Origin: Candidatus Deferrimicrobium sp.
GTDB taxonomy: Archaea > Asgardarchaeota > Lokiarchaeia > Helarchaeales > HEL-GB-A
Assembly: GCA_035531115.1 (NCBI GenBank)
Contig: DATKTP010000172.1
Location: forward strand, 18,965 to 82,964
Direction: 5' to 3'
Length of the DNA stretch: 64,000 nucleotides
The notes below the pieces were generated by a model. It did not search any database. It saw only the letters and a program-made list of their open reading frames with translations, and was not told the origin of the DNA. The position numbers were made by a program, and so were the translations under genes. Positions 1 to 64,000 of the stretch are shown here, one piece after another. How positions within the stretch are numbered: position 1 is the stretch's first letter; every line of letters begins with the position of its first letter.

Positions 1-1015
1 TAATTATGGGTTCACCGGTCTTTCTTAAAAACTCAAATGCGTCTTGAATTGCTTTAAATGAAAATCTATGGGTAATCAACTTTTTAACATTGACCTGTTT
101 TTTTTCCAATAACGAAATCGCTATTGGATACGTATTGGCATACCGAAAAGAACCCAGTATATCTATTTGGTTATCTACTATTTTCGCTAAGGGCAATGGA
201 ATGTATTGCTCATGAGGAACGCCAATTTGAAGGATTTTCCCCCCCCTTTTAACAACTTCTAGAGCGTCTTGAATCGATTTTGTTGCTCCAGATGCTTCAA
301 AAACGACATCTACACCATCTTGTTGTGTTTGATCTAATATTAATGTTCGCGGATCTTGATTTCGTGCATTAATTTTAACAACTTTTTCATCGATAAGGTC
401 TAATCGACCTTGTGATATATCTGTCACAAAAATCTCAGAAATTCCATAGGCTAATACAACGGCTAACGTAACTCTTCCAATGGGTCCTTGCCCAAAAATT
501 GCTATTTTGTCATTATGACGCAAATTAGCTCTATCTACCGCATGAATGCCTACGGAGAGCGGCTCAATCATGGCTCCCTCCTCACAACTTACCGCTGGAG
601 GGAGTTTATAAACAAGATGACTTGGCATTACAAGAAATTCACTAAATGCCCCATTTACAGGGCTAGCTGCTAAAAAGATTACATCTGGACACAGGTTATA
701 ACGTCCTGTCTTACAATAAATACACCTTCCACAGGTGCGTCCTGGTTCAATTGCAACTCTATCGCCAATTTTCAATCCGGCGACTTCTGCCCCAATTTTG
801 ATTATTTCTCCAGCAGCTTCATGTCCTAGTATGAAAGGCTCAGAAAAAGCGTAGGTTCCGCATATACCTGTTTTGTAATATTGAAAATCAGAACCGCATA
901 TTCCTACTGCTTTTATTTTAATTAAAACTTCTTCATGCTCTGGACTAGCTATTTCTCGTTCCTCTATCCTAATATCTTGAACCTTGTGTAAAACTGCTAC
1001 TTTCATTCTTGCCAT
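1..1015 (-). CDS. Zn-dependent alcohol dehydrogenase family (threonine/sorbitol dehydrogenase-like), 3' end runs off window
   Basis: Manual translation of minus strand from ATG at 1015: MARMKVAVLHK...GICGSDFQYY...GHEAAGEI...CGRCIYCKTGRYNLC...GQGPIGRVT; GroES-like and Rossmann motifs of MDR Zn-ADH. Confidence 0.8.
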   Translation of the reverse strand, partial: MARMKVAVLHKVQDIRIEEREIASPEHEEVLIKIKAVGICGSDFQYYKTGICGTYAFSEPFILGHEAAGEIIKIGAEVAGLKIGDRVAIEPGRTCGRCIYCKTGRYNLCPDVIFLAASPVNGAFSEFLVMPSHLVYKLPPAVSCEEGAMIEPLSVGIHAVDRANLRHNDKIAIFGQGPIGRVTLAVVLAYGISEIFVTDISQGRLDLIDEKVVKINARNQDPRTLILDQTQQDGVDVVFEASGATKSIQDALEVVKRGGKILQIGVPHEQYIPLPLAKIVDNQIDILGSFRYANTYPIAISLLEKKQVNVKKLITHRFSFKAIQDAFEFLRKTGEPII

Positions 1016-1054
1016 TACAGGTTCCTACCTTTAATTTCTTTCTTTAACGAATAA

Positions 1055-2233
1055 TTATAAATAATCTATCAATTTAATACCAGATAAGAAGTAATTTGCT
1101 AAAAGATCTTCCGCATAGATTTTATGAAATGATTTCGGCAAATCTCTATACGTTATATCAGGTGATTTTAGGTCTGATATCTCTCTGGAATTGTACGTAT
1201 TCCAAAAGAGGATCATTTTGTCCATTATATCCTTTTGTTTAACGAAATTGATAAGCCCTGCAAAACATTTCGCAGTATAAGTGGTATCTAAAAGAATATT
1301 TTCGGTTTTTTTCATTAATTCTAATGCATCTACTCCTTCAGGAGTAATTTTCCCATATTCCCCTCCATAATATTCATCGAGAACCAGCGGTTTTTCTTGA
1401 AATCTAACATTGGGGATTGATTCATCTCGTTTCCGTAAATATTTAAGCGTTTTTTTCGCTAGTTTCCTAACTGCATTTGCATAAGAAAACGTCCGGTTGT
1501 ATAATGAAAAAATTTTTGGCACGACGCGGACTCCAATGAGATTTATATCTAAATTTGCCAGTTTGAAGCCTAGTAATAATCCTGCCATTGTACCTAAGGA
1601 TCCACATGTAATAAATACATAATTTGGTTTTTCTACTCCATTTTCTATCTGAGATTTTAATTCAAACGCCGCATTTACGAATCCCACTACGCCTAGCGGG
1701 GAAGACCCGCCTCCTGGTAAGAAGTATGTATTTTTTCTTAAACGTCGAAAAACCAAATAATGCCCTAATCCCCAAAGTTCTCCATATGGCCCCAGCATTT
1801 CTGCGTCGAGTGAACGAAAAATCAGCAATTTTTTTTGCACATCTGCAGTAATTGGCTGATAAAACAGTATAAGAACGGGATTCAAATTCAACTTCTTGGA
1901 AAAAATAGCTGTTGCTAAACAATGATTAGATCCTAACCCCCCTAATGTTAATATATCTGTTTTTTTCTTTTCTATAGCATCTGCCAGCACGAATTCTAAT
2001 TTCCTGGGCTTATTTCCCCCGTAATCTGCGGTAGATTGGTCATCCCGTTTAATATAAAGGTGTGGATAATTAAGTTCCGCCCCTAACGATTTCAATTGTT
2101 GCACATCTGTTTTATTAATCAATGAAATATGCGGTAATTTTTCTCCCAATCTTGGATACTCTTCAAATATGAGTGGTGGTTTTTGCGCCATTTTTCCCAG
2201 ACCCGAAAATTCATTCATTTTACTTTTTTTCAC
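1055..2233 (-). CDS. PLP-dependent D-cysteine desulfhydrase / ACC deaminase family enzyme
   Basis: 392 aa ORF; motif YIKRDDQ...GGNKPRKLE typical of ACC-deaminase/D-Cys desulfhydrase PALP family. Confidence 0.7.
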   Translation of the reverse strand: MKKSKMNEFSGLGKMAQKPPLIFEEYPRLGEKLPHISLINKTDVQQLKSLGAELNYPHLYIKRDDQSTADYGGNKPRKLEFVLADAIEKKKTDILTLGGLGSNHCLATAIFSKKLNLNPVLILFYQPITADVQKKLLIFRSLDAEMLGPYGELWGLGHYLVFRRLRKNTYFLPGGGSSPLGVVGFVNAAFELKSQIENGVEKPNYVFITCGSLGTMAGLLLGFKLANLDINLIGVRVVPKIFSLYNRTFSYANAVRKLAKKTLKYLRKRDESIPNVRFQEKPLVLDEYYGGEYGKITPEGVDALELMKKTENILLDTTYTAKCFAGLINFVKQKDIMDKMILFWNTYNSREISDLKSPDITYRDLPKSFHKIYAEDLLANYFLSGIKLIDYL

Positions 2234-2299
2234 AATAATTTATTATACATAATGATTGAATTATTATACATTTCTCATAACTATTAAAAGGAGTTTGAA

Positions 2300-3151
2300 A
2301 TGATGCGAGAATTTGAGACGATTAAATTTGAACAACGGGACAATGGACTGAGTATTTTAACCTTGAATCGACCGAACAAGCTAAATGCGCTGTCGATTCA
2401 ACTTTTGGAAGAGTTTAATGAAGTTCTGGATTATTTAAATTGGAATTTTGATTGTCGTGTTTTAATTATTACAGGTGCAGGGCGAGCTTTTTGCTCAGGA
2501 ACTGATCTTAACGAAGCTCCCGATTTACAAAAAGGAAGATCGAAACGATACGAGCATCTCCAATTCCTCAATATGCATGATCCAATCAAATCAAACTTCT
2601 ACGGACAGAAATGGGCTGCAAATACGATAATCAAATTAAGAATGATCCCCCAACCGATTATTGCCGCTGTGAATGGTGCCGCTTCAGGTGGGGGTTTTGC
2701 AATAACAATGGCATGTGACATCCGCATTGCTTCTACAGAAGCCCGATTCAACAATGCTTTTATCAAGATTGGGGTCTCGGGATGTGACTTCGGAAGCTCG
2801 TATTTTCTGCCACGCTTAATAGGGCTCTCCCGCGCTTCTGAAATACTATATACCGGGCGATTTTTTGATGCCGCAGAGGCTGAACGCATCGGATTCGTCT
2901 CACAAGTAGTACCCCCTGAAAAATTAATGGATACCGCACTCACTTTAACAGAGGACATGCTCCTAACAAAGAGTCCACTCGGCTTGCGTCTTACAAAGGA
3001 AGGAATTAATATGAACATCGATGCTCCCTCTCTTGAAGCTGCTGTGTTCTTGGAAAACCGGAATCAAGTTCTTACCGCTAATACGAAAGACGCTTCGGAA
3101 GGCGTGATCTCTTTCTTCGAGAAACGCAAACCAAAGTATGGACTTCGATGA
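2300..3151 (+). CDS. enoyl-CoA hydratase/isomerase (crotonase) family
   Basis: AAVNGAASGGGFAITMACDIRIA oxyanion-hole region, crotonase fold signature. Confidence 0.85.
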   Translation: MMREFETIKFEQRDNGLSILTLNRPNKLNALSIQLLEEFNEVLDYLNWNFDCRVLIITGAGRAFCSGTDLNEAPDLQKGRSKRYEHLQFLNMHDPIKSNFYGQKWAANTIIKLRMIPQPIIAAVNGAASGGGFAITMACDIRIASTEARFNNAFIKIGVSGCDFGSSYFLPRLIGLSRASEILYTGRFFDAAEAERIGFVSQVVPPEKLMDTALTLTEDMLLTKSPLGLRLTKEGINMNIDAPSLEAAVFLENRNQVLTANTKDASEGVISFFEKRKPKYGLR

Positions 3152-3249
3152 AATTATCTTTTATTTCCAACGGATGGAGTTTCTTCTTTAGATTTTTAGT
3201 TTCCAAAAAAGAGGAGGCTTTAAATATTTACAACATTAACAATATTGTA

Positions 3250-3435
3250 ATGGCAGCTATAAAAAGAATTCCTGTTTCCGAAGAAATCTGGAAGGAATTA
3301 TCCGGACTTAAAAAGCCAGGTCAAACCTTCGACCAGCTCCTCAATGAAATTATCGAACGAGAAAAAAAATATAGATTGCGACAAGAAATGAAGAAAATTG
3401 AAGCGGAGGAGGAATTTGTGGAGCTGGATCATTGA
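3250..3435 (+). CDS. putative antitoxin of RelE/ParE-type TA pair (start probably internal Met of the 3148 ORF)
   Basis: Small acidic protein; its stop overlaps the start of the downstream RelE-like ORF in ATGA. Confidence 0.45.
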   Translation: MAAIKRIPVSEEIWKELSGLKKPGQTFDQLLNEIIEREKKYRLRQEMKKIEAEEEFVELDH

Positions 3436-3713
3436 CCTATAGGCTTCTTATAAGTAAAAAAGCACTTAAATTTATTAATGGTCTTCCTGAAAAAAGTCAG
3501 CGAATTGTAAGGGATACGATTACAATCCTCTATGAGAATCCTTATCCAGATAAAGGAGGCGATAAGGAGAAATTGAATTTATCAGGTTATGAACTTTATA
3601 GAATGCATATAGGAAGAATTTTTACAGTATTTTATAGAATATTTGAGAATGAAGTAAGAATTTTAGATATTATGACAATTGAAAAGGCTCATAAAATATA
3701 TGGCCGACTGTAA
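3432..3713 (+). CDS. RelE/ParE-family toxin
   Basis: 93 aa, basic, RelE/ParE-like pattern; 4-bp overlap with upstream small ORF. Confidence 0.55.
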   Translation: MTYRLLISKKALKFINGLPEKSQRIVRDTITILYENPYPDKGGDKEKLNLSGYELYRMHIGRIFTVFYRIFENEVRILDIMTIEKAHKIYGRL

Positions 3714-3948
3714 TCTTCATATAAATCCATTTTAGGGTGGTAAAATCGATCCGCCCGCCCGTCAACCTTTCCACTTTGAATTTTTTAGTTTGAAATATAA
3801 TCAATAATAGAACTATTAGAAAGCCTTAAGACAATGAAGTAAAAAAAGAATATAATTTTCAGCCTTATTATTAATAGTAAAAAATACTATACAATGCAGA
3901 GAGAAACGGTTGAACGAAGAAAAGAGAAAATATACTAGATGACTTATA

Positions 3949-5844
3949 ATGGATCAGCCAATAAATTCAAAAGAAGAGAAGAAAAAAGTAGAAAAAGCCA
4001 CCGAACGCATAGAAAAACGGTTAAAAGAAGAAAAAAAATCATATCTTAAATTAAGTATATTTGTTGTTATTATTGTTGATTTCTTAATATTTACAAGTGT
4101 ATTATTTCTTACTCAAAGCCCTTTTGCAATTGTCTTAGTGTATGGTTTTGTAATAATCACAACGTTAATAGCACTTATACCTGTAATGATCGAAGAATAC
4201 GAAAGAGTAGGACGGAAGCCTCCCGCTCTTGCCCGTCTTTTCAATTATTTTCTTAAAAAAGTACTTCCTATAGATCGGACTGTTATGCGAACAGGTCCTT
4301 CTGTTCTCCTAAGCTACATATTTCTCCTTACTATCGGAGGATTTCTTACTATAGGTATATATATTTTCGCTGATTTTATTACTCAGAATCCTAATATTTA
4401 TGATTATTTAATTAGCTCATCTGATCCAACCCAATTTGGATTCTTTAGTTTCGTTCAAAATTCAACAGCTAATTCATTCATACCCTCTATTCTTTGGTAT
4501 CTAATTATTTTTATACCCGTAATTTTCTGCTGCTTATTCTTAATAGCATCTGTTTATTATCGCAACACAGAGCCTTCAAAACTACTTAGTGTTGTTATTT
4601 TTTCTCCTGTTATGGTACTCTTGCCTTTAATTTTAAATCTCTCTTCTATTACTAGTCCTGCCCTAGTGATTTCCCTTATATTTATTGGAGGCTGGATTGT
4701 TACACTCTTAGTTTGGTATCGATTTACAAAGAGATCTGCTTTAATGTGCCTATCAATTTTATTTGCTCAGGTACTTGCATCTTTTATGATTTTATATGGT
4801 TTCATTTTTTATGAGGTCCGGGATACTTCCCATTATACTTCGAATTCCATTAATATTTCTTCATATTATAACCCGTTATTCCTTTTACTTTGGTTTGGAA
4901 TTCTTGTTTTCATACCACTTATTATAAAGGCTTTTGATCTTTTTTGGAAAGGGAAACTGAGGATCCTTGGCGTATTATTTTCAATAGGAGCGGCGGTTAT
5001 ATTCCAGTTCTATTTTTTCAATCTATTCAGTACTTCTGTATACGATGCATATCTACCTTGGGGCAATTTGGATGCCGCTGAAATTTTTGTGGGATCTGGG
5101 TTTTTCTTCTTTTATATCTATTTAATCCTTATACCCCTCTTTTTTATATTCGGCTATTTCCAAATTGGGATTGCTCGATGGCTCTATCGTTCTTTTCGAA
5201 ATTTTGGACATAAAAAGAATCATCCGAATGCTTTTCGAATTCTTGGAAGTTTATTTGCCACTTTATTCATTGTAGGTATTGTATTTGTCTATTATTTCTT
5301 CCTTTATAGTTCGGAGGATTATCAAAATATGTTTGCTCATATTACTTCTCTCTATAATGGGCAAATTATTCGATATTTGACGTTAGATCCTGCGGTGGTT
5401 CCGACCTTAATTTCGATAAAAAGCTATGCAGAATTATTCAATGTGTCTTCACTCGCAATCACGGTTGGGTTATTTGCATATTCTTCATACCGATCTGCTT
5501 ATAATTTTGCCCTCTCAACTGATAAAATCGAAGACCCAGATATTAAACGCTTCGGCGTTTTTAATTTTGTCATTTTTACCAGCCCTCCTGCTCGGAAAAC
5601 TCGCGTGATCTTCGGAATTTCTTTAATTTTTCTTTTTCTCGGAGTTCTAGCAATCTTCGCCTTTTTAAAAATACATACGGTCTTATTCAAGGACTTGATA
5701 GCATTTAATCAGGTACCCCCCAGTCTTATCATCTTCGCAAGCTTCGATGCCCTGAAACTCGGTGTCTCCATAATTGGTATGTTCGTTGCAATTGTGATTT
5801 TCTTCTTTATTCTCTCTAAAAGAAGAAAATTGCATAAAATTTAG
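3949..5844 (+). CDS. large polytopic membrane protein, unknown function
   Basis: 631 aa, more than 12 hydrophobic segments, K/E-rich N-terminus, no recognisable catalytic motif. Confidence 0.55.
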   Translation: MDQPINSKEEKKKVEKATERIEKRLKEEKKSYLKLSIFVVIIVDFLIFTSVLFLTQSPFAIVLVYGFVIITTLIALIPVMIEEYERVGRKPPALARLFNYFLKKVLPIDRTVMRTGPSVLLSYIFLLTIGGFLTIGIYIFADFITQNPNIYDYLISSSDPTQFGFFSFVQNSTANSFIPSILWYLIIFIPVIFCCLFLIASVYYRNTEPSKLLSVVIFSPVMVLLPLILNLSSITSPALVISLIFIGGWIVTLLVWYRFTKRSALMCLSILFAQVLASFMILYGFIFYEVRDTSHYTSNSINISSYYNPLFLLLWFGILVFIPLIIKAFDLFWKGKLRILGVLFSIGAAVIFQFYFFNLFSTSVYDAYLPWGNLDAAEIFVGSGFFFFYIYLILIPLFFIFGYFQIGIARWLYRSFRNFGHKKNHPNAFRILGSLFATLFIVGIVFVYYFFLYSSEDYQNMFAHITSLYNGQIIRYLTLDPAVVPTLISIKSYAELFNVSSLAITVGLFAYSSYRSAYNFALSTDKIEDPDIKRFGVFNFVIFTSPPARKTRVIFGISLIFLFLGVLAIFAFLKIHTVLFKDLIAFNQVPPSLIIFASFDALKLGVSIIGMFVAIVIFFFILSKRRKLHKI

Positions 5845-5884
5845 ATCAAATGTATCCTCTCTTTTTTATAAGAAAGGAATTGAT

Positions 5885-7135
5885 TTAGGGATACAACCCT
5901 CGAACTCTAATTGCTTCCGCGATGCGACCCACAGCAATCATGTAGGCTGCCGTTCGGAGCGGGACATTTTTCTGCTTTGCCAGATTATAGACTTCATGAA
6001 ATGCTTTTGTAATGTGCATCTTCAATTCTTGATTCACGCGTTCAAAATCCCAGAAATATGAGTGTAGATCCTGCACCCATTCAAAATAACTTACAACAAC
6101 TCCACCGGCATTTGCTAAAATATCTGGAACTACTGTGATTCCCTTCTTTTCAAGGATATTATCTGCTTCTGGTGTTGTTGGACCATTGGCTCCTTCCATT
6201 ACTATTTTTGCTTTGACTTGTTCTGCATTTTTCTTGGTAATTTGATTCTCAATTGCAGCAGGAATGAGAATATCACATTCAAGAGCAAGGAGGTCCTCAT
6301 TGGTTATCGGTTTTGTCCTAGGAAAATTAATGATTGAACCCGTTTCTTTTTCATGCTGCTTTAAAAGAACTGGATCAATCCCTTCAGAATTGTAAATTCC
6401 CCCCTTGATATCACTGATACCAATTATCTTACAATTCATCTCCTTTGCAAGAATATCCGCGACTACTGATCCCACGTTTCCGAATCCTTGCACTGCAACA
6501 GTTGTTTGTGCGTCTAACTTTATTCCTAATTTTTTACAGATCTCAGCAGTTACATAAGCTAAACCCCTTCCTGTTGCTGTTTCACGACCTTCAGAACCTC
6601 CAATAGAAATGGGCTTTCCAGTAACTACTCCTAGAGTTGTTTCACCGACACCCATTGAATAAGAATCCATAATCCATGCCATAATTTGTTTGTCTGTGTT
6701 CATATCAGGCGCAGGAATATCTTTATGCGCACCTAGAATATTTATTATTGCATAGGTATATCTCCGCGTTAAGCGTTCCAGTTCGCTTCTGGATAACGTT
6801 TTGGGATCACATACTATTCCTCCTTTGGCACCTCCATATGGTAATCCAACAACCGCGCATTTCCAGGACATCCACATACTCAGGGCTTTCATTTCATCCA
6901 TTGTGACTTTAGGAGAATAGCGAATTCCCCCTTTGGTGGGACCGAGCGCGCTATTATGTTGCGCTCGAAATCCCTCGAACACCTTCACAGATCCATCATC
7001 CATCTTAATGGGAATGGATACGACTGCAATTTGCATACAGTATTTTAGGATTTCATGAATCCAAGGTTCTAAGTTTAATTGGTTCGCAGCAATTTCGAGT
7101 TGTTTTAAGGCAATCTTGTACGGATTTTCCTCCAT
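5885..7135 (-). CDS. gdhA: glutamate dehydrogenase (Glu/Leu/Phe/Val dehydrogenase family)
   Basis: KGGIRYSP...GLPYGGAKGG motif, Rossmann GFGNVG. Confidence 0.9.
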   Translation of the reverse strand: MEENPYKIALKQLEIAANQLNLEPWIHEILKYCMQIAVVSIPIKMDDGSVKVFEGFRAQHNSALGPTKGGIRYSPKVTMDEMKALSMWMSWKCAVVGLPYGGAKGGIVCDPKTLSRSELERLTRRYTYAIINILGAHKDIPAPDMNTDKQIMAWIMDSYSMGVGETTLGVVTGKPISIGGSEGRETATGRGLAYVTAEICKKLGIKLDAQTTVAVQGFGNVGSVVADILAKEMNCKIIGISDIKGGIYNSEGIDPVLLKQHEKETGSIINFPRTKPITNEDLLALECDILIPAAIENQITKKNAEQVKAKIVMEGANGPTTPEADNILEKKGITVVPDILANAGGVVVSYFEWVQDLHSYFWDFERVNQELKMHITKAFHEVYNLAKQKNVPLRTAAYMIAVGRIAEAIRVRGLYP

Positions 7136-7277
7136 TTCATCTCACCATATAAATTCTCGAATTAAACTTCCTTAAATTTCTAATGTTTCACAGTTATAAA
7201 ATATTCAAACAAAACCCATAAAATAATCTATGTATTGCTATTAATTATTTTCAGAACTCTCTTTAATTTTTGCATAG

Positions 7278-8033
7278 GTGATACCCACGAATCAAGAAGA
7301 TAAAAAGCAGGAAAAAGTAAGAACACAATTAAATCCAAAACAAGCTCGTAATGTGAAAATCTTTTGCGTTATTATGATAATTGCCAATGTACTCTGTGCT
7401 GTCTTAATGATAATTTTTTGGACTATTCCCGATTATTTTATTATTCTTGGATTAGGCATGTTGGGCTCCGTACCTGCCTTTTTTGCCAATGCGGGTATGA
7501 CATTCGCAGGCACCTTTCACGGTTCTGGGCATCCAATAGATGGGGGTAGGATGTTTAGAGATGGGAAACGTGTCTTTGGTGAGGGTAAAACATGGAAAGG
7601 CTTAATTGGTGGAATAATTATCGGATCTACTCTCAGCTTCTTAATGATCTTCGTTTATATCGCTCTTGAGCAGGGTATTTTAGGAGGGTCTCCTCACTGG
7701 AGTGATCTAAAACTAATAACCCTTCAGGAGGTTCTCTTTTTCATACATCCGTCTCCTCTTAATCTCATCATGCGGACAGTTCTCCTTTCTGTCGGTGCGT
7801 GTTTTGGGGACTTGATCGGATCTTTTTTCAAACGAAGAACAGCCCGAGAACGTGGGACACCATTTCCTCTTCTCGATCAATTAGACTTCCTTCTCTTCGC
7901 TTATTTATGCGCATATGCCTTCTTCCCCCTCCCGTGGTACTATATACTGGTAATTTCGCTTTTCACTCCCTTAGTAGCTGTCTTGGCAAACATCGTTGCG
8001 TATTACCTTAGAAAAAAGCACGTTCCCTGGTGA
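7278..8033 (+). CDS. carS: CDP-archaeol synthase-like membrane protein (CarS/DUF46 family)
   Basis: Polytopic; segment GSGHPIDGGRMFRDGKRVFGEGKTWKGLIGG resembles CarS cytoplasmic loop; GTG start. Confidence 0.5.
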   Translation: MIPTNQEDKKQEKVRTQLNPKQARNVKIFCVIMIIANVLCAVLMIIFWTIPDYFIILGLGMLGSVPAFFANAGMTFAGTFHGSGHPIDGGRMFRDGKRVFGEGKTWKGLIGGIIIGSTLSFLMIFVYIALEQGILGGSPHWSDLKLITLQEVLFFIHPSPLNLIMRTVLLSVGACFGDLIGSFFKRRTARERGTPFPLLDQLDFLLFAYLCAYAFFPLPWYYILVISLFTPLVAVLANIVAYYLRKKHVPW

Positions 8034-8191
8034 ATCTTTCACCAAAAAACAGCCACCCAGAATACTTTCGGGTATCTCTCTAGAAACGCAGTAGTCGGTT
8101 AAACGGACACACATCGACGCATAGTTTTTAAAATGCGCAATCGAACGTTCTTCTATATAATTTGAAATAACATATACAATGGGCAAATTGG

Positions 8192-10438
8192 GTGGCTCTG
8201 GACTTGGACGCTTGGTTGTTGGATTTGAATGTGGAAGGCGATCGAATTGCACTATGGCTAAAACATCCGACAAAAGTGATCCGTAAATTAATCGAGTACA
8301 AGCCCTCGTTTTACGTTGTGCCTCAAAGGAAGGCATTACATGAAACAAAACAGGTTTTAGAATCGCATCCCGATATAGATCGCGTAGAAATTGTTCAGCG
8401 ATTTCATCCTATTCAGTCTCATGAAAAACGTCCTGTTTTACTAATCACCTGCGACCGATTATCAACGTTCGCTCGTACTTGGCATGATATCGAAAATTTA
8501 GAAAAAGTAGAAGTATGTAATGTCGATTTTCCACTGGAACAAAAGTGGCTCTACGAAACGGGCTTCTTTCCCATGGCGAAACTCAAATATACTGCTGGTG
8601 ATACCCTCAGTGCGTTGGAACTATGTGACAGCCAAGAGGCAATTCACTATGAAATTCCTGACTTGACACGTGTGAAACTTGAAGTTGGCATCAAAACGCA
8701 GTACGCCGTCGCCCGCCCTCAAGATTCGTTAAGCTGGATCCGGCTTCATAACGGCGAGGAAATCCTGCTCGATAAAATGAACGAACACGACATGATCCTT
8801 GAATTAATAAAAACCGTCCACGACTTGGATCCTGATATTATTGAAACCGATAACGGAGATAATTTTCTGTTTCCCTATTTGATCACCCGCGCTTCGAAAT
8901 ATGCCCTCTTAAATACCATCACATTCTCCCGCGATGGCATTCCGCTCCATAAATGCCTTCAACAATTTCACGGATCGGGCTCCTATTTCTCATATGGCGT
9001 CATGTATTACCGCCCTTCTCGTCAGGTTTGTCTGCATGGGCGCATTCACGTTGATATCGGAAGTGGCACACATGCCTTTCCCTTGCAGGGGCTTCCGGGG
9101 ATGGTCGAGGTCGCCCGCGTAACGCTTTCGCCCCTTCAGAAAGTTTCGCGGATCACGATTGGGCAGGCGATGTCCTCTATGCAATTTTATAAAGCACACC
9201 AGTTGGGTCTTCTCATCCCTCTAAGCAAAACGAATACCGCTGAGTATTTCAAATCTGGATTGAAGATGTTGGAAAGTGATCGAGGTGGGTTTGTTTATTC
9301 TCCCATCGTTGGGTTCTTTGAAAAGGTAGCTGAAACTGATTTCGCGTCCATGTATCCCAGCATCATGCTTACCCGGAACATCTCCCCCGAAACCATCCTG
9401 TGTTCCTGCAAGGATTCGCCCCTCCAAGTCCCCGAATTAGGTTACAATGTGTGCAACAGGCGAATTGGGCTTATTCCCCAAGCTTTGGAACTCATCTTAA
9501 CCAAGCGGAAGACCTACAAATTACTCGCAAAAGCTGGTTCCGACAAGGAACGCTATTCTAGCATGGAGAAAGCGCTGAAGTGGATATTAGTAACTTGCTT
9601 TGGTTATACAGGCTACCGCAATGCTCGCTTTGGGCGGATCGAAGCCCACGAATCGGTAACTGCATGGGCCCGGAAAATATTGCTGGAAGCCGCTCAAATT
9701 GCGGAAGGATTTGGGTTAGAAGTCATTCATGGGATCGTCGATTCTCTGTGGCTGAGTGGATCCGAGAATGAGCACATTTATGAACAATTTTGCGAGGCGG
9801 TAACCGCGGCAACTGAGATCGAAATGCAGTCCAAAGGGATCTACAAGTGGGTAGTGTTTCTTCCAACAAAAGCATCCCCTGCCGTGGGCGCCCTGACGCA
9901 TTATTATGGCGTTTTCCGTGATGGGACCATTAAGGTTCGTGGGCTCGAATTGCGGCGACACGACACGCCCCTTTTAATAAAACAGGCGCAAGATGAAATA
10001 ATGGGACTTCTAGCAAAAGCGAATAACTGGTATCAATTCCAGAAGTTGCTACCACACGCCCAGCGAACTTTACAGCAGTACATCGACCGCGTTATGCACG
10101 GAGATGTCGCCCTTTCCGATCTACTTGTCACAATGCGAATTTCCCGCCACCCCGAAGCATATAAGAATTATTCACGCCAAGCTATTGCAGCGTGGCAAGC
10201 GAAACGATTAGGTATGGAACTCCAGCCCGGGCAAATGGTGCACTACCTTATTACCAATGCCCGCGCCAAGCGCCCCCAAGAACGGGTTCTCATTGCCCAG
10301 CTACTTGATCGAACCACCCCGCGTTATGATCGCGATACATATCGTAAACTCTTGGACCGGATGTTTGAAAATATGTTGCTCTTTATGCCACTGCAGAAGC
10401 GAAAGTCGTTGTTATTCAGAAATAAGTGTTTGGTTTAA
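8192..10438 (+). CDS. family-B DNA polymerase homologue with substituted exonuclease and polymerase active-site residues (PolB2-like, probably inactive)
   Basis: N-term like PolB; Exo II NGDNFLFPYL (D->L); motif A DFASMYPSIM; motif B KWILVTCFGYTGY; motif C HGIVDS instead of YGDTDS; no FDIET. Confidence 0.7.
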   Translation: MALDLDAWLLDLNVEGDRIALWLKHPTKVIRKLIEYKPSFYVVPQRKALHETKQVLESHPDIDRVEIVQRFHPIQSHEKRPVLLITCDRLSTFARTWHDIENLEKVEVCNVDFPLEQKWLYETGFFPMAKLKYTAGDTLSALELCDSQEAIHYEIPDLTRVKLEVGIKTQYAVARPQDSLSWIRLHNGEEILLDKMNEHDMILELIKTVHDLDPDIIETDNGDNFLFPYLITRASKYALLNTITFSRDGIPLHKCLQQFHGSGSYFSYGVMYYRPSRQVCLHGRIHVDIGSGTHAFPLQGLPGMVEVARVTLSPLQKVSRITIGQAMSSMQFYKAHQLGLLIPLSKTNTAEYFKSGLKMLESDRGGFVYSPIVGFFEKVAETDFASMYPSIMLTRNISPETILCSCKDSPLQVPELGYNVCNRRIGLIPQALELILTKRKTYKLLAKAGSDKERYSSMEKALKWILVTCFGYTGYRNARFGRIEAHESVTAWARKILLEAAQIAEGFGLEVIHGIVDSLWLSGSENEHIYEQFCEAVTAATEIEMQSKGIYKWVVFLPTKASPAVGALTHYYGVFRDGTIKVRGLELRRHDTPLLIKQAQDEIMGLLAKANNWYQFQKLLPHAQRTLQQYIDRVMHGDVALSDLLVTMRISRHPEAYKNYSRQAIAAWQAKRLGMELQPGQMVHYLITNARAKRPQERVLIAQLLDRTTPRYDRDTYRKLLDRMFENMLLFMPLQKRKSLLFRNKCLV

Positions 10439-10915
10439 GGCAGGTGCGCTTTTCTCATTCAAGCTTAACGCGTAATAGGCTTGTATAATTCCACAGATGA
10501 TTGTGATATAAAGGATAAATTTTAATGGAAAAAAATTAACCACGATCCCCGTCAGTCCAAAGATGATCCAAAAAATTCCACCAAAGAAATGTAATAATGC
10601 ACTTGCCATAATGAAACATGGCACTCCCAGATTAAAAATAAAGATATCTATCTTAAATTGGAGTTGTTCAGGCCTCCCTTTCATTATATATTTAAGTAAA
10701 TAATAAAAAAAGCCCCAAATCAAGAAAAATAGTAAAAATTCTTGTAAAATATAGATGCTTAATCCTTGCCAAATACCATATTGTTCCATTAATTGCTGGA
10801 TTACTAAATTTCCTTCATCACTAATTTCATTTATGAAAATGTATGTCGCTATTACATCAAAAAAGGTCATAATTATATAGATACCAATCCAAAATCGCAT
10901 AGATTTGAGATGCAT
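10412..10915 (-). CDS. small integral membrane protein, unknown
   Basis: 167 aa, 4-5 TM segments. Confidence 0.4.
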   Translation of the reverse strand: MHLKSMRFWIGIYIIMTFFDVIATYIFINEISDEGNLVIQQLMEQYGIWQGLSIYILQEFLLFFLIWGFFYYLLKYIMKGRPEQLQFKIDIFIFNLGVPCFIMASALLHFFGGIFWIIFGLTGIVVNFFPLKFILYITIICGIIQAYYALSLNEKSAPALNQTLISE

Positions 10916-11040
10916 GCATCCACCTGCCTTGGAACCAACTGGTTTGAGGGTAAAAATAAGTTGATACTATCCTATTTAATATCCACAAAAAGAATTCAAC
11001 CGCCGAGAAGGTTAAGTTTCAAGTAAAAAAAAGGGTCTAG

Positions 11041-11781
11041 TTAAGGGATAAATTCTTCAATTAGCCGTAGCACTTCTTCAAAATCCAAATTCTCCATGCG
11101 AATTACATTTGAATTGAGAATAGTCTCCAAAGAAGTAAATTTAACACTTTTACCAACCAGAATCCCTCTGCCTGCTTTATTCAACATCAAAAAATCATTT
11201 TCAGAATCCCCAATTGCAATTATCTGAGATCTGCTATATCCCAGCGATTTTGCAATTCGCAACATTATTCTGTCTTTATAGAAACCATCTTCATGCCCTT
11301 TTATTGCCTTTAATTGTTCATTCTCATCAAATTGAAACGTAGTTGTAGAGAAATAATCGTTAAACTGGAGAATTTCCTTTGCCAATGCACAAAATTCCCA
11401 TGGTGTTCCTGAGATCACATAGACCATATAATTTAATCGGCAGCGTTGTACAAAATTCTTTGCGCCTTCCTTTATTTTTAAATGCTGCTTAAAAAAAGTA
11501 ATGAAAAATTCTTTATTCAGTTTATAAAGGGTCGTTTTATTTAAGTCTCTCCATCGTAGGAAGATCTTCTGTGCCCATAAGGCATATTTCGACATATCCC
11601 TCATGAATTCTTCATATAAGAATTCATCCTCTTCTTTCGTCATACCCATTTCTAAGTTCAGATTCTTCCAAAAAGATACTTCTTCCGTTAATGTTCCCTC
11701 TAAATCGCAAAAAATGATCCCCTTCTTCTGATTTTTTGAATCCGGAAATTGAACTTTCCGATTCTCTTGCGTTAATTCCAT
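11041..11781 (-). CDS. HAD-superfamily hydrolase
   Basis: IAIGDSENDFLML motif (HAD motif IV). Confidence 0.6.
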   Translation of the reverse strand: MELTQENRKVQFPDSKNQKKGIIFCDLEGTLTEEVSFWKNLNLEMGMTKEEDEFLYEEFMRDMSKYALWAQKIFLRWRDLNKTTLYKLNKEFFITFFKQHLKIKEGAKNFVQRCRLNYMVYVISGTPWEFCALAKEILQFNDYFSTTTFQFDENEQLKAIKGHEDGFYKDRIMLRIAKSLGYSRSQIIAIGDSENDFLMLNKAGRGILVGKSVKFTSLETILNSNVIRMENLDFEEVLRLIEEFIP

Positions 11782-11916
11782 CTTTATCGAATCCCCTTTT
11801 TATTGTTAATTTATGATGTTTTCAGTTTTATCTATATCGACAATTTATCATTCGTTATGTTTTAAAGTTATTATAACCACTATAGTTACTGTAAATATTA
11901 TCATCTAAATAAGGAT

Positions 11917-12195
11917 GTGAAAATGATAACAACCACTATTCAAATATCAGATGAAGTACAGCGCAAATTATTTCAACTTATTAATAAAATGGAAAAAGAA
12001 TTAGGACGAAGAATTTCCTATAATGAAGCTATACAATATTTGCTGGACAAACAAAAATCAAAGGTGGATAAAAAACACTTTATTAAAAATTTAGAAAAAT
12101 TTCGGGGAACTCTAAAACCGGGTGAGGGGAAAGAATACTTAAAAGAAATGAGGGCATTAGAAAATGAGCGAGATAAAAGGATCGATCGCCATTGA
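11917..12195 (+). CDS. VapB-like (RHH/CopG-type) antitoxin
   Basis: 92 aa, overlaps downstream PIN gene by 32 nt. Confidence 0.5.
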   Translation: MKMITTTIQISDEVQRKLFQLINKMEKELGRRISYNEAIQYLLDKQKSKVDKKHFIKNLEKFRGTLKPGEGKEYLKEMRALENERDKRIDRH

Positions 12196-12589
12196 TACGG
12201 GTGTTCTAGTTGAATATATAGAGGATTCGGCACTCGGGAAAAAATTTAAAGAAAAAATTCTCGAAAATGACACCTTTGAAGAATTTCATATTAGTCCTTT
12301 AGTATATACAGAGATTCTGTATATTTATTGCCGAAGTATAGGATTTGATCAAGCAAAATTAACTGTTCAAAGTTTTTTAAAAGATTTTATTATCGCAGAT
12401 GAATTGCAATTACGAAACGAGGCAGCAAAATTAAAGTGTGAATATGCAATCTCAATTGCCGATTGTTATTCTATTGCTCTAGCAATAAGTAAGAATCTCT
12501 CTCTCTATATGAAAAAAGAGGCTGAACTGGAAAAGGCATTAATAAAAGCTAAATTTCCAATTGAAATCATATTTATTGATAATCTTTAA
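12164..12589 (+). CDS. PIN-domain ribonuclease (VapC-like toxin)
   Basis: IAIDTGVLVEY N-terminal acidic strand, SIADCYSIALA motif. Confidence 0.65.
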   Translation: MSEIKGSIAIDTGVLVEYIEDSALGKKFKEKILENDTFEEFHISPLVYTEILYIYCRSIGFDQAKLTVQSFLKDFIIADELQLRNEAAKLKCEYAISIADCYSIALAISKNLSLYMKKEAELEKALIKAKFPIEIIFIDNL

Positions 12590-12949
12590 TTTAAGATATT
12601 GTAAAATAATTTTTATTCAGTAACTATCAAACTATTCTTTTGTGTATAGCCTCGATTTATGTATAACGGATCGGTGCAATCAAGATTGCCCTCATTGTTA
12701 TGTTATTTCTATTGCTGTTGTAGTCGCGGTCGCGGTGGTAGGGGGTATTCTAATAGGCTGGCGACTCCGGCGGCGTTCATAAATATTAGGTTAAAGGTGA
12801 AAAAAAATTATTTGAACTTATTTAAGGAAATATGCAGTGAAAATGATTTGAATATCCATTGCGCAAATAGGCAACGCAGATTTATATATTACCCTTACCA
12901 TTCTTAAATTGATAATAATATATTAGATTTACTTCTGAAGGGGTTCTAT

Positions 12950-13792
12950 ATGGAAGATAATATTAAAAATCTGATACGGCAGGGGCAAGAAGCGCAGAAT
13001 AGGGGAGAGTTAGGTAATGCATTGGAATTCTTTCAACGCGCAAAAGAACTTGCGCAGAAAGGGGGATATATTCTACTTAGCTCAACCTGCCTCGATTTTA
13101 TCGGTATCATATATACGGTGAGGGCAAATTACAAAGAAGCACTTACTTATTTCCAGCAATCTATGCAAATAAAAGAAAGGACAGGCGATTTATTAGGACA
13201 GAGCAGACTTTTTAACAAAATTGGCGTTGTATATCATGCATGGGGGAAATATAGTGAGGCAATCTCTTATTATAACCAAGCATTACAGATGAAGAAAGAG
13301 TTAAGGGATTTAAAGGGGCAGAGCACGCTCTTGAACAATATTGGAAATCTATATAAACTTCTGGGGAAGTATAAAGAGGCACTTGATTCTCTCCGGAAAT
13401 CATTGCAAATAGCAAAAGAATTAAGTGATTTGAAGGGGCAAGTCACGATTCTCAATAATATAGGCGAAATCTATCGGGTATTAGGGAAGTATGAAGAAGC
13501 ATTTGATTATTATTGCCAATCTCTAAGGATAGCAGAAGAAACTGAAAATAAACAAGGACAAAGCACTGTCCTCAATAACATTGGTCTTGTATATTATGCA
13601 TGGAGAAAGTATGAAGAGGCGCTTACCTATTTTCACCAATCGCTGCAAATGCAAGAAGAACTGGGGCAGGAAACGGCGCAAAGCGTAACATTAACCAATA
13701 TCGGTGATGCCTATCGGTCACTAGGGAAGATTAAAGAGGCGCAAATATATTCTGAAAAGGCAATACAAAAAGAAAATGAATTGAAAAGTTGA
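12950..13792 (+). CDS. tetratricopeptide (TPR) repeat protein
   Basis: Six to seven 40-aa repeats LGKYxEAxxYxxQSLQI...GQSxxLNNIG; visible about 120-bp periodicity in the DNA. Confidence 0.8.
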   Translation: MEDNIKNLIRQGQEAQNRGELGNALEFFQRAKELAQKGGYILLSSTCLDFIGIIYTVRANYKEALTYFQQSMQIKERTGDLLGQSRLFNKIGVVYHAWGKYSEAISYYNQALQMKKELRDLKGQSTLLNNIGNLYKLLGKYKEALDSLRKSLQIAKELSDLKGQVTILNNIGEIYRVLGKYEEAFDYYCQSLRIAEETENKQGQSTVLNNIGLVYYAWRKYEEALTYFHQSLQMQEELGQETAQSVTLTNIGDAYRSLGKIKEAQIYSEKAIQKENELKS

Positions 13793-13812
13793 ATGGATAA
13801 TAACATCGATCT

Positions 13813-14274
13813 TTAATATAACCGATGAAACGCATGACTCTTAAAAAGCCAAATCTCTGAAGTAAATCCAGAAAGGTCTTCATTTTTTAGACGGCGTAAA
13901 TAATGGAATAGGTTTTTCTTCTTTTCTTCATCAGCAAGAAAAGATTGTATGATATTTCTAATTATTGATTCGAAGAGCGGTATGAGAACGAATACCTTTG
14001 AAAAATGCAACTCTCGCGCACTAGTGAATATGTTGGGGATGTTTGTATAATCTTGAATTGCAATGGTGAATATATTGCTACCATTCACGTGATTAAATTG
14101 AAAATGACCATCGTTATCAATAAAGAATTGATCAAATAAATCTGAATGTTTTTGTAATTCCATCCAGAAGGCCTTAGTGAAACAAATATTATTTCCCACG
14201 TACCTGAGAATATTGTAATTAATACCCACTTGTATATATTTAAAATCCTTTTTGGATAACACGATTGGCGACAT
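13813..14274 (-). CDS. hypothetical protein
   Basis: 153 aa ORF, no motif. Confidence 0.35.
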   Translation of the reverse strand: MSPIVLSKKDFKYIQVGINYNILRYVGNNICFTKAFWMELQKHSDLFDQFFIDNDGHFQFNHVNGSNIFTIAIQDYTNIPNIFTSARELHFSKVFVLIPLFESIIRNIIQSFLADEEKKKNLFHYLRRLKNEDLSGFTSEIWLFKSHAFHRLY

Positions 14275-14610
14275 ATTCCATTAAGAAACCCTTTGTAAAA
14301 AGATACGCTGCGATAGTATTTAAATTAACTCATTAAGAACCCCTACTGATCAATGAATTAATTATAAAATTCTTTTTCCGACTAAATTTTAATAAAGTTC
14401 CAATTTAGTTCAATTTTTAATTACAGCGTATTTTCTATTCCGCCGTGCCGACACAAAAGCGGCAGATTTATTAGGGGGGTTAAAGGGGGCTGTGTATGTC
14501 AGGTACGAGCTCGAAACTTAAATTTATAAAAACACGTTCAATCCCTGATTTCACTAATATAACCCCTCGATCCTAGTCCAAGGTTTCCTTTTCACTGATC
14601 GAGAAGGTCA

Positions 14611-15387
14611 ATGACTCAACTCCTATTGAAAAAATCGTCCATCGCTTATGACGATTTTGAATGGCTCCAGAAAGTCAATCCTTTTGTTGGTTTTTCGCTC
14701 CATGGCCCCAAAGAAATTCACGATGCCTTCTGCCAGATGGAAGGCAGCTATGACAAGACGCTGGCTTCGCTTAAAACCTCTATTAAGATGAACATTAATG
14801 CAGGGGTTATAACTTGTGTTACTAAATTAAATTATAATTATTATTACACATGGATCCAATCGCTTGTTGGATTAGGCATTTCAACTTTTTTTATTCTCTA
14901 TTTTTCCCCCCTTGGACGTGGAAACGGGCGTCATGATTTACAATTATCAAATGAAGAATGGATGTCACTGTATTTAAGTTTAAAAGACTATGTATTATAC
15001 TCAAACCTGCCACTAAATATCTACTTTGAAACATCAGTTTTTCAATCTCCTCCCCCTCTTTCCAGAGGCGCACGCACTTCCTGTTATATCTTCTACAATT
15101 CTAATTGTGTTGTAGATGCAAATGGCGATGTCTATCCTTGTATTCTTTTGCTTAGAAATCCGGAATTTCGATTGGGAAATTTCAAAATAAATTCAATGTA
15201 CGAGATTTGGAGTCGATCAAACCCTGAATTATGGGATACTAAGCTTCAATCAACATCAAAATGTGATGTTTGCTCTTCTCTTCCCATATGCAGAAAAGGA
15301 TGCCCCGCGTATTACAGTGCAGGATTAGACTTCCGGTGTGATGGAAAACATATTCCAATCTGCCCTTTATATACCGAATTATTATAA
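14611..15387 (+). pseudogene. radical-SAM/SPASM-domain protein remnant lacking the N-terminal CxxxCxxC/GGEP half
   Basis: Starts in the mid-rSAM motif VGFSLHGPKEIHD; C-terminal SPASM Cys cluster CDVCSSLPICRKGCPAYY; in-frame TGA 12 nt upstream of the ATG; no rSAM core in any upstream frame. Confidence 0.5.
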
Positions 15388-15438
15388 TTTCTTTCCAATA
15401 CTATTTAAAGGATAAATTTCCATAAGTACTCGGATAAA

Positions 15439-16257
15439 ATGTCAAAAGAAGGGAAAAAAACAGATAATGAGGAAAAAAAGGCTCGTATTTGGAAAATACG
15501 GGATTTAATTCAAGACCTTGAGGATGTTAAGGATAAAATTATTACGTTTTTGACTCAGGACGCCGAAATAGATAGTTCAACTCAGAACATTTGGGGAACA
15601 GATGTGAAGGAAGTATATTATAACATTGTTGCTGCTTGGGAGATGCTTGATGCTGCAGCTGGAGGCGAAATAAAATATGCCGAATCTTCTGAGGGATTCT
15701 TAGCAACTGCAAAAAGTCGGTTCGCACAGTGCTCAAGCGAATTAAAAGTGTTTGGGGATGAAGGATTACAACTTGATTCAGAATTAACTAATACTTTCGA
15801 AAAATGTTGTACTGCACTCAATATTGAATTAAAACCCTTAATTGCCCAGAAGGAACTAACCCCTCCATCTAAGAGGATAATCAAAGTCAGTGAAACGGAA
15901 TACAAACTACCTTGCTCGGTCTGTGGAGAAATTGCTGTATCTTTCTGGACTGGTATTCCGCAATTTTCTGATAAAGAATCGTTAATTTGTAGTGGTATTG
16001 TCCATCGCGCTGGTATTGCCCTCTCTGCCGCTAAACAAATATTTTCTTGGTTAGATCATGATCAAATTGCTGAAGTGCATTCCTATCTAGAGAAAAACAC
16101 TGTAGTCTTCGAAGAAGGGATTGATGCCTATTGTCCTGAGTGTGATAAAATCTATTGTTACTCCCATTATGATACTCGTGAAGAATGGGACGAGGGCTTC
16201 TATGATTGCACGTATGGAACTTGCCCAAAAGGGCATACCCGAATAATACACGATTAA
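15439..16257 (+). CDS. hypothetical protein with C-terminal Cys-rich zinc-ribbon-like region
   Basis: CSVCG...CPECDKIYCYSHY...CTYGTCPKGH. Confidence 0.45.
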   Translation: MSKEGKKTDNEEKKARIWKIRDLIQDLEDVKDKIITFLTQDAEIDSSTQNIWGTDVKEVYYNIVAAWEMLDAAAGGEIKYAESSEGFLATAKSRFAQCSSELKVFGDEGLQLDSELTNTFEKCCTALNIELKPLIAQKELTPPSKRIIKVSETEYKLPCSVCGEIAVSFWTGIPQFSDKESLICSGIVHRAGIALSAAKQIFSWLDHDQIAEVHSYLEKNTVVFEEGIDAYCPECDKIYCYSHYDTREEWDEGFYDCTYGTCPKGHTRIIHD

Positions 16258-16337
16258 TTATTATACCCCCTTTTTTTCCTTTTTTATCTATAGATTTCAA
16301 GGAAATTTCAAAACTGGCTGAGAGAGATCTCAGAAAT

Positions 16338-16812
16338 TTATAATTCTATTTCTCCTGCTCTTTTCAAAATTTCATTGATTAGTTCTTTATCGAGATAATA
16401 ACCCGCAGTTATAAATTTGAGAATGTAATCCTTTATAGAATTGATTAAGCCACTTTTTTTAGCTTTAATAAGAATTCCCAGAGTTCCTTGAATTTTTAAA
16501 TTAAGAGATTTAGCTATTTTACGCCCTTTCTTCTCATCAAGTAAAATTGGAGCTTTCATTTCATTAGCTAGGGTAATTGTTTCGGCTTCCCCTTCATCAA
16601 GTAAATTTATTAGCATTTTTAAAATATCGGACTTTTTAACCTCAACAACTTTTATCCAGTTCGTGTTAACTATCTTCTGCCCCTCAAGATTTTTTCAGTA
16701 ACTCAAGTTGAACCGCTTTAGGTATTATTATTTCTCTATAAAGTTCTTTTAAGAGCCAGAGAAGAGATATCTCATGAAGGACTATAAGGGGGCCTGTATT
16801 CGAAACTTTCAA
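16338..16812 (-). pseudogene. PIN-like DUF3368/COG2405 toxin, frameshifted
   Basis: N-part (frame A) ...LWLLKELYREIIIPKAVQLELLKKS* and C-part (frame B) WIKVVEVKKSDILKMLINLLDEGEAE...GTLGILIKAKKSGLI; frames switch at the T6 run 16690-16695; TTG start overlaps antitoxin stop. Confidence 0.55.
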
Positions 16813-17039
16813 GTCAAATCCTCGAGTTCTTCTCTTAAATCCTCCACATTAATATTGGTAAAAGAAATCTTCATTTTCCCAAGTTCATGAAGGAAATCCC
16901 AAAGTGATATTTCTGCTAGATCCGCCGCTTGTTTTAAGGTGATTTCTCCCTCATTAAATAAATTTGCAGCGACATGAATCTTGACTTTTTTTTCAGAAAT
17001 CTCAGCTGGAACTTTTATAATGATTGTTTTAGTAGTCAT
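16809..17039 (-). CDS. UPF0175-family antitoxin (partner of DUF3368)
   Basis: 76 aa, motif AADLAEISLWDFLHELGK. Confidence 0.55.
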   Translation of the reverse strand: MTTKTIIIKVPAEISEKKVKIHVAANLFNEGEITLKQAADLAEISLWDFLHELGKMKISFTNINVEDLREELEDLT

Positions 17040-17164
17040 CCTATATCCCTTTTTATACTAAAATAGTACGATTTTATCAAGAATAAAGTTTTTTTATATC
17101 TCAATTGTGTCTTAATATAAGTAAGATCTCGATAAAAATTAGTCGTTTATTTCGCTTCTATTAA

Positions 17165-17713
17165 TTAGAATTTACCTGGTGGAAATTCATTAAAGGATTC
17201 AAAAAACAGCCTTTTGAGGTCATTAAAAATAAGCTCTCTATTTTGAATTGTTAAATTAAATACTCTCACATCATTCCGTTGATATACTTTAGTAACAAAA
17301 GGATGCGTGATTTGCCCAATAGTCCCTAGTACTTTTTGGTAGTTCAAGGCATCCCAGACCGTCTCTTGAAATTCTTCAGAAACTAACTCCATTTTTCCAA
17401 TTTCATCAATTATAATTAACGCTACGTTTTTTTCAATAGATCTTTTTATCCCTAATACTCCAATCCGGTTAAGATCCTCTAACTTTACTCGATAACTTGC
17501 GACTTTTGGACCTTCTTTTTGATTGATATGCGCCAAGATACCTCGTTCGCCAGTCATCATGTCTACAATTTCAAAACCCAATCGACTTCGCTCTCTTATT
17601 TCAGGAGTATAGATACCTCCTAAAGTTTTTCCTTTTCGTTTAAATAGATCAACCAATTTTTGGATTAGGGTGCTTTTTCCGCTCCGGGGCTTCCCTCGTA
17701 TTAGAATATTAAT
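17165..17713 (-). CDS. THEP1-type nucleoside triphosphatase; probable ATT start
   Basis: IGVLGIKRSIE...IIIDEIGKMEL matches THEP1; Walker A (KPRSGKSTLIQK) lies in-frame upstream of the first canonical start (TTG 17656); frame opens at ATT 17713 preceded by AGGAGG. Confidence 0.65.
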   Translation of the reverse strand: MNILIRGKPRSGKSTLIQKLVDLFKRKGKTLGGIYTPEIRERSRLGFEIVDMMTGERGILAHINQKEGPKVASYRVKLEDLNRIGVLGIKRSIEKNVALIIIDEIGKMELVSEEFQETVWDALNYQKVLGTIGQITHPFVTKVYQRNDVRVFNLTIQNRELIFNDLKRLFFESFNEFPPGKF

Positions 17714-17724
17714 TAAGGATCCTC

Positions 17725-17946
17725 CTAACCATATTTCATCTTTAAAACGACATTACAGGTCGGACACTTTTTATTCAAATCAACAGTATACACGGAAAAC
17801 GTTCGCTGGCAGGTTTGACAGATTAGGATCGTTTGGAGAAGTGCCCCACAAGCTGGACATTCTTCGGTCTTTATTTGATCTGATAAAAAAAATTTTTTGC
17901 ATTGATCACAATACTTTTCAAATTGCGGTAATTTAAACGAAGCCAT
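17725..17946 (-). CDS. small zinc-ribbon protein (four CxxC pairs)
   Basis: CDQC...CPAC...CQTC...CPTC. Confidence 0.5.
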   Translation of the reverse strand: MASFKLPQFEKYCDQCKKFFLSDQIKTEECPACGALLQTILICQTCQRTFSVYTVDLNKKCPTCNVVLKMKYG

Positions 17947-17950
17947 ACCA

Positions 17951-18766
17951 TCAGGCCACCTTTTTACTCATAAAATCCGTTAAAGTTCGTTGCATTTTAA
18001 TTTCATGATAAGGAAGTCTCATATTTCTTTTAAATTCATTTGCATCTTGAGGTGAAAACCCTCTAAAATGATTGTTGAAGTTCACCAACGCTTCATGAAC
18101 CTCTGGGGATCGTTCAAAGCTGTTCAATTTCCGCTTCACTTCTTCCAGAATCTGATCTTGAGCACGTTGAATTCGGTTAAACTCCGTTAATTCACGATCT
18201 CCAACAAGCCTAATATAATAGGTACTTTGATTCGGTAAATAAATTGGCTGCACGCCTTCTTTATAATTGGTTACTAGCACAACATGCGATCCGTCTATAA
18301 AAGTAGTTAGGATCTCTGGATCAAACCAAGCAATATCGCGAAATTCTAGAAAAAGTGGTTTTTCTGTTGGTATTTCTTCTAATATTTTGGTTAAATATTT
18401 ATAATTCGCTTCAGAATATTTGAACCTAGGAGGGAATTGTAATAAATATCCTCTAATTTTAGGTTCAAGAACTTCTAATCGTGTGAAAAAGGATTCTATT
18501 AACGCTGATTTTTGAGTTCCCCCTTTCTCATGCGTAATTTTTTGCCATACTTTGACCGAAAACCGAAAACTCTCTGGAGTGCTACTCATCCATTGTCTGA
18601 CTACATTTTCGGCTGGGAGATTATAGAAAGTTGAATTAATCTCGGTAAAATCGAAGAATTTAGCATAATATGATAAGAAATGATCTTTTTTTAAGGTTTT
18701 TGGATAGAATGGGCCAATCCAATCGTTATAAGACCAGCCAGCACACCCAACTATGATTTTTAGCAT
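17951..18766 (-). CDS. DUF72 (UPF0759, YecE-like) family protein
   Basis: GCAGWSYNDW...FYP...YYAKFFDFTEINSTFY family pattern. Confidence 0.65.
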   Translation of the reverse strand: MLKIIVGCAGWSYNDWIGPFYPKTLKKDHFLSYYAKFFDFTEINSTFYNLPAENVVRQWMSSTPESFRFSVKVWQKITHEKGGTQKSALIESFFTRLEVLEPKIRGYLLQFPPRFKYSEANYKYLTKILEEIPTEKPLFLEFRDIAWFDPEILTTFIDGSHVVLVTNYKEGVQPIYLPNQSTYYIRLVGDRELTEFNRIQRAQDQILEEVKRKLNSFERSPEVHEALVNFNNHFRGFSPQDANEFKRNMRLPYHEIKMQRTLTDFMSKKVA

Positions 18767-18795
18767 GAATTATTGTTTCCTAATTTTGCTATCTC

Positions 18796-20502
18796 TTATT
18801 TAATATTAATTTTTTTTAAAAGGGCATTGAGTGGTAGGGTATTTAACACCTGTTGCTTTTCCAACCATCCGCGCCGTGCGACGGAAACGCCCAATTCCAT
18901 AAATTGTAGATGCTCAACGGAGTGGGAATCGGTTCCAATAGATAACAGGATTCCTTGTTGGCTGGCTTCCCGACAATTAACGTCCGATAAATCCAATCGA
19001 GGTGGATATGAATTAATCTCAAGAATTTTCCCATGTTTTCTTGCTTCTTCAAATATCTCAACTAAGTCAATATCGGATCCCGGACGTTTATTTAAAAGAC
19101 GACCCGTTGGATGTCCAAGAATCGTCAAATATCTATTAGATAATGCATGAGTAACCCGATCAGTTATTTCTTTCCTCGGCATTTTTAGTTTTGAATGAAC
19201 TGACCCAATTACAATATCGAGCTGTTTAAGAACCTCTTCCGATAACTCTAAATTTCCTTCAAGATCAATATTAATTTCAGCTCCTACAAAAACTCGAATA
19301 CCTTTTTCCTGTTTATTCAACTCATGAATATGTGAAATCTGCTCTTGAAGCTTTGTCTCATCAACCGCATTTGCAACAGCTAATGATCCTACATGATCGG
19401 TGATTGCAATGTACTCATATCCTCTTTTTTTAGCGGCTTCAATCATTTCCTCAATACTATTGGCTCCATCACTGTAATTGCTATGCATATGAAGATCTCC
19501 CTTAATATCCGCTACCTCAATTAAATGCGGCAGCGTATGGTTTTGTGCAGCCAAAATTTCTCCGCGATCTTCACGAAGCTCAGGGGGCATCCATTCCATA
19601 CCTAAAACTTTGTAAATTTCTTCCTCGGTCTTTCCTGCTACCTTCTCGTCAGTATCTTTTAAAAATAATCCATATTCATTGAGTTTATATCCCATTTGTG
19701 AGGCTATTGTGCGGAGCACTACATTATGTTCTTTCGAGCCTGTAAAATATTGTAATGCTGCTCCAAAACTATCATCTTCTACTACTCGCAGATCAACTTG
19801 GATATCTTTTTTCACGATCACTGTCGATTTCGTTGGTCCTTTTAGAGAAACTTCTTTAATCATTTCCAAAGACGTAAATACCTGCATAACTTTCTCTGAT
19901 TTATCTGAAGTAACTAATATATCTATATCGCGGATTGTATCTTTCTTTCTCCGTATGGAACCTGCCACGCTAATTTGTTTAACCTCTTTCAATTCTTTCA
20001 ATTTCTTGATTATTTCATCTGCAATAGGCAGAATTGTACCAAGTAGGGTCCGCTGCGGTTTTTTTATATTTTTAATGTTTTTGAGAATCGTCAGTTCGGT
20101 CTTGGGGCCAATTCCTTTAATTCTTTGGATTCGGTGCGATTGAGCTGCCTTTTCCAGATCATCAAGGCTTTTCAAGTGTAACGAATCATACAACAGTTTC
20201 GCAGTCTTGGGACCGATTTCTGGAATTTGAATCATTTTCAATAATAAGGGCGGTATCTGTTTTTTTAATTCCTCATAATATTCTAACTTTCCAGTCGTTA
20301 CTAGTTCTTTTATTTTCTCTTCAAGCGCTTTTCCTATTCCCGGTAATTTCTCTTTTCCCAAAACTTCTGCAATATTTTGACTTAAGCTCTCAATCGTCCG
20401 AGCTGCACGGCGATATGCTAAAAACTTCCATTGAATCTCTCCCTGAATCTCAAGGAGCTCCGAAATCTCATATAATATATCTACAATCTCTTGATTTCGC
20501 AT
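18796..20502 (-). CDS. polX: DNA polymerase X family with C-terminal PHP domain
   Basis: Pol-beta-like N-terminus (HhH, GSIRRKKDTIRDIDILV) plus PHP HMHSNYSDG. Confidence 0.85.
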   Translation of the reverse strand: MRNQEIVDILYEISELLEIQGEIQWKFLAYRRAARTIESLSQNIAEVLGKEKLPGIGKALEEKIKELVTTGKLEYYEELKKQIPPLLLKMIQIPEIGPKTAKLLYDSLHLKSLDDLEKAAQSHRIQRIKGIGPKTELTILKNIKNIKKPQRTLLGTILPIADEIIKKLKELKEVKQISVAGSIRRKKDTIRDIDILVTSDKSEKVMQVFTSLEMIKEVSLKGPTKSTVIVKKDIQVDLRVVEDDSFGAALQYFTGSKEHNVVLRTIASQMGYKLNEYGLFLKDTDEKVAGKTEEEIYKVLGMEWMPPELREDRGEILAAQNHTLPHLIEVADIKGDLHMHSNYSDGANSIEEMIEAAKKRGYEYIAITDHVGSLAVANAVDETKLQEQISHIHELNKQEKGIRVFVGAEINIDLEGNLELSEEVLKQLDIVIGSVHSKLKMPRKEITDRVTHALSNRYLTILGHPTGRLLNKRPGSDIDLVEIFEEARKHGKILEINSYPPRLDLSDVNCREASQQGILLSIGTDSHSVEHLQFMELGVSVARRGWLEKQQVLNTLPLNALLKKINIK

Positions 20503-20566
20503 CTCAGTCTTTCCTTTTTCCTTTCTAATTTAGATATTTAACTTTCTGCTTTAAAAAAATTTATTC

Positions 20567-20580
20567 AAAAAAAAAAAAAA
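20567..20580 (-). terminator. oligo-T tract (T14 on minus strand) downstream of gene ending at 20607
   Basis: A14 run on plus strand 27 nt past the minus-strand stop; archaeal oligo-T termination signal. Confidence 0.35.
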
Positions 20581-20606
20581 TGAATAGACCTACAATCCCC
20601 CTTTTT

Positions 20607-21062
20607 TTAAGGCAGTCCGGAGAAGACCGTGTAAGTTGAGATATTTATTGCTACTGGTAATAAATTGGTGACAGTCGTTTCTACATAAATCAATATTAAA
20701 ATGGAAGTAGTGGATAATATGAATGAAGGAATGTATAGTGGATCCATTTCAATTGTTAAAGTGCTCGAATAGGTGGTTCCCGGTTCCAATGTCGGAATTT
20801 GCTTTTGCGCCGTTCCTAAGTGTAGTCCTGGCTCCAAAATTATACTCGTGGTATCATTCACATAGAGATCAAGCTTAAATTTGATATCCTGAATGGGTAG
20901 AAATCCCCCATTATCTACAGTAAAATTATAGATGATGTCTAATGTATCATCATCAAAAATAAACGGGGTTCCGTTGTCATTATATACATACCCAGGTGGC
21001 TCATCAACAGATCCCCCAATCTGGGTAGCTGAGAACAGGACTACCATGAAGAATGAAGCCAT
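20607..21062 (-). CDS. predicted secreted/membrane-anchored protein, unknown
   Basis: N-terminal hydrophobic signal, C-terminal TM. Confidence 0.4.
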   Translation of the reverse strand: MASFFMVVLFSATQIGGSVDEPPGYVYNDNGTPFIFDDDTLDIIYNFTVDNGGFLPIQDIKFKLDLYVNDTTSIILEPGLHLGTAQKQIPTLEPGTTYSSTLTIEMDPLYIPSFILSTTSILILIYVETTVTNLLPVAINISTYTVFSGLP

Positions 21063-21127
21063 GATGAGAAACAGGGTGGTCTCATCCGAAAGTTATCTCT
21101 GATCAAGCTGATTGGTGGAATGATGGC

Positions 21128-22333
21128 ATGAGCATAGACCCTGCAATCGCTGTTGCCCCTAACGGTGATATCCATGTAGTTTGGGAAGATACTTGTAGTG
21201 GTCCTTGGAGTGGTGATTGGGATATTTTCTATGCAAAATATTCTGCTGGGGCATGGTCAAACGCCACGGTGATTTCGGACAATGGGGCGTGGTGGAATAC
21301 AGGGAATAGTTATGAGCCTGCGATTGCAGTGGATGCCAGTGGCACCGTCCATGTTGTTTGGAAGGATGAAACCTCTACTCCATTCAGTAGCCCTACTGAT
21401 ACCGAAATCCTTTACATAAATTACACTGTTGCGACAGGGTGGTCCAATGCAACTGTGATTTCGGATAATGGCAATTGGTGGAATACAGGAAACTCGGAAA
21501 TGCCGCAGATCGCGGTGGATAGCACCGGAACCATTCATGTAGTCTGGGCAGACGAGACAGCTAGTATGTGGGGTGGTGATAAGGAAATAATGTATGTTAA
21601 TTGGACGAGTAATTCAGGGTGGTCTAACGCCACGATCGTGTCTGATAATGGAAACTGGTGGAATACTGGCGATTCTACATACCCTTCAATAGTGCTCTAT
21701 AATGATACTCTGCATCTTGTCTGGGTAGATGATACACCCGGGGAATGGACCGGCGGAAGTGAAGAGGAAATTATGTATGCTACCTATACATCTTCTCAAG
21801 GATGGTCAAATGCTACCGTGATTTCCGATGGTTATAACGGGGTTTGGTGGCGTGATGGATCACTTTTTGAACCCGCTATTGCTGTTGATAACCTTGGAGG
21901 GCTCCATGTAGCTTGGTCTGATAGAACCCACGCTGAATGGCTCACCATCCTCCCAAGAACGGAAACCGAAATTCTCTACGTGCATTATAATTCGACGATC
22001 GGGTGGTCCAATATCACATTGCTTTCGGATAATGGCAATTGGTGGAATACAGAATCTAGTTTGAGTCCTGCTATCGCTGCCTTCAATCCCGAGGCAATCT
22101 GTGTAATATGGACTGATTCAACCGATGGTTGGTGGGGTGAAGATACAGAAATTATGGGTGCCATCTTTGGAACTTTTGCTTTACAAACAGAAGGCGGAAT
22201 TCCTGGCTTCGATCTCACCTCTTGCTTATTTGCTCTCATTCTCCTCGGAACTGCTATTCTTTTCGTGCGTTTCTTAAAATATCGAACTTACAGAAAGTTC
22301 TCCCCTTCTCTTTTTTTTATATACGTATCATAG
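21128..22333 (+). CDS. repeat (beta-propeller-like) surface protein with PGF-CTERM anchor, apparently lacking signal peptide
   Basis: About 60-aa repeats WSNATVISDNGNWWNTGNS...PAIAVD...HVVW; C-terminal GGIPGF + TM + RFLKYRTYRK. Confidence 0.55.
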   Translation: MSIDPAIAVAPNGDIHVVWEDTCSGPWSGDWDIFYAKYSAGAWSNATVISDNGAWWNTGNSYEPAIAVDASGTVHVVWKDETSTPFSSPTDTEILYINYTVATGWSNATVISDNGNWWNTGNSEMPQIAVDSTGTIHVVWADETASMWGGDKEIMYVNWTSNSGWSNATIVSDNGNWWNTGDSTYPSIVLYNDTLHLVWVDDTPGEWTGGSEEEIMYATYTSSQGWSNATVISDGYNGVWWRDGSLFEPAIAVDNLGGLHVAWSDRTHAEWLTILPRTETEILYVHYNSTIGWSNITLLSDNGNWWNTESSLSPAIAAFNPEAICVIWTDSTDGWWGEDTEIMGAIFGTFALQTEGGIPGFDLTSCLFALILLGTAILFVRFLKYRTYRKFSPSLFFIYVS

Positions 22334-23243
22334 AGGCGTCCTGGAGTTTCAACGAAAAATACTCGGCAAAATACGGATAGATTTTCGGCGTCTCCTTGCA
22401 GAGCCTAATCATCATTTTAAAGGGGTTGGTTTGCACCTCTGTGGGAATGATTATTTGTAAGCGGGAGAGATACACCCGGAAATAGCCATGTAAGAACATT
22501 TCCCACAAGATTGTGCCATGATACACTTCTCTTTCCAAGTCCTTACAGGAATACGCATACGGTTTCTTATCATTCATTGAAATGGCTAAAAAATTCTCAT
22601 CAATTTTATAATCTTGCCCGAGAATATGTTTATATAACACTGCATCTATGTGTGTATTGACGATATCGTACAGTGGAGCCTTCTTCTGAAGTGATATTTC
22701 CAAGACCTTCTCTATCTGGGTTGCAAAAATCTCATCCACGCTCTCAAATAACTTGCGAAGGAACCCATAAGTGACTGAAATATAAGCCTCGTATTCTTTC
22801 ACTGTTAATTTCTGATCTTCGAAAAGCGGTACTCTTAATAAGTCGCCTAACCCTCTATACATCTGACTATTTTTCTGGATGATGTTAAAAAATAATTTCG
22901 ATGAGTAAAGAAAGGAGGCTGCATCTCTTTTTGATTGGTTCTCAAAAAAAGTCTCAAAATATTCATAATGGCTCCGCCACTCCTCCCTCAATTCTTGTAG
23001 TGGTGAGAAAAGGATTCCCGGTAAGATGAAGAAGGCATAAGCTAAATCCCCGAAAAAAGATCGAAAAAGGGTGCTGAAAAACACATTGCGCGCAATTTTC
23101 TTCACATTAAACGACTGAATTATCTTCGGGACTTCATCCCATTCCAACCAAATAAATTCATCCATGAGTTGATTGAAGCTATTTTTATCCTCCCGCTCAT
23201 AGGCTTCCTTTAGTAACCCATAATAATCTTTTTCTTGTTCCAT
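22317..23243 (-). CDS. hypothetical protein
   Basis: 308 aa ORF, no motif recognised. Confidence 0.4.
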   Translation of the reverse strand: MEQEKDYYGLLKEAYEREDKNSFNQLMDEFIWLEWDEVPKIIQSFNVKKIARNVFFSTLFRSFFGDLAYAFFILPGILFSPLQELREEWRSHYEYFETFFENQSKRDAASFLYSSKLFFNIIQKNSQMYRGLGDLLRVPLFEDQKLTVKEYEAYISVTYGFLRKLFESVDEIFATQIEKVLEISLQKKAPLYDIVNTHIDAVLYKHILGQDYKIDENFLAISMNDKKPYAYSCKDLEREVYHGTILWEMFLHGYFRVYLSRLQIIIPTEVQTNPFKMMIRLCKETPKIYPYFAEYFSLKLQDASMIRI

Positions 23244-23729
23244 TAAAATATCCTCTAATCTCCTACTTTCTATCCCTAATTTTATTACCTTTTGATATAT
23301 TTATTTCTCTAAATAGGATGAAAAGAATACTCTCTTCCATTAAATTATAAATAATAAATTTTTAATGAAAAAAATACTCATTAGATTGTTGCTCCAAATT
23401 TATAGAAGATCCTCTCTGAACAATCAAAAAATAAACATAAAGATGTTTAAGATCCTTATATAGTAATAAATGTGAAATATCTTTATATAGAAACGAATGG
23501 TTAACTTAGATCAAACAAAATTTTTTATACTCTATAGAAATCAGTGACCGACAAGATAATTCCTCATAACATCAAAAAACACAAATAAATCATTTTAAAA
23601 ACAACAATTTTTGAAATATGGCTATAGAGTATTGAAGATCGAAAAATAAAAAATAAAAAGAAAAAAAATTAAAAAAAGTCAAATAAAAGTTGCAAATTAG
23701 AAAGGAAAAATAGACATGAAATAAAAAAT

Positions 23730-23736
23730 AAGGTGG
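23730..23736 (+). promoter_or_regulatory. Shine-Dalgarno-like AAGGTGG about 10 nt upstream of thermosome ATG
   Basis: Purine-rich GGTGG precedes ATG at 23746. Confidence 0.35.
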
Positions 23737-23745
23737 AAAAAAAAG

Positions 23746-25416
23746 ATGGCACAATTAAGTGGAACCCCAGTTCTTATTTTAAGAGAAGGAACAGAACGGT
23801 CTCGTGGAAAGGATGCACAACGGAACAATATTTCAGCAGCGAAAATTATTTCAGAGGCAGTGCGAACAACGCTCGGTCCGAGAGGGATGGATAAAATGTT
23901 AGTTGACAGTCTAGGCGATGTAACCATTACGAACGATGGCGCTACCATTTTAAAGGAAATCGATGTCCAGCACCCTGCCGCAAAATTAATGGTCGAAATT
24001 GCGAAGACGCAAGACCAAGAAGTCGGTGATGGTACGACATCTGCAGTTGTGCTCGCCGGCGAACTGCTCAAGAACGCCGAGGAATTACTGGAATCTAAGA
24101 TTCATCCAACAACCATCGCGGCGGGTTTTAAGAAAGCAGCCGCGAAGGCGAGGGACATTCTAACTAGTATGGCCATAGAGGTCGATATCAACAGCAATGA
24201 TATCAATAAGGCTGTGATGACAAGCTTGAATAGCAAGGCAATCCGCGGATTCAAAGAGAAATTCGCCAAAATTGCGGTTAATGCAGTGCATGCCGTGAAA
24301 GAAAAGCGCGCTGGTAAATGGTTCGTCGATCTCGATCAGATCCAGATTCAGAAAAAGCGGGGCAAGAGTCTCGCGGAAACTGAAATGATTGACGGAATCG
24401 TGATTGATAAGGAAATTGTCCATACCGACATGCCCAAGAGTTTAAAGAATGCAAAAGTCGCGTTACTCGATTTGGCATTGGAAATCAAGAAAACCGAGTT
24501 CGATTCTGAAATCAGGATCACGGATCCAACGCAGATTCAAGCATTCCTTGATGAAGAGGCACGAATGGTGAAAGCCTTTGTTGATAAACTCAAAGAGGTC
24601 GGTGCGACGATGGTTTTTTGCCAGAAAGGAATCGATGACGATGCGCAGCATTTCTTAGCTGTAAATGGAATGAGTGCGGCCCGACGAGTCAAGAAATCGG
24701 ATATGGAGAAGCTCCAACGTTCAACCGGGGCAATCATAGTTATGAACATCAAAGATCTCTCACCCCAAGATTTAGGGACCGCTGAACTAATAGAAGAACG
24801 AAAAATTGGCGATGATAAAGTAATATATATTACAGGTGCAAAACAATTGAAATCGGTGAGTATTGTGATTCGTGGAGGCGTAGAACATGTCGTTGATGAA
24901 GCAGAACGAGGAATTCATGATGCACTCTGCGTAGCGAAAGATATCATTCAAGAAAATAAGATTGTAGGTGGCGGTGGAGCTAGCGAAGTTGAAGTTGCAA
25001 AACAACTGCGTGCTTATGCCGCACAAGTTGGCGGACGTGAGCAATTGGCAGTAGAAGCTTTTGCTGATGCTATTGAAATCATACCAAAAACTTTAAGCGA
25101 AAATGCTGGTCTGGATCCAATTGATATCCTCGTCAAACTTCGCGCGAAACACGAATCAGACGGAAAAAATATCGGCATTGACGTTTTTGATGGCGAAGTG
25201 AAAGACATGATCCAAGCAGGCATTACTGAACCTTTAGTGGTGAAGTTACAGGCAGTGAAAACCGCAGCTGAATCAGCGAGCATGATTATTAGAATTGATG
25301 ATGTAATAGCCGCTAGGGCATCCCCAGGTGGACCCCCAGGCGGTGGAATGCCACCAGGTATGGGCGGCATGCCACCAGGTATGGGTGGCATGGGAGGATA
25401 TCCCGGGATGATGTAA
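23746..25416 (+). CDS. thsA: thermosome subunit (group II chaperonin)
   Basis: [18 protein letters not shown], equatorial ATP-binding motifs GDGTTS; C-terminal [10 protein letters not shown] tail. Confidence 0.95.
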
Positions 25417-25423
25417 GGAGGTT

Positions 25424-27082
25424 ATGGAAAAAATGTCACAATTAACAGGAACCCCAGTTCTTATTTTAAGAGAAGGCGCAGAAAGATCGCGCGGGCGAGA
25501 TGCCCAATCGTCGAACATTATGGCAGCGAAAGTAATTGCTGAATCGGTTAGAACATCGCTCGGCCCAAAGGGCATGGATAAAATGCTTGTTGACTCCTTT
25601 GGAGACGTAACTATCACGAACGATGGTGCAACAATCCTCAAGGAAATGGATGTGCAACATCCTGCTGCAAAAATCTTGGTTGAAGTCGCAAAGACCCAAG
25701 ATGACGAAGTGGGAGATGGTACGACAACCGCCGTAATCCTCACAGGCGAACTCTTGAAAAATGCGGAAGAATTGATTAAAGAAAAAATTCATCCTACCAT
25801 TATTGTTGAGGGCTATGGGAAAGCGATGGAAAAAGCCATTGAAATCTTGGATTTACTGGCAAAGGACATTGGCGTTGATAATAGAGATATCCAGAAGAAA
25901 GCAGCTATAACTGCGATGTCAAGCAAAGTAGTCGGTGAATCTTCAACATTTCTTGCAGATATTGCTGTAAAAGCTATTAATACCATTAAAGAACAGAAAG
26001 AAGGCAAGTGGGAAGCCGATTTAGATAACATTAGTATCCAGAAGAAACAAGGTGAGAGTGTAGAAGATTCCTCTCTTATTACAGGACTCATTATCGACAA
26101 AGAAATCGTGCATTCAGGCATGCCAAAAAGCATTGAAAATGCTAAAATAGCTTTACTGGAAACTGCTTTAGAAATCGAAAAGACAGAATTCGATGCAAAG
26201 ATTTCAATTACGCAAGTTGATCAAATGCAAGCATTCCTTGCACAAGAAGAAACAATGCTTCGTAATATGGCCAATAAAATCAAAGAATCTGGCGCAACAG
26301 TTGTCTTATGTCAAAAGGGAATTGATGATCTCGTGCAACACTTCTTATCAAAGGCAGGAATTGCGGCAATCAGGCGGATTAAAAAATCGGATATCGAAAA
26401 ATTGTCGAAAGCTACTGGTGCAAGAATAATCACCAACATCGACAAATTAGCTGCAAGTGATTTAGGTGCGGCTGGTTTAATCGAAGAACGGCGAATTGGG
26501 AATGATTTAATGGTTTTCGTTGAAAAATGCTCCGACCCCAAAGCAATTAGCATCCTCATTCGTGGAGGCACTCAGATGATCGTGGATGAAGCCGATCGGG
26601 CCTTGCATGATGCACTATGCATAGTACGGAATCTAATTAGTGAACCCAAAGCCGTCATTGGTGGAGGCGCACCTGAAATTGAAGTAGCAAAAGGTTTGCG
26701 GGCTTATGCAGAGACGCTATCCGGTCGAGAACAACTAGCGGTTCAAGTATTTGCCAAAGCAGTCGAAAGTATCCCACGAACATTAGCAGAGAATGCAGGT
26801 ATGGATCCAATTGATGCCCTCGTTGAACTTCGCTCGAAGCACGGAGCTGGCCAAACGACCGTTGGAGTCGATGTGATGGCTGGCAAAATTGGCGATTTGA
26901 AAGATAAGGCAATCTGGGAACCAGTAATAGTGAAGAAACAAGCAATTAAATCAGCAGCTGAAGCAGCCCAAATGATTCTACGCATTGATGACGTCATCTC
27001 CTCTTCAAAAGGTGGTGGCGGCGGTCCTCCTGGTGGTCCTGGTGGTCCAGGTGGTATGGGCGGCATGGGCGACGAAGATTAA
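25424..27082 (+). CDS. thsB: thermosome subunit, second paralogue
   Basis: Same motifs as thsA; 7-nt spacer with SD GGAGG; about 60% identical to upstream copy. Confidence 0.95.
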
Positions 27083-27086
27083 ACTC

Positions 27087-27112
27087 CTCTCTTTTTTTCT
27101 TTTTTTTTTTTA
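27087..27112 (+). terminator. oligo-T tract after thsB
   Basis: ctctctttttttcttttttttttttaat immediately after stop. Confidence 0.4.
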
Positions 27113-27177
27113 ATAGTTGAAGATTTGTTCAGAAATAGTGGTTTGAAAAGGGTTAGCGAAGGTGGAATGAACTTCAT

Positions 27178-27900
27178 ATGAAGGAAGAGAAATCCTCTGA
27201 AGTGAAGAAGGAACCCGTAAAAAAGACCGAATCTACTGAATTTGAGGAAGTAGATGTTGGTTTAGAGGATAATATGAATTCAAGTTCACACATTGATAAT
27301 GAAGTTAATAAAACTGAAGTAAAACCTCCAATTCCCGAAGAATGGAAAGGGAAATCGGAGGAAGAAATTGCTCTTCTCTGGGAAATTCAAGATCTGAAGA
27401 AAAAGTTAGAAGATACGAAGAAAGACTGGTTTGATAAATATGCGCGACTCCAAGCAGAGTTTGAGAATTTCCAAAAACGAAACTTAAAAGAGAAGGAAAC
27501 CTTTACTACTTACGCGAATTCACAATTAATATCCAAGTTACTTCCGATATTGGATAGTTCTGAAATTATGTTAAAAAGTATAGAACCGAAACTCGAACCG
27601 AAGGAGTTTCAAGGAATTAAAATGATATTTAAAGAATTGTATGGGGTGTTTGAGAAAGAAGGCTTAACCCCTATCAAAGCGAAGGGAGAGGCTTTTGATC
27701 CCTTCGTTCATGAAATTCTTTGTGTAGAATGTACGGACGAGTGCCCTGATGAAACGATTCTTGAAGAATTTCAGAAGGGCTATAAGCTGAAAGATCGGGT
27801 ACTTCGTCCTTCAAAAGTAAAAATTGCAAAAAAGAAAATCCCTGAAGCGAAAAAAACAAATTCTGAATCAGAAGAAGAAAAAATAGTTGAAGATAATTAA
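27178..27900 (+). CDS. grpE: nucleotide exchange factor GrpE
   Basis: Acidic N-term, coiled-coil, C-terminal GrpE beta-domain pattern (FDPFVHEIL...). Confidence 0.8.
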   Translation: MKEEKSSEVKKEPVKKTESTEFEEVDVGLEDNMNSSSHIDNEVNKTEVKPPIPEEWKGKSEEEIALLWEIQDLKKKLEDTKKDWFDKYARLQAEFENFQKRNLKEKETFTTYANSQLISKLLPILDSSEIMLKSIEPKLEPKEFQGIKMIFKELYGVFEKEGLTPIKAKGEAFDPFVHEILCVECTDECPDETILEEFQKGYKLKDRVLRPSKVKIAKKKIPEAKKTNSESEEEKIVEDN

Positions 27901-27918
27901 TAAGAAAATAGAATAAAT

Positions 27919-29871
27919 TTGAGAGGTTTCAATAAAATGGCAAAAATAATTGGAATAGATTTAGGAACAAGTAATTCTGCAGCAGCAGTAATGATAGGTG
28001 GAAAACCTACTCTAATTCCGAGCGCAGAAGGTGTAAGCATTGCCGGAGGTAAAGCATTTCCTTCAGTAATTGCATTCACTAAGGATGGACAGCGTTTAAT
28101 CGGAGAACCAGCGCGTCGTCAAGCCGTTACTAATCCAGAGCGAACGATTACTAAGATAAAACGGAAAATGGGAACAGACTATAAAGTCAAAATCGATAAT
28201 ACAGACTATACCCCCCAAGATATATCGGCGATGTTACTCCGCAAGATTCGGGAAGATAGTGAAGCTTTCTTGGGTGAGCCTGTTAAACAAGCTGTAATAA
28301 CTACTCCTGCGTACTTCAACGATCGTCAGCGACAAGCGACTAAAGATGCAGGACAAATTGCAGGTTTGGAAGTGCTACGGATCATCAATGAACCAACCGC
28401 GGCTTCTTTAGCATATGGCCTCGATAAAGAAAAAAAGAACATAAAAATCGCGGTCTTGGATCTTGGTGGTGGAACCTTTGATGTGACCATGATGGAAATG
28501 GGTGAGGGTGTCTTCGAAGTCATTTCTACGAGCGGTGACACGCAATTGGGTGGCACTGATATGGATATTTTAATCGTCGATTTCCTTGTTGCTGAATTTC
28601 AACGAACGCAGGGCATTAACTTGAAAAATGACACAATGGCAATAGTGCGCTTAGCCGAAGCTGCTGAAAAAGCAAAAATTGAGCTTTCAACGACAGTAAA
28701 TTCCGAAATTAATCTCCCTTACTTAACTGCCGATTCAACTGGTCCTAAGCATATGACCTATACATTAACTCGAGCAAAACTTGAGGAACTAGTGGAATCA
28801 ATTCTTAATCGGTTAGATGGGCCAATCAAAGATGCGATAAAAGGTGCAAAATGGTCCCAAAATGAGATTGACAAGATTATATTAGTAGGTGGTCCGACCC
28901 GCATGCCATCCGTTCGTGAGCGATTCAAAAGAAATTTTGGAAAAGAACCTGAACGGGGAGTCGATCCAATGGAATGTGTTGCGATGGGTGCAGCAATCCA
29001 AGCTGGAGTTCTTGCAGGGGAAGTCAAAGATATTCTCCTACTTGATGTTACTCCATTGTCCTTGGGTGTAGAAACCTTAGGAAATGTTTTTACCAAATTA
29101 ATTGAACGCAATACCACCATTCCCACGAAAAAAAGTGAAATTTTCTCAACCGCATCAGATAATCAGCCCGCAGTTGAAATTCATGTCCTTCAAGGAGAGC
29201 GCCCACGGGCTTACGATAATATAACTTTAGGAAAATTCCATTTAGTTGGAATTCCTCCCGCACCTCGGGGCATTCCCCAGATTGAAGTATCCTTCGATAT
29301 TGATTCAAACGGGATAGTAAATGTTTCAGCGAAAGATTTAGGAACCGGTCGAGAACAAAAAATTACCATAACCGGAGGTTCCAAACTACCCGATGCGGAA
29401 ATTCAGAAGAAAATTAAAGAAGCAGAGCAGTTTTCAGAAGAGGATCGGAAATTCAAAGAAAAAGTTGAGATAAAAAATCAAGCTGATTCCCTTATCTATA
29501 ATACAGAGAAACTAATTAAAGAACAAGGGGAAAAAGTCGATGCTGTTTTGAAGGAAAATGTGCAAACTGAGATTGAAAAACTTAAGAAAGCTTTAGAATC
29601 AGATGATACCGTACAAATAAAGCAAGGGGTTGAAGATCTTACGCAAGCAATGCATAAGGTCGCGGAAAAGATTTATCAACAGCCCGGTGCTGGTCCATTT
29701 CCCGGTGGTGTCCCTCCTGGCGCAGGCCCCTTTCCCGGAGGAGTTCCTCCCGGTGGATATCCTGGCGAACCTGGTGCCCAAGGTTCTTCCAAACAAGCCC
29801 CTACAGATGAAAACGTTGTGGATGCCGATTATGAGATAGTTGACGAAGATGAGGATGAGAAAAAAGATTAA
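27919..29871 (+). CDS. dnaK: Hsp70 chaperone DnaK
   Basis: [29 protein letters not shown]; C-terminal [12 protein letters not shown] x2. Confidence 0.95.
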
Positions 29872-29907
29872 TTTTCCCGCTTCCTTTTTTTAGATGTGGT
29901 CTAACTA

Positions 29908-31020
29908 ATGTCAGAAGAAAAAAAACGCGACATCTATGAGATATTAGGCGTTTCGAAAAATGCAACGAAGGACGAAATCAAGAAGGCATTCCGTCAGCTT
30001 GCTTTAAAATATCACCCTGATAAGAACCCTGATAATCGAAAATGGGCTGAAGAAAAATTTAAAGAGGTCGCTGAAGCCTATGAAATACTTAATGATAACG
30101 AAAAACGACAATTATATGATCGATTTGGCTGGGATGGCGTAAGGCGTAGCGGATTCTCTGGCTTTAGCAATGTCGATATCAGTGATATTTTTAGCCATTT
30201 CGCTGATTTCTTAGGTGGTAGTGGTGGTGGATTCGGTGATATTTTTGGTGACCTTTTCGGATTCGGAGGTCATAGAGGTCGACAGCATGTAACACGGGGC
30301 GATGACATCCGCTATGATCTAGAACTCACCTTAGAGGACGCCTTTAAAGGAAAGAAAATCGAAATCGAAATACCAAAACATATATCATGTGAAGTATGTC
30401 GTGGGTCTGGCGCAGAATCCCCTTCTGATATAAGTAACTGCTCCGCTTGCGGTGGATCAGGGCAAAGTAAACAAATTCGCTCCACTCCTTTTGGTCAAAT
30501 GATCAATGTTACTACGTGTGGTAGGTGTCGCGGAAATGGAAAAATAATTACCAAAAAGTGTAAGGAGTGCAATGGCACTGGACGGATTCGAAAAGTGCGA
30601 AAAATTTCACTTGACCTACCACCGGGCATCGATACAGGAAACCGCATGCGTGTTTCAGGAGAAGGTGAAGCCGGTCAGCAAAATGCCCCCTCAGGCGATC
30701 TCTATATAATTATCCACATCAAACCCCATCCAATTTTTGAACGACACGAATCCCATCTCGTTTGTGAGCGCAAGATCACCTTTAGTCAAGCCGCGCTAGG
30801 AGATAAATTAGAAATTAATACGTTAGATAGTGCCACGAAATTAAGTATCCCTCCCGGAACCAAGAGTGGTACTATATTTCGCTTAAGAGGACAGGGAATG
30901 CCTGAATTCCGAGGGTACGGCCGGGGCGATTTATTATGTAAAGTAGATATTGAGGTTCCTAAAAGATTATCGAAAGAGCAAAAACAAATGGTTGAAAAAT
31001 TAAAAGAGCTTGGATTGTAA
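29908..31020 (+). CDS. dnaJ: Hsp40 co-chaperone DnaJ
   Basis: J-domain YHPDKN, G/F-rich linker, four CxxCxGxG zinc repeats. Confidence 0.9.
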
Positions 31021-31025
31021 TAACA

Positions 31026-32009
31026 TTGAATGAGGATTCCCTTCAAAAAGAAATATTAGACTCTTTAATTTCAGCTGGTTATAGCGTTCTTCCGATAGGA
31101 ACCGCAAAATCAGGAAGCTGGACTAAAAATTGTTTTGATATTGCTGCCAGAAAGCAATTTCTTTTAATGATAAAGGTCAATCCAAATATCGATATAATCG
31201 CTTCAAATCTTGTTGAGGAACTTAAACTAATCTCATATTTTTTTGAGGGAACTCCTCTTATTATCGGAAAAGAAACGCGAACCACTACCCCTCTTCGCGA
31301 TGATGTGGTCTATGAACGAAAAGGAATTCCTGCAGTAAATATAACCACATTCAAACGGTTAATCTTTAATAATCAGATTTTTACAATTAGCCAAAAGGGC
31401 GGCTTTTATGTTAAAGTAAATGGCGATAAAATTCGCAGCTTGCGGGTAGAAAAAGGTTATTCGCTTCAAGAAGTAGCCTCCCAAATAGGAGTTTCACGTA
31501 AAGCTGTTTATCTATTCGAAAAAATAGATCAAATAAAAGAAGAGAATGTAATTCAATTAGAAGAACTTTTTAAGGAATCGTTCAAGTTCCCTATAGACTT
31601 ATTTAATTGGGAGATCAAGCAAAAAGAGGTGCCAATACCCCAAGAAGAAACTGAATTCCAACTCGAAATTAAGGAAGATTTCGAAGATCTTGGTTGTGAT
31701 ATAAAATGGGTTAAAAAAGCACCCTTTGATGGGATCACTTCCCCTATTGAAGAAATCACTCCAAAACCCGAAGATACCTGTTTCATGACAGGTCTCAGCC
31801 TAATTCCGGGAAAAAGAATGAATGAACGTCTAAAGCTCATAAGTGACTTATCTAAAATGTTTCATAAACTCTCTATGTTCATTATTGACGATGATAAATT
31901 TCACCCCATTGATAATGTTCTAATTATCCAGAAACAAATCCTTGAAAAAATGGATGATATTAAAGATTTGTATACGGCATTGAAACGGGTTAGACGAATT
32001 TTTTATTAG
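31026..32009 (+). CDS. archaeal putative transcriptional regulator with XRE-type HTH (COG1395-like)
   Basis: Central LRVEKGYSLQEVASQIGVSRKAVYLFEK helix-turn-helix; TTG start 5 nt after dnaJ stop. Confidence 0.45.
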   Translation: MNEDSLQKEILDSLISAGYSVLPIGTAKSGSWTKNCFDIAARKQFLLMIKVNPNIDIIASNLVEELKLISYFFEGTPLIIGKETRTTTPLRDDVVYERKGIPAVNITTFKRLIFNNQIFTISQKGGFYVKVNGDKIRSLRVEKGYSLQEVASQIGVSRKAVYLFEKIDQIKEENVIQLEELFKESFKFPIDLFNWEIKQKEVPIPQEETEFQLEIKEDFEDLGCDIKWVKKAPFDGITSPIEEITPKPEDTCFMTGLSLIPGKRMNERLKLISDLSKMFHKLSMFIIDDDKFHPIDNVLIIQKQILEKMDDIKDLYTALKRVRRIFY

Positions 32010-32683
32010 TTCCCATTTAATTTTCTCTGCTTAATCCCTTCAAGCATTTTTTTTGCAGTTATCCATGATTTCCGAACAAAGTTTGGTAACTTTTTATGTT
32101 TCTTTACCCAGTCTTCTAAAAAAGCTCGTGTTCGCGGATCACTAGTATATCCGCTTCCAAAATCTACTTCTAATTTCTGTTGTAATTTCACAATTTCTTG
32201 ATCTCTAATGACTTTCGCAATGATGGATGCTGCACTAACAATGGGATAATTTTGATCAGCTTTATGTTCTGCTACAAGGCGTGAAATTTTGACGTTTAGA
32301 CCTTTTTTTAAGTAAGAACACCAAGATTCGATATTGGTACTGGGACAGTCAATATAAAGCTCATCAATCTTGATCGTATTGGTAATCAACTTAATTAATT
32401 CTACAGCTTTATCAGCTTCCAACCAGTTTAAATTGCTATTTCTGGCTTTTAGAGCAGCATCAATTTCTTCAGGAGAAATAATAATAACTTTGTAAGTGGT
32501 TAAAATCTTTTCTAATTGAATAAAAAGCTCACTACGTTGTTTAGGTGATAATTGTTTACTATCTTTTACTCCAATTTCTCTTAAGACTGACTCATTTTTA
32601 GAATCAACAGCGGTTATTGCCATCACCATAGGACCAATGACTGGTCCTCGACCTGCTTCTTCAATTCCTGCGATAATGGGCAT
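32006..32683 (-). CDS. rnhB: ribonuclease HII
   Basis: IAGIEEAGRGPVIGPMV, DSKQLSPKQRSELF. Confidence 0.9.
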   Translation of the reverse strand: MPIIAGIEEAGRGPVIGPMVMAITAVDSKNESVLREIGVKDSKQLSPKQRSELFIQLEKILTTYKVIIISPEEIDAALKARNSNLNWLEADKAVELIKLITNTIKIDELYIDCPSTNIESWCSYLKKGLNVKISRLVAEHKADQNYPIVSAASIIAKVIRDQEIVKLQQKLEVDFGSGYTSDPRTRAFLEDWVKKHKKLPNFVRKSWITAKKMLEGIKQRKLNGN

Positions 32684-32707
32684 TCTCTCGACCGCACACG
32701 ATTTAAC

Positions 32708-33406
32708 TTATTTAAGCCATTGAGCTACAATTAAGGCATGATCTTCCGAAAAAGGATCCAGAACTATAACTTCAACGATTTTAAAATTAGCCTTTTTGAG
32801 AATTTCAATCTGTTCTTTATAGACCCGTTGCGGATCCATCGTTACATCGACACTTCGACTTTTAACAAATAAAAGGATCCACCCATTTGATTTCAGAAAC
32901 ATTTCCGCATTTGAGATAATGATTTGTGCTTGTTCAGGTTGCGCTACATCCGCATAAATTATATCAATTTGTTCAGGAATCAACATGCGATATTGATATG
33001 GATATCGAACATCTCCTAAAATGGGGATGAGGTTTGTTCGAATTTCACAGATCTGGACGAGCTCCCTAATTACCCGTGATGAAAATTCAATGCAATATAT
33101 CTTTCCCTGATCCCGCACTATATCCGATAAATGGCTACATGTTGTTCCTGACGCTGCTCCTAAATAGAGGATATGAGAATCTCTAGTAATAGGAATAGTT
33201 TGCAAATGCTTAATTATAGCCGCTGCTATTTTGCTCCGGTTTGGATTCCAGACTCTGTACTCTTTCCCGTCAATCTCCAGCAATTTCTCATCATATGCTT
33301 TGTGTCCAGGTGTGTAATTTAACGTTAATAATGTCTCAGATTCATTTAACTTTTTATACCAAAATGTATTGACTAAACTTTTATGAGCACTAAGTTCTTT
33401 CGTCAT
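32708..33406 (-). CDS. flpA: fibrillarin-like 2'-O-methyltransferase
   Basis: ILYLGAASGTTCSHLSDIV SAM-binding motif, fibrillarin fold. Confidence 0.9.
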   Translation of the reverse strand: MTKELSAHKSLVNTFWYKKLNESETLLTLNYTPGHKAYDEKLLEIDGKEYRVWNPNRSKIAAAIIKHLQTIPITRDSHILYLGAASGTTCSHLSDIVRDQGKIYCIEFSSRVIRELVQICEIRTNLIPILGDVRYPYQYRMLIPEQIDIIYADVAQPEQAQIIISNAEMFLKSNGWILLFVKSRSVDVTMDPQRVYKEQIEILKKANFKIVEVIVLDPFSEDHALIVAQWLK

Positions 33407-33412
33407 AAACCT

Positions 33413-34696
33413 CTATCCTTTATTTTTTTCTGGATTTTTCTTTTTATCCTTCTTGTATTTCTTCCATTTTTTCTTAAACTTCTTTGATTTCTTTTCCTCT
33501 GGTTGTCTTTTCTCCATTAGTTCGGGTCTCTCTTTTTTAGACTTTTTTGGAGGCGTAGGATATTTCTTTTTAATGTCATTAATACGACGATTTAAATCTA
33601 ATAGTATATTATCTCCCATATATTCCCCTGAAAAATAATCTACGCGCGCTGCAATCGAAAGTTTCCCTGCTAATGCACGTGCAATCTTACCTTTGAGCCA
33701 AAAAGATGCGCCATGAATTTCCTCCCATTGAAAAATAATTCCATGTTTTGGAGGTCTCGCACCTGTTCGGAGTGATCTGAAAAGTGCCTTTTCTGCCCCT
33801 AACACCTGAACAGTCGAAGCTGGCATCTTCGCTAAATTTTTCATACCGCCTGCTATACTAATCAGACGCGCGCCTAATAGTGACCCCACAATCGCTCGGA
33901 GATTTGGTGCTACTATTTGCATTGCCTCATCTACATAAGTTGCAAGCTCATCTCGAACACCAAATAAATCATCTGTTACTAATGAGAATTGTCGAAGTGG
34001 AGTAAGTTCAAAATCAGTAATGGATGCACCCATCGACTTTCTTGCCATATCCTCAACTTTTATGGCTTTGTCATGTGCAAATCCAATAACTTTCTCGAGG
34101 TTTTCAGCTTGAAGTTGCGAACGAGATCCAAGTCTTCCAACGATTTTAATAAAAGAAGTGTGGCTCGGAAGACTTTTATCAATTTCAGGAAAGTGTAACC
34201 CGTACCATTCTCGAATTCGCGACGCAAATATATTTAATGTTTTATCACAATCATCAACCGCATTAATTGCTTGCGCAATAAACTGATCCTTTTGTTCCGA
34301 AATGCTTTTAATTTTCTTACGTGTCAAAAGGATATTTATTCGTTGAATATATTGAAATATTTCCTCTTCGGATTTCCAGATATTGAATTCTCGAATAAAG
34401 GAGAGTAATTTCGATCGTAGAACTCTTCCGGCAATGGAAGGCGATTCAATAATGACGGGCTTATCTTTAAGATTTCGGGCTAAATTAACATCTTCTACAA
34501 CGATCTCATCAGCACCTTTTTGTATTACTTCATCAATTATTTCTTCTAATTCTGGAATTACCTTTCCCTTTTGTAACTCTAAAAATTTTTCTACTATGTC
34601 GTCAATTTTTTGTTCAAATAACTTCTTTGCCAGAATTTTATTATCCTGATCTAACCCAAAGATTCCGAATGGCGTTTCAACAATGTATATTCGAAT
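33413..34696 (-). CDS. nop5: C/D box snoRNP protein Nop5 (Nop56/58 homologue) with KKE-type C-terminal tail; probable ATT start
   Basis: NOP5NT (RIYIVETPFGIFGLD...) is in-frame upstream of the first canonical start (TTG 34327); Nop domain GLHFPE...; lysine-rich tail; in-frame TGA at 34706-34708 bounds the ORF. Confidence 0.75.
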   Translation of the reverse strand: MRIYIVETPFGIFGLDQDNKILAKKLFEQKIDDIVEKFLELQKGKVIPELEEIIDEVIQKGADEIVVEDVNLARNLKDKPVIIESPSIAGRVLRSKLLSFIREFNIWKSEEEIFQYIQRINILLTRKKIKSISEQKDQFIAQAINAVDDCDKTLNIFASRIREWYGLHFPEIDKSLPSHTSFIKIVGRLGSRSQLQAENLEKVIGFAHDKAIKVEDMARKSMGASITDFELTPLRQFSLVTDDLFGVRDELATYVDEAMQIVAPNLRAIVGSLLGARLISIAGGMKNLAKMPASTVQVLGAEKALFRSLRTGARPPKHGIIFQWEEIHGASFWLKGKIARALAGKLSIAARVDYFSGEYMGDNILLDLNRRINDIKKKYPTPPKKSKKERPELMEKRQPEEKKSKKFKKKWKKYKKDKKKNPEKNKG

Positions 34697-34856
34697 GTAA
34701 ATCCCTCATTTTTTATTGATTTTATTTCATTCTTATAATGTGGTTCTACAAATCATTCAAAGTAAAGAAAATCTTAGCTTAAAATAAAGTTTTTCTTGGA
34801 TATTTAAAATAATTTATAACTTATTATGTGATTAGTTTTTTGGAGGAAAAAATCCA

Positions 34857-35759
34857 ATGGATCTAACAACTGATCTCGCTGGTATCAAATTAAGGAATCC
34901 AACTATGTTAGCCGCAGGAATTCTGGGGATTTCCAGCTCTTTGTTGAATCGCATTTATGAAGCAGGAGCTGGATGTGTTATCACCAAATCTATTGGACCA
35001 GTTCCCCGCCCAGGATATTCCAATCCCTGTATTGTAGAAGTTCCTGGTGGTTACCTTAATGCAATGGGTCTTCCCAATCCTGGGATTGAGATTTTCTTAG
35101 AGGAACTGAATGAGTTAAATCAGATGAAAATCCCTACCGTCGTCAGCATTTTTGCAGATAATGAGACCAAATTTGCAAATATTGCACGGATTGTAGAAGA
35201 AAAGGGGGCTCTTGGCATCGAATTAAATATTTCTTGTCCTCATGCTGAGGTCGCGAGCATTGGACAAAATCCCATCATTACCAAACGAGTCGTGGAAGCT
35301 GTAAAGCATGCGGTATCCATTCCTATATTTGTGAAGCTAACACCTAATGTAACCGATATTGTAGAAATTGCAGTTGCTGCCGAAAAAGCAGGTGCTGATG
35401 GGCTAACAGCTATTAACACCGTTCGATCAATGGCATTAGACATTTATTCCAAGACTCCGATTCTTAGCAATAAATATGGGGGTCTCTCTGGTCCTGCCAT
35501 AAAACCCATTGCGATTCGCTGTATTTATGATATTTATGAAAGCGTAAAAATCCCGCTCATTGGGGTAGGTGGAATACTTTCTTGGCAGGATGCTATCGAA
35601 TTCTTTCTTGCTGGCGCTTCTGCCGTCCAGATTGGAACTGGAATTCGCTATCGTGGATTATCTATTTTCCAAGAAATTTGTAAAGGTATCCAAGAATACC
35701 TTAAGAATGAAAAATACTCAAGTCTCTCAGAAATAATTGGGGTGGCACATCGAGCTTGA
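34857..35759 (+). CDS. pyrD: dihydroorotate dehydrogenase catalytic subunit (class 1B)
   Basis: GxxNPxG motifs, FMN-binding TIM barrel pattern; SD GGAGG 8 nt upstream. Confidence 0.9.
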   Translation: MDLTTDLAGIKLRNPTMLAAGILGISSSLLNRIYEAGAGCVITKSIGPVPRPGYSNPCIVEVPGGYLNAMGLPNPGIEIFLEELNELNQMKIPTVVSIFADNETKFANIARIVEEKGALGIELNISCPHAEVASIGQNPIITKRVVEAVKHAVSIPIFVKLTPNVTDIVEIAVAAEKAGADGLTAINTVRSMALDIYSKTPILSNKYGGLSGPAIKPIAIRCIYDIYESVKIPLIGVGGILSWQDAIEFFLAGASAVQIGTGIRYRGLSIFQEICKGIQEYLKNEKYSSLSEIIGVAHRA

Positions 35760-35771
35760 GGTGATTTTACA

Positions 35772-36587
35772 ATGACTGAAATAATAAATCGTCCATCTAT
35801 GACCAAGATTACAAAAATTGAAACGGAAACACCTCTCATTAAAACCTTCTACCTATATTCTCAGCAATTGATGGAAGCTGCATCCCCCGGTCAATTTTTG
35901 ATGGCTTGGATCCCGGGAATTGATGAAATCCCTCTGAGTCTATCTCTAACAAGTCCTGAATTAGCTCTGAGTGTAAAAAAAGTTGGTGCGGCGACTGCTG
36001 TATTTCATAAATTGCAGGTTGGAGATCGCATCGGAATCCGCGGGCCTTATGGTCATGGCTTTTCATTACATGGAAAGAACTGTTTAATTGTTGGGGGCGG
36101 GATTGGAATGGCGCCTTTTCTCTTTTTAATTGATGAACTATTAAAGGATACGCGAAAAATTACTGTAATAAATGGTGCACAGACTGAAACCGAAATTGTT
36201 TTTTTGGATAAACTCCCAAAATTATATAAAAAAAATATTGAATGCATATTCACGACAGATGATGGCTCCTTTGGGGAAAAAGGGATCGCAAGTTCGATTG
36301 CGATTCAAAAGATTCAAGAAAATTCTTATGATCAAGTCTATACTTGTGGTCCTGAACCTATGATTTGGGATCTCTTTCAATTCACTGAAAAATTAAAAAT
36401 CCCAATGCAGGCAAGCCTCGAACGTTTAATCAAATGTGGAATCGGTTTGTGCGGGCACTGTTGTATAGATCCTCTTGGATATCGTATTTGCGTGGAAGGC
36501 CCTGTTTTGAGCTCTGAAACGCTTCGCAAACTTACAGATTTTGGAAAATACAAGCGCGATCTTGGGGGACATAAAATCCCGCTTTAA
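35772..36587 (+). CDS. pyrK: dihydroorotate dehydrogenase electron-transfer subunit
   Basis: FNR-like FAD/NAD domain, C-terminal CGIGLCGHCC 2Fe-2S cysteines. Confidence 0.85.
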   Translation: MTEIINRPSMTKITKIETETPLIKTFYLYSQQLMEAASPGQFLMAWIPGIDEIPLSLSLTSPELALSVKKVGAATAVFHKLQVGDRIGIRGPYGHGFSLHGKNCLIVGGGIGMAPFLFLIDELLKDTRKITVINGAQTETEIVFLDKLPKLYKKNIECIFTTDDGSFGEKGIASSIAIQKIQENSYDQVYTCGPEPMIWDLFQFTEKLKIPMQASLERLIKCGIGLCGHCCIDPLGYRICVEGPVLSSETLRKLTDFGKYKRDLGGHKIPL

Positions 36588-36613
36588 GATTTTTGAAAGA
36601 TAGGTGAGTAAAA

Positions 36614-36844
36614 ATGGATGAAGAAATTCTTCAGGTTTTAAAAGATTTATCCTTTATCAACGCGGTCATCGCTACAGAACTGATCCGAATTGCAGAAAAT
36701 ACCGCCATTATGGCAAAAGGTCCGCAAGTTGTGGAAAAGTGTGCTGCAGAACATCAACAAATCAGTGAAAAAATTCTTGAATTGGTCGAATCTTATAAAC
36801 CAAATATAATAGAAATTCTCAAAAAGCACGTGCTGAAACATTAA
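36614..36844 (+). CDS. hypothetical small protein
   Basis: 76 aa ORF. Confidence 0.35.
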   Translation: MDEEILQVLKDLSFINAVIATELIRIAENTAIMAKGPQVVEKCAAEHQQISEKILELVESYKPNIIEILKKHVLKH

Positions 36845-36911
36845 CAAACATTTCAAAAACTTTTTATTTTTTCCTTTTTTCTAATCCAATAAAAAGCGTT
36901 AGGGATGAAAG

Positions 36912-37121
36912 ATGAGCATCGAACGAAGAAGACGTCTGAAAAAGAGATCCAAAGGCGAAACGAGTCAAAAAGAAACCAAACAAAAGAAATCTCGGAGACT
37001 TATTGTTCCTAAAAAGGAATTTACGGAAGAAGAAATTAAAGCGAGAAAAAAAGCCCAACGCATTAGTATGTTCGATAAGAAAAAGAATCTTCATAAAAAG
37101 ATCACCGAAGGATCTTCATAA
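36912..37121 (+). CDS. highly basic small protein (K/R-rich)
   Basis: 69 aa, about 40% Lys/Arg, nucleic-acid-binding-like composition. Confidence 0.4.
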   Translation: MSIERRRRLKKRSKGETSQKETKQKKSRRLIVPKKEFTEEEIKARKKAQRISMFDKKKNLHKKITEGSS

Positions 37122-37155
37122 TCATTTCATAACCTTAATGTACTAAGAATCTATA

Positions 37156-38016
37156 TTGTTAATAGATGAGTTAAGTAAGAATTATTGTGATGATACAGTG
37201 ATTAGGGACATTTGGATAGTGGAAAAGGCAGGAGGTCGGTGTCTTTTTCATAGAACTTATGGGCCAATGGGTCTGGATCCTGATTTACTCTCGAGTTACT
37301 TAACTGGGATTAATACCTTTAGCGAGGCAGAACTGGGCGATACCGGTATTGAATGCATTGAAATGGGAAACATGAAATGGGTCTATATAAATTGGGAAAA
37401 TAAATTACTTTTAGTGGCAGCCGCCGATAAATTTGAGGACCCCACTGTATTGCACCATCAGTTAGACGTTGTTTGCCAGCACTTCCTAGACCATTTCAAG
37501 ATTGATAGGGACTTCTTATCTAAATGGTCGGGGAATGTAACCATGTTTTCTAAATTTGGTCCGAATATAGATGAGTTAATTAACGATTGGAAGCAAGTCT
37601 CAAAGGTTACCGATATCGCAAAAAAGATGAATCTCCTTGAGGTATATCAACAGATTTTTCATGCGTTTGCTAAAGTTGTTCCAACGATACGACCCGAAGG
37701 GCGAAAAGAATTAGCTGAGAGAATGGCGGAACTAAAAACAAGTTTTCCCCCTTACTTTGAAAAAGTTACCTATGGAAATGCTGGGTGGGATATCCTTTCA
37801 GCAGATGTAACCGATCCTCGATGCAAGGAATATAAATTAAGAGAGGAATTACAAAATTTATTAAATGCCTTTGTTTCCGAAATGAAATCTATTTTTAAAG
37901 AAGAGTTGTTTTTTGAAATTGCGAAGAAATTAGTTTATCCTAAATTATTATCCGACTGGAGCCGTATTCGAGAACTAGAAATAGATGAAGCGCTACTCCA
38001 AATTTTCTTGATTTAA
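37156..38016 (+). CDS. longin-like (SNARE-like superfamily) domain protein with helical C-terminal region
   Basis: N-term beta-alpha-beta-beta-alpha pattern IWIVEKAGGRCLF / LLSSYLTGINTF / LLLVAAADKFEDP..LHHQLDVVCQHF, comparable to longin/sigma-adaptin YLVLCEAAFPK... Confidence 0.4.
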   Translation: MLIDELSKNYCDDTVIRDIWIVEKAGGRCLFHRTYGPMGLDPDLLSSYLTGINTFSEAELGDTGIECIEMGNMKWVYINWENKLLLVAAADKFEDPTVLHHQLDVVCQHFLDHFKIDRDFLSKWSGNVTMFSKFGPNIDELINDWKQVSKVTDIAKKMNLLEVYQQIFHAFAKVVPTIRPEGRKELAERMAELKTSFPPYFEKVTYGNAGWDILSADVTDPRCKEYKLREELQNLLNAFVSEMKSIFKEELFFEIAKKLVYPKLLSDWSRIRELEIDEALLQIFLI

Positions 38017-38122
38017 ATGGTCGGGGAAATAAACCATAATTTTAATGCGAAGTCTTTTACTGTCCCTTACTGATCCCAAAAAGCGATAAAAAAAATAGTT
38101 TCTTGAATTCAGTTTTGAGAAC

Positions 38123-38485
38123 TCACCAAAACCAAACCGCACCCATGATATACTTCCAATTTCCTGATTTTTTGCTCAATATTAGTGGAGATCCGATGCT
38201 TTTTGCACCTTCTGCATCAATTTCAACTTCGGCTCTATCGCCAGAAATACTAATAGATTTTATTGCGAATTTTTTATTCCATTTCTTTCCTAAGAGGGAA
38301 ATATTTGATTTAAAGGATTTTTCAAATTCTTCTGCAGTCTCTGTGTAACTCGATCCCATCTGTTCCTTGTTGCGTTCCCACATACCTTTGAAATCTGCGT
38401 TTTTAAGATACCATTTAGTGTCTCCTTTTTAGAGCGCCTTGATATATTCTTCCGCAAACTTTCTTACGTCATCTTCTTCCGTCAT
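38123..38485 (-). pseudogene. DUF4878-like small protein interrupted by in-frame TAA
   Basis: MTEEDDVRKFAEEYIKAL*KGDTKWYLKNADFKGMWERN... continuous in one frame; TAA at 38429-38431 where Lys is expected. Confidence 0.45.
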
Positions 38486-38734
38486 ACTATTATCACTTTT
38501 TAAATTAAATCGTAATTGTTGGTAAATGTTTATGAAAATTTATTTTAAAATATTAGTCCCTAAAACTACTTATTGAAATCGTATAACTTTTCTTTTCCAT
38601 TAAAGAAGCATTGAGATTTTCTATAATTACTTCTAATAATGAATGGAAAGATTATGTCTCAGGATATGACTTAATCAATAAAAAAAAAGGTTAATACTTC
38701 TAATAGATGAAGTCCAACTCCAAATTTTCTTACT

Positions 38735-39568
38735 CTAGAGTAAAATCCTATTAAAATTATCAGTCAGTAGCTCTGCAATCGGACCAATTGAAGAATGTGC
38801 CTCTGTTATTGCATAATAATAGAAGGGGACTGCGCCTTCCCCAAATTCCCCCAGAATATCTGAAATTTGAACTTTTACGCCAGGGTTGGTCATCACGACT
38901 AACTTGGGCTCCAATCCGGGCAGCGCTATGTTATTATAAAGAAGCTCCCCGTCTTGGAGAATGGATCCTTTACGTCCGATGTTACTTAAATAAATCGCAA
39001 TTTCTTCACGAGACATCCCATGCGAAAAGAGAATAGAGTTATCAAATGAAGTGATAAAGCAGGAGTGAACCTCCTCTGGAAACTTTTCCTCTATAAGGTA
39101 GTCTGCCGCTATTCGTAATTGCTCTTTTTTATTGTAAATTATATTTTCTGCAACTGCATCGTTCAATAAACCCTCAATGAATTGCCGCTCTTCATCGGAA
39201 ATATTTGGGACTTTTCCGACGCGGATCATATGTTCATAGCGAAATAATATTTTACTGTATATCCACTGTATTTTGTAATGTACCATTTGGTGAAATTGGT
39301 AGGGATCTGTAAAGCAAAGGACCATATATTCGCCAATAAAACTATAAACTCCGTCTATTCCATAAGGATCATCGGGAAATTCAGTAGGTAGGAACCTAAT
39401 ATAGGAAATTTCCTGTTTATAATTGCTGGCAAAGGTATGGAGTGCTGAAAGAAACCCCGCAATCAAAATGGGATTCCCCTCATGGAAGGCGGAAAGTTTC
39501 TCAGACCACGCATCCAGAAACAACGGAATCCCTGTCTTGCTCTGGATCGCTACGCCAAGTATTGCCAT
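38735..39568 (-). CDS. protein with two longin-like domains
   Basis: ILGVAIQSKTGIPLF / ILIAGFLSALHTFAS / YMVLCFTDPYQFHQMV; second unit FITSFDNSILFS...LVVMTNPG. Confidence 0.4.
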   Translation of the reverse strand: MAILGVAIQSKTGIPLFLDAWSEKLSAFHEGNPILIAGFLSALHTFASNYKQEISYIRFLPTEFPDDPYGIDGVYSFIGEYMVLCFTDPYQFHQMVHYKIQWIYSKILFRYEHMIRVGKVPNISDEERQFIEGLLNDAVAENIIYNKKEQLRIAADYLIEEKFPEEVHSCFITSFDNSILFSHGMSREEIAIYLSNIGRKGSILQDGELLYNNIALPGLEPKLVVMTNPGVKVQISDILGEFGEGAVPFYYYAITEAHSSIGPIAELLTDNFNRILL

Positions 39569-39741
39569 TTTTATTTTCAGTTCCTTGTCCTATTCTTTAA
39601 ATTGTGCGATAGAAATTATTAGTGCTTGATTATTATCATTATGATTTATAAATCCGTAAAGGGTGTGTAATGATTATTAGATATAGGTAAAAACAAAAGT
39701 TATTTATCTCTTTTCACGATACTCAATAAAGGTACATAATT

Positions 39742-40770
39742 ATGACGGAAAAAATGGATACGCCCGCCGAAGACAATGAACAAGCGCTGGAAATTAATCG
39801 AGAGGAATTATACGCTCAATTGGAGAAATGGCAAGCCGCACGTAAGTTCAACCAACAGTTGCAATATCAGTACAGCCAAGAAGTGACCAAATGGCGCGAA
39901 ATGAGAGATAAGATAAAAGACGAGATCAATACGATTCGAGAAGACGCGCTCAAGGAAAAGGCAATTCGGGACAAAATAAATAACGAAGTAGCGAAGTTAA
40001 AAGAAGATCGTTCTTCCGCAAATGTTCAGATTGCTGATCTAAAACTAAAGCGTAATTCTGCTTGGGAACAAATTAAAAATATTCGATCTAAGCTTCGATC
40101 ACTTATGGAACTTAAGAGAGATGAAAAAAAGAAACTAAAATCGGTCTATCCTTTAATGCGGCGTTTTGAAGAGCTCGATTGGACAATAATGACTAAATCC
40201 ATGCCTTTTGAAAAGGAACAAACTATGATGAACGAAATAGAGCAGATAATCAGCGAAATTTCAAAACAAAAACAGGAATTGGAAATAGAGTATGATGATG
40301 TTATCATTGATTTTGATGAAGCTAAAAAACAGATTGAGGAACTTAAAGAAGTTGCGCAACAATATCACGATCTAATGATCCAAACCGTGCAAGATGGTGA
40401 GAAAATTCACGAACGGATCCTCCATGATGTGAAAGAAAGTGAGCCCCACCATCAAGCGATGCTGGAAAAATTTGCCCAAATTGATGAACTGAAAAAAGAA
40501 GAGGAAGCGGCGCATCAAAAAATGGTTGAAAACTTGAAAGAACTGGATCTCCTGCGGAAAGGGATGGATGAAATTTATCAGGAACTTCGCGCGATTGAAA
40601 AGAAATTTACCTACCTGAAAAACCTCGAAGCCCTCCAAAAACTCAAAGAACAAGAGAAGATCCTTGACAAGAAAACCGAAGAAGCCTTGGCTAAGTATAA
40701 AAGTGGCAAAAAACTTACTATGGACGAATTCAGCCTTTTACTTAAAAAAAATTTAATCAAAACTGGTTGA
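39742..40770 (+). CDS. coiled-coil protein (E/K/Q-rich)
   Basis: 342 aa, heptad-like charged repeats throughout. Confidence 0.55.
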   Translation: MTEKMDTPAEDNEQALEINREELYAQLEKWQAARKFNQQLQYQYSQEVTKWREMRDKIKDEINTIREDALKEKAIRDKINNEVAKLKEDRSSANVQIADLKLKRNSAWEQIKNIRSKLRSLMELKRDEKKKLKSVYPLMRRFEELDWTIMTKSMPFEKEQTMMNEIEQIISEISKQKQELEIEYDDVIIDFDEAKKQIEELKEVAQQYHDLMIQTVQDGEKIHERILHDVKESEPHHQAMLEKFAQIDELKKEEEAAHQKMVENLKELDLLRKGMDEIYQELRAIEKKFTYLKNLEALQKLKEQEKILDKKTEEALAKYKSGKKLTMDEFSLLLKKNLIKTG

Positions 40771-40851
40771 ACCGTTCTACAAAAAAAAATTGAATTTAGA
40801 ACTAATTTTTCTGCAATTTACGTACAACTTTGAATGCTGGACTATTTCGGT

Positions 40852-41901
40852 TTACTGATACGAAGGAATATTTCCGAAAAAGAAATCTATAAGATCAATT
40901 GCTGATTTAAATTGATTCAGTTCAAGTACATCTTGAATTAATAGGTTGTTAAATCGGTTTTCAAATTCAATTATGAATTTTTTCAAGCTATCCCGAAGAT
41001 GTTTGGAAGATTTGGAGGTTATGAGCCCTACCGTCGTATAGTTAGCTTTTATAAAGATTAAAATTCCTTGCGAAAGCTTCATTTCCTCCAATTCACCGAT
41101 ATGCAATACTTCGATACTCATCTGTTGCAACGCTGAAAGTAATCCCGCAAGCAAATCTCCATCAATTTCTGATTTCTCGAATTGATGATCATAAATTGAG
41201 ATGCCTATTTTACTATGAATAACAGTCAATCTATGAACCCTATACGGTAATATGTATAGAAGCTCTGGATTTTTCACAAGCACGTATACAAGAATTAAAT
41301 TCATAATCGCCGCATAAAAACCCGAAAGAAAAAATCCTAAACCATAAAAAATCCAGCTAAAAATATAGCTCAAACAGCCTAGAGAAACTGTTATGATGGT
41401 TAAAAATAATGAGAGCTTTTTCAGATTTTTCGGAGCCTTCAAAGTGGAGCGAACTAAAAATAAAAACAGAAAAATAAGGTAAAAATCCATTAAAAGATCA
41501 TAAAAAGCTGCAAATGGTATTGTGGGAAGTATATAACTCCGAAAAATAGTAGTATAAATTAATAAAGCTCCTATTGCACTAACAATGCTTATCTTAATGA
41601 CATTAATGGATTCTCGGGTAACATTATCAATAAAAACTAAAAATGATAAAATGGCAATTACTGTGAATATATAGACGGTGCTGTATAAAGGCCAGTTAAT
41701 GTAATACATAAAATAATTAATTAAATATACCGTCCCAAGTAAGAAATTCTGCATTGCAAATGCACCCCATGAAAGGGCTGCATAAAGAAACGGTTGTACA
41801 TTTTTTGTTTTCCACTTCCAAATAAGAAGGATTGTACAAATCACAAAGACAGAAAAAAGCGTATATGATGTTAGGACCACTTGGATATTATAATCCATCA
41901 A
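40852..41901 (-). CDS. seven-TM membrane protein with C-terminal cytoplasmic longin-like domain
   Basis: About 7 hydrophobic helices in residues 1-215; C-term IGISIYDHQF...DLLAGLLSALQQMS...GILIFIKANYTTVGLITSK. Confidence 0.5.
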   Translation of the reverse strand: MMDYNIQVVLTSYTLFSVFVICTILLIWKWKTKNVQPFLYAALSWGAFAMQNFLLGTVYLINYFMYYINWPLYSTVYIFTVIAILSFLVFIDNVTRESINVIKISIVSAIGALLIYTTIFRSYILPTIPFAAFYDLLMDFYLIFLFLFLVRSTLKAPKNLKKLSLFLTIITVSLGCLSYIFSWIFYGLGFFLSGFYAAIMNLILVYVLVKNPELLYILPYRVHRLTVIHSKIGISIYDHQFEKSEIDGDLLAGLLSALQQMSIEVLHIGELEEMKLSQGILIFIKANYTTVGLITSKSSKHLRDSLKKFIIEFENRFNNLLIQDVLELNQFKSAIDLIDFFFGNIPSYQ

Positions 41902-42058
41902 ACCACCATGATAAAAAATACTTAGTAGTAAATTAAACTCCTTTTCCTTTTTTAATTAATGATTTACTAAAATTAAATTTACATCACTGAAGAATCTTAA
42001 CTAGTACAACCTGTTTAAATGATTCAATTTTTGATTATGGAATTAATTTCTATTTTAC

Positions 42059-42832
42059 TCATGGTCCAAGTCCAATGCCTGGCCATCCAACGGTCATGTG
42101 CCATCCGATTTTATCGACAAAGATGTACATACTTGAAAGTGTTCCTCCGAGCCCATGCGAAATCGAAACCGTCAGCATATTGGGCGTCTCATAAAAGTTC
42201 CATGCCCAAAACGTGCCCGATATAAACGTGAAAGCAACCAATGGGAAATTGAAGAGGTGATAACTGCCAAATATCACCCCTGTAAAGAGGGAAATGAAAA
42301 TTCTATTTCGCCGGTCATTTCCTGGAAAAATTTTTCGTAGCCGGACATGGATGAATGAGAGAAAGAGCACCTGCTGTAGCAGTCCCCACCCAATATAATA
42401 AATGAATTGGGCAATGAAATCGATGTATATATTTTCAAAACCGAACACCTCCAGCGAAAATCCCCCACCTTCCGGCGTCGTAATCGTGCCTATTATAAGC
42501 GCAATAAGAAAAATGCTCGCCACCATGCTGGATGTTAGAACCAGAAGCACATCCTTTGCACTTTTTTTTAGATTATCAGTACGAATAAAAAGCGTCTTCC
42601 AACTTCCAAACCCTCGCTCTGCACAGGTATCTTTATGGAGATATTGAGAGAAAAACAAGATATAAAGTAATAAAATCCCGCCCAGAATATACGCACTAAG
42701 AAGCAGGGGAAAAATATGTTCAAACAGTGCCACTAATAATATGATATAAAAATATACAAATGTAACGATGATTATATCAAATGCATGCCCTTTTCGTGAT
42801 TGCCAGAAACTCTTTTTCTCATTGTTTTTCAA
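42059..42832 (-). CDS. CPBP-family (CAAX protease/Abi-like) membrane protein with substituted catalytic motifs
   Basis: Motif 2 FGSYHL present; motif 1 reads LLQQVLF (EE->QQ, R->L); motif 3 SHGLGG lacks N/D. Confidence 0.5.
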   Translation of the reverse strand: MKNNEKKSFWQSRKGHAFDIIIVTFVYFYIILLVALFEHIFPLLLSAYILGGILLLYILFFSQYLHKDTCAERGFGSWKTLFIRTDNLKKSAKDVLLVLTSSMVASIFLIALIIGTITTPEGGGFSLEVFGFENIYIDFIAQFIYYIGWGLLQQVLFLSFIHVRLRKIFPGNDRRNRIFISLFTGVIFGSYHLFNFPLVAFTFISGTFWAWNFYETPNMLTVSISHGLGGTLSSMYIFVDKIGWHMTVGWPGIGLGP

Positions 42833-42895
42833 AATATGATCACTTCTTAATGAAATAAATGTTGTTCAATGGTTTTGATGAAATTGAAAAAAAAA

Positions 42896-43372
42896 TTAGA
42901 TTGGAAGCGGCTTAGTTTTTCGGTAGATGAATAAGACAAATAACCCAAGTAGTGCAAGAACTAAGAGAGGGTTAAAACCAGGAATGGCAGGTCCCTTATT
43001 TTCAGTTAGTATATAGATTTGCACAGATACACCGCCGGGATTATGGAAATGAGCCCAATGGGTGCCATTTTCTTTTGCAGTGAATTCATAGGAGCCGCCA
43101 ACTGAATCGAGTATGGTATGAAAGACCCCCCCACTCGCATTTTCAAAGGAAACATCAACTGTGCCTCCTGAAAGGATGTTCCACCTAACATACCACCGAT
43201 CACCGGGGTCTAGATCCGAGCCTCGTCCATATGATCCGCCCGGACCAATCGAAGTGGTTATTTCCCATGCTAGACCGTTGACTGGAACCATTAAGACCGA
43301 AAATTGACATATACCAAGTAGAACTAAGCAAAGCAGAAGCTTGGAAGAAATCGTTTTTTGGTGCATGCCCAA
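42896..43372 (-). CDS. small secreted protein with PGF-CTERM anchor
   Basis: Signal peptide; C-terminal AIPGF + TM + RKTK. Confidence 0.55.
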   Translation of the reverse strand: MGMHQKTISSKLLLCLVLLGICQFSVLMVPVNGLAWEITTSIGPGGSYGRGSDLDPGDRWYVRWNILSGGTVDVSFENASGGVFHTILDSVGGSYEFTAKENGTHWAHFHNPGGVSVQIYILTENKGPAIPGFNPLLVLALLGLFVLFIYRKTKPLPI

Positions 43373-43518
43373 AATTTTCTAAGAGGATATATTTAAAATA
43401 ACACCCTTTAGCCAATGCCGTATTATACAAATTACAAATAAGTTAAATTCTGAAATTCACCATTTTACATAATATTTAAAGCGTCCATTTATTAGAAAAT
43501 TGTACGTGAATCTTGTAT

Positions 43519-44919
43519 TTAATATCGTTGACTCAAATCATAGAAGAAGCGGGCGGCGAACATTAGATTGCCAATACTCAACCGCTCATTATACCCATGA
43601 ATCATCTCTTTGAATGTCTTAGTCGTCAGCCCCTCATCTACCTGCATCGGCACAAATCCATACGCTTGTATTCCTTTTTTCCGAAAGTGGAGCAGATCAG
43701 TAGATCCAGGGGATAGAATTGGAACTAACTTTGCCTTTGGATCAAGATTCTGGATCGTTTGCTTTATTCTTTCATAAAAATCGGTATTAATAAGGGTTAA
43801 TCTTCCGGGCTGATCCTCAATTTTAACCAGTTCCACTTCCGCAAATAATTTTTTACCGAAAATCTTTTTCAATTCCTCATACAGCGTTGCTCGATCATAG
43901 CCGGGAAGTAATCTACAATCTAACGTGGTTTCACATACGCCTGGGATATTATTCTCTTTGTCTCCCGCACGTATTATTGTAGGTGTCATTTTATTTTGAA
44001 CTAAAGGAAGTACCAAATCTTTCAGTTCCTGCCCGGTCAGTTTTTCAGCAATCCAGACCGCGAATCGCACAAATCGTTTTGAAGTAATCAATTTTTTTGA
44101 GAATCCCCCCCCAGGTAAATCAATGGAATTGATTGTATCTTTAAAAATATCTTGAATAATAATTGGTTCTTTATATCGAGCCAATTTTTGAATGATCTTC
44201 ATCATTTTAACAATAGATGTTTCATTGCTATTAGGGGGAATTGATCCATGCCCCGCGATCCCTCGCGTCTTTATCTTTGTCCAATAGATACTCTTCTCCG
44301 CAATTTGAATAATGTAATTGTTATTTTTCGATTTAAGCGGCATCAGCTGTCCTCCACCCTCCGACACGACATTATCGGCTTTAATAAGGTCAAATTTATT
44401 CTCTACTAACCATCCCGGACCGAAATGTCCGCCACTTTCTTCATCTGCTGTAGCCGCAAAAACGATATCTCCCTTTGGCTTAAAGCCTTCCCGATGAAGC
44501 TGAATATATGTCATTAATTGCGGGGCGGTTACTCCTTTACAATCCACTGCCCCGCGTCCCCAAATAAACCGATCTTTTAATTCACCCGAAAATGGTGGCA
44601 CCTCCCACTTTTCAACATCTTGGGACGGGACCACATCTATATGCGAAAGTAATAAAAGTGATGGTTCTCCAGACCCCCCTTTTAATCTCGAAATTACATT
44701 CCCTCTGCCCGACGCGCTCTCCACCACCTCTGCATCAATCCCTTCTTTTGAAAGATAGGACTGTATCCATTCCGCTGCCTTCGTCTCGTTGCCCGGTGGA
44801 TTAGTTGTATCAATTCTAATCAATTCTTGTAATATCTTTATTGTTTCGGTTACAATTTCTTTCGGAAAATTATGACTCCTCGTTTCATCAATTTCCATAT
44901 TCACACAACCTCCATTCAT
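43519..44919 (-). CDS. M20-family metallopeptidase (ArgE/DapE/ACY1-type)
   Basis: HIDVVP, GRGAVDCKG, ATADEESGG metal-binding motifs. Confidence 0.8.
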   Translation of the reverse strand: MNGGCVNMEIDETRSHNFPKEIVTETIKILQELIRIDTTNPPGNETKAAEWIQSYLSKEGIDAEVVESASGRGNVISRLKGGSGEPSLLLLSHIDVVPSQDVEKWEVPPFSGELKDRFIWGRGAVDCKGVTAPQLMTYIQLHREGFKPKGDIVFAATADEESGGHFGPGWLVENKFDLIKADNVVSEGGGQLMPLKSKNNNYIIQIAEKSIYWTKIKTRGIAGHGSIPPNSNETSIVKMMKIIQKLARYKEPIIIQDIFKDTINSIDLPGGGFSKKLITSKRFVRFAVWIAEKLTGQELKDLVLPLVQNKMTPTIIRAGDKENNIPGVCETTLDCRLLPGYDRATLYEELKKIFGKKLFAEVELVKIEDQPGRLTLINTDFYERIKQTIQNLDPKAKLVPILSPGSTDLLHFRKKGIQAYGFVPMQVDEGLTTKTFKEMIHGYNERLSIGNLMFAARFFYDLSQRY

Positions 44920-46338
44920 TTAACTACACTCACTATAATACTTTAAATAATTAGCTAACGCTCGAATCCCCCGATAAAAGGAGGGAAACACGGGAACGTG
45001 AATCTCGTGAAAAGCGTCCCGAAATTTCCGGGATTTCTTCTCCAACGCTAAATTCTCGGACGTATTCAAGAGTTCCCTTAATATAACAATAATGGGAATG
45101 TTATTCTTCTCTTTGTAATTCTTGATTATCCTGAACATCAATTTTAAATCTATGACAAAATCGACAATGAAATCATATATAAGCACTTTAATATTTGGAT
45201 CGCTCATAAACACATCCAATACTTTCTTCTGGTCTCCCATATACATAGGATTGCCTATATCAAGGGGATTATTTATCGAGGTCCCCTCCAGGGGTAATAA
45301 ACTTTTGAGTTCTTCTTTTCCTTCTGATAATTTAGGAATCTTAAGCCCATACTGATTCGCAATATCACTGATCTCGATTCCTATGCCGCCTCCACCCCCG
45401 ATTACCCCGATCTTATTTGTATAATCGATCTTTTTTTCTAAACGTGGTAAATATGTCATCGCTATAGTGGTATCTAATAATTCTTCGAAACTATTTACCA
45501 TTAAGATTTTATTGCGATATTGTTGGAAAAATCCTTTCCAGACTTCGGCTTGCCCGCTCAAAAATCCTGTGTGGGACGTTGCAGCTCGTGCTCCATCTTC
45601 TGTTAACCCACTTTTCCATAATATAAGCGGCTTGCTAATTCCCCCGAGCACTTGTTTCAATTTCTCCATGTTCCTCACTCCCTCTACATATGCTGCTACT
45701 ACTTTGGTCTCCGCGTCGTTATTCAGAAATTCAAGGAAATCCGGGAGATCTAAATCCAACGCGTTTCCATAGGAAATTACTTTGCTAAATCGCAATCCTG
45801 CACTCTGTCCTAAAAGGGTGAAATTTACGGAATGTCCTCCACTTTGAGAGAGCATTGCAACATTTCCAGTTTCTCTCGGAAAATCTCCGCCTGGAAGTAA
45901 GGTGATTCCACCATTTGGATGGTAAATTCCGAAACAATTCGGACCAATAACCCGAACTCCGCACTCCTGTGCAACTTTAGCAGATTCCTCTTCCAATTGC
46001 TTTCCTTCCTCTCCCGTTTCCTTAAATCCTGCCGTCAAGATAATTACTGACTTCGTTTTTCCTTTACATTTCTCAATTTCTGTTGGTACCTGGGTCGCTG
46101 GGACCGTAATATACACTAAATCAATCGGGGCTGGAACATCTTCCAGTTTCCACGAATCTAACCCCTGTATTTTAATTCTTCTTGGATTCACCGGGTATAT
46201 TTTTCCCACATACTGAAAATCTAAGAGCGCTTTTAAAAATAGACTCCCAAATTTGAACGGTTTCGTGGATGCCCCAATAATTGCAATTGATTTCGGATGG
46301 AAAAATGGTTCTAGATTTGGAGACTCCATACATGTCAA
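44920..46338 (-). CDS. acetyl-CoA synthetase (ADP-forming) alpha / CoA-binding domain protein
   Basis: IAIIGASTKPFKFG CoA-binding, succinyl-CoA-synthetase-like ligase-CoA domain. Confidence 0.7.
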   Translation of the reverse strand: MTCMESPNLEPFFHPKSIAIIGASTKPFKFGSLFLKALLDFQYVGKIYPVNPRRIKIQGLDSWKLEDVPAPIDLVYITVPATQVPTEIEKCKGKTKSVIILTAGFKETGEEGKQLEEESAKVAQECGVRVIGPNCFGIYHPNGGITLLPGGDFPRETGNVAMLSQSGGHSVNFTLLGQSAGLRFSKVISYGNALDLDLPDFLEFLNNDAETKVVAAYVEGVRNMEKLKQVLGGISKPLILWKSGLTEDGARAATSHTGFLSGQAEVWKGFFQQYRNKILMVNSFEELLDTTIAMTYLPRLEKKIDYTNKIGVIGGGGGIGIEISDIANQYGLKIPKLSEGKEELKSLLPLEGTSINNPLDIGNPMYMGDQKKVLDVFMSDPNIKVLIYDFIVDFVIDLKLMFRIIKNYKEKNNIPIIVILRELLNTSENLALEKKSRKFRDAFHEIHVPVFPSFYRGIRALANYLKYYSECS

Positions 46339-46404
46339 TCTCTATCTGGAAATTAAAATTATTCTGAAAATATTGAAAATTGAAATTATCTATTCACAAG
46401 AAGG

Positions 46405-48084
46405 TTATTCTTCCTTCTCGCGTAACTTTCGACGGAATATCTTTCCAACGGGGGTTCTTGGAAGCGAATTTAAGAATTCAACTTTCCTTGGATATTTATA
46501 ACCCGCTAATTTATCTTTAGCCCACTGAATAATCTCCTCCTCCTTCACTTTTCCATGATACTCTTTCTTAAGCACAATAAATGCTTTAATGGTCTCACCT
46601 ATATTTGGATCAGGAATTCCTACAACCCCTACCTCTAAGATCGCTGGATGCTCACACAGTTTCTCTTCTATTTCTTGCGGCATTACTTTATAACCCTTAT
46701 ATTTAATCATATCCTTGGTGCGTCCTTCGATATAAAAATAACCTAGATCATCCATCCGTGCTAAATCCCCTGTTCGAAGCCACCCGCCCTCCAATATTAC
46801 CCTCGCTGTGGCTTCTGGTTTCTTCCAATAACCTTTCATTACTTGTGGCCCTTTGATTAATAATTCCCCTACTTGTCCAGGTTCTAATTCGTTCAAAGTG
46901 ATAGGATCTACAATTTTAGCGTCAGTATCGATGATCGGAATCCCTATGCTTTCTAATTTCTTTTCAGGAAGCCAAAGGGGTTGTATATGAGTTATAGGTG
47001 ATGTTTCTGTCAGACCATATCCCATTCCTATCTTAGAGCCCCCCGTTCCTTGTTCCCACTTCCGTGCCCACTCAGGTGGTAATGGTGCTGAACCTGAAAC
47101 ACTTGCCTGTAGGGAACTTAAATCTCTTTTTTTAAAATCAGGATGCTGAATAAGAAGGTTGAATATGAGCGGAATCCCTGCAAAAAGTCTGATTCTATAT
47201 TGCTCAATATCTGCCAAAATCTGAGCCGGATCGAAAGAATTGTATAGCAATAACATAGATCCTGCTGCCAATGCAATAATCAAAGTTTCAAATCCAAAAG
47301 TATGGCATAAAGGAAGAATTCCCAAAGCGACTGCTCGCCCAAATTCCTTCTCATATCGTTCTTTTTCCATATTGATCGAACATAAGGCATCTGCTACAAG
47401 GTTATTGTGAGTCAACATAACGCCTTTAGGAAGCCCTGTGGTCCCGCCTGTAAATAATAATGCTGCTAAATCGGTTAATGGATCTATATTAACTTGCGGT
47501 GACACTGGATCTTTATCTTGAATTAATTGCTCAAATGTAATTGCGTCATCTTTTGGCTGATCTGTGCCTAATAAAATAATATTGTCAAATTCGATGGATT
47601 GCTTTGCTTTTTTTATCACCCGATAATTGCTTTTATGCACAAAAATTGTATTTATGTTTCCAGCTTCTCTAAGAATATATTCGATATCGCTATCCTTCAA
47701 AAGTGGGTTGATTGGGGAAATTGATGCGCCGCACTGTGTGATTCCAAAAGATGAAAAGACAAATTCTGGTCTGTTGCCCGTCATAATGCCTACCGATTCG
47801 CCCTTTCTTACGCCTAATTCATACAAGGCATTTGCAACTTTATCCGCGTACCAAAAGATTTCTCGATACGTATATTTCTTATTTTCGGGAATATAGTAGA
47901 ATGCGACGTTATTTGGAATTTTCTGGGCAACTAATCGTACGTAATCATGAATGCAAATTGGATCAAACGTAATATTTTTAGGGATATTTGTAGGCCAGTA
48001 CTTCAGCCATGGTCTTTCTGGGTCAACATTGGCCGATAATGTTTTATATTCGAAAATTGGCTCCCAATTCATTTCATTTCTCAT
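46405..48084 (-). CDS. AMP-dependent synthetase/ligase (acyl-CoA ligase)
   Basis: LLFTGGTTGLPKGV, GYGLTETSP, GWLRTGDL. Confidence 0.85.
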   Translation of the reverse strand: MRNEMNWEPIFEYKTLSANVDPERPWLKYWPTNIPKNITFDPICIHDYVRLVAQKIPNNVAFYYIPENKKYTYREIFWYADKVANALYELGVRKGESVGIMTGNRPEFVFSSFGITQCGASISPINPLLKDSDIEYILREAGNINTIFVHKSNYRVIKKAKQSIEFDNIILLGTDQPKDDAITFEQLIQDKDPVSPQVNIDPLTDLAALLFTGGTTGLPKGVMLTHNNLVADALCSINMEKERYEKEFGRAVALGILPLCHTFGFETLIIALAAGSMLLLYNSFDPAQILADIEQYRIRLFAGIPLIFNLLIQHPDFKKRDLSSLQASVSGSAPLPPEWARKWEQGTGGSKIGMGYGLTETSPITHIQPLWLPEKKLESIGIPIIDTDAKIVDPITLNELEPGQVGELLIKGPQVMKGYWKKPEATARVILEGGWLRTGDLARMDDLGYFYIEGRTKDMIKYKGYKVMPQEIEEKLCEHPAILEVGVVGIPDPNIGETIKAFIVLKKEYHGKVKEEEIIQWAKDKLAGYKYPRKVEFLNSLPRTPVGKIFRRKLREKEE

Positions 48085-48138
48085 TAAAACACTTCATCTA
48101 TTAAATTATTCTATATTTTTTTAATTAATTTGTAAAAA

Positions 48139-48423
48139 TTAGATATAGCTATCAAATTGGCTAGGAATTTTTTTTTCATCAAGCCATTCACGGAACTCAC
48201 TGTCCGTCTTAAATCGTTCTTTAATGAGCCATAATAACACAGCAGGGACATTTTCTGATTTCACCGTCAGCCAATATTCATAATCACTATCGCCCCAATA
48301 TTTCTCAACGAAATCGCCAATATCATAGCCTTCCAATACAAGATTCCCTTCGTCAGTTATATACGCTTCCAGAGTTGAATGACTTGTATCCGTTTCTTTA
48401 TCGTATATCGTAATGCGTTTCAT
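48139..48423 (-). CDS. small acidic protein, tandem paralogue 1
   Basis: 94 aa; about 80% identical to the adjacent ORF. Confidence 0.5.
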   Translation of the reverse strand: MKRITIYDKETDTSHSTLEAYITDEGNLVLEGYDIGDFVEKYWGDSDYEYWLTVKSENVPAVLLWLIKERFKTDSEFREWLDEKKIPSQFDSYI

Positions 48424-48455
48424 AATTCATAATGTAATTTCTATATATTTAAGCA

Positions 48456-48740
48456 CTAAATATAATTATCAAATTGGCTGGGAATTTTTTTTGCATCGAG
48501 CCAGTTCCGAAACTCACTATCCGTCTTAAATCGTTCTTGAATGAGCCATAATAACACGGCAGGGACGTGTTCTGCCTTCACCCTCAGCCAATATTCGTAA
48601 TCACTATCGCCCCAATATTCTTTAACGAAATCGCCAATATCATAGCCCTCCAATACAAGATCCCCTTGGTCATCTATACAGGCTTCCAAGGTTGAATGAC
48701 TACTCTCTGTGCGTATATCGTATATTGTAATGCGTTTCAT
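48456..48740 (-). CDS. small acidic protein, tandem paralogue 2
   Basis: 94 aa; MKRITIYD...GYDIGDFV..YWGDSDYEYWL. Confidence 0.5.
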   Translation of the reverse strand: MKRITIYDIRTESSHSTLEACIDDQGDLVLEGYDIGDFVKEYWGDSDYEYWLRVKAEHVPAVLLWLIQERFKTDSEFRNWLDAKKIPSQFDNYI

Positions 48741-48778
48741 ACTGAATTATAGGATTTCTTGGTATTTAAGAGCTTATT

Positions 48779-49936
48779 TTATGACACTTTTTCACGCTTT
48801 TGCTTTTTCTCTAAATAAACGCAGCGGAGCCCCTGATCTCCTTGTTCTGTCAAGCACCTATTGCAGGAGATACAACCCGAACGCGAGGTTAAATTATCTT
48901 TCCATTTTGTTATTAAATCTGGCTCATGTACAAGGGGGCGCGACAGTGCTACAAAATCAACCACTCGTAATACTTCTTCCACAGTCTCTTTCGATCGGAT
49001 TCCTCCCACCAAAATGACTGGAACATTAATTTCTTTTTTAATAATTTCTGCTTGGGGAAGAAAATAAGCTTCATCTTCTTTAGATTTAATATTGACTCTT
49101 GTTGGAGAAAAATTTCCCAATAACATTGATTCATAGGCACCTCCGGAAGTTTCGATAGCTACGACCCCCTCTTCAACCATTCTTTTCGCAATAACCGTTG
49201 ATTCTTCAATTGTTAATTGCGGCTCAGTAACGAAATCCACTGTATTTAATTTCACGGTAATGGGAAACCTCTTATCTACTTCGTCTCGGATGCCCTGTAA
49301 AATTTCTTTAATAACTCGAAATCTATTCTCAAGAGATCCGCCATATGCATCTGACCGATGATTAAAATGGGGCGAGATGAATTCATTTAATAAATAGCCA
49401 TGGGCGACATGAAGCTGAACCCCATCGAATTCCGCTTCATAGGCACGTCTTGCTCCGGCAATAAAACTTTTAATGCATATTTCAATATCTTCTTGCGTCA
49501 TTTCCCTCGGCTTCACCTGAGTAGCTTGATCCCTTATTGCACTTGGTGCCATCACATCTAGTGTTTTTGCAAGTTCTTTAAAAATTTCCCTCCCGGCATG
49601 GGCTAATTGCGGAAATATTATCGTATCGGGATGATCTTTCACAGTTTTAACCAATCGCTTAAGGCCGGGCACCAACTCATCTTTATATATTCCCGTTTGT
49701 CGCCGCGTCGCCATTCCATTTTCCATGACATAAGTAAAGCCCATGGTAATCAATCCAACTTGATTTTCGGCTAATCTTTGAAATAACTCTATAAGCTTAT
49801 CACTCACAGTTCCATCCTCTTTTGCCAAGCCTTCTGCTGTAGCGGATCTAATGAATCTATTTCTAATTGTTAAATTTCCAATCTTTCCGGGTGAGAACAT
49901 TTTTAGATTTGACGGCATTTTTATCACAAATTCCAT
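48779..49936 (-). CDS. NADH:flavin oxidoreductase (Old Yellow Enzyme family)
   Basis: FMN TIM-barrel pattern HAAHGYLLNEF, GGIR..., C-terminal Cys cluster. Confidence 0.8.
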   Translation of the reverse strand: MEFVIKMPSNLKMFSPGKIGNLTIRNRFIRSATAEGLAKEDGTVSDKLIELFQRLAENQVGLITMGFTYVMENGMATRRQTGIYKDELVPGLKRLVKTVKDHPDTIIFPQLAHAGREIFKELAKTLDVMAPSAIRDQATQVKPREMTQEDIEICIKSFIAGARRAYEAEFDGVQLHVAHGYLLNEFISPHFNHRSDAYGGSLENRFRVIKEILQGIRDEVDKRFPITVKLNTVDFVTEPQLTIEESTVIAKRMVEEGVVAIETSGGAYESMLLGNFSPTRVNIKSKEDEAYFLPQAEIIKKEINVPVILVGGIRSKETVEEVLRVVDFVALSRPLVHEPDLITKWKDNLTSRSGCISCNRCLTEQGDQGLRCVYLEKKQKREKVS

Positions 49937-50032
49937 AAGATTGAAATCTGTTTAATAAAGTTATTAAAATAGATCAAAAAATTTAACTCCTATTTGCATA
50001 CCTAATGATGTTCATATGCGTAAAAGGATGGA

Positions 50033-50947
50033 TTGATGCTGAAAAACAGGTCGTTTTTAACGTTACGAGATTTTACTCCTGAAGAATTACGTTTTTTATT
50101 GGATGAAGCCAAAGATTTCAAATGTAATCGAGATATCTATAAAAAAAAGGCGCCACTCACTGGAAAAACCTTAATTATGGTGTTTCAAAAGCGCTCAACG
50201 AGAACCCGAGTGACCTCTGAACTGGCTATGACTGACTTAGGGGGGAGATCGATAGTCCTCAGCAAAGATGACATTCATTTGGGTACAAATGAGTCAATTC
50301 GGGATACCGCACTAGTATTAGGCCGAATGGCTTCTTGCATTTTAGCCCGAGTATATACTCATAAAGATCTCGTGGAATTAACGAAATATGCAGGAATTCC
50401 CGTTGTTAATGCTCTCTCCGATCTCTACCATCCACTACAAGGTTTGGCGGATCTCTTGACAATCGAAACCCATTTTGGAACCTTAGCAGAACAAAAAGTA
50501 GCATGGGTTGGGGATGGTAATAACGTCTGTCATTCGTTAATGATCGCATGTGCGAAAATGGGCGTAGATATGAAAGTAACAAGTCCGATTGGTTATGAAC
50601 CGGTCGAAGAGATTGTAAAATATTGCCAGAAACTAGGAACTGCTAAGATTTCCCTTTCAAATGATCCGAAATTGGCAGTATCCAATGCAACCGTGGTGGT
50701 TACTGACACATTTATATCAATGGGACAGGAAAATCTGCGAGCTGAAAAGCTGAACGCCTTCAAAGGATTTCAAGTGAATACTGAATTGATTAAGCATGCA
50801 AGCCATGATTATATTTTTATGCATTGCCTTCCTCGCCATCCGGAAGAAGTTACTGATGAGATTTTTTATGGAACGCACTCTAAGGTCTTTGATGAAGCTG
50901 AAAACCGCTTATACACAGCCGCTGCGGTTTTTAAAAATATTATATAA
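50033..50947 (+). CDS. argF: ornithine carbamoyltransferase
   Basis: STRTR carbamoyl-phosphate motif, HCLP motif. Confidence 0.9.
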   Translation: MMLKNRSFLTLRDFTPEELRFLLDEAKDFKCNRDIYKKKAPLTGKTLIMVFQKRSTRTRVTSELAMTDLGGRSIVLSKDDIHLGTNESIRDTALVLGRMASCILARVYTHKDLVELTKYAGIPVVNALSDLYHPLQGLADLLTIETHFGTLAEQKVAWVGDGNNVCHSLMIACAKMGVDMKVTSPIGYEPVEEIVKYCQKLGTAKISLSNDPKLAVSNATVVVTDTFISMGQENLRAEKLNAFKGFQVNTELIKHASHDYIFMHCLPRHPEEVTDEIFYGTHSKVFDEAENRLYTAAAVFKNII

Positions 50948-50971
50948 AAAATAAATATAAAAAAAAAACAA

Positions 50972-52567
50972 GTGGATTATATGAATTATGAGCAATTAAT
51001 CGATGAAGCGTTGAAAGATAACTCGATGCTACATTTATCTCTTAAAGATCTGAGAACAAGGCAAAATGCGTTGCTAGAGAGTTTCTTTAACCATCACTAT
51101 ACAAATTGTGAGAAATATCGCAAATTTTGTGAGGGGAGAGATATTAATCCAACCATGGTAAAGACTTTAGACGATATTTCAAAAATACCCCTCTTAGATT
51201 CTTTTAAAACGCTGAGAAAAACGCAATTCCGCAGTGTTAAGAGGAAAAATATTATCGCTCAATTTTCTTCGACTGGATCATCGGGAAAACCGCTTCTTTG
51301 GATTTCATTAGACCAAAAAACTATGGATTGGATGGTCCAAGGAATGGTATACCTCCTTCAAACGCATATCAAAATGAAACCAGGGGCAACGCTGATGATG
51401 CTTCCTGATGTTCCTCAATTAAAATTTGCCGCGACTTGTAAGAAAGTCATGTCGCAAATAGATAATGAGTATTTCTTCGGGCTGCGCGCTATTTTTGGAG
51501 ATGATCCAAGACCAATAATAGAACCAAATACGAAAGATATCGAAGAATTCATAAAACATCCTGCGCCTGTAAAAAATTTGATAGGTTTTCCATTTACTAT
51601 AACGCAATTATATGATTATTTAGAAGCGCATGATATCAAACTTTCGCTGGGTAAAGATGGTGTCATTGTTACGGGGGGTGGGTGGAAACCACGGCAAAAG
51701 GATAGTAAGTGGGCAAATATAACGCGTGCAGAAATGGAAAAATATATTTCAAATGCATTTGATATTCCAGTTGAGAATATCCGTGACGTATATGGATGTA
51801 CAGAAATTCTTTTAGGATATATGGAATGTTCACATAAACGGTATCACGTCCCCCCCTGGTGTTACCACGTTGCAGTCAATCCGGATGATCTCTCAATTCT
51901 AAAAAATGGTAATAGAGGTCTTGGGGTTTGTTATGATTTCGCATCTCATTCATGGCCTGCTTTCGTTTTAACAGAAGACTTTATCAAGGTATCCGATGAG
52001 CAGTGTCCTTGTGGGATTTCAGGGCAGACAATTGAATATCTTGGCAGAATTCAAGACGAAGATCCCCGGGGATGCGCTTTTAAATTTGAAGATAAATTAT
52101 TTTCAGAGGAATATTTAAGCAAAGATTCAGTGAAACCAAGTCCCCAATCAACAGATGGGCTCCTACAATTTTTGATTAAAAATAAGGCAGCGGTTTCTGG
52201 AAAATTTGTCAATGAAAATATCGATTTATTTAAAAAAGCGATAGCGATGATTAATGAAATCACCACTTTTACATCGGAAGAGCTAACTTTTGTTGAAGAA
52301 ATTGAAATCTTTAAATTTATCACGTTAGGGAAAATGCTCTGTTATAAGGAGGGAACGCCGACAATACTTTCCGAACAAGAAATCATGGAACATATGGGAT
52401 TGCCCCTTGAAGCCGTCAAAAGTATTCTCAAACTATTTGAAAAACGAGATTTTATTAAAATAGTTGAAAAAGATGGTAAGAAGCTCTATCAATATACGAA
52501 AAAAGCTGACGAATTTGGAGAAGCGTTTTATCCATTATTGGTTTGGGCAATCAAGTGGCTGAAATAG
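50972..52567 (+). CDS. adenylate-forming enzyme of PaaK/LuxE (F390-synthetase-like) family with extra C-terminal domain
   Basis: SSTGSSGKP AMP-binding-like motif near residue 100; about 150-aa C-terminal extension. Confidence 0.5.
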   Translation: MDYMNYEQLIDEALKDNSMLHLSLKDLRTRQNALLESFFNHHYTNCEKYRKFCEGRDINPTMVKTLDDISKIPLLDSFKTLRKTQFRSVKRKNIIAQFSSTGSSGKPLLWISLDQKTMDWMVQGMVYLLQTHIKMKPGATLMMLPDVPQLKFAATCKKVMSQIDNEYFFGLRAIFGDDPRPIIEPNTKDIEEFIKHPAPVKNLIGFPFTITQLYDYLEAHDIKLSLGKDGVIVTGGGWKPRQKDSKWANITRAEMEKYISNAFDIPVENIRDVYGCTEILLGYMECSHKRYHVPPWCYHVAVNPDDLSILKNGNRGLGVCYDFASHSWPAFVLTEDFIKVSDEQCPCGISGQTIEYLGRIQDEDPRGCAFKFEDKLFSEEYLSKDSVKPSPQSTDGLLQFLIKNKAAVSGKFVNENIDLFKKAIAMINEITTFTSEELTFVEEIEIFKFITLGKMLCYKEGTPTILSEQEIMEHMGLPLEAVKSILKLFEKRDFIKIVEKDGKKLYQYTKKADEFGEAFYPLLVWAIKWLK

Positions 52568-52643
52568 ATTCGACAAACCAAAAATTGAATAAATTGATTA
52601 GAATTGACACAAAATTACGTTTAAATTACGGCGAGGGCTAAAA

Positions 52644-53396
52644 ATGATTGAGCAAAACATTGAATTAAAACGTAATAACATCACACTTTCTGGAGTATTA
52701 TTTATTCCTGAAGGGAAAAAGAAAAATCCCGCAGTTATTATTGCCCATGGCTTACCAAGCACGCCTGCCCCGGTTCAAGAGAAAGGGTATGATTCATTAG
52801 GTCGAAAAATTTGTGCCTTGGGGGCGGTCTCGTTAATTTTTAACTTTTCAGGTTGTAAGGGTTCCGGTGGCTTTTTTAGTTTGAAGAACTGGACGAAAGA
52901 TCTTGAATTGGTTTCAAATTATATCTGGAATTTAGAGTATATCGATCCATCTCGGGTTGCCTTCCTTGCTTTTAGTATGGGCACCATTCCGACCATATAT
53001 TATGTAGCTCACCAAAACAAAACTACATATCCTAGATTCTTAATTATTTGTGCGTGCCCTGCTGATTTGCATGATGCCAGATTAGGCGAACTGAGACTTG
53101 GGATCCAACTTACAAACCAAATTGAAGGCATCCGAATCGAAAAGGAATATGATTCACAAATGTTACTCGAATTCAAAGAATATATGCCGGTTAAATGGAT
53201 CGCCTCTATTCTTATGCCTAAATATATCCTCCACGGGCGGCGAGATGACTTAATCAATGTAAAAAATGCCCATAGCCTCTATGAAAAAGCAATGGAACCA
53301 AAAGAACTTATTATTTTAAAGAATGCGGGGCACAAATTACGCCAAGATGCGACTGCACTCAGCCAAATCCTTAATATTTTAAGGAATAATCTGTAA
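52644..53396 (+). CDS. alpha/beta-fold hydrolase
   Basis: HGLPS, nucleophile elbow AFSMGT, C-terminal GHKL. Confidence 0.6.
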   Translation: MIEQNIELKRNNITLSGVLFIPEGKKKNPAVIIAHGLPSTPAPVQEKGYDSLGRKICALGAVSLIFNFSGCKGSGGFFSLKNWTKDLELVSNYIWNLEYIDPSRVAFLAFSMGTIPTIYYVAHQNKTTYPRFLIICACPADLHDARLGELRLGIQLTNQIEGIRIEKEYDSQMLLEFKEYMPVKWIASILMPKYILHGRRDDLINVKNAHSLYEKAMEPKELIILKNAGHKLRQDATALSQILNILRNNL

Positions 53397-53427
53397 ATAA
53401 TTTGAGAGATTGATTCCACATTAGAAC

Positions 53428-53721
53428 CTAGTCTGGTATTTCTCCCTCATAGTAATTGTCATAATCTTTATCATAATAATTTTCATAATATTTTTCTTTA
53501 CTTTTATCATGTTTATCTATTATTTTTTTCTCTTGATCAAGCCAAGGTTCAGCATATTTTTTCTTTATTTCCTTTTTTGGCTTCTCGTATTCAGCTTCGA
53601 TTTCACTTGCCTTAAAAGGGCCATATTTACTTTTCTTTTTCTCTTTAGGATGCTCATCCATTTTATCTGCATCCAAAGGGTCATATCTACTTTTCTTTTT
53701 CTTTTTAGGCTGCTCATCCAT
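53428..53721 (-). CDS. low-complexity K/Y/D-rich small protein with internal duplication
   Basis: MDEQPKKKKKSRYDPLDADK / MDEHPKEKKKSKYGPFKASE; about 60-bp direct DNA repeat at 53581-53720. Confidence 0.35.
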   Translation of the reverse strand: MDEQPKKKKKSRYDPLDADKMDEHPKEKKKSKYGPFKASEIEAEYEKPKKEIKKKYAEPWLDQEKKIIDKHDKSKEKYYENYYDKDYDNYYEGEIPD

Positions 53722-53788
53722 AGGTATATAAATAAATTTGTAAGACTTAAATGTTTTGTGAGAAAATCAATTCGTTGATGGGCTGCTT

Positions 53789-55423
53789 TTATAAGAATTT
53801 GGAAACATAGGAACCATCTCGATGGTACCCCAATTTAAAGTAATATTCTCGCACCCCAATTCCGCTAGTAACCAATATTTTTTTACAATCGTAGTCTTCT
53901 TTTGCAATCCGTTCCGCAGTCTGCAGAAGTTGTAATCCATATCCCCGATGCTGCCATATATCTGGAGTTGGGGTTAATTTTTCGAAGGGGGCAACTTGTC
54001 CATAAACATGTAATTGCCTAACAATGGCGGAAGGTACTTGAGTGATTTCAAGTCGATGCGCTTGTTCAGATGGGATACGCAGCCTCACAAATCCAATTAG
54101 TATATCTTGGCTTAAATCATCATAGGAAATAAATAATTCCTCTCCACCTGAGGCCAAATATTTCTCAACAGAGAGATCTATCTTATTTGGATCAGGCTCT
54201 CTGTTAAATTTAAGTTTAACATGCCCCACTTCTCGGCAACGAATGCAATTACATTTCAAATTTTGCTTTTCTAATTCGGCATGAACCAATTCCCGTAAAT
54301 TACTCTTATTTGGACCCGCATCAATGAGCTGTACAGGAATATCCCGTTGCACCCGCTGGATCCGAATCCACTTTGGAAATTTTTTCCAAATTTCTACTAA
54401 AATCTGAACAATTTCTTCAGTTGTATATGCTTTATAATCTCCTTTTAGCCATAAATCATATAATTCAGTTCCTTTGATGACTAAAGTCGGATAAATTTTA
54501 AGTTCGTCTGGTTTAAAAGCGGGATTGGTAAATATTGTTTCAAAGGCATCTATATCCTTTTGCCGATCACTTCTTGGCATACCCGGCATCATGTGATATA
54601 CCACTTTTAAACCCGAATCTTTGAGGTACTGGGTCGCTGCAATTACATCTTTTACACAATGCCCTCTTTTAACAAACTCATAGATATCATCTCGCACATT
54701 TTGTACCCCTATCTCCACTCGGGTTACACCCCAATTGAGCATTCGATCAATATAGACTTGATTACAAAAATCTGGTCGCGTTTCAATGGTGACGCCTGTA
54801 TTTCGATGTTTCGATTGCTCACAAACTTGTTGCACTTCAGTTAAGGTATCTGATTCATTCTGACATACAGCTTCTAAACAACGTTTCACGAACCAATCTT
54901 GATATTCTTCGGGTATCGCTAAAAATGTGCCGCCCATGATGATGAGTTCCACTTTATCAATATTATGTCCGATTATTTCAAGTTGTTTGAGTCGATTAGT
55001 TACTTGTTGAAATGGATCAAACGCATTTTGAATTGCTCGGAGCGTAGCGGGTTCTCGTCCTGTATAACTTTGAGGCGCACCTACTTCTGGACCCCCAGGA
55101 CAATAAATACATCTTCCATGTGGACAAGGATACGGTTTTGCCATAACTGCAACTACCACAATCCCTGAAATAGTCCTTACACGTTTAGTTTTTAAAATTG
55201 GGAGAACTATCGCTCTTTCTTCCTCCGTTGCAATTTCTAAAATGTCCCCATTTCTCGGTAACTTTGAAACCTTATATTTCCGACAAACTTTCATTTTGAT
55301 TCGTGCAAGCTCCGCTCTATTTTTAACATGTCCCTCAAGTATTTCTTCTATTATGTCACGACAAACCTGCTGCATTTGCGTTTCGTCTACTTCAACCAAA
55401 AATTGACCCTCAAAATTTCTCAA
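53789..55423 (-). CDS. elp3: Elongator Elp3 homologue (radical-SAM + GNAT tRNA acetyltransferase)
   Basis: CPHGRCIYC radical-SAM cluster, C-terminal GNAT GYGLQLL. Confidence 0.9.
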   Translation of the reverse strand: MRNFEGQFLVEVDETQMQQVCRDIIEEILEGHVKNRAELARIKMKVCRKYKVSKLPRNGDILEIATEEERAIVLPILKTKRVRTISGIVVVAVMAKPYPCPHGRCIYCPGGPEVGAPQSYTGREPATLRAIQNAFDPFQQVTNRLKQLEIIGHNIDKVELIIMGGTFLAIPEEYQDWFVKRCLEAVCQNESDTLTEVQQVCEQSKHRNTGVTIETRPDFCNQVYIDRMLNWGVTRVEIGVQNVRDDIYEFVKRGHCVKDVIAATQYLKDSGLKVVYHMMPGMPRSDRQKDIDAFETIFTNPAFKPDELKIYPTLVIKGTELYDLWLKGDYKAYTTEEIVQILVEIWKKFPKWIRIQRVQRDIPVQLIDAGPNKSNLRELVHAELEKQNLKCNCIRCREVGHVKLKFNREPDPNKIDLSVEKYLASGGEELFISYDDLSQDILIGFVRLRIPSEQAHRLEITQVPSAIVRQLHVYGQVAPFEKLTPTPDIWQHRGYGLQLLQTAERIAKEDYDCKKILVTSGIGVREYYFKLGYHRDGSYVSKFL

Positions 55424-55668
55424 TTTCTAACTTAATAATGTCTAAATGCCATTAAAAATTATGGTATAAGAAAGAGTCAAGTCCCAAAGCTACTTTTAGC
55501 GAAAGAAATGCAGAAGGAACGAATTACATTGTATCTTTTTGTAACCACACAAAAAATTATCACAACTTAGATTGATGATCCATTTTTTAAAGGTATAATA
55601 CCCTTATTGATAAATAAGGATTAACAAAACAGTTTTTGCTACTTAAAAATAAATAGGTCGGAATAAAT

Positions 55669-56436
55669 ATGAAATTAAGAACTTCCTTAATCTTTGGTTC
55701 CTTAATCCTCCTTTTTACCCTCTCTCTGCTTACAATTCCACTATGCAAAGCTCCAAATTTTCCCAGCGATTCATTCTGTGTTGATGACGTTCGAGATACG
55801 GATTTTATATGGGAAGTCACTCTATTGGATGATCCCGCGTATTCTGAGCCTGAATCCTTTAACGATGTAGGGGACCAATTAAAATGGAAAATTGATCAAT
55901 TTTCAACAATAACCGTCGGTGAATTTATTAGAGACCAAATTTACGGAATAGTCTCCTATAAAGCTGTATTAGATGATTCCTGGATACCAATTTCTTCGGG
56001 TAGTATTCTTCTTGGTGAGTATGCACATAGCGGCGTTACGCCCTATACTTATCATGTCGATCACGGTCCTATGGTCGCTCCAAGCAATGCCACTGCAATT
56101 TTCATGGAAATAAATGAAATTTACGATTTTGAAAATAATAACATTACAAGCTGGACTCCTTCTGGTCTTCTTATTGTAATTGGTATCTTTAATGGAACCC
56201 CTTTCCTCGAGGACGAAGAATACCAAGAACTGGCATTTAATAAGGATGGAATATTAAAGTATTGGCTAAAAGCACTCGGGAATGGAACTGCTTGGGTGCC
56301 GGTATTTCGACTAGAATATCAAGAAGCACCGGGAATTCCTGGATTTCCCATTATATCAACAATTCTAGCATTAAATTTCCTTTTAATTATCTACATAGTA
56401 ATTCCGAAGAAACAGCAGATTTCAAATACCAATTAA
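55669..56436 (+). CDS. secreted protein with PGF-CTERM anchor
   Basis: Signal peptide; C-terminal GIPGFP + TM + KKQQ. Confidence 0.55.
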   Translation: MKLRTSLIFGSLILLFTLSLLTIPLCKAPNFPSDSFCVDDVRDTDFIWEVTLLDDPAYSEPESFNDVGDQLKWKIDQFSTITVGEFIRDQIYGIVSYKAVLDDSWIPISSGSILLGEYAHSGVTPYTYHVDHGPMVAPSNATAIFMEINEIYDFENNNITSWTPSGLLIVIGIFNGTPFLEDEEYQELAFNKDGILKYWLKALGNGTAWVPVFRLEYQEAPGIPGFPIISTILALNFLLIIYIVIPKKQQISNTN

Positions 56437-56542
56437 TTTCTTTTTTCTTTTTTTGGGAATTGGCAAATTTTACCTAATTTTTTAAAAATTTCGGATTATT
56501 ACTAAGTTATAGTTATATCGAACTAGTTAATTTAACTTTCAA

Positions 56543-56941
56543 GTGATTAAAAAGATGGAACCCGAATCCCAAATAATTATCTGTATAGAATTCATTTATT
56601 CAGAGGAATGCCCCTATTGTCCCCTCGTTAAAAATATGTTACTAGAATTATTAGATTCTAAAATTGTGGGTGATCATTTAATTATTGAAGAAATTGATAT
56701 TAATAGTTCTATAGGCAAAGAACGGGCTTTAAAATATAACTTAAAAGGCGTTCCAGCAATCGCATTAAATAGAAAACTGAAATTTCAAGGCGTCCCCTCT
56801 CCAACTTTACTATTTGGCGAGGTGAACAAATTAGTTTCAGGATCTAAAAGCCTAAAGCCTCCCGTTCAACAAAAATCTCACTGTCTAAATCCCCCTGATA
56901 TATCCAAAAAAAGTGATACCGATCTCTCATTCTATACCTAA
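56543..56941 (+). CDS. thioredoxin-fold protein (glutaredoxin-like, CPYC)
   Basis: EECPYCP active-site motif near the N-terminus. Confidence 0.5.
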   Translation: MIKKMEPESQIIICIEFIYSEECPYCPLVKNMLLELLDSKIVGDHLIIEEIDINSSIGKERALKYNLKGVPAIALNRKLKFQGVPSPTLLFGEVNKLVSGSKSLKPPVQQKSHCLNPPDISKKSDTDLSFYT

Positions 56942-56948
56942 ATTATCT

Positions 56949-57305
56949 TTAGAATTCATCGGGAAAATCGAGATACCCGTTTCGCTCAAGCCAAGCCGCT
57001 TGCGCCTTGGTATACCGGTAGACGATATCTCCCCGTTCATCTTGAAATGGCCAGGGCGATACTAATACAATGTCCTCTGTGCGTATCCAGAGCCGTTTAA
57101 CAATTTTCCCCCGAATACGGCAGAGTCGAACTTTCCCATCCATACATTGTACGCGTACACGTGAACCACCAAGCATTTGATTCGCAATGCCTAGAACCTC
57201 CCCTTCTACGGGTGTTCGTGCCCTATAAAACGTTGGTTGCTCAGTAGCACCTTTTTTACCTCTATCCTTCTTTTTCTTTTTCTTATTTGGGGGAGGCATG
57301 CTCAA
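56949..57305 (-). CDS. eif1a: translation initiation factor 1A (aIF-1A/eIF1A) with lysine-rich N-terminal extension
   Basis: S1-like OB fold VRVQCMDGKVRLCRIRGK...; N-term PPPNKKKKKKDRGKKG. Confidence 0.85.
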   Translation of the reverse strand: MSMPPPNKKKKKKDRGKKGATEQPTFYRARTPVEGEVLGIANQMLGGSRVRVQCMDGKVRLCRIRGKIVKRLWIRTEDIVLVSPWPFQDERGDIVYRYTKAQAAWLERNGYLDFPDEF

Positions 57306-57454
57306 AAACCTTTCAAATTACTTCCAGCTTTTTTCACAGGGTGAAATATGGTATTTTATAAAATATCCTTTCGTAAAAAAGGACGTTTTTTTAATAAAAA
57401 GCTTTTGTTAATATTTATGAGAACTATATAAGGGACTATTTATGAGGACTAAAT

Positions 57455-59056
57455 TTATTTGAGACTCCGTTTATAGGGCACATAATCTATGAGGCTAGGG
57501 ATCTCTTTGCTAATATTATAAATATTAGAGCCAATTTGTTGAAAAATATGAGGGATCACAGCATTTGGATCTAGCTTTGTGAAGATACGATATTTTTCCT
57601 CTTCCCGTTCTTCAATTAGAAATGTTATTCCCGGTAATTTTCCCAATGCTTCGACATGGTCTGGGTTAGGCGAATTCAATTGGACTACAATTACTTTTTC
57701 ATGTAAGGGAAGCTCCCCAATCAGTTGCGTAAGCGTTCCAAACCCTAATTGCTTCCCGTCTTCGCTCAATACAAGAATATTATGACATCGCCTCAATTCA
57801 TCAGATTTACTGTATACGAAAATAGTGCTTGATATAATATCATTGATCGCTGAAATTGCATCCCACATTCTCTTTTTTTCCGTTGTATTTAACCCATTTT
57901 CAGGTTCTACTAAAAGAATAATGCTGGGCTGCGTTATTGCAGAAAATGCAAAAATCAATCGTCTTTTTTCACCGTCAGAAAGATCTTCCATTTTAAGTTT
58001 TCGTCTATTTGAAAGTCCAATTATCGATAATAAACTATTAATACGCTCCTTCATATCCTTTTTTTGTAAATTAATTCCATATTTATATAAAATGTTCTCT
58101 AAAGTTTTATTTTTCAGATTGTCAATGGTTTTCGGCGGAAGGTCGAAATCTATCAGTTTAATTTTCTCTTGCACCTTGAGTATGTCTCTTTCCCCAAATA
58201 GATTAATTTCCCCCTCGATTTTCATTGCTTTTCCCAAGAATGCATTGAATATCGCTAAAGGAATTTCCTTATTTAAACAATATATTCCAATGATATCGCC
58301 TTTCATCGCAGAGAATGATACATTTTTCGTTACTATCTGATTCTTCTCATTAATGAGTGATAAATTCTTAATTACCAAGAGTTTCTCAATATCTTTTATC
58401 CCATGCTCTGAAGTAAAGCGCTCTTCGATTTCCTGAACAATCTGAACAATGTGTGGTGGATTATGAGTATTCCAATTTCTAAGAGTTTGTAAAGATTGGG
58501 GTGATCCAAGAATCTTTTCTAATTGTTGGTGATAAATTATCTCAGGTTTCTGAGGATAATTCTTGTAATTTATTTCAAATTCAAAATTTAATTGCGATTC
58601 TAATTGATAAAAGATTCGGATATGATATTTCTTTCCCTCTACTGTTTTTGCATTATAGATTGCCTTAACAAGATTGAATTCTTCATCTAATTCATCTAAC
58701 AGGCTTTCTTTCACTTTCAACGTAGATATTCGGGACATAATTGATTCCACGGCATGAACCGCCCGAATCTGCGGATCCACGGTTTTTTGAATGATTTGAG
58801 GAATAAATTCGTAGAGATTGGCTTGTTGCCTGATATCTCGCGGCAAATTCATAATAATAGGCCTATTAGGATAATCCTCGGGAAACAGAATTTCCATATA
58901 AAGTTTACGATTTGGTGTATGGACATAGCCTGCACAACCTTGTACCCCGTTTTTTGTAATCATCCACCATCCAAAGCGCGAAATCAACTCAAGAATTTCC
59001 TTCTGTATCGTACTATTCTTACTTGGTTGATCCATCTTATTTATCTCAATATTCAA
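57455..59056 (-). CDS. fusion of two RWD/UEV-like (UBC-fold) domains with a degenerate ABC-2-type ATPase domain
   Basis: Two units with ...LFPEDYPNRPII and ...INYKNYPQKPEII (FPxxYPxxP hallmark; no HPN/Cys); ABC part keeps LSDGEKRRL signature but Walker A is CLNKEIPLA and Walker B ILLVEPE (D->V). Confidence 0.5.
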   Translation of the reverse strand: MNIEINKMDQPSKNSTIQKEILELISRFGWWMITKNGVQGCAGYVHTPNRKLYMEILFPEDYPNRPIIMNLPRDIRQQANLYEFIPQIIQKTVDPQIRAVHAVESIMSRISTLKVKESLLDELDEEFNLVKAIYNAKTVEGKKYHIRIFYQLESQLNFEFEINYKNYPQKPEIIYHQQLEKILGSPQSLQTLRNWNTHNPPHIVQIVQEIEERFTSEHGIKDIEKLLVIKNLSLINEKNQIVTKNVSFSAMKGDIIGIYCLNKEIPLAIFNAFLGKAMKIEGEINLFGERDILKVQEKIKLIDFDLPPKTIDNLKNKTLENILYKYGINLQKKDMKERINSLLSIIGLSNRRKLKMEDLSDGEKRRLIFAFSAITQPSIILLVEPENGLNTTEKKRMWDAISAINDIISSTIFVYSKSDELRRCHNILVLSEDGKQLGFGTLTQLIGELPLHEKVIVVQLNSPNPDHVEALGKLPGITFLIEEREEEKYRIFTKLDPNAVIPHIFQQIGSNIYNISKEIPSLIDYVPYKRSLK

Positions 59057-59231
59057 TTTTTCAAATCAAAGATATAAAATCTTAAACCTGATTATATCTA
59101 TTTACCAATAAATTCATTTTTATTCATATTAAATAATAACTATCTTTAAGCATAAATTTTATTTAAATCAAAACCAAAATGGGTTATATTAACCATGATA
59201 TACATTTAATGAACGTGCATGGAGGTTTTCA

Positions 59232-60224
59232 TTGACGGCAGAGGAAAAAGTAATTGATGTCAATTCGTTGAATGTGTATTACGGTGAGAAACAAATCATC
59301 AAGAATGTCTCATTCCATTGTTATAAAGGTGAGATCATCGGGATGTTCGGGATTTCTGGTGCAGGAAAAACAACAATCATCCGCGTTCTAACCTGTCAAA
59401 TTCCAGATTATAAGGGGTTTGTGAAGTGTTTTGGATACGAACCTAAAAAAAACCCGAATAAAATTATTTCTCAAATTGGCTATGTGCCTCAATTAGAAAT
59501 GCTAAATCTGTATTATGAATTTACAGCTATGAAGAATGTAGAGATTTTTGCTTCTATGTACTTAATTCCAAAGCAGGAAGCAAATAAGAGAGTTCAACGT
59601 TACTTTGAAATGCTTGAACTTCCTAAGGATGTTTGGGATTCAAAAGCGAAATTCCTTTCAGGTGGTGAAAAAAAAAGAGTTTCTATTGCTATTGGATTAA
59701 TAAATCAACCCCACATCCTATTTCTAGATGAACCTACAACAGGGGTTGATGCATCCCGTCGATATGATATTCTTAATTACCTTAAAAAATTGAATATGGA
59801 AATGAAAACTACGATGGTTATCGTTACTCATGATTTGGAGACTGCAAATATTTGTGATCGCATCGTTTTGCTCCGAAATGGTCAGGTCGTAGATTTTGAT
59901 ACCCCTAAGAATTTGATCTCTAAATTACCATCCCAAGGAAAAATTGCTAGACTGCGAATTCCCGGGTTAACTACTGAAATCCTCGGGCGTATCGCTGAAA
60001 TAGGTGCGGTTATTTATATTCTGCGTGTCGGCAAGGACGAAATTGAATTATATATTGATAGGATTGAGGAGAATTTAGAGCATATTGTCAATAAATTATT
60101 TGAAATGGGCATTGCCATTTCATCCTTAACACGTGATACGGCAAGCTTTCGCAGATTCTTTCAAATTCGGATGCAAGATATCGCCTCAAAAGAGAAATAT
60201 AAAATTATTCAAGCGATGGATTAA
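59232..60224 (+). CDS. ABC transporter ATP-binding protein (ABC-2 type)
   Basis: GISGAGKTT, LSGGEKKRVSIA, LFLDEPTTGVD, VTHD; TTG start with GGAGG SD. Confidence 0.85.
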   Translation: MTAEEKVIDVNSLNVYYGEKQIIKNVSFHCYKGEIIGMFGISGAGKTTIIRVLTCQIPDYKGFVKCFGYEPKKNPNKIISQIGYVPQLEMLNLYYEFTAMKNVEIFASMYLIPKQEANKRVQRYFEMLELPKDVWDSKAKFLSGGEKKRVSIAIGLINQPHILFLDEPTTGVDASRRYDILNYLKKLNMEMKTTMVIVTHDLETANICDRIVLLRNGQVVDFDTPKNLISKLPSQGKIARLRIPGLTTEILGRIAEIGAVIYILRVGKDEIELYIDRIEENLEHIVNKLFEMGIAISSLTRDTASFRRFFQIRMQDIASKEKYKIIQAMD

Positions 60225-60226
60225 AG

Positions 60227-63200
60227 ATGAGTGAGAAAAAGAAGAATTATAAATTAATTATTGGGATATTAATAATTTTTATTCTTCCTTTTTCTCTTCT
60301 GGTTGGTTTAATCTTATATAAACCCCCTCACCATTTTCAAACGTCTTATATTAATTCTATTATAAGTGAAACTAATAATTATGCTCTAACTTTCCAAAAT
60401 CAAGATGGTCTGTTCGTAGAGCCGGCTATTGATGTGATATATAACACAGTAGCAACTTATTTCTATTTGAATGGCACAACCCCCTTTCTATTCTCAGACC
60501 TCAACCTTTCTTACATCTCGTATTTTGCTTTAACTCGCCAAAACCTAGATGGGAGCTTTTCTGATTTTGCAGGTTCTGGGGATATGGTTTCAACGTTCAA
60601 GGCACTTATGACCATTAATTGGACTATTCCTGAAGAATTAAGCACGAATCCTGTAAAAATGAATTTGACGTACACATTTTTAAATGAATCTCGCAATTCA
60701 GATGGAGGTTATAGCATTCGCCCTCCCTTTGAACAACCAGCTGAATTTAATTTTGATATTGGTTATGGAATTCCTCTGGAGAATTTTTCAAAGGAAATCT
60801 CTTATATGGAATATACTCATGAAGCAGTCAAAACTTTTTCTCTTCTGGGGATAACTCCTCCAAACGCTCAAACGACTACCTTTTTTATTAATACTACATG
60901 TCGGCGTATTTTCATTTTTGAGCCAAACTTTCCTGCAGGTTTTGCTGCAACAAAATATACCCTCTCCCCTGATCTTCATAGCACATATCATGGTGTCGCT
61001 GCCTTGAGCGATTTAGGGTATTCAAAGAGCGATATCGATCTTTTCGGCAACATCACTCGTTTCATTGAACTCTGCTGGAATTCCACGGATGGTGGTTTCT
61101 CGATGTATCCTGGCAATGTCTCAGATGTTACCTCCACCTATTACGGAGTCGTAGCACTCACGCTCTTGGATTATAATTTTTCAACTTCTCTTGTCATAAA
61201 CCGCACTAAAATCATTGAATTTGTTGAAAACTCCCAAAATTTAGATGGAGGTGTTGGCGCACGAAATGGTCTTCCCTCGAGTTTCCAAAGTGCGCACCAC
61301 GCTGCGGCCACTATAAAATTGTTGGAATATCTGCTCGTTCCAGCAGATGTTACACCTCTTTTTTATTGGTTAACTGATCATAAGGCGCAAAATGGCTTAT
61401 ATGGAGAAAAACTCGTTGAAGCTCAATACTGGGGAATTAGATCGGCTTTCCTTGCAAACAATGAAGGGTCTTTAAATAGAAGTTCGATTTCTGCTTTTCT
61501 AATAAATTGCCAGAATCCTAATGGAGGTTTCGGATCGGTTCCAAATTCGACTTCTACGGTTGTAGATACGTATACTGCCATAGAATCATTATATCTCCTT
61601 AATAATTTATCACATATAAATACTCTCGCTGCAACTCAGTGGTTACAGTCTTTACAGACTGAAGAAGGCGGCTTTGCTTCTATAATTGGATTGAATGCCT
61701 TCTTACAGTCCTATGCGCCGCTGTATGGTTTTATTGCTGATTTGTTATTAAATGATAGCCGTCCTTCCAGTGAGGCAACCTTTTTTGCACTTGCAGCTTT
61801 AAGTAGATTAGGTGCATCGCCATTAAATAGCACATCACTACGCTTCTGGCTTCTCTCTATTCAAAACGCAGATGGCGGATTCCCATTTGCCCTCGGTATC
61901 CGAAGCGATGCTGTTTCTTCTTTTTATGCAGTACAATCTTTAGCACTTATTCGAGACGAACCTTTTTCAACGCTCTCTTGCATTCAATTCTTGAAAGGGT
62001 GCCAAGTAAGCGATGGGGGATTTACTTTCTATCCGATGATCGGTGAATATCTTAATGTTAGCTACTTATTCATATCGTATGTGGCGGCCAGAGCGATCTA
62101 TTTGCTTGCTACCCAACCCGCCGATGTATTTGGCGCGATGGATTGGTTTTTAACCTGCAAGGATGATTACACCTCTGGTTATAGCGACACCCCCTATTTT
62201 GGATCAGACTTGCGTAACTCTCCTTATCTAATCGATATCGTTCGAGAATTGAATATTGATCAATCGTTCGATCCCACTTCTTGGATACAAACGATTCTCT
62301 GGCTCCTTATAATCGAACTTGCCGCCTTAAGTGCCTTTGGAGTGGTGAAACTCAGTCGAAAATACCGGAAAGATATTGTTGGAATGAAGCGTATACAACT
62401 GAATATTGAAGAGTATCCCGCCGTCCATGTGAAAGGACTTACCATTAAGGTAGGAAAGAAGGTCATTTTAGAAGATGTAAATATGACATTACAGCATGGT
62501 GAAGTCTTAGGAGTTGTTGGTGAAAGCGGTGCAGGAAAATCTACATTTGTCAAGAGTATTTTGGGCACAAAAGGTTCGAGTGGCGAAATATTCCTATATG
62601 GGTTTGATATCCGAAAAGAGAAAAAGCGATTAAAACCTATAATTGGTTATGTACCTCAAGATCTTAGTAAAATTTATGAAAATTTCACGGTCATGGAAAA
62701 CCTCCTGCATTTTGGCAAACAATACGGCTTGGAAGAAAAAGAAATTATTCAACGTGGTGGTAAAATACTCCAAGATCTAGGGATTTTTGATAAGCGTGAT
62801 AGTTTAGTTTCAGCGCTTTCAGGTGGACAACGACGAAGGGCGTCTATTGCAGTCGGTATGATACACCAACCAACCCTTTTTATCCTTGATGAGCCTACTT
62901 CAGGGCTGGATCCCATAATCCGCGAACAGTTATGGATTACATTGCTCAATCTTGCTGAAATCCATAATACCACTCTCATTGTGATCACCCATTATCCCGA
63001 AGAGAGTAAATTTTGTACCAAAGTAGCTATATTCGGACGTAAAAGAGGTCTTATCGATTTCGGCCCCCCTCTGGAATTAATAAACAATCTTCCCGGGTCC
63101 GGTCGCGCTCTCGATGTTAATCTAAAAGAATCTATTGCGCCAATTTCTGTTGACTTATTACCGATTCTTCAAAAAGTTCCACAAATTGAATTTTTTCTCG

Positions 63201-63364
63201 AAGAGAAGAAAGGATCCCGCTATCGTATCTTCTCGAATCTCCCTGCAAAAACGCTACGAGCGATTCTTATACAAGCCCTTGGCACACCTCTTATTGAGAT
63301 AACTCAAAGTGAAGCGACTCTTGTTGATTATTTTAGAATAAAATCGTTGGAGGTTAAGGACTAG
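60227..63364 (+). CDS. fusion protein: TM - extracytoplasmic alpha/alpha-toroid (prenyltransferase/terpene-cyclase-like) repeats - TM - ABC ATPase
   Basis: N-terminal TM; eight or more QNxDGGF-type repeats (RQNLDGSF, SRNSDGGY, NSTDGGF, SQNLDGGV, CQNPNGGF, TEEGGF, IQNADGGF, CQVSDGGF); second TM; GESGAGKST, LSGGQRRRASIA, ILDEPTSGLD. Confidence 0.7.
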   Translation: MSEKKKNYKLIIGILIIFILPFSLLVGLILYKPPHHFQTSYINSIISETNNYALTFQNQDGLFVEPAIDVIYNTVATYFYLNGTTPFLFSDLNLSYISYFALTRQNLDGSFSDFAGSGDMVSTFKALMTINWTIPEELSTNPVKMNLTYTFLNESRNSDGGYSIRPPFEQPAEFNFDIGYGIPLENFSKEISYMEYTHEAVKTFSLLGITPPNAQTTTFFINTTCRRIFIFEPNFPAGFAATKYTLSPDLHSTYHGVAALSDLGYSKSDIDLFGNITRFIELCWNSTDGGFSMYPGNVSDVTSTYYGVVALTLLDYNFSTSLVINRTKIIEFVENSQNLDGGVGARNGLPSSFQSAHHAAATIKLLEYLLVPADVTPLFYWLTDHKAQNGLYGEKLVEAQYWGIRSAFLANNEGSLNRSSISAFLINCQNPNGGFGSVPNSTSTVVDTYTAIESLYLLNNLSHINTLAATQWLQSLQTEEGGFASIIGLNAFLQSYAPLYGFIADLLLNDSRPSSEATFFALAALSRLGASPLNSTSLRFWLLSIQNADGGFPFALGIRSDAVSSFYAVQSLALIRDEPFSTLSCIQFLKGCQVSDGGFTFYPMIGEYLNVSYLFISYVAARAIYLLATQPADVFGAMDWFLTCKDDYTSGYSDTPYFGSDLRNSPYLIDIVRELNIDQSFDPTSWIQTILWLLIIELAALSAFGVVKLSRKYRKDIVGMKRIQLNIEEYPAVHVKGLTIKVGKKVILEDVNMTLQHGEVLGVVGESGAGKSTFVKSILGTKGSSGEIFLYGFDIRKEKKRLKPIIGYVPQDLSKIYENFTVMENLLHFGKQYGLEEKEIIQRGGKILQDLGIFDKRDSLVSALSGGQRRRASIAVGMIHQPTLFILDEPTSGLDPIIREQLWITLLNLAEIHNTTLIVITHYPEESKFCTKVAIFGRKRGLIDFGPPLELINNLPGSGRALDVNLKESIAPISVDLLPILQKVPQIEFFLEEKKGSRYRIFSNLPAKTLRAILIQALGTPLIEITQSEATLVDYFRIKSLEVKD

Positions 63365-64000
63365 TGGCACATATCTGGAACCTCATTATCAAAGAGTTTG
63401 GGCGCATTAAAAGTGATCGTAAGGGGTTGATTATGCTCTTCCTCTTTCCGCTCATTACAATAATTATTTTCGGATTTTCCTCAGGGGGTGGTTACGAGAT
63501 CGCTTATACTGTTGGTATTATCAATCAAGATCCTACCACTCACGGTACTAATATGGTGAATGCGTTCAATAGTGCAAATACTACTATGACTGTTGTAGCA
63601 AATTTCACCACCACAAATATCGCGGAATTCCAAGCAGCCTACGAGGAGGCATATGACCTCCTAAAACATGATAAGATCGAGATGATTTGTATCATCCCGG
63701 AAAATTTTAGCGAATCTGTTGAGAATGGCTCAAATCCCGTTATAATAATCTATATTGATGGATCTGGTTTAACTTCTCAAAATGATCTCTACTTAGCCCT
63801 CACTGAGCCTTTTCTATACTTCAAAATGATTGAGGGAAACTGGAGCGGTACTATCCTAGTTTTTCCGTATCTAGAATATGACGTTCCTTCGGGATGGAAT
63901 CAAATTTTAAACTATATGGCAGGCTTAATGATTCCTCTAATCGTACTGGCTACAAGTATGAATGTTAGCTCTCTGAGTATAGTAACAGAATTACCATTAC
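63364..64000 (+). CDS. ABC-2 family transporter permease (5' part, continues beyond window)
   Basis: GTG start overlapping upstream stop; IKEFGRIKSDRKGLIMLFLFPLITIIIFGF N-terminal pattern. Confidence 0.6.
   Translation, partial: MAHIWNLIIKEFGRIKSDRKGLIMLFLFPLITIIIFGFSSGGGYEIAYTVGIINQDPTTHGTNMVNAFNSANTTMTVVANFTTTNIAEFQAAYEEAYDLLKHDKIEMICIIPENFSESVENGSNPVIIIYIDGSGLTSQNDLYLALTEPFLYFKMIEGNWSGTILVFPYLEYDVPSGWNQILNYMAGLMIPLIVLATSMNVSSLSIVTELPL

Follow-up and report, generated by a model that had tools for sequence, protein, structure and literature searches.

The open reading frame (ORF) at 8,192-10,438 of the window, the whole 64,000-nucleotide stretch of archaeal DNA analyzed here, encodes a family-B DNA polymerase (PolB) that, by its sequence, is a member of the PolB2 family from an Asgard, Helarchaeota-like archaeon. 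The protein is probably a working, Dpo2-type, non-proofreading polymerase of DNA-damage tolerance, which is a known family, and not a dead enzyme. An earlier note on this DNA had described it as a non-catalytic replisome or repair component; the repair assignment stands, while the label non-catalytic is not supported, since the metal ligands of the polymerase site are invariant and Sulfolobus Dpo2 is active (PMC8764526). That label belongs to the view of 2008-2014 (Makarova 2014, PMC4104785), since overturned by experiments on Dpo2 (PMC8764526, PMC11791011). By itself the gene is an unremarkable new member of the PolB2 family, and public databases already contain the identical protein; the regulatory element in front of it is the more interesting lead. 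The features discussed below are collected in Table 1.

Table 1. Positions in the window of polB2, its promoter blocks and the motifs of its product
Feature	Position	Strand	Remarks
Block 1, AATACTTTC-GGGT-ATCTCTC, DDRE-like, with ANTTTC hexamer	8061..8080	+	-131 to -112 from the GTG
Middle block, TTAAACGGAC, weak TATA-like candidate	8099..8108	+	about 38 nt from the start of block 1
Block 2, TTTTAAAATGCGCAA, TATA-box-like, with TGCGCAA core	8126..8140	+	-66 from the start
polB2, PolB2-type family-B DNA polymerase, 748 aa	8192..10438	+	ORF call, Pfam, homologues, AlphaFold, Foldseek
Exo I remnant, D146-S-Q-E149 (canonical DxE)	8627..8638	+	profile alignment to Pfu
Exo II, NGDNFLFPYL, aa 221-230	8852..8881	+	Pfu D215 replaced by Leu226 (alignments to Pfu)
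GRIHVD anchor, aa 283-288	9038..9055	+	about 55 Exo III-bearing residues of Pfu gone just after (alignment to Pfu)
Loop, aa 341-362, preceding the D(K/R) motif	9212..9277	+	corresponds to the iRadA-binding beta-alpha element of published PolB2 models (PMC11791011)
D(K/R) motif, D363-R364	9278..9283	+	conserved; PPB2 N-terminal arm contact in published models (PMC11791011)
Motif A, DFASMYPSIM, aa 383-392; metal-ligand Asp D383, steric-gate Tyr388	9338..9367	+	D383 aligned to Pfu D405
Motif B, ALKWILVTCFGYTGY	9572..9616	+	K463 retained; Asn replaced by Val467, Tyr by Phe470
Motif C, HGIVDS, aa 513-518, the PolB2 signature HxxxD	9728..9745	+	Pfu D541 replaced by Ile515; D517 retained

The ORF runs from a GTG start codon with no interruption, and the same protein was found, identical, on three contigs assembled independently; misassembly, which the earlier note had named as grounds against its own reading, is therefore ruled out. 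The family-B architecture, comprising the N-terminal, Exo, palm, fingers, and thumb domains with motifs A, B, and C, is evident from Pfam matches (PF00136 DNA_pol_B, 7e-29, and PF03104 DNA_pol_B_exo1), from a profile search of the PDB that retrieved Pfu and KOD at 1e-76, from an AlphaFold model (pLDDT 86.4, pTM 0.84), and from Foldseek, which gave TM 0.75-0.76 to Thermococcales PolB at full length (about 820 columns) with DNA-bound, replicative-state PolB structures as the best matches. The PolB layout and the Exo II, motif A, motif B, and HGIVDS sequences quoted in the earlier note all lie where it had placed them.

Membership in PolB2 is indicated by the closest verified relatives. Haloarchaeal plasmid PolB2 sequences are 30-32% identical over ∼90% of the query (tblastn, E 1e-76 to 1e-89, 285-315 bits), and their genes belong to verified iRadA-PPB2-PolB2 operons in which PPB2 starts with (M/V)GRTNPTF. 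The corresponding phmmer scores are 162 bits against Pfu PolB3, with ∼20% identity in the structural alignment, and 105 bits against Sso PolB1. PolB1 and PolB3 are more distant from the query, by bit scores and identity, than verified PolB2 is. Among NCBIfam models, the PolB2-type NF004416 scores best, at 404 bits, which is under its curated cut-off of 516. Derived characters common to the query and verified PolB2 are HGIVDS, A(L/I)KWILVxCFGY, D(R/K)GGF, a nine-residue insertion preceding the KxY-like motif, and the deletion of Exo III. The earlier assignment to a PolB2-type paralogue is thus upheld by the HxxxD and D(K/R) motifs, the dead exonuclease, and ∼31% identity over 90% to operon-verified haloarchaeal PolB2. 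The C-terminal end, ...QKRKSLLFRNKCLV, is non-canonical by inspection as a PCNA-binding motif, and Rfam and tRNA scans of the window gave no match.

The alignments indicate that the 3'-5' exonuclease site is destroyed, with the Exo II Asp changed to Leu, the Exo III segment deleted, and Exo I distorted. An Exo domain without an active site is a defining feature of PolB2, and the query has one. The Exo II substitution had been read correctly before, whereas Exo I is not simply absent as had been claimed: HMMER pairs Pfu D141-I-E143 with the nearly invariant D146-S-Q-E149, in which the Asp is retained (D146 is present in at least 90% of the family) and the Glu is shifted by one residue. The largest lesion had been missed, as had the changes in motif B. 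Pfu 240-322 (83 aa) aligns with query 252-295 (44 residues), and when Pfu GRIHFD is set against query GRIHVD, a deletion of ∼55 residues takes out Exo III (Y311/D315); the deletion is common to the query and haloarchaeal PolB2. A global MAFFT alignment put GRIHVD opposite Pfu Exo III, and the GRIHFD/GRIHVD anchor was preferred.

The metal ligands of family-B structures are the motif-A Asp and the second motif-C Asp. In canonical enzymes, the first motif-C Asp and the motif-B Asn and Tyr probe the nascent base pair and the minor groove of the primer. Conservation was assessed in 21 relatives with 39-77% identity to the query and in two haloarchaeal PolB2, and D383, K463, and D517 are invariant throughout this set of Asgard, Bathyarchaeia, and haloarchaeal sequences. 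D383, S386, and P389 of motif A are invariant across the relatives, and H513-G-I-V-D517 is invariant in all 21 and the same in operon-verified haloarchaeal PolB2. Motif B, KWILVTCFGYTGY at aa 463-475, reads K463-W-I-L-V467-T-C-F470-G in place of the canonical KxxxNSxYG, with Asn changed to Val and Tyr to Phe; the query also lacks the KxY Lys. One relative (P0004) carries an intein inside motif B, between T468 and C469.

As judged from these alignments, the first motif-C Asp, which does not bind metal, is the only catalytic Asp of the polymerase site that is replaced, and the metal-ligand Asp residues and the Lys that binds dNTP are invariant, as expected of a functional active site. The earlier claim that the exonuclease and polymerase catalytic residues are both substituted is therefore correct for the exonuclease and fails for the polymerase beyond the change of Asp to Ile in motif C, which had been identified accurately. 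The conversion of the PolC motif from YxDTD to HxxxD is the PolB2 signature (PMC8764526). Pol alpha and viral polymerases lose much of their activity when the first motif-C Asp is mutated (work cited in PMC8764526).

The only PolB2 member characterized both biochemically and genetically is Dpo2 of Sulfolobus/Saccharolobus islandicus (Sis). Sis and Sso Dpo2, with an HxxxD (Ile-x-Asp) PolC motif, are robust polymerases that lack exonuclease and extend primers whose ends are mismatched or lie opposite lesions; damage-induced mutagenesis depends on Dpo2 (PMC8764526, PMC11791011). The query resembles Sis Dpo2 in having Ile for the first motif-C Asp (Sis 401-IID-403; query I515-V-D517), a D(K/R) motif, no exonuclease active site, the family-B fold, and a promoter element of the AATA-N-TTTC type. 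The two differ in size, Sis Dpo2 being the smallest PolB2 and lacking most of its Exo domain, whereas the 748-aa query is predicted to retain a folded Exo-like domain; in gene context, since the partners share an operon with Sis dpo2 but not with the query gene; and in lineage (Thermoproteota versus Asgard). The activity of Sis Dpo2 has been measured, while the query is known from its sequence and a model.

By this analogy, catalytic activity, an extender role, complex formation, and induction by damage are inferred for the window protein. Its polymerase site retains what two-metal catalysis needs (D383, D517, K463, and the steric-gate Y388), and the enzyme most likely extends mismatched or lesion-opposed primer ends in translesion synthesis, distributively and without proofreading. 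Its partners in a complex would probably be a trimer of PPB2 and iRadA (an inactive paralogue of RadA), contacted through the conserved loop and D363-R364. A functional analogue is eukaryotic Pol zeta (Rev3), a non-proofreading family-B extender in a multisubunit complex (PMC8764526, PMC11791011), although it is not an orthologue, has other accessory subunits, and retains the canonical DTD. The closest solved structures are those of Thermococcales PolB3 (Pfu, KOD, 9 degrees N), which share with the query the five-domain architecture (TM up to 0.76), motif A, the motif-B Lys, and the second motif-C Asp. In contrast with the query, these enzymes, at ∼20% identity, have intact proofreading (DxE, D215, YxxxD) and canonical YxDTD, KxxxNSxYG, and KKRY motifs.

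The contact sites for the partners are under constraint. By definition, the D(K/R) motif belongs to a flexible loop that precedes motif A (PMC11791011); an invariant Asp (D363 in the query) is followed by R or K at position 364 in the 21 relatives and both haloarchaeal PolB2, and the spacing from D(K/R) to motif C is 152 residues, versus 148 in Sis Dpo2. The preceding loop, 341-362, is the only internal low-confidence part of the AlphaFold model (pLDDT 52-65, with residues 348-353 below 50), and its conservation within the clade is 0.80 versus 0.73 for the whole protein.

The partners themselves are not encoded beside polB2 in the window clade, unlike in most other lineages. Profile hidden Markov models (HMMs) of iRadA and PPB2 (arCOG07300/DUF8156, with N-terminal MGRT), which score positive controls at 1e-43 to 1e-102, found no match in 72 kb of the 110-kb contig (the window together with locus L008, covering 16 kb upstream and 53 kb downstream of polB2, of which 7.7 kb was gained left of the window), and none within 10 kb of polB2 at the six other clade loci (L003, L010, L093-L096). 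Haloarchaeal, Helarchaeota, and Bathyarchaeia iRadA and PPB2 gave nothing better than E = 0.2 against the window in tblastn, and no ORF beginning with MG[RK][TS] is present in any frame of the window. Since neither partner was found in this range, a PolB2 complex is putative for this lineage.

Elsewhere, PolB2 adjoins PPB2 at 58 of 80 PPB2 loci. In sister lineages, polB2 is accompanied by iRadA and PPB2, which are contiguous with PolB2 in Bathyarchaeia (L005) and 2-7 kb off in a Loki (L012) and a Hel (L004) locus; in another Helarchaeota locus (L013) they are unlinked, more than 10 kb from PolB2. The operons of haloarchaea, Thermoplasmatota, and Bathyarchaeia, termed the 'PolB2 mutasome' (Timinskas et al. 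2025), encode polymerases with 30-42% full-length identity to the query, with identical HGIVDS, ALKWILVxCFGY, and D(R/K)GGF motifs and the same Exo III deletion and insertion before the KxY-like motif, but the window clade has no partner within at least 10 kb. A scan of genome contigs with PPB2 recovered mostly Thermoplasmatota and Acidobacteriota and only two Helarchaeota, with none from a window-clade assembly.

Upstream of polB2, blocks 1 and 2 are each kept at all seven window-clade loci, block 1 despite different upstream genes, as seen in alignments. The block 1 pattern ATANTTTCNNNNWHCTC occurs once in the window versus 0.13 expected, and the block 2 pattern TTTWWWWTGCGCAA once versus 0.03 expected. 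Between them, TTAAAC-N-GAC of the middle block, which may be a weak TATA-like element, is kept in six of the seven. Across 96 loci, TTTWWWWTGCGCAA is present only before window-clade polB2 and before the solo PPB2 gene of Helarchaeota Hel_GB_B (L025), where it lies 32 nt upstream and block 1 is also found. The core 9-mer of block 1 is also present upstream of unlinked iRadA in two Helarchaeota (L004 and L013). The strict element was not found upstream of PolX/DUF72 or other window genes, and polB2 of the other Asgard clades (L004, L011, L012) is not preceded by it either. The 9-mer AATACTTTC has four more copies in the window, all inside genes, which were regarded as chance occurrences.

The core of the element is found beyond this clade. 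The density of AATANTTTC is 2.80 per kb in the regions preceding 42 archaeal PolB2 operons and 0.13 per kb in the background (∼21-fold); the motif is orientation-specific, keeps a constant distance of 27-30 nt to a TATA-like box, and is absent upstream of bacterial PolB2 operons. The DDRE-like element was found in Thermoplasmatota, Hadarchaeota, Methanoperedens, Nitrososphaerota, haloarchaea, and Asgard. The spacing from element to TATA-like block 2 is 65 bp in the window versus 27-30 nt in Thermoplasmatota.

The element recalls the DNA-damage-response element (DDRE) of Sulfolobales (5'-ANTTTC-3', consensus AATAGTTTCRGWDTACTCWS), with which it shares the layout of A-N-TTTC, four nucleotides, and (A/T)(A/C/T)CTC, and a location upstream of the same gene family. 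The window element AATACTTTCGGGTATCTCTC agrees with the Sulfolobus consensus at 16 of 20 positions. Four matches of at least 16/20 to that consensus occur in the window, the chance level for similarity alone, and likeness to the Sulfolobus 20-mer was therefore dropped as stand-alone evidence. Unlike the Sulfolobales element, which lies at -23 to -55, that of the window lies at -131, 65 bp from the TATA-like block; the former is bound by Orc1-2, whereas the ANTTTC-containing, DDRE-like element of the polB2 promoter is known at the sequence level. Sulfolobus dpo2 is Orc1-2-dependent and damage-inducible (PMC6061795). The 64-kb window contains no Orc1/Cdc6 gene.

Expression of polB2 would probably be driven from this conserved promoter, with its DDRE-like AATACTTTC-N4-ATCTCTC; a DDRE-like element likewise precedes PolB2-module genes of several archaeal phyla, and that of Sulfolobus is bound by the damage-response regulator Orc1-2. 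As a tentative but serious possibility, AATA-N-TTTC followed by four nucleotides and WHCTC may be an ancient pan-archaeal promoter element of the PolB2 translesion module. The operon is broken up in Helarchaeota, and the scattered genes would then be held as a regulon by this element and the TTTWAAAWTGCGCAA block rather than through operon linkage.

Several other readings of the gene deserve consideration. It is improbable that the protein is a pseudo-enzyme, a PolB paralogue whose role as a subunit in replication or repair complexes is purely structural or regulatory. The Ile at the first motif-C Asp, a motif B without the canonical Asn and Tyr, and the dead exonuclease site suggest such a role, and PolB2 was once predicted to be inactive (Rogozin 2008/Makarova 2014, PMC4104785). 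However, the metal-ligand Asp pair and the Lys that binds dNTP have stayed invariant across deeply diverged members, while such motifs are lost from PolB modules that are truly inactivated, for instance the C-terminal half of Pol epsilon (PMC4104785). Sulfolobus Dpo2 bears the same substitutions, and it is robustly active as a polymerase and necessary for induced mutagenesis (PMC8764526, PMC11791011). A role as the main replicative family-B polymerase of the organism is hardly credible. The destroyed proofreading, the PolB2 signature motifs, and the dispensability of PolB2 in Sulfolobus oppose it, against a full-length PolB fold whose best match is to replicative Thermococcales enzymes; the window has no other PolB or PolD, but at merely 64 kb this absence is uninformative.

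With a translesion polymerase preferred, it remains to be asked whether it acts with partners and whether it belongs to its host. The clade may have acquired or kept only the polymerase gene and lost iRadA and PPB2, with the enzyme acting without them, which is unlikely, though with a real following in the data: the HMM searches of the 72 kb and of the six other loci were empty, the GC3-rich gene suggests a separate history, and isolated Dpo2 is active in vitro (PMC8764526). PPB2 database matches likewise include none with the locus tag of a window-clade metagenome-assembled genome (MAG), a weak test as MAGs are incomplete, names are missing, and MAGs known to bear PolB2 of other clades are also missing. 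Nevertheless, the partner-contact features are still constrained, with D363-R/K364 invariant and loop 341-362 more conserved than the protein as a whole although predicted to be disordered on its own; and in other Helarchaeota the partners are unlinked too, yet carry the same promoter elements, which argues for dispersal rather than loss. There is little to recommend the further idea of a recently transferred or mobile-element-borne gene outside the repair system of the host. Its GC3 is the highest among the window ORFs (0.50 versus 0.342 +/- 0.049; top of 61) and is raised in all seven clade members, PolB2 phylogeny reportedly shows frequent archaeal transfer (PMC11791011), and haloarchaeal copies are plasmid-borne. 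Against this, the housekeeping synteny (PALP, a 631-aa ORF, GDH, CarS, polB2, ... NTPase ... PolX) persists in relatives that share only 71-75% PolB2 identity with the query, polB2 is flanked by no integrase, repeats, or tRNA, and the promoter is conserved along with the gene, so that any transfer would be older than the clade.

As probable translesion polymerases, PolB2 genes are better annotated as probably active, non-proofreading enzymes than as dead ones. To our knowledge, the Orc1-2/DDRE circuit has so far been shown only in Sulfolobales. A DDRE-like element common to PolB2-module genes across phyla would extend the only known archaeal damage-response circuit, and would provide a sequence handle for predicting the damage regulons of uncultured archaea; if true, the closest archaeal relatives of eukaryotes would have an Orc1-2-like damage response. 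Asgard PolB2 is also relevant to the origin of eukaryotic Pol epsilon, whose inactive C-terminal half has been suggested to derive from PolB2 (PMC4104785).

The dispersed mutasome genes and the persistently GC3-rich polB2 of Helarchaeota are, like the shared promoter element, worth specialist attention. In all seven clade members, polB2 forms a GC3-rich island in an AT-rich genome, with a GC3 of 0.44-0.66 versus 0.36-0.42 for the remainder of each locus.

The polB2 gene is an uninterrupted 748-aa open reading frame (ORF) with a GTG start at 8192-10438 (+), and its product matches the Pfam families DNA_pol_B (7e-29) and DNA_pol_B_exo1. The identical protein is called on a 110,726-bp ENA contig, a separately assembled Logan contig, and the NCBI record, which excludes the misassembly allowed for in an earlier note. 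That note's observation is largely confirmed: the ORF, the PolB layout, and all quoted motif strings are present, the latter at the expected residue numbers. Among solved structures, the sequence is closest to Thermococcales PolB, at 1e-46 for the query alone and 1e-76 when a family profile is used. A confident AlphaFold2 model (pLDDT 86.4, pTM 0.84), based on a 21-sequence alignment, aligns end to end in Foldseek with Thermococcales PolB, the best matches being DNA-bound replicative-state structures (TM 0.75-0.76); no solved PolB2 structure is known.

Catalytic motifs were read from an alignment in which the query and 20 relatives were set beside Pfu polymerase and two operon-verified haloarchaeal PolB2. 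For Pfu, the HMMER output supplied all but residues 240-322, a presumed segment that has exactly the 83 residues demanded by the numbering and leaves all motifs at textbook positions. The earlier description of the exonuclease residues as substituted holds for Exo II, where Pfu Asp215 is replaced by Leu226, but not for the Exo I Asp: a profile alignment pairs Pfu D141-I-E143 with the nearly invariant D146-S-Q-E149, in which only the Glu is out of register. For Exo III, 44 query residues lie opposite Pfu 240-322, and ~55 residues including Y311/D315 are gone, with GRIHFD (Pfu) and GRIHVD (query) as the anchor. No more than one of the four exonuclease carboxylates is left, and therefore proofreading is gone. 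The polymerase residues, also reported as substituted, are changed at the first Asp of the motif C DTD (H513-G-I515-V-D517), but D383, K463, and D517 are kept. Motif A is intact, with D383 and the steric-gate Y388, and motif B retains K463 with the canonical Asn and Tyr replaced by Val467 and Phe470. D383, K463, and H513 through D517 are invariant among the Asgard and Bathyarchaeia relatives (39-77% identity) and identical in both haloarchaeal PolB2. One relative's protein, P0004 (77% identical), has its motif B interrupted by a ~526-aa intein, which contains LAGLIDADG and splicing domains and sits at the classic PolB 'region III' site (ALKWILVT/C...HN/CFGYTGY); the window polB2 has the same Cys469 and no intein.

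Four features define PolB2: the PolC motif YxDTD is changed to HxxxD, the Exo site is lost, a D(K/R) motif is conserved, and the gene shares an operon with iRadA, an inactive RadA paralogue, and PPB2, a small trimer-forming protein with the N-terminus MGRT (PMC8764526, PMC11791011). The first three features are present in the query, where D363-R364 precedes motif C by 152 residues, compared with 148 in S. islandicus Dpo2. Reference PolB2 sequences were obtained by a search of annotated plasmids, in which haloarchaeal 'type B DNA-directed DNA polymerase' genes are 30-32% identical to the query along some 90% of its length and share VHGIVDS, ADRGGF, and A(L/I)KWILVxCFGY with it. Directly adjoining these genes upstream are a RadA-like gene and a ~105-113-aa gene beginning (M/V)GRTNPTF. 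Within the query's own family, the iRadA-PPB2-PolB2 operon is contiguous in a Bathyarchaeia locus (L005), and the iRadA-PPB2 pair lies 2 kb from PolB2 in Lokiarchaeota L012 and 7 kb in Helarchaeota L004. Given the family motifs, the haloarchaeal operon matches, and these partner-bearing loci, membership in PolB2 is well supported at the sequence level, and the earlier family assignment was right.

The notion of PolB2 as an 'inactivated polymerase' reportedly appears in Rogozin 2008. It was also put forward by Makarova 2014 (PMC4104785), and the earlier note read the query accordingly as a non-catalytic paralogue. The idea is overturned by experiments on Dpo2, the Sulfolobus PolB2, which when purified from its native host incorporates nucleotides as actively as the replicase Dpo1 (PMC8764526). 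The active site of the query is configured like that of Dpo2 and its metal ligands are invariant; a non-catalytic role is thus not supported. Dpo2 is distributive and lacks exonuclease; it is accurate on undamaged DNA and inserts inefficiently opposite lesions, and it extends mismatched or lesion-opposed ends very efficiently (PMC8764526). Damage-induced mutagenesis requires Dpo2 (PMC11791011), and dpo2 transcription is induced by DNA damage via Orc1-2 (PMC6061795). Because of the Dpo2-like configuration and the invariant ligands, the query would most likely act as a non-proofreading translesion 'extender' polymerase. The changed minor-groove-sensing positions (motif B Asn and Tyr, KxY Lys) would suit distorted primer termini.

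Features around polB2 in the window
Feature	Positions	Strand	Location	Basis or remark
Block 1, AATACTTTC-N4-ATCTC(T/C)C	8061-8080		upstream of polB2	alignment of clade loci
Middle block, TTAAAC-N-GAC	8099-8108		upstream of polB2	alignment of clade loci
Block 2, TATA-like TTTTAAAATGCGCAA	8126-8140		upstream of polB2	alignment of clade loci
Glutamate dehydrogenase (GDH), CDP-archaeol synthase (CarS)			upstream of polB2	housekeeping neighbours
Membrane ORF, HAD hydrolase, VapBC pair			downstream of polB2	
DUF72 gene	17951-18766	-		apparent operon with PolX-PHP
PolX-PHP DNA polymerase gene	18796-20502	-		apparent operon with DUF72

The neighbours on either side of polB2 are housekeeping genes, and the DUF72 and PolX-PHP genes are found 7.5-10 kb downstream. 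This arrangement recurs in clade locus L003, and PolX in L010, whose PolB2 proteins are 71-75% identical to the query. DUF72 is reported to be enriched near polB2 (PMC11791011), and in L005 two DUF72 genes follow the PolB2 operon at a distance of about 8 kb. A 631-aa ORF without Pfam match at 3949-5844 (+) is syntenic with GDH-CarS-polB2 in L003 (623 aa) and L010 (631 aa). The 167-aa predicted membrane ORF at 10412-10915 (-), also without Pfam match, converges on polB2 with a 27-bp 3'-end overlap and is kept at the same position in L003.

Profile HMMs of iRadA and PPB2 derived from four verified operons recover all controls at 1e-43 to 1e-102 (true RadA even at 8e-16) and give no match in the window, its 7.7-kb extension, or the six other clade loci. 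As a baseline, PolB2 adjoins PPB2 in 58 of 80 PPB2 loci. In Helarchaeota L013, an iRadA-PPB2 pair with full flanks, PolB2 was not found within 10 kb. From these negatives, the PolB2 module is dispersed in Helarchaeota; in the window's clade, iRadA and PPB2 are either elsewhere in the genome or lost. The sole internal low-confidence stretch of the model, residues ~341-370, is the loop preceding D363-R364, modelled in a 2025 study as an iRadA-binding beta-alpha element (PMC11791011). Its conservation in the clade is above the protein average (0.80 versus 0.73), which speaks for the persistence of a binding partner.

Alignment of the 200 nt preceding polB2 in the window, L003, and L010, whose upstream genes differ, revealed the conserved blocks; blocks 1 and 2 are present in all seven clade loci, the middle block in six. 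The CarS-polB2 interval is 158 bp in the window (8034-8191), holds a 1.8-kb insert with a 95-aa ORF in L003 (8192-10000), and a HEPN/nucleotidyltransferase pair in L010 (8390-10000). Despite these differing inserts, the ~90-bp promoter blocks remain attached to polB2 in all three. The window has a single copy of the pattern ATANTTTCNNNNWHCTC, for which 0.13 would be expected, and a single copy of block 2 (0.03 expected).

Block 1, which includes an ANTTTC hexamer, agrees at 16 of 20 positions with the S. islandicus DNA-damage-response element (DDRE) consensus AATAGTTTCRGWDTACTCWS, the Orc1-2 binding site (PMC6061795); as matches of at least 16/20 occur four times in the window, this likeness is not significant alone. 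It gains weight from its rarity, its occurrence at iRadA and PPB2 genes, its enrichment at operons, and elements in other phyla. About 150-185 nt upstream of iRadA in L004 and L013, where that gene is unlinked, stands the identical 9-mer with ATCTC after it. At the solo PPB2 gene of Hel_GB_B (L025), a block-1-like element and an exact copy of block 2 are found, again spaced by 64 bp. Across 42 archaeal PolB2 operons, mostly from Thermoplasmatota with many closely related loci, AATANTTTC reaches 2.80 per kb upstream of the first gene versus 0.13 per kb in the background (~21-fold), with no enrichment of the reverse complement, and 25 of the operons have ATACTTTC at a constant 27-30 nt from a TATA-like box; the block 1-to-block 2 spacing differs from this Thermoplasmatota spacing. 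Related elements occur in Hadarchaeota, Methanoperedens, Nitrososphaerota, and one haloarchaeon. The element was not found upstream of bacterial operons or the window DUF72-PolX pair, nor in strict form upstream of polB2 in other Asgard clades; no Orc1/Cdc6 gene was found within the 64-kb window, and the literature consulted discusses ANTTTC for Sulfolobales only. The dispersed module and its DDRE-like promoter are worth following up.

L013 also has two tandem DDRE-like copies upstream of iRadA at 9097-9160 (AATACTTTC...ATCTCCC and AATATTTTC...ATCTCTC). Three ANTTTC-type hexamers (ATAATTTCAATTTTCAATATTTTC) at 46355-46395 (-), in the short intergenic region upstream of a CoA-ligase-like gene (44920-46338), match 16/20 of the Sulfolobus consensus without the WHCTC half and are probably an AT-rich chance match.

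The GC3 of polB2 is 0.50, the highest of 61 window ORFs (mean 0.342 +/- 0.049), and ranges from 0.44 to 0.66 in all seven clade loci against 0.36-0.42 GC in the rest of the locus. It is also raised for polB2 and iRadA in the AT-rich L004, with no excess in the GC-neutral Bathyarchaeia locus. Recent insertion of polB2 is ruled out by the conserved synteny; the composition could reflect an old transfer that has ameliorated slowly, repeated replacement of the gene, or selection.

The NCBI source name, 'Candidatus Deferrimicrobium sp.' (contig k141_2117572, ENA ERZ27256847), denotes a bacterial genus. The window encodes fibrillarin/Nop5, thermosome, CDP-archaeol synthase, ELP3, and a longin-like protein, and its closest homologues are from Helarchaeota/Promethearchaeota; it is therefore an Asgard archaeal contig, probably mis-binned under a bacterial name. 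The ORF at 37156-38016 (+) weakly matches a longin domain (Fuz_longin_1, E = 5e-4), and its neighbour at 38735-39568 (-) has no Pfam match; both may be Asgard 'eukaryotic signature' trafficking proteins. Tandem 94-aa paralogues (MKRITIYD...EGYDIGDFV...) lie at 48139-48423 and 48456-48740 (-).

Follow-up and report, generated by a model that had tools for sequence, protein, structure and literature searches.

The initiation factors of archaea and eukaryotes are thought to enforce a stringent choice of the start codon. Archaeal start codons are described as AUG, GUG and UUG (PMC7531240), and aIF1 is reported to discriminate against non-canonical start codons (PMC6237735). In the Ribo-seq data on Haloferax volcanii, near-cognate codons made up about 30% of the putative alternative start sites and were set aside (PMC7261190). 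In Escherichia coli, infC and pcnB are the only confirmed genes with AUU starts, and AUU yields 1-2% of what is obtained with AUG (bioRxiv 10.1101/063800); in Enterococcus faecalis, the ATT start of ebpA attenuates expression (PMC4447247). As at the locus described here, near-cognate AUU replaces AUG behind a Shine-Dalgarno (SD) sequence in these three genes and is conserved; there, the SD is functional and AUU is tied to low or regulated expression. In Asgard archaea, a 'rare ATT start codon' was inferred in a 2026 tubulin paper for AtubA from a metagenome-assembled genome (MAG) of the Kariarchaeaceae (Heimdallarchaeia), from sequence and AlphaFold: the protein as deposited has too short an N-terminus and is missing its first β-strand, which is restored by an upstream ATT with a plausibly spaced ribosome-binding site (PMC13394414). 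Thus, rare AUU starts are already known, and in Asgard archaea one had been proposed once before; their recurrence there is not described in the literature.

The locus analyzed here differs from these precedents in several respects. infC, pcnB and ebpA are bacterial, with IF3 as the discriminating factor, whereas the host of the present gene is an Asgard archaeon with aIF1, aIF1A and aIF2. Unlike in the bacterial AUU genes, an autoregulatory logic is not evident for the NTPase studied here. AtubA comes from a different Asgard class and is a different gene, for which that paper presents no orthologue series (PMC13394414), whereas in the present case the ATT could be followed across diverged orthologues, selection was measured, and a second gene shares the layout.

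The gene in question lies on the minus strand of a 64,000-nucleotide stretch of DNA, the whole of which was analyzed and is called the window below. It encodes a THEP1-type NTPase (NTPase_1) and occupies the final position in a compact operon, PolX-DUF72-Zn-ribbon-THEP1, in which PolX occupies positions 20502-18796, DUF72 positions 18766-17951 and the Zn-ribbon gene positions 17946-17725. The latter is an ORF for a 73-aa double Zn-ribbon protein with four CxxC motifs and weak zinc-ribbon Pfam matches, and is kept at the related loci L001, L002, L165, L171 and L173. The THEP1 frame is bounded by the stop codons TAA 17755-17753 and TAA 17167-17165, is open from 17752 and reads CRFKDEIWLGGSL-I-NILIRGKPRSGKSTLIQK-L(TTG 17656-17654)VDLF.... 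An earlier sequence-only reading of this DNA had claimed that the frame continues upstream of 17656 without a stop, that the TTG at 17656, behind the P-loop, is its only ATG, GTG or TTG, and that AGGAGG precedes an ATT at 17713-17711 by 7 nt, and all three claims hold. The frame is open back to TAA 17755-17753; between 17752 and 17657, there is no in-frame ATG, GTG or TTG; and the Walker A motif (P-loop) GKPRSGKS, read directly at 17695-17672, lies 5' of the TTG. Because no canonical codon comes earlier in the frame, the ORF lister places the start at this TTG (Leu20), which yields a 163-aa product devoid of Walker A. The SD AGGAGG (17726-17721) overlaps, as TAGGAGG, the TAG with which the Zn-ribbon gene ends and is separated by the spacer ATCCTTA (17720-17714) from the ATT, the proposed AUU initiation codon, from which the coding sequence (17713-17165) comprises 182 codons and the TAA. 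The distance from the Zn-ribbon gene is 11 nt to the ATT and 68 nt to the TTG.

The motif itself carries little information. In the window, AGGAGG-N7-ATT is seen once against 0.76 expected, and AGGAGG 29 times against 22 expected, with no significant enrichment in either case; GGAGG, with 99 copies that are mostly intragenic, is uninformative alone as a predictor of gene starts, and an SD-like pentamer precedes a candidate start in only roughly one quarter of the long ORFs. A generic scan of the window for an SD followed, after 5-8 nt, by a codon that opens a long ORF found ATT not enriched over other codons and, for ATT, recovered only the THEP1 site and a site in Nop5 that is described below. 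What stands above chance, as judged from the alignments, is the position of the motif at the start codon of the orthologues and its conservation in diverged relatives. The RNA around the THEP1 start is predicted to be less structured than shuffled sequences (z +1.33), as expected of an initiation site. A scan for sigma-70 promoters and terminators found none, sigma-70 being not relevant for an archaeon.

The protein that would be initiated at the ATT is a complete member of the THEP1/NTPCR family. The Pfam domain NTPase_1 (PF03266) matches it with an E-value of 1.1e-43 and 149.5 bits (cut-off 23.9), with profile positions 1-166 of 168 covering residues 2-165, and among solved structures it matches 2I3B, the human cancer-related NTPase, at 9.4e-18 and 1YE8, the THEP1 of Aquifex aeolicus, at 1.5e-14. 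Residue 2 pairs with residue 2 of the Aquifex protein, so that Met1 of the latter falls on the ATT. The Walker B motif is of the hhhhDE form characteristic of the family (LIIIDEIGKME), and its Asp-Glu pair (17407-17402, in IIIDEIGKME), residues D103 and E104, is invariant in an alignment of 33 sequences. The full-length match and both Walker motifs are thus shared with the family, in which the N-terminus consists of one Met and β1 directly before the P-loop, as in the window protein; compared as sequence and predicted structure, the window gene departs from the family in the initiation codon only. The segment NILIRG-GKPRSGKS, that is, β1 and Walker A (GxxxxGK[ST]), is encoded only if the start is ATT 17713 or earlier. 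In an AlphaFold2 model built with 33 homologues (mean pLDDT 93.2, pTM 0.87), β1 spans residues 2-7 and is followed by the P-loop and a helix at residues 13-26, and a start at Leu20 would delete β1, the P-loop and half of α1; according to the model, the N-terminal strand and the P-loop are structurally required. The nearest homologues come from Promethearchaeota, Helarchaeota and Loki-type Asgard MAGs. Walker A lies near the N-terminus in 108 of the 120 best homologues, and the commonest offset between Met and the first Walker A glycine is 6 residues (27 of these 108 matches), the value that the ATT start gives.

The orthologues show directly which codon the family uses at this position. The codon aligned with the window ATT is ATG in L171, L173/L174, L167 and L168 and TTG in L172: the start reads TAGGAGGAGTGGA-ATG-AAT ATT TTG in L173/L174 (P0016), TAGTTAGGAGGGAGAGA-ATG-AAT ATT in L171 (P0018), ATG-AAT ATT in L167 (P0025) and GAAGGATGACTT-TTG-AAT ATA in L172 (P0004). 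The claim that the ATT occupies the conserved Met position of THEP1 is borne out by these codons and by Met1 of the Aquifex protein. Two loci from two other metagenomes, L001 (P0002, 90% at the amino acid level) and L002 (P0003, 81%), retain the ATT itself, with TAGGAGG, a 7-nt spacer and ATT AAT ATT. The upstream SD element is TAGGAGG in L001, L002 and L173 and TTAGGAGG in L171, at an equal distance from the start. Because the orthologues carry ATG at this place, the ATT appears to be a single G-to-T change of the family start codon, with the SD retained. The TTG 17656 of the window is TTA in both L001 and L002 and, for that reason, is not a conserved start. In scans of metagenome and genome contigs with the THEP1 alignment, the matches listed were almost all distant (35-48% identity), and the closest among them were L005 (62%) and L085 (55%).

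Conservation of the ATT bears on the simplest objection, namely, that an error of sequencing or assembly turned ATG into ATT, for which the rarity of ATT starts is the only argument. We consider the probability of such an error to be close to negligible, given that the identical DNA is present in a 110.7-kb ENA MEGAHIT contig and in an independent Logan assembly of SRR8554503, that L001 and L002, which come from other metagenomes and are clearly diverged, have the ATT as well, and that the ATT of Nop5 is found again in four metagenomic contigs and one MAG.

Several relatives show further deviations at the start of THEP1. In L001 and L002, an in-frame ATG lies 18 codons upstream of the ATT, which is, accordingly, not strictly needed there; this ATG was rejected as the true start because it has no SD and would entail a 43-nt overlap with the Zn-ribbon gene. 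Its window counterpart is GTG, followed by TAA. In L165/L166 (P0024), AGGTGA-N6-ATT is in frame with THEP1, the ATG found there is out of frame, and L165 has no canonical start before the P-loop; L165 is a possible third AUU case. In L169, L170 and L005, from three metagenomes, an apparent 7-nt insertion parts a GTG from the P-loop frame, and no obvious near-cognate start was found in these three. P0025 (L167) and P0030 (L168), considered as further non-canonical starts, were rejected as such: each has a normal ATG that was overlooked by the gene caller.

Such deviations also suit another explanation, under which THEP1 is a start-less pseudogene or decaying, with start lesions recurring because the gene is dispensable in the clade. 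Three kinds of start defect do occur in close relatives, namely, ATT (the window, L001 and L002), an out-of-frame ATG (L165) and the insertion after GTG (L169, L170 and L005), and of the 12 homologues whose called proteins lack Walker A, 10 fall among the 37 closest, although two 'truncated' relatives, L167 and L168, drop out because of the overlooked ATG. The pattern of substitutions makes decay most improbable. Among the three ATT-bearers (the window, L001 and L002), dN/dS is 0.10-0.24 at dS of 0.42-0.64, that is, over some 0.4-0.6 of synonymous divergence since the ATT arose, on par with the functional operon neighbours (0.19 for DUF72 and 0.08 for the Zn-ribbon gene). None of the three independent THEP1 sequences has internal stops or frameshifts, and the 19-codon segment from the ATT to the TTG, which includes the P-loop, has accumulated zero amino acid changes. 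Among the same three sequences, 5 of the 7 spacer positions vary compared to 4 of the 57 nucleotides that follow, and all 4 of these changes are synonymous, whereas the spacer changes would be non-synonymous in the THEP1 frame (S/T/I and L/L/F). Constraint rises sharply at precisely the ATT, suggesting that it begins there. Given this constraint from the ATT on and the low dN/dS, THEP1 appears to have been maintained by selection since the loss of the ATG, with the P-loop segment translated.

The same data allow us to evaluate initiation elsewhere in the frame, at a second ATT (17707-17705), at an ATA (17701-17699) or at TTG 17656, the latter with a P-loop-less 163-aa product. Conservation in L001 and L002 extends, beyond the first ATT, to the second ATT and the ATA, and the TTG was chosen by the gene callers of two pipelines (P0001). 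Nevertheless, initiation at any of these codons seems quite improbable. The SD is 13 nt from the second ATT and 19 nt from the ATA instead of 7, and the starts of the orthologues coincide exactly with the position of the first ATT. The TTG lacks an SD (the upstream sequence is AGCACCCTAATCCAAAAA), is replaced by TTA in relatives and would cost the protein β1 and the P-loop, and the absence of amino acid changes between the ATT and the TTG speaks against deletion of this segment. On this comparative evidence, TTG 17656 is not the true start.

A different route to the P-loop segment would dispense with a start codon of its own. The Zn-ribbon gene contains the heptamer T_TTA_AAG (17746-17740) in its 0 frame, in the context GTC GTT TTA AAG ATG; the sequence-only reading made no mention of this slippery site. 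A programmed -1 frameshift on the heptamer would produce a fusion of about 260 aa that consists of the Zn-ribbon, the linker FKDEIWLGGSL and THEP1. The heptamer fits the canonical X_XXY_YYZ, its -1 frame (TTT AAA GAT GAA ATA TGG TTA GGA GGA TCC TTA ATT) is open and is the THEP1 frame, it is identical in L001 and L002, and L165, in which no THEP1 follows the Zn-ribbon gene, has the non-slippery A_TTA_AAG. As in the -1 sites of dnaX and IS911 (X_XXA_AAG), the heptamer lies in the 0 frame of the upstream gene, and the ORF that follows is in the -1 frame; unlike those sites, it has neither a downstream hairpin or pseudoknot nor an upstream SD-like element. Starting at the heptamer, a stretch of 97 nt folds with a minimum free energy of -13.4 kcal/mol, compared to -17.5 for shuffles (z +1.33), so there is no stimulatory structure, and the consensus fold downstream of the heptamer shows no supported helix and no covariation.

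Comparison of the relatives further reduces the appeal of frameshifting, which we regard as highly improbable. In L171, T_TTA_AAA occurs with an equal frame relation, and yet THEP1 has a normal SD-ATG start; because L171 has both, the heptamer is explained by the conserved ...LK[ML]KY C-terminus of the Zn-ribbon protein encoded in AT-rich codons. L173 has C_TTA_AAA, the opposite frame relation and stops between the Zn-ribbon gene and THEP1, and the two genes are not adjacent in L165, L167 and L169. No fused homologue is found among the 120 best matches, the longest of which is 224 aa. Where the two frames overlap, a single substitution is seen; read in the Zn-ribbon frame, it is a conservative change (M to L), whereas the -1 frame would make it a radical one (D to V). 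Finally, a -1 frameshift leaves Nop5 unexplained, there being no upstream gene in that case.

Nop5 (aNOP56), the second gene in the window with the ATT layout, is an essential box C/D RNP protein, the N-terminal domain of which binds fibrillarin. When the 30 window ORFs with at least 7 codons before the first canonical start were translated from stop to stop and run against Pfam, a domain that extends 5' of that start was found only in THEP1 and Nop5, 2 of about 65 ORFs in the window. The Nop5 ORF extends over 430 open codons (34705-33413, minus strand), and a canonical start first appears in frame at TTG 34327, codon 127 of the ORF and 123 codons past ATT 34696-34694. Alignment with PF21572, the archaeal Nop5 N-terminal domain, puts profile position 1 at the residue immediately after this ATT, from which the coding sequence would run from 34696 to 33413, and the entire 127-aa N-terminal domain lies 5' of any canonical start. 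The leader reads AATGAGGGAT-TTAC-ATT CGA ATA TAC ATT GTT GAA, that is, an SD-like GAGGG (34707-34703), 6 nt, ATT and R-I-Y-I-V-E; close relatives with a canonical start open with MRVYIID and MIRAFIVE (P0124 and P0125).

The Nop5 layout recurs in other genomes. L175, L176 and L177, from three metagenomes, have ATGAGGGATTTAA ATT CGT GCA CAA ATC GTC GAA, with a TAA stop immediately 5' of the ATT and the next canonical start 40-45 codons downstream, and L178 has ATGAGGGATAGAG ATT AGA GCA TTT ATT. Because the TAA adjoins the ATT, L175 has no alternative in-frame start upstream. When the leaders of the window, L176 and L178 are aligned, the AATGAGGGAT block, within which the GAGGG lies, and the ATT are invariant and the remaining leader has diverged, and the block with SD-N6-ATT persists across lineages that are only 65-70% identical. 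L176 shares its contig with L173, the THEP1 of which has ATG. Proteins called N-truncated account for 13 of the 22 Nop5 proteins of the close clade and for about 5 of the 98 distant ones. A +1 frameshift from an out-of-frame ATG in the Nop5 leader was considered and rejected: there is no shift site common to the window, L175 and L178, and in L175 the target frame contains TAA up to the ATT. Being essential, Nop5 cannot be dismissed as a pseudogene, and no other indirect evidence favours the ATT reading of THEP1 as strongly as its layout, which indicates that AUU starts are tolerated or used in this lineage beyond a single gene.

Taken together, AUU initiation, which the sequence-only reading had found consistent with the letters alone, is the reading that fits all comparative evidence, supported as it appears to be by the conserved ATT and SD, purifying selection, the structural model and Nop5; the comparison with orthologues that this reading had called for showed ATT kept in L001 and L002 and ATG or TTG in the others. 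We infer that THEP1 probably initiates at AUU (ATT 17713-17711) and that the lineage very probably starts some proteins at this codon. The gene would encode an intact THEP1-type P-loop NTPase, predicted from its sequence to be functional, and its original ATG start codon would have become ATT by mutation in an ancestor of the present Asgard (Loki/Hel-like) sub-lineage. The strong SD would set the small ribosomal subunit, or a ribosome that has just terminated, with AUU in the P site, where the initiator Met-tRNA would read AUU via two of the three bases, with the third position mismatched. Ribosomes that terminate at the overlapping TAG of the Zn-ribbon gene may aid initiation through coupling. 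Such initiation would yield MNILIRGKPRSGKS..., in low amounts relative to an AUG start, and TTG 17656 would be an ordinary internal leucine codon.

A broader possibility, which we put forward only tentatively, is that AUU is a regular, selectively maintained start in the Loki/Hel-like clade, used by a few per cent of genes including Nop5. If so, start-codon stringency would be relaxed or deliberately regulated in the archaea that are closest to eukaryotes, possibly within a circuit that depends on the level of aIF1, comparable to infC/IF3 in bacteria and to the autoregulation of eIF1 through poor start context. The Nop5 case and the truncated gene calls across the clade might make systematic use of AUU in Asgard archaea a testable, if doubtful, proposition.

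The practical consequence is that standard gene callers shorten such proteins, leaving THEP1 without its P-loop (P0001) and Nop5 without its fibrillarin-binding N-terminal domain (P0121), and as a result, N-terminal errors would be systematic in the Asgard proteomes that are used for studies of eukaryogenesis. For the biology of these archaea, conserved AUU starts behind an SD would offer a natural system for examining how aIF1/aIF2-type machinery deals with near-cognate codons and would let one ask whether weak starts set protein levels.

The Nop5/aNOP56 gene on the minus strand of the window (33413-34709) encodes a 127-aa N-terminal domain devoid of any canonical start (ATG, GTG or TTG), and its leader presents, in order, GAGGG (34707-34703), 6 nt and ATT (34696-34694). 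The same layout is found at four orthologous loci (L175-L178); the GAGGG-6 nt-ATT arrangement is kept across three lineages, with L175-L177 having a TAA immediately 5' of the ATT. Gene callers annotate Nop5 as a truncated 304-aa product (P0121). The leaders of the window gene, L176 and L178 share an invariant 10-nt block, AATGAGGGAT (window 34701-34710, minus strand), outside of which they have diverged. A short overlapping uORF starts at an out-of-frame ATG within this block and runs for 10 codons in the window, 22 in L175 and 5 in L178. The block may mark a leaderless 5' end, belong to a regulatory uORF or simply provide Shine-Dalgarno context.

Elsewhere in the window, all genes of the chaperone cluster (23725-31020, plus strand), which includes two thermosome (Cpn60/TCP-1) genes and GrpE identified by Pfam, start with an ordinary ATG or TTG. 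The two large plus-strand ORFs downstream of the thermosome and GrpE genes (27904-29871 and 29905-31020) are, at a guess, DnaK and DnaJ. The DUF3368/PIN-like toxin gene (16338-16812, minus strand), which adjoins a UPF0175 antitoxin gene (16809-17039), is split between two frames that overlap by 11 nt: the 42-aa N-terminal part occupies 16684-16812, and the frame of the C-terminal part stays open between 16694 and 16338. The gene looks like a frameshifted toxin.

Among the orthologues of THEP1, the P-loop NTPase gene of the window, the start regions differ. In P0024 (L165/L166, 1423-1500), there is no canonical in-frame start 5' of the P-loop; AGGTGA is followed after 6 nt by an in-frame ATT, and an ATG lies one base off frame (AGGAATGAAAATATCC versus ATGAAAAAC in L168). 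In P0032, represented by L169, L170 and L005 from three metagenomes, all of which carry GAGGAGTGAAAAACATTTAATATCTTAATTCGTGGA, the GTG does not lie in the reading frame of the P-loop, apparently owing to a 7-nt insertion compared with GTG AAA AAC ATT TTA ATT CGT GGA, and no near-cognate start occurs at SD-compatible spacing. The database proteins P0025 (L167) and P0030 (L168), 148-149 aa long and P-loop-less, are gene-caller errors: the DNA of both loci contains a normal in-frame ATG and a complete N-terminus. Separately, in P0008, a 199-aa THEP1 relative that lacks the beginning of the P-loop, an internal stretch of about 30 residues (KSTLIQKLVELLRQ.GKTIGGISTPELREG) occurs twice in tandem; this duplication could be an assembly artefact or genuine.

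In L001 and L002, two diverged relatives that retain the THEP1 ATT, the Zn-ribbon genes just upstream show no synonymous divergence (dS 0), whereas the adjoining THEP1 genes differ with a dS of 0.64. This juxtaposition suggests a recombination breakpoint at or near the SD and spacer, where the Zn-ribbon gene and THEP1 meet.

Follow-up and report, generated by a model that had tools for sequence, protein, structure and literature searches.

The nop5 (aNOP56) gene, which encodes an essential scaffold of rRNA methylation, lies on the minus strand of the 64,000-nt stretch of DNA analyzed here (hereafter, the window), from a Helarchaeota-like Asgard archaeon, and raises the question of where its translation begins. 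The ORF is open from a TGA (34708-34706) to a TAG (33415-33413) and reads, from its 5' end, TGA GGG ATT(34702-34700) TAC ATT(34696-34694) CGA ATA TAC ATT GTT GAA ACG CCA TTC GGA, which translates as stop-G-I-Y-I-R-I-Y-I-V-E-T-P-F-G. The ORF listing and a stop-to-stop scan agree that the earliest in-frame ATG/GTG/TTG is TTG 34327, located 126 codons past the upstream stop and 123 past ATT 34696. These three triplets constitute 4.5% of in-frame codons in the 58 long ORFs of the window, a frequency from which the chance of 123 codons without any of them is P ~0.004. Among the gene-like long ORFs of the window, nop5 and the gene encoding a THEP1-type NTPase (32 codons) stand out for their long start-less heads. 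The initial annotation had described this open frame and proposed two ATT codons behind a GAGGGA tract as candidate starts; reading of the strand bears out the extent of the frame and the positions of both codons and of the tract (Table 1).

The start-less part of the frame encodes a recognizable protein domain. Pfam detects Nop5_56-rel_N_Arc (PF21572; E 8.4e-19) at ORF residues 5-132, so that the N-terminal domain falls wholly within the start-less part, in agreement with the original reading that it precedes the first canonical start, and profile position 1 aligns with the residue just after ATT 34696. The Nop (snoRNA-binding) domain (PF01798; E 2.6e-66) follows at residues 150-376. Matches to PDB structures reach E 5e-96, and the full-length archaeal Nop5 chains 3id5_A and 5jpq_S align with the window protein from residue 1-2, residue 2 of the solved S. 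solfataricus Nop5 being aligned to its residue 1. With its N-terminal domain, its Nop domain and its place in a fibrillarin operon, the ORF is an archaeal Nop5/aNOP56, and the gene order nop5-fibrillarin-RNase HII was found in all relatives. The N-domain is the fibrillarin-binding module of the C/D RNP (structures 3ID5, 2NNW and 3NMU). A dN/dS of the start-less codons could be calculated against 9 of the 12 relatives; it ranges from 0.08 to 0.30, synonymous sites being saturated or nearly so, and indicates that these codons are under purifying selection at the protein level. The N-domain is also contiguous with the rest of Nop5 in all orthologues, and there is hence no sign that it is dispensable or encoded separately.

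Table 1. Coordinates of features discussed in the text, numbered on the window.
Feature	Position	Strand	Description
nop5 (aNOP56) CDS, predicted	33413..34696	-	ATT start 34696-34694, TAG stop 33415-33413, 427 codons; from ORF, Pfam and structure alignment
Predicted AUU initiation codon	34694..34696	-	ATT in 11/12 lineages with the layout, ATA in 1
SD-like octamer TGAGGGAT	34701..34708	-	GAGG core 34707-34704, 7 nt before ATT; conserved motif
Upstream ATT	34700..34702	-	First candidate of the initial annotation; start in NCBI HUY00018.1; probably not the start
Start-less stretch	34328..34693	-	122 codons after ATT without ATG/GTG/TTG; encodes the fibrillarin-binding N-terminal domain
TTG, first canonical in-frame start	34325..34327	-	Start of 304-aa truncated public gene calls
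BRE/TATA-like box GAAAAACTTTATTTTAAG	34778..34795	-	~90 nt upstream of ATT; putative nop5 promoter, from sequence only
Fibrillarin gene	32708..33406	-	6 nt downstream of nop5; own GAGGT + ATG; Pfam PF01269, E 1.8e-91
THEP1-type NTPase	17165..17713	-	Predicted ATT start 17713-17711, 7 nt after AGGAGG (17726-17721)

Comparison with relatives revealed a layout shared by the window and 11 further Helarchaeota-like lineages (L001, L083, L084, L085, L087, L088, L090, L091, L094, L095 and L096), in which an SD-like octamer is followed by 4 nt, ATT and codons for R/K-A-Y/F-I-V-E-T-P-F-G. The octamer TGAGGGAT is invariant in seven lineages (group 1), and TAGGTGAT takes its place, at the same distance, in the five others (group 2); the purine tract flagged initially thus belongs to a conserved element at a fixed 4 nt from ATT. 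Eleven of the 12 lineages have ATT as codon 1 and L091 has ATA; ATC does not occur there, whereas all three codons are interchanged at other isoleucine positions of the alignment (ATT/ATC/ATA usage in the window 54/24/22%). As the lineages are related, counts of conserved ATT do not represent independent events. The codon after ATT is CGA, AGA or AAA and the next one GCx, with the exceptions of the window (ATA) and L090 (GTA). A single T-to-G change would turn ATT into ATG, and ATT persists despite near-saturated synonymous sites. Distant archaeal nop5 loci from a metagenome scan (relatives at 50% identity or less) served as background control: the homologous codon is ATG, GTG or TTG in 69 of 77 and ATT in none. 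A scan of genome contigs for nop5 relatives returned 2 loci only.

Stop codons delimit the start further. TAA or TAG lies directly 5' of ATT in L001, L083, L090, L094, L095 and L096, which excludes an upstream start in these six lineages, and the next canonical start is found 30-45 codons downstream in L001, L090, L094, L095 and L096. The window likewise has no ATG, GTG or TTG between the stop and the conserved N-terminus, a constraint that is strictest in the six lineages where the stop abuts ATT. An alternative genetic code with TGA as a sense codon was rejected, the blocking stop in these six relatives being TAA or TAG. In the group-2 lineages L087, L088 and L091, an in-frame codon open to the ORF, either a GTG within the SD motif or a TTG immediately ahead of ATT, could be an alternative to ATT; a GTG or ATG 4-5 codons downstream could be one in L083 and L084. 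The one relative with ATG, L093, lacks the SD motif and presents a promoter-like box ~32 nt upstream of its ATG, an arrangement that would fit a leaderless mRNA, such transcripts requiring a canonical start.

The octamer is placed where a ribosome-binding site would be expected. The distances of the octamer and of its GAGG core to ATT fall in the span seen elsewhere in the window, where GGAGG, GAGGT or GGTGA sits a few to ~10 nt before the ATG of other genes, and the open frame is closed on its 5' side by the TGA within TGAGGGAT. The strong aEF1A site of P. abyssi, GGAGGUGAU-UUAA-AUG (PMC6237735), resembles, for instance, that of L095 (UAGGUGAU-UUAA-AUU) closely in its motif and exactly in its 4-nt spacer, differing from the Helarchaeota-like nop5 sites in its AUG start. 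Pairing is predicted from the general archaeal anti-SD, and the 64,000 nt contain no tRNA or rRNA genes. The locus combines the marks of a non-canonical start: a start-less head, a candidate codon at the position of the canonical start of orthologues and a predicted RBS at functional spacing. Farther upstream, the BRE/TATA-like box of the window recurs at -90 to -92 in L001 and L085, with related boxes in other group-1 loci; as a putative nop5 promoter it would imply a leader of ~60 nt. A/T-rich boxes nearer ATT make a short-leader or leaderless transcript possible.

On this evidence, nop5 is likely translated from the near-cognate AUU at 34696-34694. Other in-frame positions were weighed against it. 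Both ATT 34702-34700, the start of HUY00018.1, and ATA 34690-34688 are in frame and near-cognate, the former is the choice of PGAP (P0241 begins MYIRIY), and in the window, as in L084 and L085, nothing interrupts the frame up to the TGA within the SD motif; yet ATT 34702 lies only 1 nt past the GAGG core, a shorter spacing than in other genes of the window, its homolog in six relatives is upstream of an in-frame TAA or TAG, and 10 of 11 relatives have GCx where the window has ATA 34690, making initiation at either improbable. The canonical starts of other archaea align with 34696, and this correspondence, the conserved layout and the stops preceding it identify ATT 34696-34694, very probably, as the nop5 start in preference to ATT 34702. 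The two candidates put forward initially have accordingly parted ways, the conserved one standing and the upstream one falling to the stops of the six relatives. That only a 304-aa, N-domain-less product is made from TTG 34327, with the upstream frame untranslated, is hard to credit: this TTG is the only canonical start and is used in the Logan/ENA and JGI calls (P0001 and P0242), but no SD-like motif was seen ahead of it on reading the locus, and the 123 codons before it are under strong purifying selection, match the Pfam N-terminal domain and solved structures from residue 1, and encode what is generally known as the fibrillarin-binding module in C/D RNP structures.

Sequence error and recoding were considered as well. 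An ATG at 34709-34707 overlaps the TGA, 13 nt before ATT 34696 in another frame, and the loss of one base would yield ATG GGG ATT TAC ATT; a likely homopolymer frameshift does exist elsewhere in the window (A6 run at 16690-16695). An indel introduced by sequencing or assembly is nevertheless scarcely believable. Five other independent assemblies carry the out-of-frame ATGAGGGAT followed by 4 nt and ATT, L001 carries TTGAGGGAT at the same spot, the protein sequence is identical in the Logan/ENA, NCBI and JGI records, and the only homopolymer at the site is a GGG that is invariant across group 1. With the arrangement present in 11 further lineages and no ATG at all in the five of group 2, which have TAGGTGA(T/G), we rejected both an assembly error and a frameshift from ATG 34709. 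Control by recoding or structure would involve programmed frameshifting from the short ORF that begins with ATG 34709, or a leader k-turn that binds L7Ae and directs unusual initiation. For the latter there is a precedent in the S. acidocaldarius nop5-fibrillarin mRNA, whose first 125 nt contain a k-turn bound by L7Ae (PMC5539422), and group 1 does have ATG/TTG inside the motif. The third bases of a Pro and a Phe codon covary weakly with the SD variant, with negligible helix energy. We nonetheless regard such control as quite unlikely. The overlapping ORF varies from 10 to >22 codons and is missing, with its ATG, from the five group-2 lineages, leaving no conserved signature of programmed frameshifting. 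RNAalifold assigns only -0.73 kcal/mol and no consensus structure to positions -60..+66, finding no pairs in the group-1 leader; twelve single-sequence folds were no more stable than shuffles, the initiation region being if anything less structured (z up to +1.8), and Rfam had no match in the window. Judged by consensus structure, folds and Rfam, the leader shows no k-turn. Neither an RNA structure nor a frameshift signal or an assembly error was found that would account for the data, and AUU 34696-34694 is retained as the likely start.

The THEP1 gene provides a second case in the window, as had been claimed. In its ORF (17165-17752, minus strand) the Walker A motif GKPRSGKST precedes the first canonical start, position 1 of the Pfam NTPase_1 profile aligns to residue 2 of the protein, and THEP1 relatives start MNILIRGKP at the same position. 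The arrangement recurs in L099, where AGGTGA is followed by 6 nt and ATT and no canonical start occurs before the P-loop. A further candidate, ATA 16673 after GAGGGG, was rejected as a third non-canonical start; it belongs to a DUF3368/PIN gene that the likely frameshift at 16690-16695 has split, and lies in the 3' half. Genuine use of AUU starts by this organism, also proposed initially, is plausible on the strength of two genes, one further THEP1 lineage and one anecdote from the literature.

A mechanism can be proposed for nop5 from these features. Its mRNA would be leadered, as suggested by the conserved BRE/TATA-like box, and the octamer (UGAGGGAU here, UAGGUGAU in sister lineages) would pair with the 3' end of 16S rRNA, placing the AUU 4 nt downstream into the P site, where the initiator Met-tRNA may read it through its first two bases. 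The resulting N-terminus, Met-Arg-Ile-Tyr-Ile-Val-Glu-Thr-Pro-Phe-Gly, would be as in other archaeal Nop5 proteins. Fibrillarin has an SD and an AUG of its own, and selection may keep the weak AUU of nop5 as a means of limiting or tuning Nop5 synthesis against that of fibrillarin; initiation at nop5 would presumably be sensitive to aIF1. In S. solfataricus, aIF1 rejects AUU in vitro (PMC4705826, PMC6237735), and reviews give only AUG, GUG and UUG as archaeal starts (PMC7531240).

AUU initiation is textbook knowledge for bacterial infC. A weak AUU limits or regulates the output of both infC, encoding IF3, and E. coli pcnB (PMC4705826). As in nop5, a housekeeping gene there keeps AUU behind an SD over large evolutionary distances, one mutation away from AUG; the bacterial systems differ in using fMet-tRNA and IF3, and the infC product itself rejects AUU, closing an autoregulatory loop, whereas Nop5 has no known role in start selection. 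A link of Nop5 to start-codon stringency via rRNA 2'-O-methylation would be speculation. Eukaryotic near-cognate initiation (CUG/ACG/AUU) shares the e/aIF1 family that sets discrimination against AUU (PMC4705826), but relies on scanning and Kozak context without an SD, and mostly serves uORFs and N-terminal extensions rather than being the sole start of a core gene. The L7Ae/k-turn system of Sulfolobus acidocaldarius and Thermococcus kodakarensis also controls the nop5-fibrillarin operon, and with it C/D RNP supply, at the level of translation (PMC5539422); it acts through a protein-bound RNA kink-turn, unlike the Helarchaeota leader and early CDS, where no conserved structure was found. In Asgard archaea, our literature search found only one anecdotal report of AUU initiation, the rare ATT start inferred for the tubulin gene AtubA of a Kariarchaeaceae MAG (Sci Adv 2026, PMC13394414). 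There too an upstream ATT restores a conserved element, the first beta-strand, with a likely RBS at plausible distance, but the case concerns one gene in one genome, in the methods of a structural paper, without the conservation, stop-bracketing and orthologue-start tests applied here. Neither AUU starts in Helarchaeota nor an AUU start of nop5 turned up in the literature searched, and a core archaeal gene with an AUU start conserved across its clade appears not to have been described.

Lacking a normal start codon, nop5 is prone to having its N-terminus cut off or misplaced by gene finders. The 21 public nop5 calls of the clade show six kinds of N-terminus, and in nine of them the fibrillarin-binding domain is partly or nearly wholly lost. 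Three NCBI calls have non-canonical starts at three positions, namely ATT in L090, ATC in L085 and ATT 34702 in HUY00018.1, a divergence that one conserved ATT explains; the L090 call (P0004) falls exactly at the ATT position proposed here. A comparative study could otherwise wrongly infer an N-domain-less Nop5 in some Asgard archaea.

The nop5-fibrillarin operon opens with a gene that couples a strong SD to a weak codon, which suggests that supply of the C/D RNP scaffold is deliberately throttled. More tentatively, AUU might serve Helarchaeales, and perhaps Asgard archaea more widely, as a regular fourth start codon, behind a strong SD in a few percent of genes, and the conserved nop5 AUU might form an infC-like homeostatic loop that adjusts the supply of the rRNA-methylation scaffold to the status of ribosomes or initiation factors. 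The present tally of probable AUU starts comprises 2 of ~58 long ORFs in the window, the THEP1 gene of another lineage and the AtubA gene of a Heimdall-related MAG. A core gene keeping AUU across an Asgard clade would constitute a testable exception to the AUG/GUG/UUG rule and to the rejection of AUU by aIF1, and one that falls among the closest relatives of eukaryotes, where the stringency of start-codon choice evolved.

The nop5 frame of the window is free of stops on the minus strand from 34705 to the TAG at 33415-33413, and its start region (...AAAAA TGA GGG ATT TAC ATT CGA ATA TAC ATT GTT GAA ACG CCA TTC GGA...) translates as * G I Y I R I Y I V E T P F G I F G L D Q D N K.... A stop-to-stop scan revealed that 126 codons precede the first ATG, GTG or TTG, and a mechanical ORF list starts the ORF at TTG 34327. 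This start-less head is by far the longest among the gene-like long ORFs of the window, with the THEP1 ORF second at 32 codons. ATG, GTG and TTG make up 4.5% of in-frame codons in 58 non-overlapping long ORFs of the window, a frequency at which a 123-codon run devoid of them has P ~0.004. Pfam matches the archaeal Nop5 N-terminal domain (PF21572) to ORF residues 5-132 (E 8.4e-19) and the Nop domain (PF01798) to residues 150-376 (E 2.6e-66), so that ORF scan and domain search agree with the initial annotation of an N-terminal domain encoded upstream of the first canonical start.

To characterize selection on these codons, we applied the Nei-Gojobori method to the 123 codons from ATT 34696 to TTG 34327, comparing the window with 12 relatives. 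The analysis yielded pN of 0.20-0.30 against pS of 0.60-0.80, with dN/dS of 0.08-0.30 in nine computable comparisons and saturated synonymous sites in the other three. The start-less stretch is protein-coding and under purifying selection. Because synonymous sites are near saturation, an ordinary Ile codon is expected to drift among ATT, ATC and ATA (54/24/22% of Ile codons in the window). Such drift is seen at Ile codons 5 and 12 in the nop5 alignment; at codon 1, ATT stands in 11 of the 12 lineages and ATC in none, a constancy that we take as no more than supportive, given that the lineages are related.

Stacking the nop5 loci of 12 further lineages (L-numbered) on the conserved ETPFG revealed that 11 of them match the window in layout, with an octamer, 4 nt, ATT, CGA/AGA/AAA, usually GCx and usually TAT/TTT. 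The octamer variants divide these lineages into two groups (see table), and L091 carries ATA in place of ATT. The ATT is abutted on its 5' side by TAA in L001, L083, L094, L095 and L096 and by TAG in L090. The nearest downstream in-frame canonical start lies 30-45 codons away in L001, L090, L094, L095 and L096, and L083 has a GTG just 4 codons after the ATT. The sole lineage with a canonical start at the site is L093 (ATG GCT CGA GCA...), where the octamer is absent. The neighbouring pyrD/pyrK of this locus (L093 1100-1210, GCA_048938205.1) is fragmented, with DHO_dh or Fe-S-binding matches in two of its four short ORFs, suggesting a degraded or poorly assembled region.

A metagenome scan provided a distant control set of 80 nop5 loci at ≤50% identity, of which 77 non-redundant loci were used. 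In each, the codon compared was the one at the Helarchaeota ATT position, six codons ahead of the conserved Glu. This codon is ATG in 34 loci, GTG in 21 and TTG in 14 (69/77), and ATT in none of the 77. The other eight all show a canonical start 4-10 codons ahead of the Glu, with the exception of L017, an ORF that is cut off by the contig edge. The N-terminal consensus is M/V/L-K-A-T-I-V-E in distant archaea, versus I-R/K-A-Y/F-I-V-E in Helarchaeota. Residue 2 of the S. solfataricus Nop5 structure (3id5_A) aligns with window residue 1, and residue 3 of 5jpq_S (KIYLIEH) with window residue 2 (RIYIVET). The start-codon alignment in 69 of 77 loci and the alignment to solved structures therefore place ATT 34696-34694 at the start position of other archaea, and on these alignments it can be regarded as the exact counterpart of their nop5 start codon.

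In other window genes, such as pyrD, pyrK, fibrillarin, both thermosome genes and dnaK, the ATG follows GGAGG, GAGGT or GGTGA at a distance of a few to ~10 nt. Archaeal 16S rRNA generally ends in ...GAUCACCUCC at its 3' end, to which AGGUGAU offers a 7-nt match, and in UGAGGGAU the GAGG core stands 7 nt ahead of the AUU. Since the window contains no 16S gene of the organism, we infer the SD/anti-SD pairing of nop5. The L095 arrangement, UAGGUGAU-UUAA-AUU, resembles the P. abyssi aEF1A site used in archaeal initiation-complex work, GGAGGUGAU-UUAA-AUG (PMC6237735), differing in its start codon. Based on this likeness and on the SD match, nop5 joins a good, well-spaced SD to a weak start codon. 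The ATG within the group-1 octamer (TTG in L001) also begins a short ORF in another frame that overlaps the start of nop5 (34677-34709, minus strand), with product MRDLHSNIHC* in the window and longer products in relatives. Between the SD variant and the third positions of the ETPFG Pro and Phe codons there is weak co-variation (G-C to A-U, G-C to U-A), which hints at a long-range SD-masking pairing, of negligible predicted energy, and may simply reflect the two clades.

Coordinates and occurrence of start-associated features and public Nop5 calls
Feature	Position	Strand	Occurrence or context
BRE/TATA-like box GAAAAACTTTATTTTAAG	34795-34778	-	~90 nt before nop5 ATT
Octamer TGAGGGAT (group 1)			window, L001, L083, L084, L085, L094, L096
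Octamer TAGGTGAT (group 2)			L087, L088, L090, L095
Octamer TAGGTGAG (group 2)			L091
SD/codon co-variation	34703-34708 with ~34666-34671		alignment A2 columns 57-62 / 94-99
THEP1 AGGAGG + 7 nt + ATT	ATT 17713-17711; element 17711-17726	-	
Calls starting 30-55 residues inside N-terminal domain			9/21
Calls starting M(V)ETPFG or VETPFG			5/21
Calls starting MIEIRAY, MIAIRAY or MSYIKAY			4/21
Calls starting MIRAF			1/21
Calls starting MRVYIID			1/21
Calls starting MARAF			1/21

The initial annotation had considered ATT/ATA initiation likely, at ATT 34702 or ATT 34696. Comparison supports ATT initiation and narrows the start to 34696-34694, leaving ATT 34702 unsupported: six relatives have a stop downstream of the homologous codon, and ATT 34702 stands just 1 nt from the GAGG core. 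A truncated product from TTG 34327 conflicts with the selection data, and the sequence read before that codon contains no SD-like motif. An assembly error is contradicted by the like arrangement in many independent assemblies and by the identical protein in Logan/ENA, NCBI and JGI records. Frameshifting from ATG 34709 is likewise disfavoured, as this codon belongs to the group-1 octamer, is replaced by TTG in L001 and is missing from group 2, and the length of the overlapping ORF is not conserved. Stop-codon reassignment (TGA as sense) was rejected as well, since in six lineages the frame is blocked by TAA or TAG.

In Sulfolobus, L7Ae controls the nop5-fibrillarin mRNA via a k-turn (PMC5539422). 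An RNA structure or k-turn in the nop5 leader was rejected here: the RNAalifold consensus for -60..+66 has an energy of -0.73 kcal/mol, the group-1 leader was predicted to be free of pairs, and an Rfam search of the window gave no match. Single folds of the start region were not more stable than shuffles, and often less (z up to +1.8), matching the expectation for an open initiation region. We consider it quite probable, on comparative grounds, that nop5 translation starts at ATT 34696-34694.

L001 and L085 carry the BRE/TATA-like box at an equal distance, L084, L094 and L096 contain related boxes, and CTATTTAAAAG lies at about -57 in three group-2 loci (L088, L090, L095), implying putative SD-containing nop5 leaders of ~30-65 nt. 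In L093 a like box lies just ~32 nt before the ATG, which would fit a (nearly) leaderless mRNA, hence one needing a canonical start. This suggests that the weak nop5 codon may be tolerated only together with an SD.

The nearest public Nop5 proteins, 61-73% identical, carry the label Candidatus Helarchaeota or Promethearchaeota, and a second tier at ~50% identity comprises Odinarchaeia and others. The exact 304-aa truncated product is present in public collections (P0001). The N-termini of 21 retrieved clade calls are strikingly inconsistent (see table), a pattern suggesting that absence of a canonical nop5 start is a property of the clade and not peculiar to the window contig. The GTG within AGGTGAT is the start of the MIEIR and MSYIK calls (L087, L091), a TTG occupying the spacer by chance that of the MIRAF call (L088), and an internal GTG that of the MVETPFG call (L083); NCBI proteins P0015 (L085) and P0004 (L090) start at ATC and at the ATT itself. 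On an NCBI contig with identical proteins, the annotated starts are ATT 34702 for nop5 (HUY00018.1, MYIRIY) and, for THEP1, an ATA that lies seven codons upstream (HUY00003.1, MWLGGSL). The NCBI pipeline thus already uses non-canonical starts, at positions in these two records that comparison does not support. Proteins identical to those of window 33413-34702 and 17165-17734 are deposited as bacterial 'Candidatus Deferrimicrobium sp.' (MAG TPA, 89-kb contig), a contig evidently mis-binned or mislabelled.

The proposal of THEP1 as a second ATT case is borne out. In this THEP1-type NTPase ORF (17165-17752, minus strand) the Walker A motif precedes the first canonical start, and the start region reads TAG GAGGATCC TTA ATT AAT ATT CTA ATA CGA GGG, with AGGAGG and 7 nt before the ATT. 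Translation from ATT 17713 yields (M)NILIRGKPRSGKST, with position 1 of the Pfam NTPase_1 profile aligning with residue 2. Several relatives start MNILIRGKP at exactly this position, many relatives have ATG in place of the window ATT, and ~8 others are truncated calls without the P-loop. In one of the latter, from another Helarchaeota scaffold (L099 2915-2931), AGGTGA (TGA in frame) CGA ACA ATT AGA AGG AAT GAA AAT ATC CTC ATA CGA GGA AAA CCG contains no canonical start before the P-loop, and places an ATT 6 nt after the SD, four codons further upstream of the P-loop than in the window. These two THEP1 genes indicate that ATT starts are not confined to nop5. The THEP1 start alternates between ATT and ATG among relatives, whereas the nop5 ATT is conserved, and hence the former appears evolutionarily labile. 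A 73-aa double zinc-ribbon ORF (17725-17946, minus strand) ends in a TAG overlapping the THEP1 AGGAGG. A candidate third non-canonical start, ATA 16673, was instead traced to a frameshifted DUF3368/PIN toxin gene (16338-16812, minus strand), downstream of a UPF0175 antitoxin (16809-17039). A one-base frameshift in the A6 run at 16690-16695 divides this gene between an ORF of 42 aa and an open frame of 118 codons, which could reflect a pseudogene, an assembly error or slippage.

The classic SD-led AUU start is that of bacterial infC, conserved to limit or regulate expression (PMC4705826). For archaea, start codons have been reviewed as AUG, GUG and UUG (PMC7531240), and S. solfataricus aIF1 rejects AUU (PMC4705826, PMC6237735). 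The only Asgard ATT precedent found in the literature searched concerns a Kariarchaeaceae tubulin gene, for which the methods section of one paper names a rare ATT as the likely start (PMC13394414); no description of a nop5 AUU start or its clade-wide conservation was found there. We classify nop5 as a putative case of near-cognate AUU initiation in which a core archaeal gene has AUU as its only, conserved start. Candidate reasons for keeping the weak codon are that it may throttle Nop5 relative to fibrillarin, or that it may confer sensitivity to aIF1.

Follow-up and report, generated by a model that had tools for sequence, protein, structure and literature searches.

The membranes of eukaryotes owe their identity to small GTPases under the control of longin and roadblock platforms, and the origin of these regulators is a live question in eukaryogenesis. 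The locus described here, from a Helarchaeota-type Asgard archaeon, was proposed to hold three paralogous longin-like proteins around a coiled-coil protein, in an arrangement of the trafficking type. Are these domains longins, do the genes form a unit, and what would their products do? The four predicted ORFs, designated A (37156-38016, plus strand, 286 aa), B (38735-39568, minus strand, 277 aa), C (39742-40770, plus strand, 342 aa), and D (40852-41901, minus strand, 349 aa), were all found at these coordinates, within 4.7 kb of the 64-kb stretch of DNA that was analyzed (hereafter, the window). Full-length orthologues with 55 to 88% identity exist for each of them, which identifies all four as real genes. 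Transcription of A and B converges, that of B and C diverges from a 173-bp spacer, and that of C and D again converges; such an arrangement rules out an operon. Homologues of the cluster proteins carry the names Helarchaeota, Promethearchaeota, or Lokiarchaeota. Two small ORFs precede A on the plus strand (36614-37121) and encode products of 76 aa (36614-36844) and 69 aa (36912-37121), neither of which received an assignment in a Pfam scan; the 69-aa product is very basic, and its ORF ends 34 bp before A. Helarchaeota-type loci that extend this far keep both ORFs in the same order. An 86-aa ORF between A and B was considered as a component of the system and rejected, being unique to this contig. 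Genes for fibrillarin and Nop5 are located nearby, which together with the names of the homologues supports the Asgard origin of the DNA. As had been noted, no small GTPase gene is evident: a motif scan of the window revealed no ORF of at least 90 aa combining a P-loop with NKxD.

The original prediction assigned a common module of roughly 100 aa to A, B, and the C terminus of D. Pairwise BLAST between the domains was nearly silent, with B_N versus D_C as the top pair (E = 0.003), and was too weak to decide on homology; profile-profile comparisons were used instead. With whole proteins and shallow family alignments, hhalign aligned just the first 20 to 39 columns, at a probability of about 5%, and this weak signal was resolved by cutting the proteins into domains and deepening the D profile. 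In domain-level profile comparisons, A_N, B_N, and D_C were mutually best matches (E = 5e-4 to 1e-3), whereas control comparisons with A_C or B_C gave E values of 0.02 to 0.6; the observed score lay about 5 standard deviations over the null and was higher than in any of 80 column shuffles. The deep D-module profile, built from 142 sequences, matched A_N with a probability of 96.7% (E = 4.6e-10; 95 to 99 colinear columns) and B_N with a probability of 94.9% (E = 4.6e-8), as opposed to E values of about 0.1 for the A_C and B_C controls. Scanned across the whole window, this profile matched D, A (4e-8), and B (2e-3) only, the next ORF scoring 0.2. In each of the three families, conservation is highest in helix 1 and its flanks. 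These profile comparisons establish at the sequence level that A_N, B_N, and D_C are homologous, and the proposed module is thereby borne out.

Gene A encodes an N-terminal longin domain (A_N; 37201-37530, residues ~16 to 125) followed by a conserved C-terminal domain of ~160 aa (A_C; 37531-38013, residues 126 to 286). Its start codon is uncertain, most orthologues starting near residue 19 (MIRDIW). All named records among the 22 A homologues are from Helarchaeota or Promethearchaeota. The Pfam family PF19036 (Fuz_longin_1) matches 21 of these 22 members, all weakly (best E = 4.4e-6), and the window copy scores 20.8 bits (E = 4.6e-4), which is below the curated gathering cut-off of 26.1 bits; precomputed Pfam records nevertheless list PF19036 for two A homologues (P0044 and P0046). 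When the A-family profile was compared with PDB sequences, the best matches were to the first longin domain (LD1) of MON1 (E = 0.045). By sequence, A_N is thus assigned to the first-longin type of MON1/FUZ/HPS1. A_C gave no match in the family Pfam scan or in the profile search of PDB sequences, and profile-profile comparisons revealed no similarity between it and the longin module.

The AF2 model of B is confident (pLDDT 89.6, pTM 0.87), and a Pfam scan of this protein gave no match. Its N-terminal domain (B_N; 39209-39568, residues 1 to 120) is predicted to consist of two strands, a helix, three strands, and two helices, which is the longin order, and it superposes on known longins. Two residues of the first hairpin, G13 and P15, do not vary across the family, and helix 1 (PILIxGFLSAL) is conserved. 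The C-terminal domain (B_C; 38738-39130, residues ~147 to 277) has a roadblock-like element order in the model (helix, two strands, helix, three strands, helix), and its profile comparisons with the longin module revealed no significant sequence similarity (E = 0.02 to 0.6). Of the two module copies originally predicted in B, the N-terminal one therefore stands on the hhalign match, whereas the second is discernible by predicted structure only, which suggests that B_C is related to longin/roadblock domains. The top Foldseek matches of B were exclusively longin/roadblock proteins, and the 14 best were all subunits of tri-longin RabGEFs (MON1, Fuzzy, HPS1, HPS4, and Inturned), aligned over the whole protein. 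The model thus depicts B as a longin plus roadblock-like tandem whose overall fold is closest to these subunits.

The 7-TM part of D (D_N; 41266-41901, residues 1 to 212) comprises seven predicted transmembrane helices, identified by hydropathy and by AF2 helices of moderate or low confidence. The loops at residues 28 to 35 and 155 to 162 are rich in K/R, which suggests an N-out, C-in topology. The remaining residues (D_C; 40855-41265, residues 213 to 349) correspond to the longin-type module, as identified by profile search and hhalign. From its sequence, D accordingly reads as a 7TM protein whose cytoplasmic tail carries a longin-type module. It has 9 close homologues, and an exhaustive profile search expanded the D-module family to at least 959 clusters at 50% identity, whose named members are all from Asgard archaea except for one likely mislabelled record. 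Among the 139 family members scanned, the module yielded no more than weak Pfam matches, most commonly to Intu_longin_1 (5 members) and Fuz_longin_1 (3 members), and the D-family profile retrieved nothing relevant from PDB sequences. Collectively, the confident model of B, the Fuz_longin_1 matches across the A family, and the homology of the D module to that of A uphold the longin-type fold, as modelled for B_N and as probable for A_N and D_C; the domains were not assigned to GAF or V4R, the unrelated folds named as the outcome that would count against it.

Gene C fits its description as an E/K-rich coiled-coil gene, with 29.5% E+K and just four residues each of Pro and Gly. Seven of nine C orthologues match PF23435 (DUF7121) over nearly its full length (best E = 3.1e-6), although coiled-coil composition may inflate these scores. 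The same caution applies to the window copy, whose match is weak (9.8 bits, E = 0.62) and below the gathering cut-off of 29 bits over the full-length profile; the orthologue at locus L003 reaches 22.5 bits. No transmembrane segment was predicted in C, no SNARE-family or synaptobrevin match was found in Pfam, and the family profile gave nothing relevant against PDB sequences. By sequence criteria, C is not a SNARE but probably a divergent DUF7121 coiled-coil protein, and its casting as a trafficking-type partner is not supported, given the lack of a SNARE match and of a membrane anchor and the match of its family to an uncharacterized one.

The order A, B, C is confined to Helarchaeota-type contigs, of which at least 12 distinct ones show it, with C next to B in every such locus that reaches far enough; A, B, and C thus form a lineage-conserved syntenic block. 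B was recovered at 2 loci in the scan of genome contigs, and the metagenome scan contributed 8 more, each again Helarchaeota-type. None of the related loci, L003 and L005 included, has D at this position. The flanking genes pyrD, pyrK, and an M20 peptidase gene are also syntenic on contigs long enough to show them, and the adjacency of A and B is therefore no proof of functional linkage. The phyletic range outside the Helarchaeota-type clade rests on three distant homologues, one of A (L010) and two of B (L007 and L011). A and B are not neighbors at these loci, and no C homologue adjoins either of them. At L011, the B homologue adjoins a large protein with a D-type module, which also shows a weak, sub-threshold match to Invasin_D3 (Ig-like) in Pfam. 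At L010, the A homologue has a Ras-family GTPase gene and a Robl_LC7 gene no more than 8 kb away.

How do these proteins relate to known longin and roadblock systems? Tri-longin RabGEF subunits (MON1/FUZ/HPS1, PF19036; CCZ1/INTU/HPS4, PF19031) contain three consecutive longin/roadblock-like domains, whereas B has two in its 277 aa and A combines a single longin domain with an unrelated C-terminal domain; no split of A and B into a MON1-like and a CCZ1-like class is visible. A difference in domain orientation keeps the TM-scores of B against these subunits down at about 0.37. We also compared the proteins with described Asgard longin/roadblock proteins (asCOGs of Liu et al.; Tran et al. 2024; the Loki Roadblock-Longin of PDB 8yqg; MK-D1 and Thor roadblocks), from which B differs by its order of longin followed by roadblock-like domain. 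The longin GAP complexes (FLCN-FNIP, GATOR1 NPRL2/3, and C9orf72-SMCR8) have the longin fold in common with B, and the invariant G13 and P15 of B lie in the loop before strand 2, the site of the GP motif. This motif and a catalytic arginine finger characterize the GAP class, of which Asgard look-alikes exist (PMC12290439). In B, this combination was not recovered, the motif reads G-I-P, and the listed structural matches do not include the catalytic GAP longins FLCN, NPRL2, or SMCR8, so that a GAP-type reading of this protein was rejected. Longin SNAREs (Sec22b, Ykt6, and VAMP7) carry longin, coiled-coil SNARE motif, and anchor in one polypeptide, whereas here C is a separate soluble protein and the transmembrane protein D has no coiled coil; no coiled-coil motif plus anchor is linked to a longin in this locus. 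Finally, D resembles 7TMR-DISM receptors (PF07695) in that seven predicted transmembrane helices precede a cytoplasmic module, but it is devoid of the extracellular DISMED domain and carries a longin module in place of a cyclase, kinase, or HD-GYP output; 4 of the 139 family members match PF07695, weakly (best E = 0.02).

A compact prokaryotic locus of this kind had been deemed noteworthy in itself, a view that loses its ground in an Asgard organism, where longins and roadblocks are known to be expanded. Published surveys count 130 asCOGs of the Roadblock/LC7 superfamily, longins among them, and some 41 longin domains for a single Loki genome (bioRxiv 10.1101/2020.10.19.343400; PMC10933270). 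The asCOGs are distributed patchily and in a lineage-specific manner (bioRxiv 10.1101/2020.10.19.343400), and Roadblock/longin dimers have been described as conserved GTPase platforms with dozens per Asgard genome (PMC10933270). A limited literature search returned nothing specific on Mon1/Ccz1 or tri-longin proteins in Asgard archaea, on 7TM-longin proteins, or on DUF7121, and neither a MON1/FUZ-type assignment nor a 7TM-longin family this large was found there.

We favor, with good though incomplete confidence, a reading of the region as three Asgard-expanded longin members of the Roadblock/LC7 superfamily that would be GTPase platforms by analogy, with A, B, and C as a block and D as a chance neighbor. 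In known systems such as Mon1-Ccz1, TRAPP, MglB, and Ragulator, longin and roadblock domains dimerize, and the resulting platform binds GTPases of the Ras superfamily and serves as their exchange factor or GAP. On this analogy, A, B, and D probably act as platforms for small GTPases. The GTPases served by A and B would be products of genes at other places in the genome, and the platform would be a homodimer, an A-B heterodimer, or the two domains of B packed against each other. D may bring such a platform to the membrane, with a 7TM sensor controlling it, and it would have come to lie here by chance, from a very large family. Two points count against the platform reading: the window offers no GTPase gene as a partner, and some longin domains, such as those of SNAREs and SRX, do not regulate GTPases catalytically. 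We give a rather low, but not trivial, probability to the alternative that the modules have the longin fold and serve as dimerization or sensor modules in prokaryote-type signaling, for instance as output or adaptor of the 7TM receptor D. The weak resemblance of D to 7TMR-DISM receptors, the joining of a D-type module with a weak Invasin_D3 match at L011, the published Asgard fusions of NPRL2-like longin domains to two-component signaling domains (bioRxiv 10.1101/2020.10.19.343400), and the missing GTPase gene all fit that alternative. However, by structure B stands nearest to GTPase exchange factors and GTPase-binding platforms, and the missing neighbor says little, since the small GTPase genes studied in MK-D1 are generally not in operons with longin/roadblock genes (PMC10933270); the GTPase and Robl_LC7 genes at L010 also speak against it.

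The notion that A to D make up one membrane-trafficking-like module, with C as a SNARE- or tether-like partner and D as anchor, draws on their close packing, on the A, B, C order in every Helarchaeota-type locus extending far enough, on the short divergent intergenic region of B and C, and on the D-type module beside the distant B homologue at L011. We judge it improbable, more so than the signaling alternative: D is missing from all related loci, the gene orientations are mixed, C has neither anchor nor SNARE match and falls with DUF7121, the distant A and B homologues are unlinked, and the equally conserved housekeeping flanks, where contigs show them, render synteny uninformative at this distance. 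These observations do not sustain the originally proposed four-gene unit. Even less credible, to the point of being nearly dismissed, is a superficial longin likeness of some other small alpha/beta fold (GAF, PAS, V4R, or profilin). Foldseek did return weak matches of B to PAS/GAF-containing proteins (DosP, NifL, and phytochrome; E about 0.01 to 0.02), and the model of D_C, built with the 9 close homologues, has a pLDDT below 50 and is unusable for a fold search, but for B this explanation is already largely refuted.

A bolder extension of the platform reading, to which we attach only a small chance, would cast A and B, as MON1-like products of adjacent genes, in the role of archaeal precursors to the tri-longin RabGEF heterodimers of eukaryotes (Mon1-Ccz1, Fuzzy-Inturned, and HPS1-HPS4), pairing via their first longin domains and activating an Asgard Rab- or Arf-like GTPase, with D-type 7TM-longins as a receptor-coupled version that directly recruits or activates a small GTPase. 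A, B, and D leave unchanged the accepted picture of Asgard archaea as rich in longins. What they add is a family of two-domain Asgard proteins, that of B, whose only strong structural matches are RabGEF subunits of the MON1/Fuzzy/HPS1 type; a neighboring family, that of A, with sequence-level similarity to the first longin domain of MON1/FUZ/HPS1; and, as a further lead, the very large 7TM-longin family of D. These families are specific candidates for asking whether tri-longin GEFs have archaeal roots and whether small GTPases are coupled to membrane receptors in Asgard cells.

Genes A (37156-38016, + strand, 286 aa), B (38735-39568, − strand, 277 aa), C (39742-40770, + strand, 342 aa), and D (40852-41901, − strand, 349 aa) are four real genes, with transcription converging within the pairs A-B and C-D and diverging from the 173-bp spacer between B and C. 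The window derives from a 110-kb metagenomic contig whose genes for fibrillarin, Nop5, RNase HII, PyrD/PyrK, DnaK/DnaJ, and an M20 peptidase around the A-D region identify the host as an archaeon. Since all organism-named homologues of A and B are labeled Helarchaeota, Promethearchaeota, or Lokiarchaeota, this host is an Asgard archaeon of the Helarchaeota type. In one NCBI record, a protein identical to D is assigned to a bacterium, "Candidatus Deferrimicrobium sp."; because its contig carries archaeal fibrillarin, Nop5, and Helarchaeota-like genes, this probably reflects a mis-binned MAG contig. Across the whole window (1-64000), neither a tRNA gene nor a match to any Rfam family at the gathering threshold was found.

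BLAST between the putative domains of A, B, and D gave next to no signal, and profile comparison of the whole proteins confined the alignment to the first strands and helix 1. Domain-cut family alignments recovered the module-bearing parts of the three proteins (A_N, B_N, and D_C) as mutually best matches (E 5e-4 to 1e-3), with scores attained by 0 of 80 column-shuffled controls; the C-terminal domains of A and B (A_C and B_C) yielded no match in this domain-level comparison (E 0.02-0.6). An exhaustive profile search with the C-terminal module of D gathered 959 clusters at 50% identity, from which we built a 142-sequence alignment. This deep profile matched A_N with a probability of 96.7% (E 4.6e-10; 95-99 colinear columns) and B_N with 94.9% (E 4.6e-8), against controls of E ∼0.1, and retrieved only D, A, and B among all ORFs of the window. 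On these profile comparisons, shuffles, and searches, the three modules are homologous at the sequence level, which confirms the original prediction of a common module; the motifs on which it drew correspond to helix 1 and strand 5.

The predicted longin fold was likewise supported. An AlphaFold model of B, built on a 23-sequence family alignment, was confident (pLDDT 89.6; pTM 0.87) and displayed two strands, a helix, three strands, and two helices in the N-domain, i.e., the longin order, followed past a helical linker by a C-domain with the roadblock order (helix, two strands, helix, three strands, helix). All 14 Foldseek matches at E ≤ 3e-4 were subunits of tri-longin RabGEFs (seven matches to MON1, together with Fuzzy, HPS1, HPS4, and Inturned), each aligned over ∼300 columns, that is, the entire B, with PAS/GAF proteins appearing at low probability only. 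TM-scores were low (∼0.37), and the likeness therefore lies in the domain folds and their order rather than in rigid-body arrangement. Of the two module copies anticipated in B, the N-domain is thus one; the second domain, as modeled, shares its structural superfamily, yet profile comparison showed no sequence similarity to the module. In the A family, 21 of 22 members matched Fuz_longin_1 (best E 4.4e-6), the Pfam entry for the first longin domain in FUZ, MON1, and HPS1, although the window copy scored 20.8 bits, under the 26.1-bit cut-off; the best PDB matches of the A-family profile were to MON1 LD1 (E 0.045). Because the AlphaFold model of D failed in the module, assignment of D_C as a putative longin-type module rests on homology to A_N/B_N and on weak Pfam matches, most commonly Intu_longin_1 and Fuz_longin_1 among 139 family members scanned, none of which has a Pfam domain assigned over the module.

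Residues 4-210 of D contain seven predicted helices, and the loops at residues 28-35 and 155-162, rich in K/R, are consistent with an N-out, C-in topology that would place the longin module in the cytoplasm. Most of the 959 relatives share this layout (350-440 aa; module at approximately residues 220-353). Those with names are Lokiarchaeota, Lokiarchaeia, or Promethearchaeota, except for P0212, a probably mislabeled "Candidatus Nanopelagicaceae bacterium" protein. Directly beyond D, an Rce1-like CAAX/CPBP intramembrane protease is encoded at 42059-42832 (− strand; Pfam E 1e-6). Eukaryotic Rce1 processes prenylated small GTPases, and its family is also common across prokaryotes. The coiled-coil protein C is 29.5% Glu+Lys, with neither a predicted TM segment nor a SNARE-type match. 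The uncharacterized Pfam family DUF7121, mentioned in no paper of the literature searched, matches seven of nine C orthologues at near full length (best E 3.1e-6).

The original prediction further regarded the four genes as a compact trafficking locus, a view that our comparisons do not support. All Helarchaeota-type contigs of sufficient reach (L003-L006, L008, L009, and L012-L019; 55-71% identity) keep a fixed order of small ORF, small basic ORF, A, convergent B, and C. On contigs long enough to show them, the pyrD/pyrK and M20 peptidase genes on the flanks are kept just as well, and the order thus represents clade-level synteny rather than specific linkage. Cotranscription of A-D is impossible, the spacing between A and B ranges from 5 bp to ∼1.2 kb, and only the contig of the window has D in this place, with an fn3 protein or nothing elsewhere. 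Distant homologues of B (L007 and L011) have neither A nor C nearby, and that of A (L010) has neither B nor C. These points argue against a functional unit. Two hints point towards linkage. In L011, a distant B homologue (42% identity) adjoins a large protein (1672-5121, − strand; at least 1149 aa) with a longin module of the D_C type (tblastn E 3e-7) and a weak, sub-threshold Invasin_D3 (Ig-like) match, so this module is also fused to a protein far from the 7TM type. In L010, the region 150-4267, within 8 kb of the distant A homologue (42% identity), encodes a small GTPase of the Ras family (Pfam E 3e-47), a Robl_LC7 protein (E 1.3e-10), and a third protein weakly matching the RWD domain, slightly below the Pfam cut-off; without direct adjacency, the GTPase and Robl_LC7 genes fit the density at which such genes usually occur in Asgard archaea. 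A motif scan found no small GTPase in the window, as predicted, and MK-D1 small GTPase genes generally lie outside longin/roadblock operons (PMC10933270).

Both small ORFs upstream of A, of 76 aa (36614-36844, + strand) and 69 aa (36912-37121, + strand; K/R-rich, very basic, ending 34 bp before A), lack a family assignment; their order is kept in Helarchaeota-type loci that extend far enough. The stop codons of A and B are separated by a 718-bp gap, against 5-6 bp for most relatives and ∼1.2 kb for L014 and L019. This gap contains a ∼120-codon frame (38123-38487, − strand) with an in-frame TAA after codon 19 (MTEEDDVRKFAEEYIKAL*KGDTKW...) and, past it, an 86-aa ORF present on this contig only. 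The gap thus resembles an insertion site of variable content, here with a possible pseudogene.

As dimers, longin and roadblock domains form platforms for small-GTPase binding that function as GEFs or GAPs (PMC10933270). By analogy, A and B would be small-GTPase platform proteins, and D may tether the same kind of platform to a 7TM sensor. In each of the three families, conservation is highest at helix 1 and its flanks, which would fit a conserved interaction surface; we regard pairing of A and B with each other as possible, if somewhat improbable. The Asgard longin/roadblock expansion is already well documented, with 130 patchy, lineage-specific Roadblock/LC7-superfamily asCOGs (bioRxiv 10.1101/2020.10.19.343400), ∼41 longin domains in one Loki genome (PMC10933270), and longins of the FLCN/SMCR8-like kind (PMC12290439); A, B, and D are therefore additional examples of a known protein class. 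The literature searched describes no MON1/FUZ-type two-domain Asgard protein, no pairing of such a protein with a Fuz_longin_1-like neighbor, and no 7TM-longin family of the size of the D family, which does not in itself demonstrate novelty for any of them. The two-domain protein, its Fuz_longin_1-like neighbor, and the large 7TM-longin family merit follow-up.
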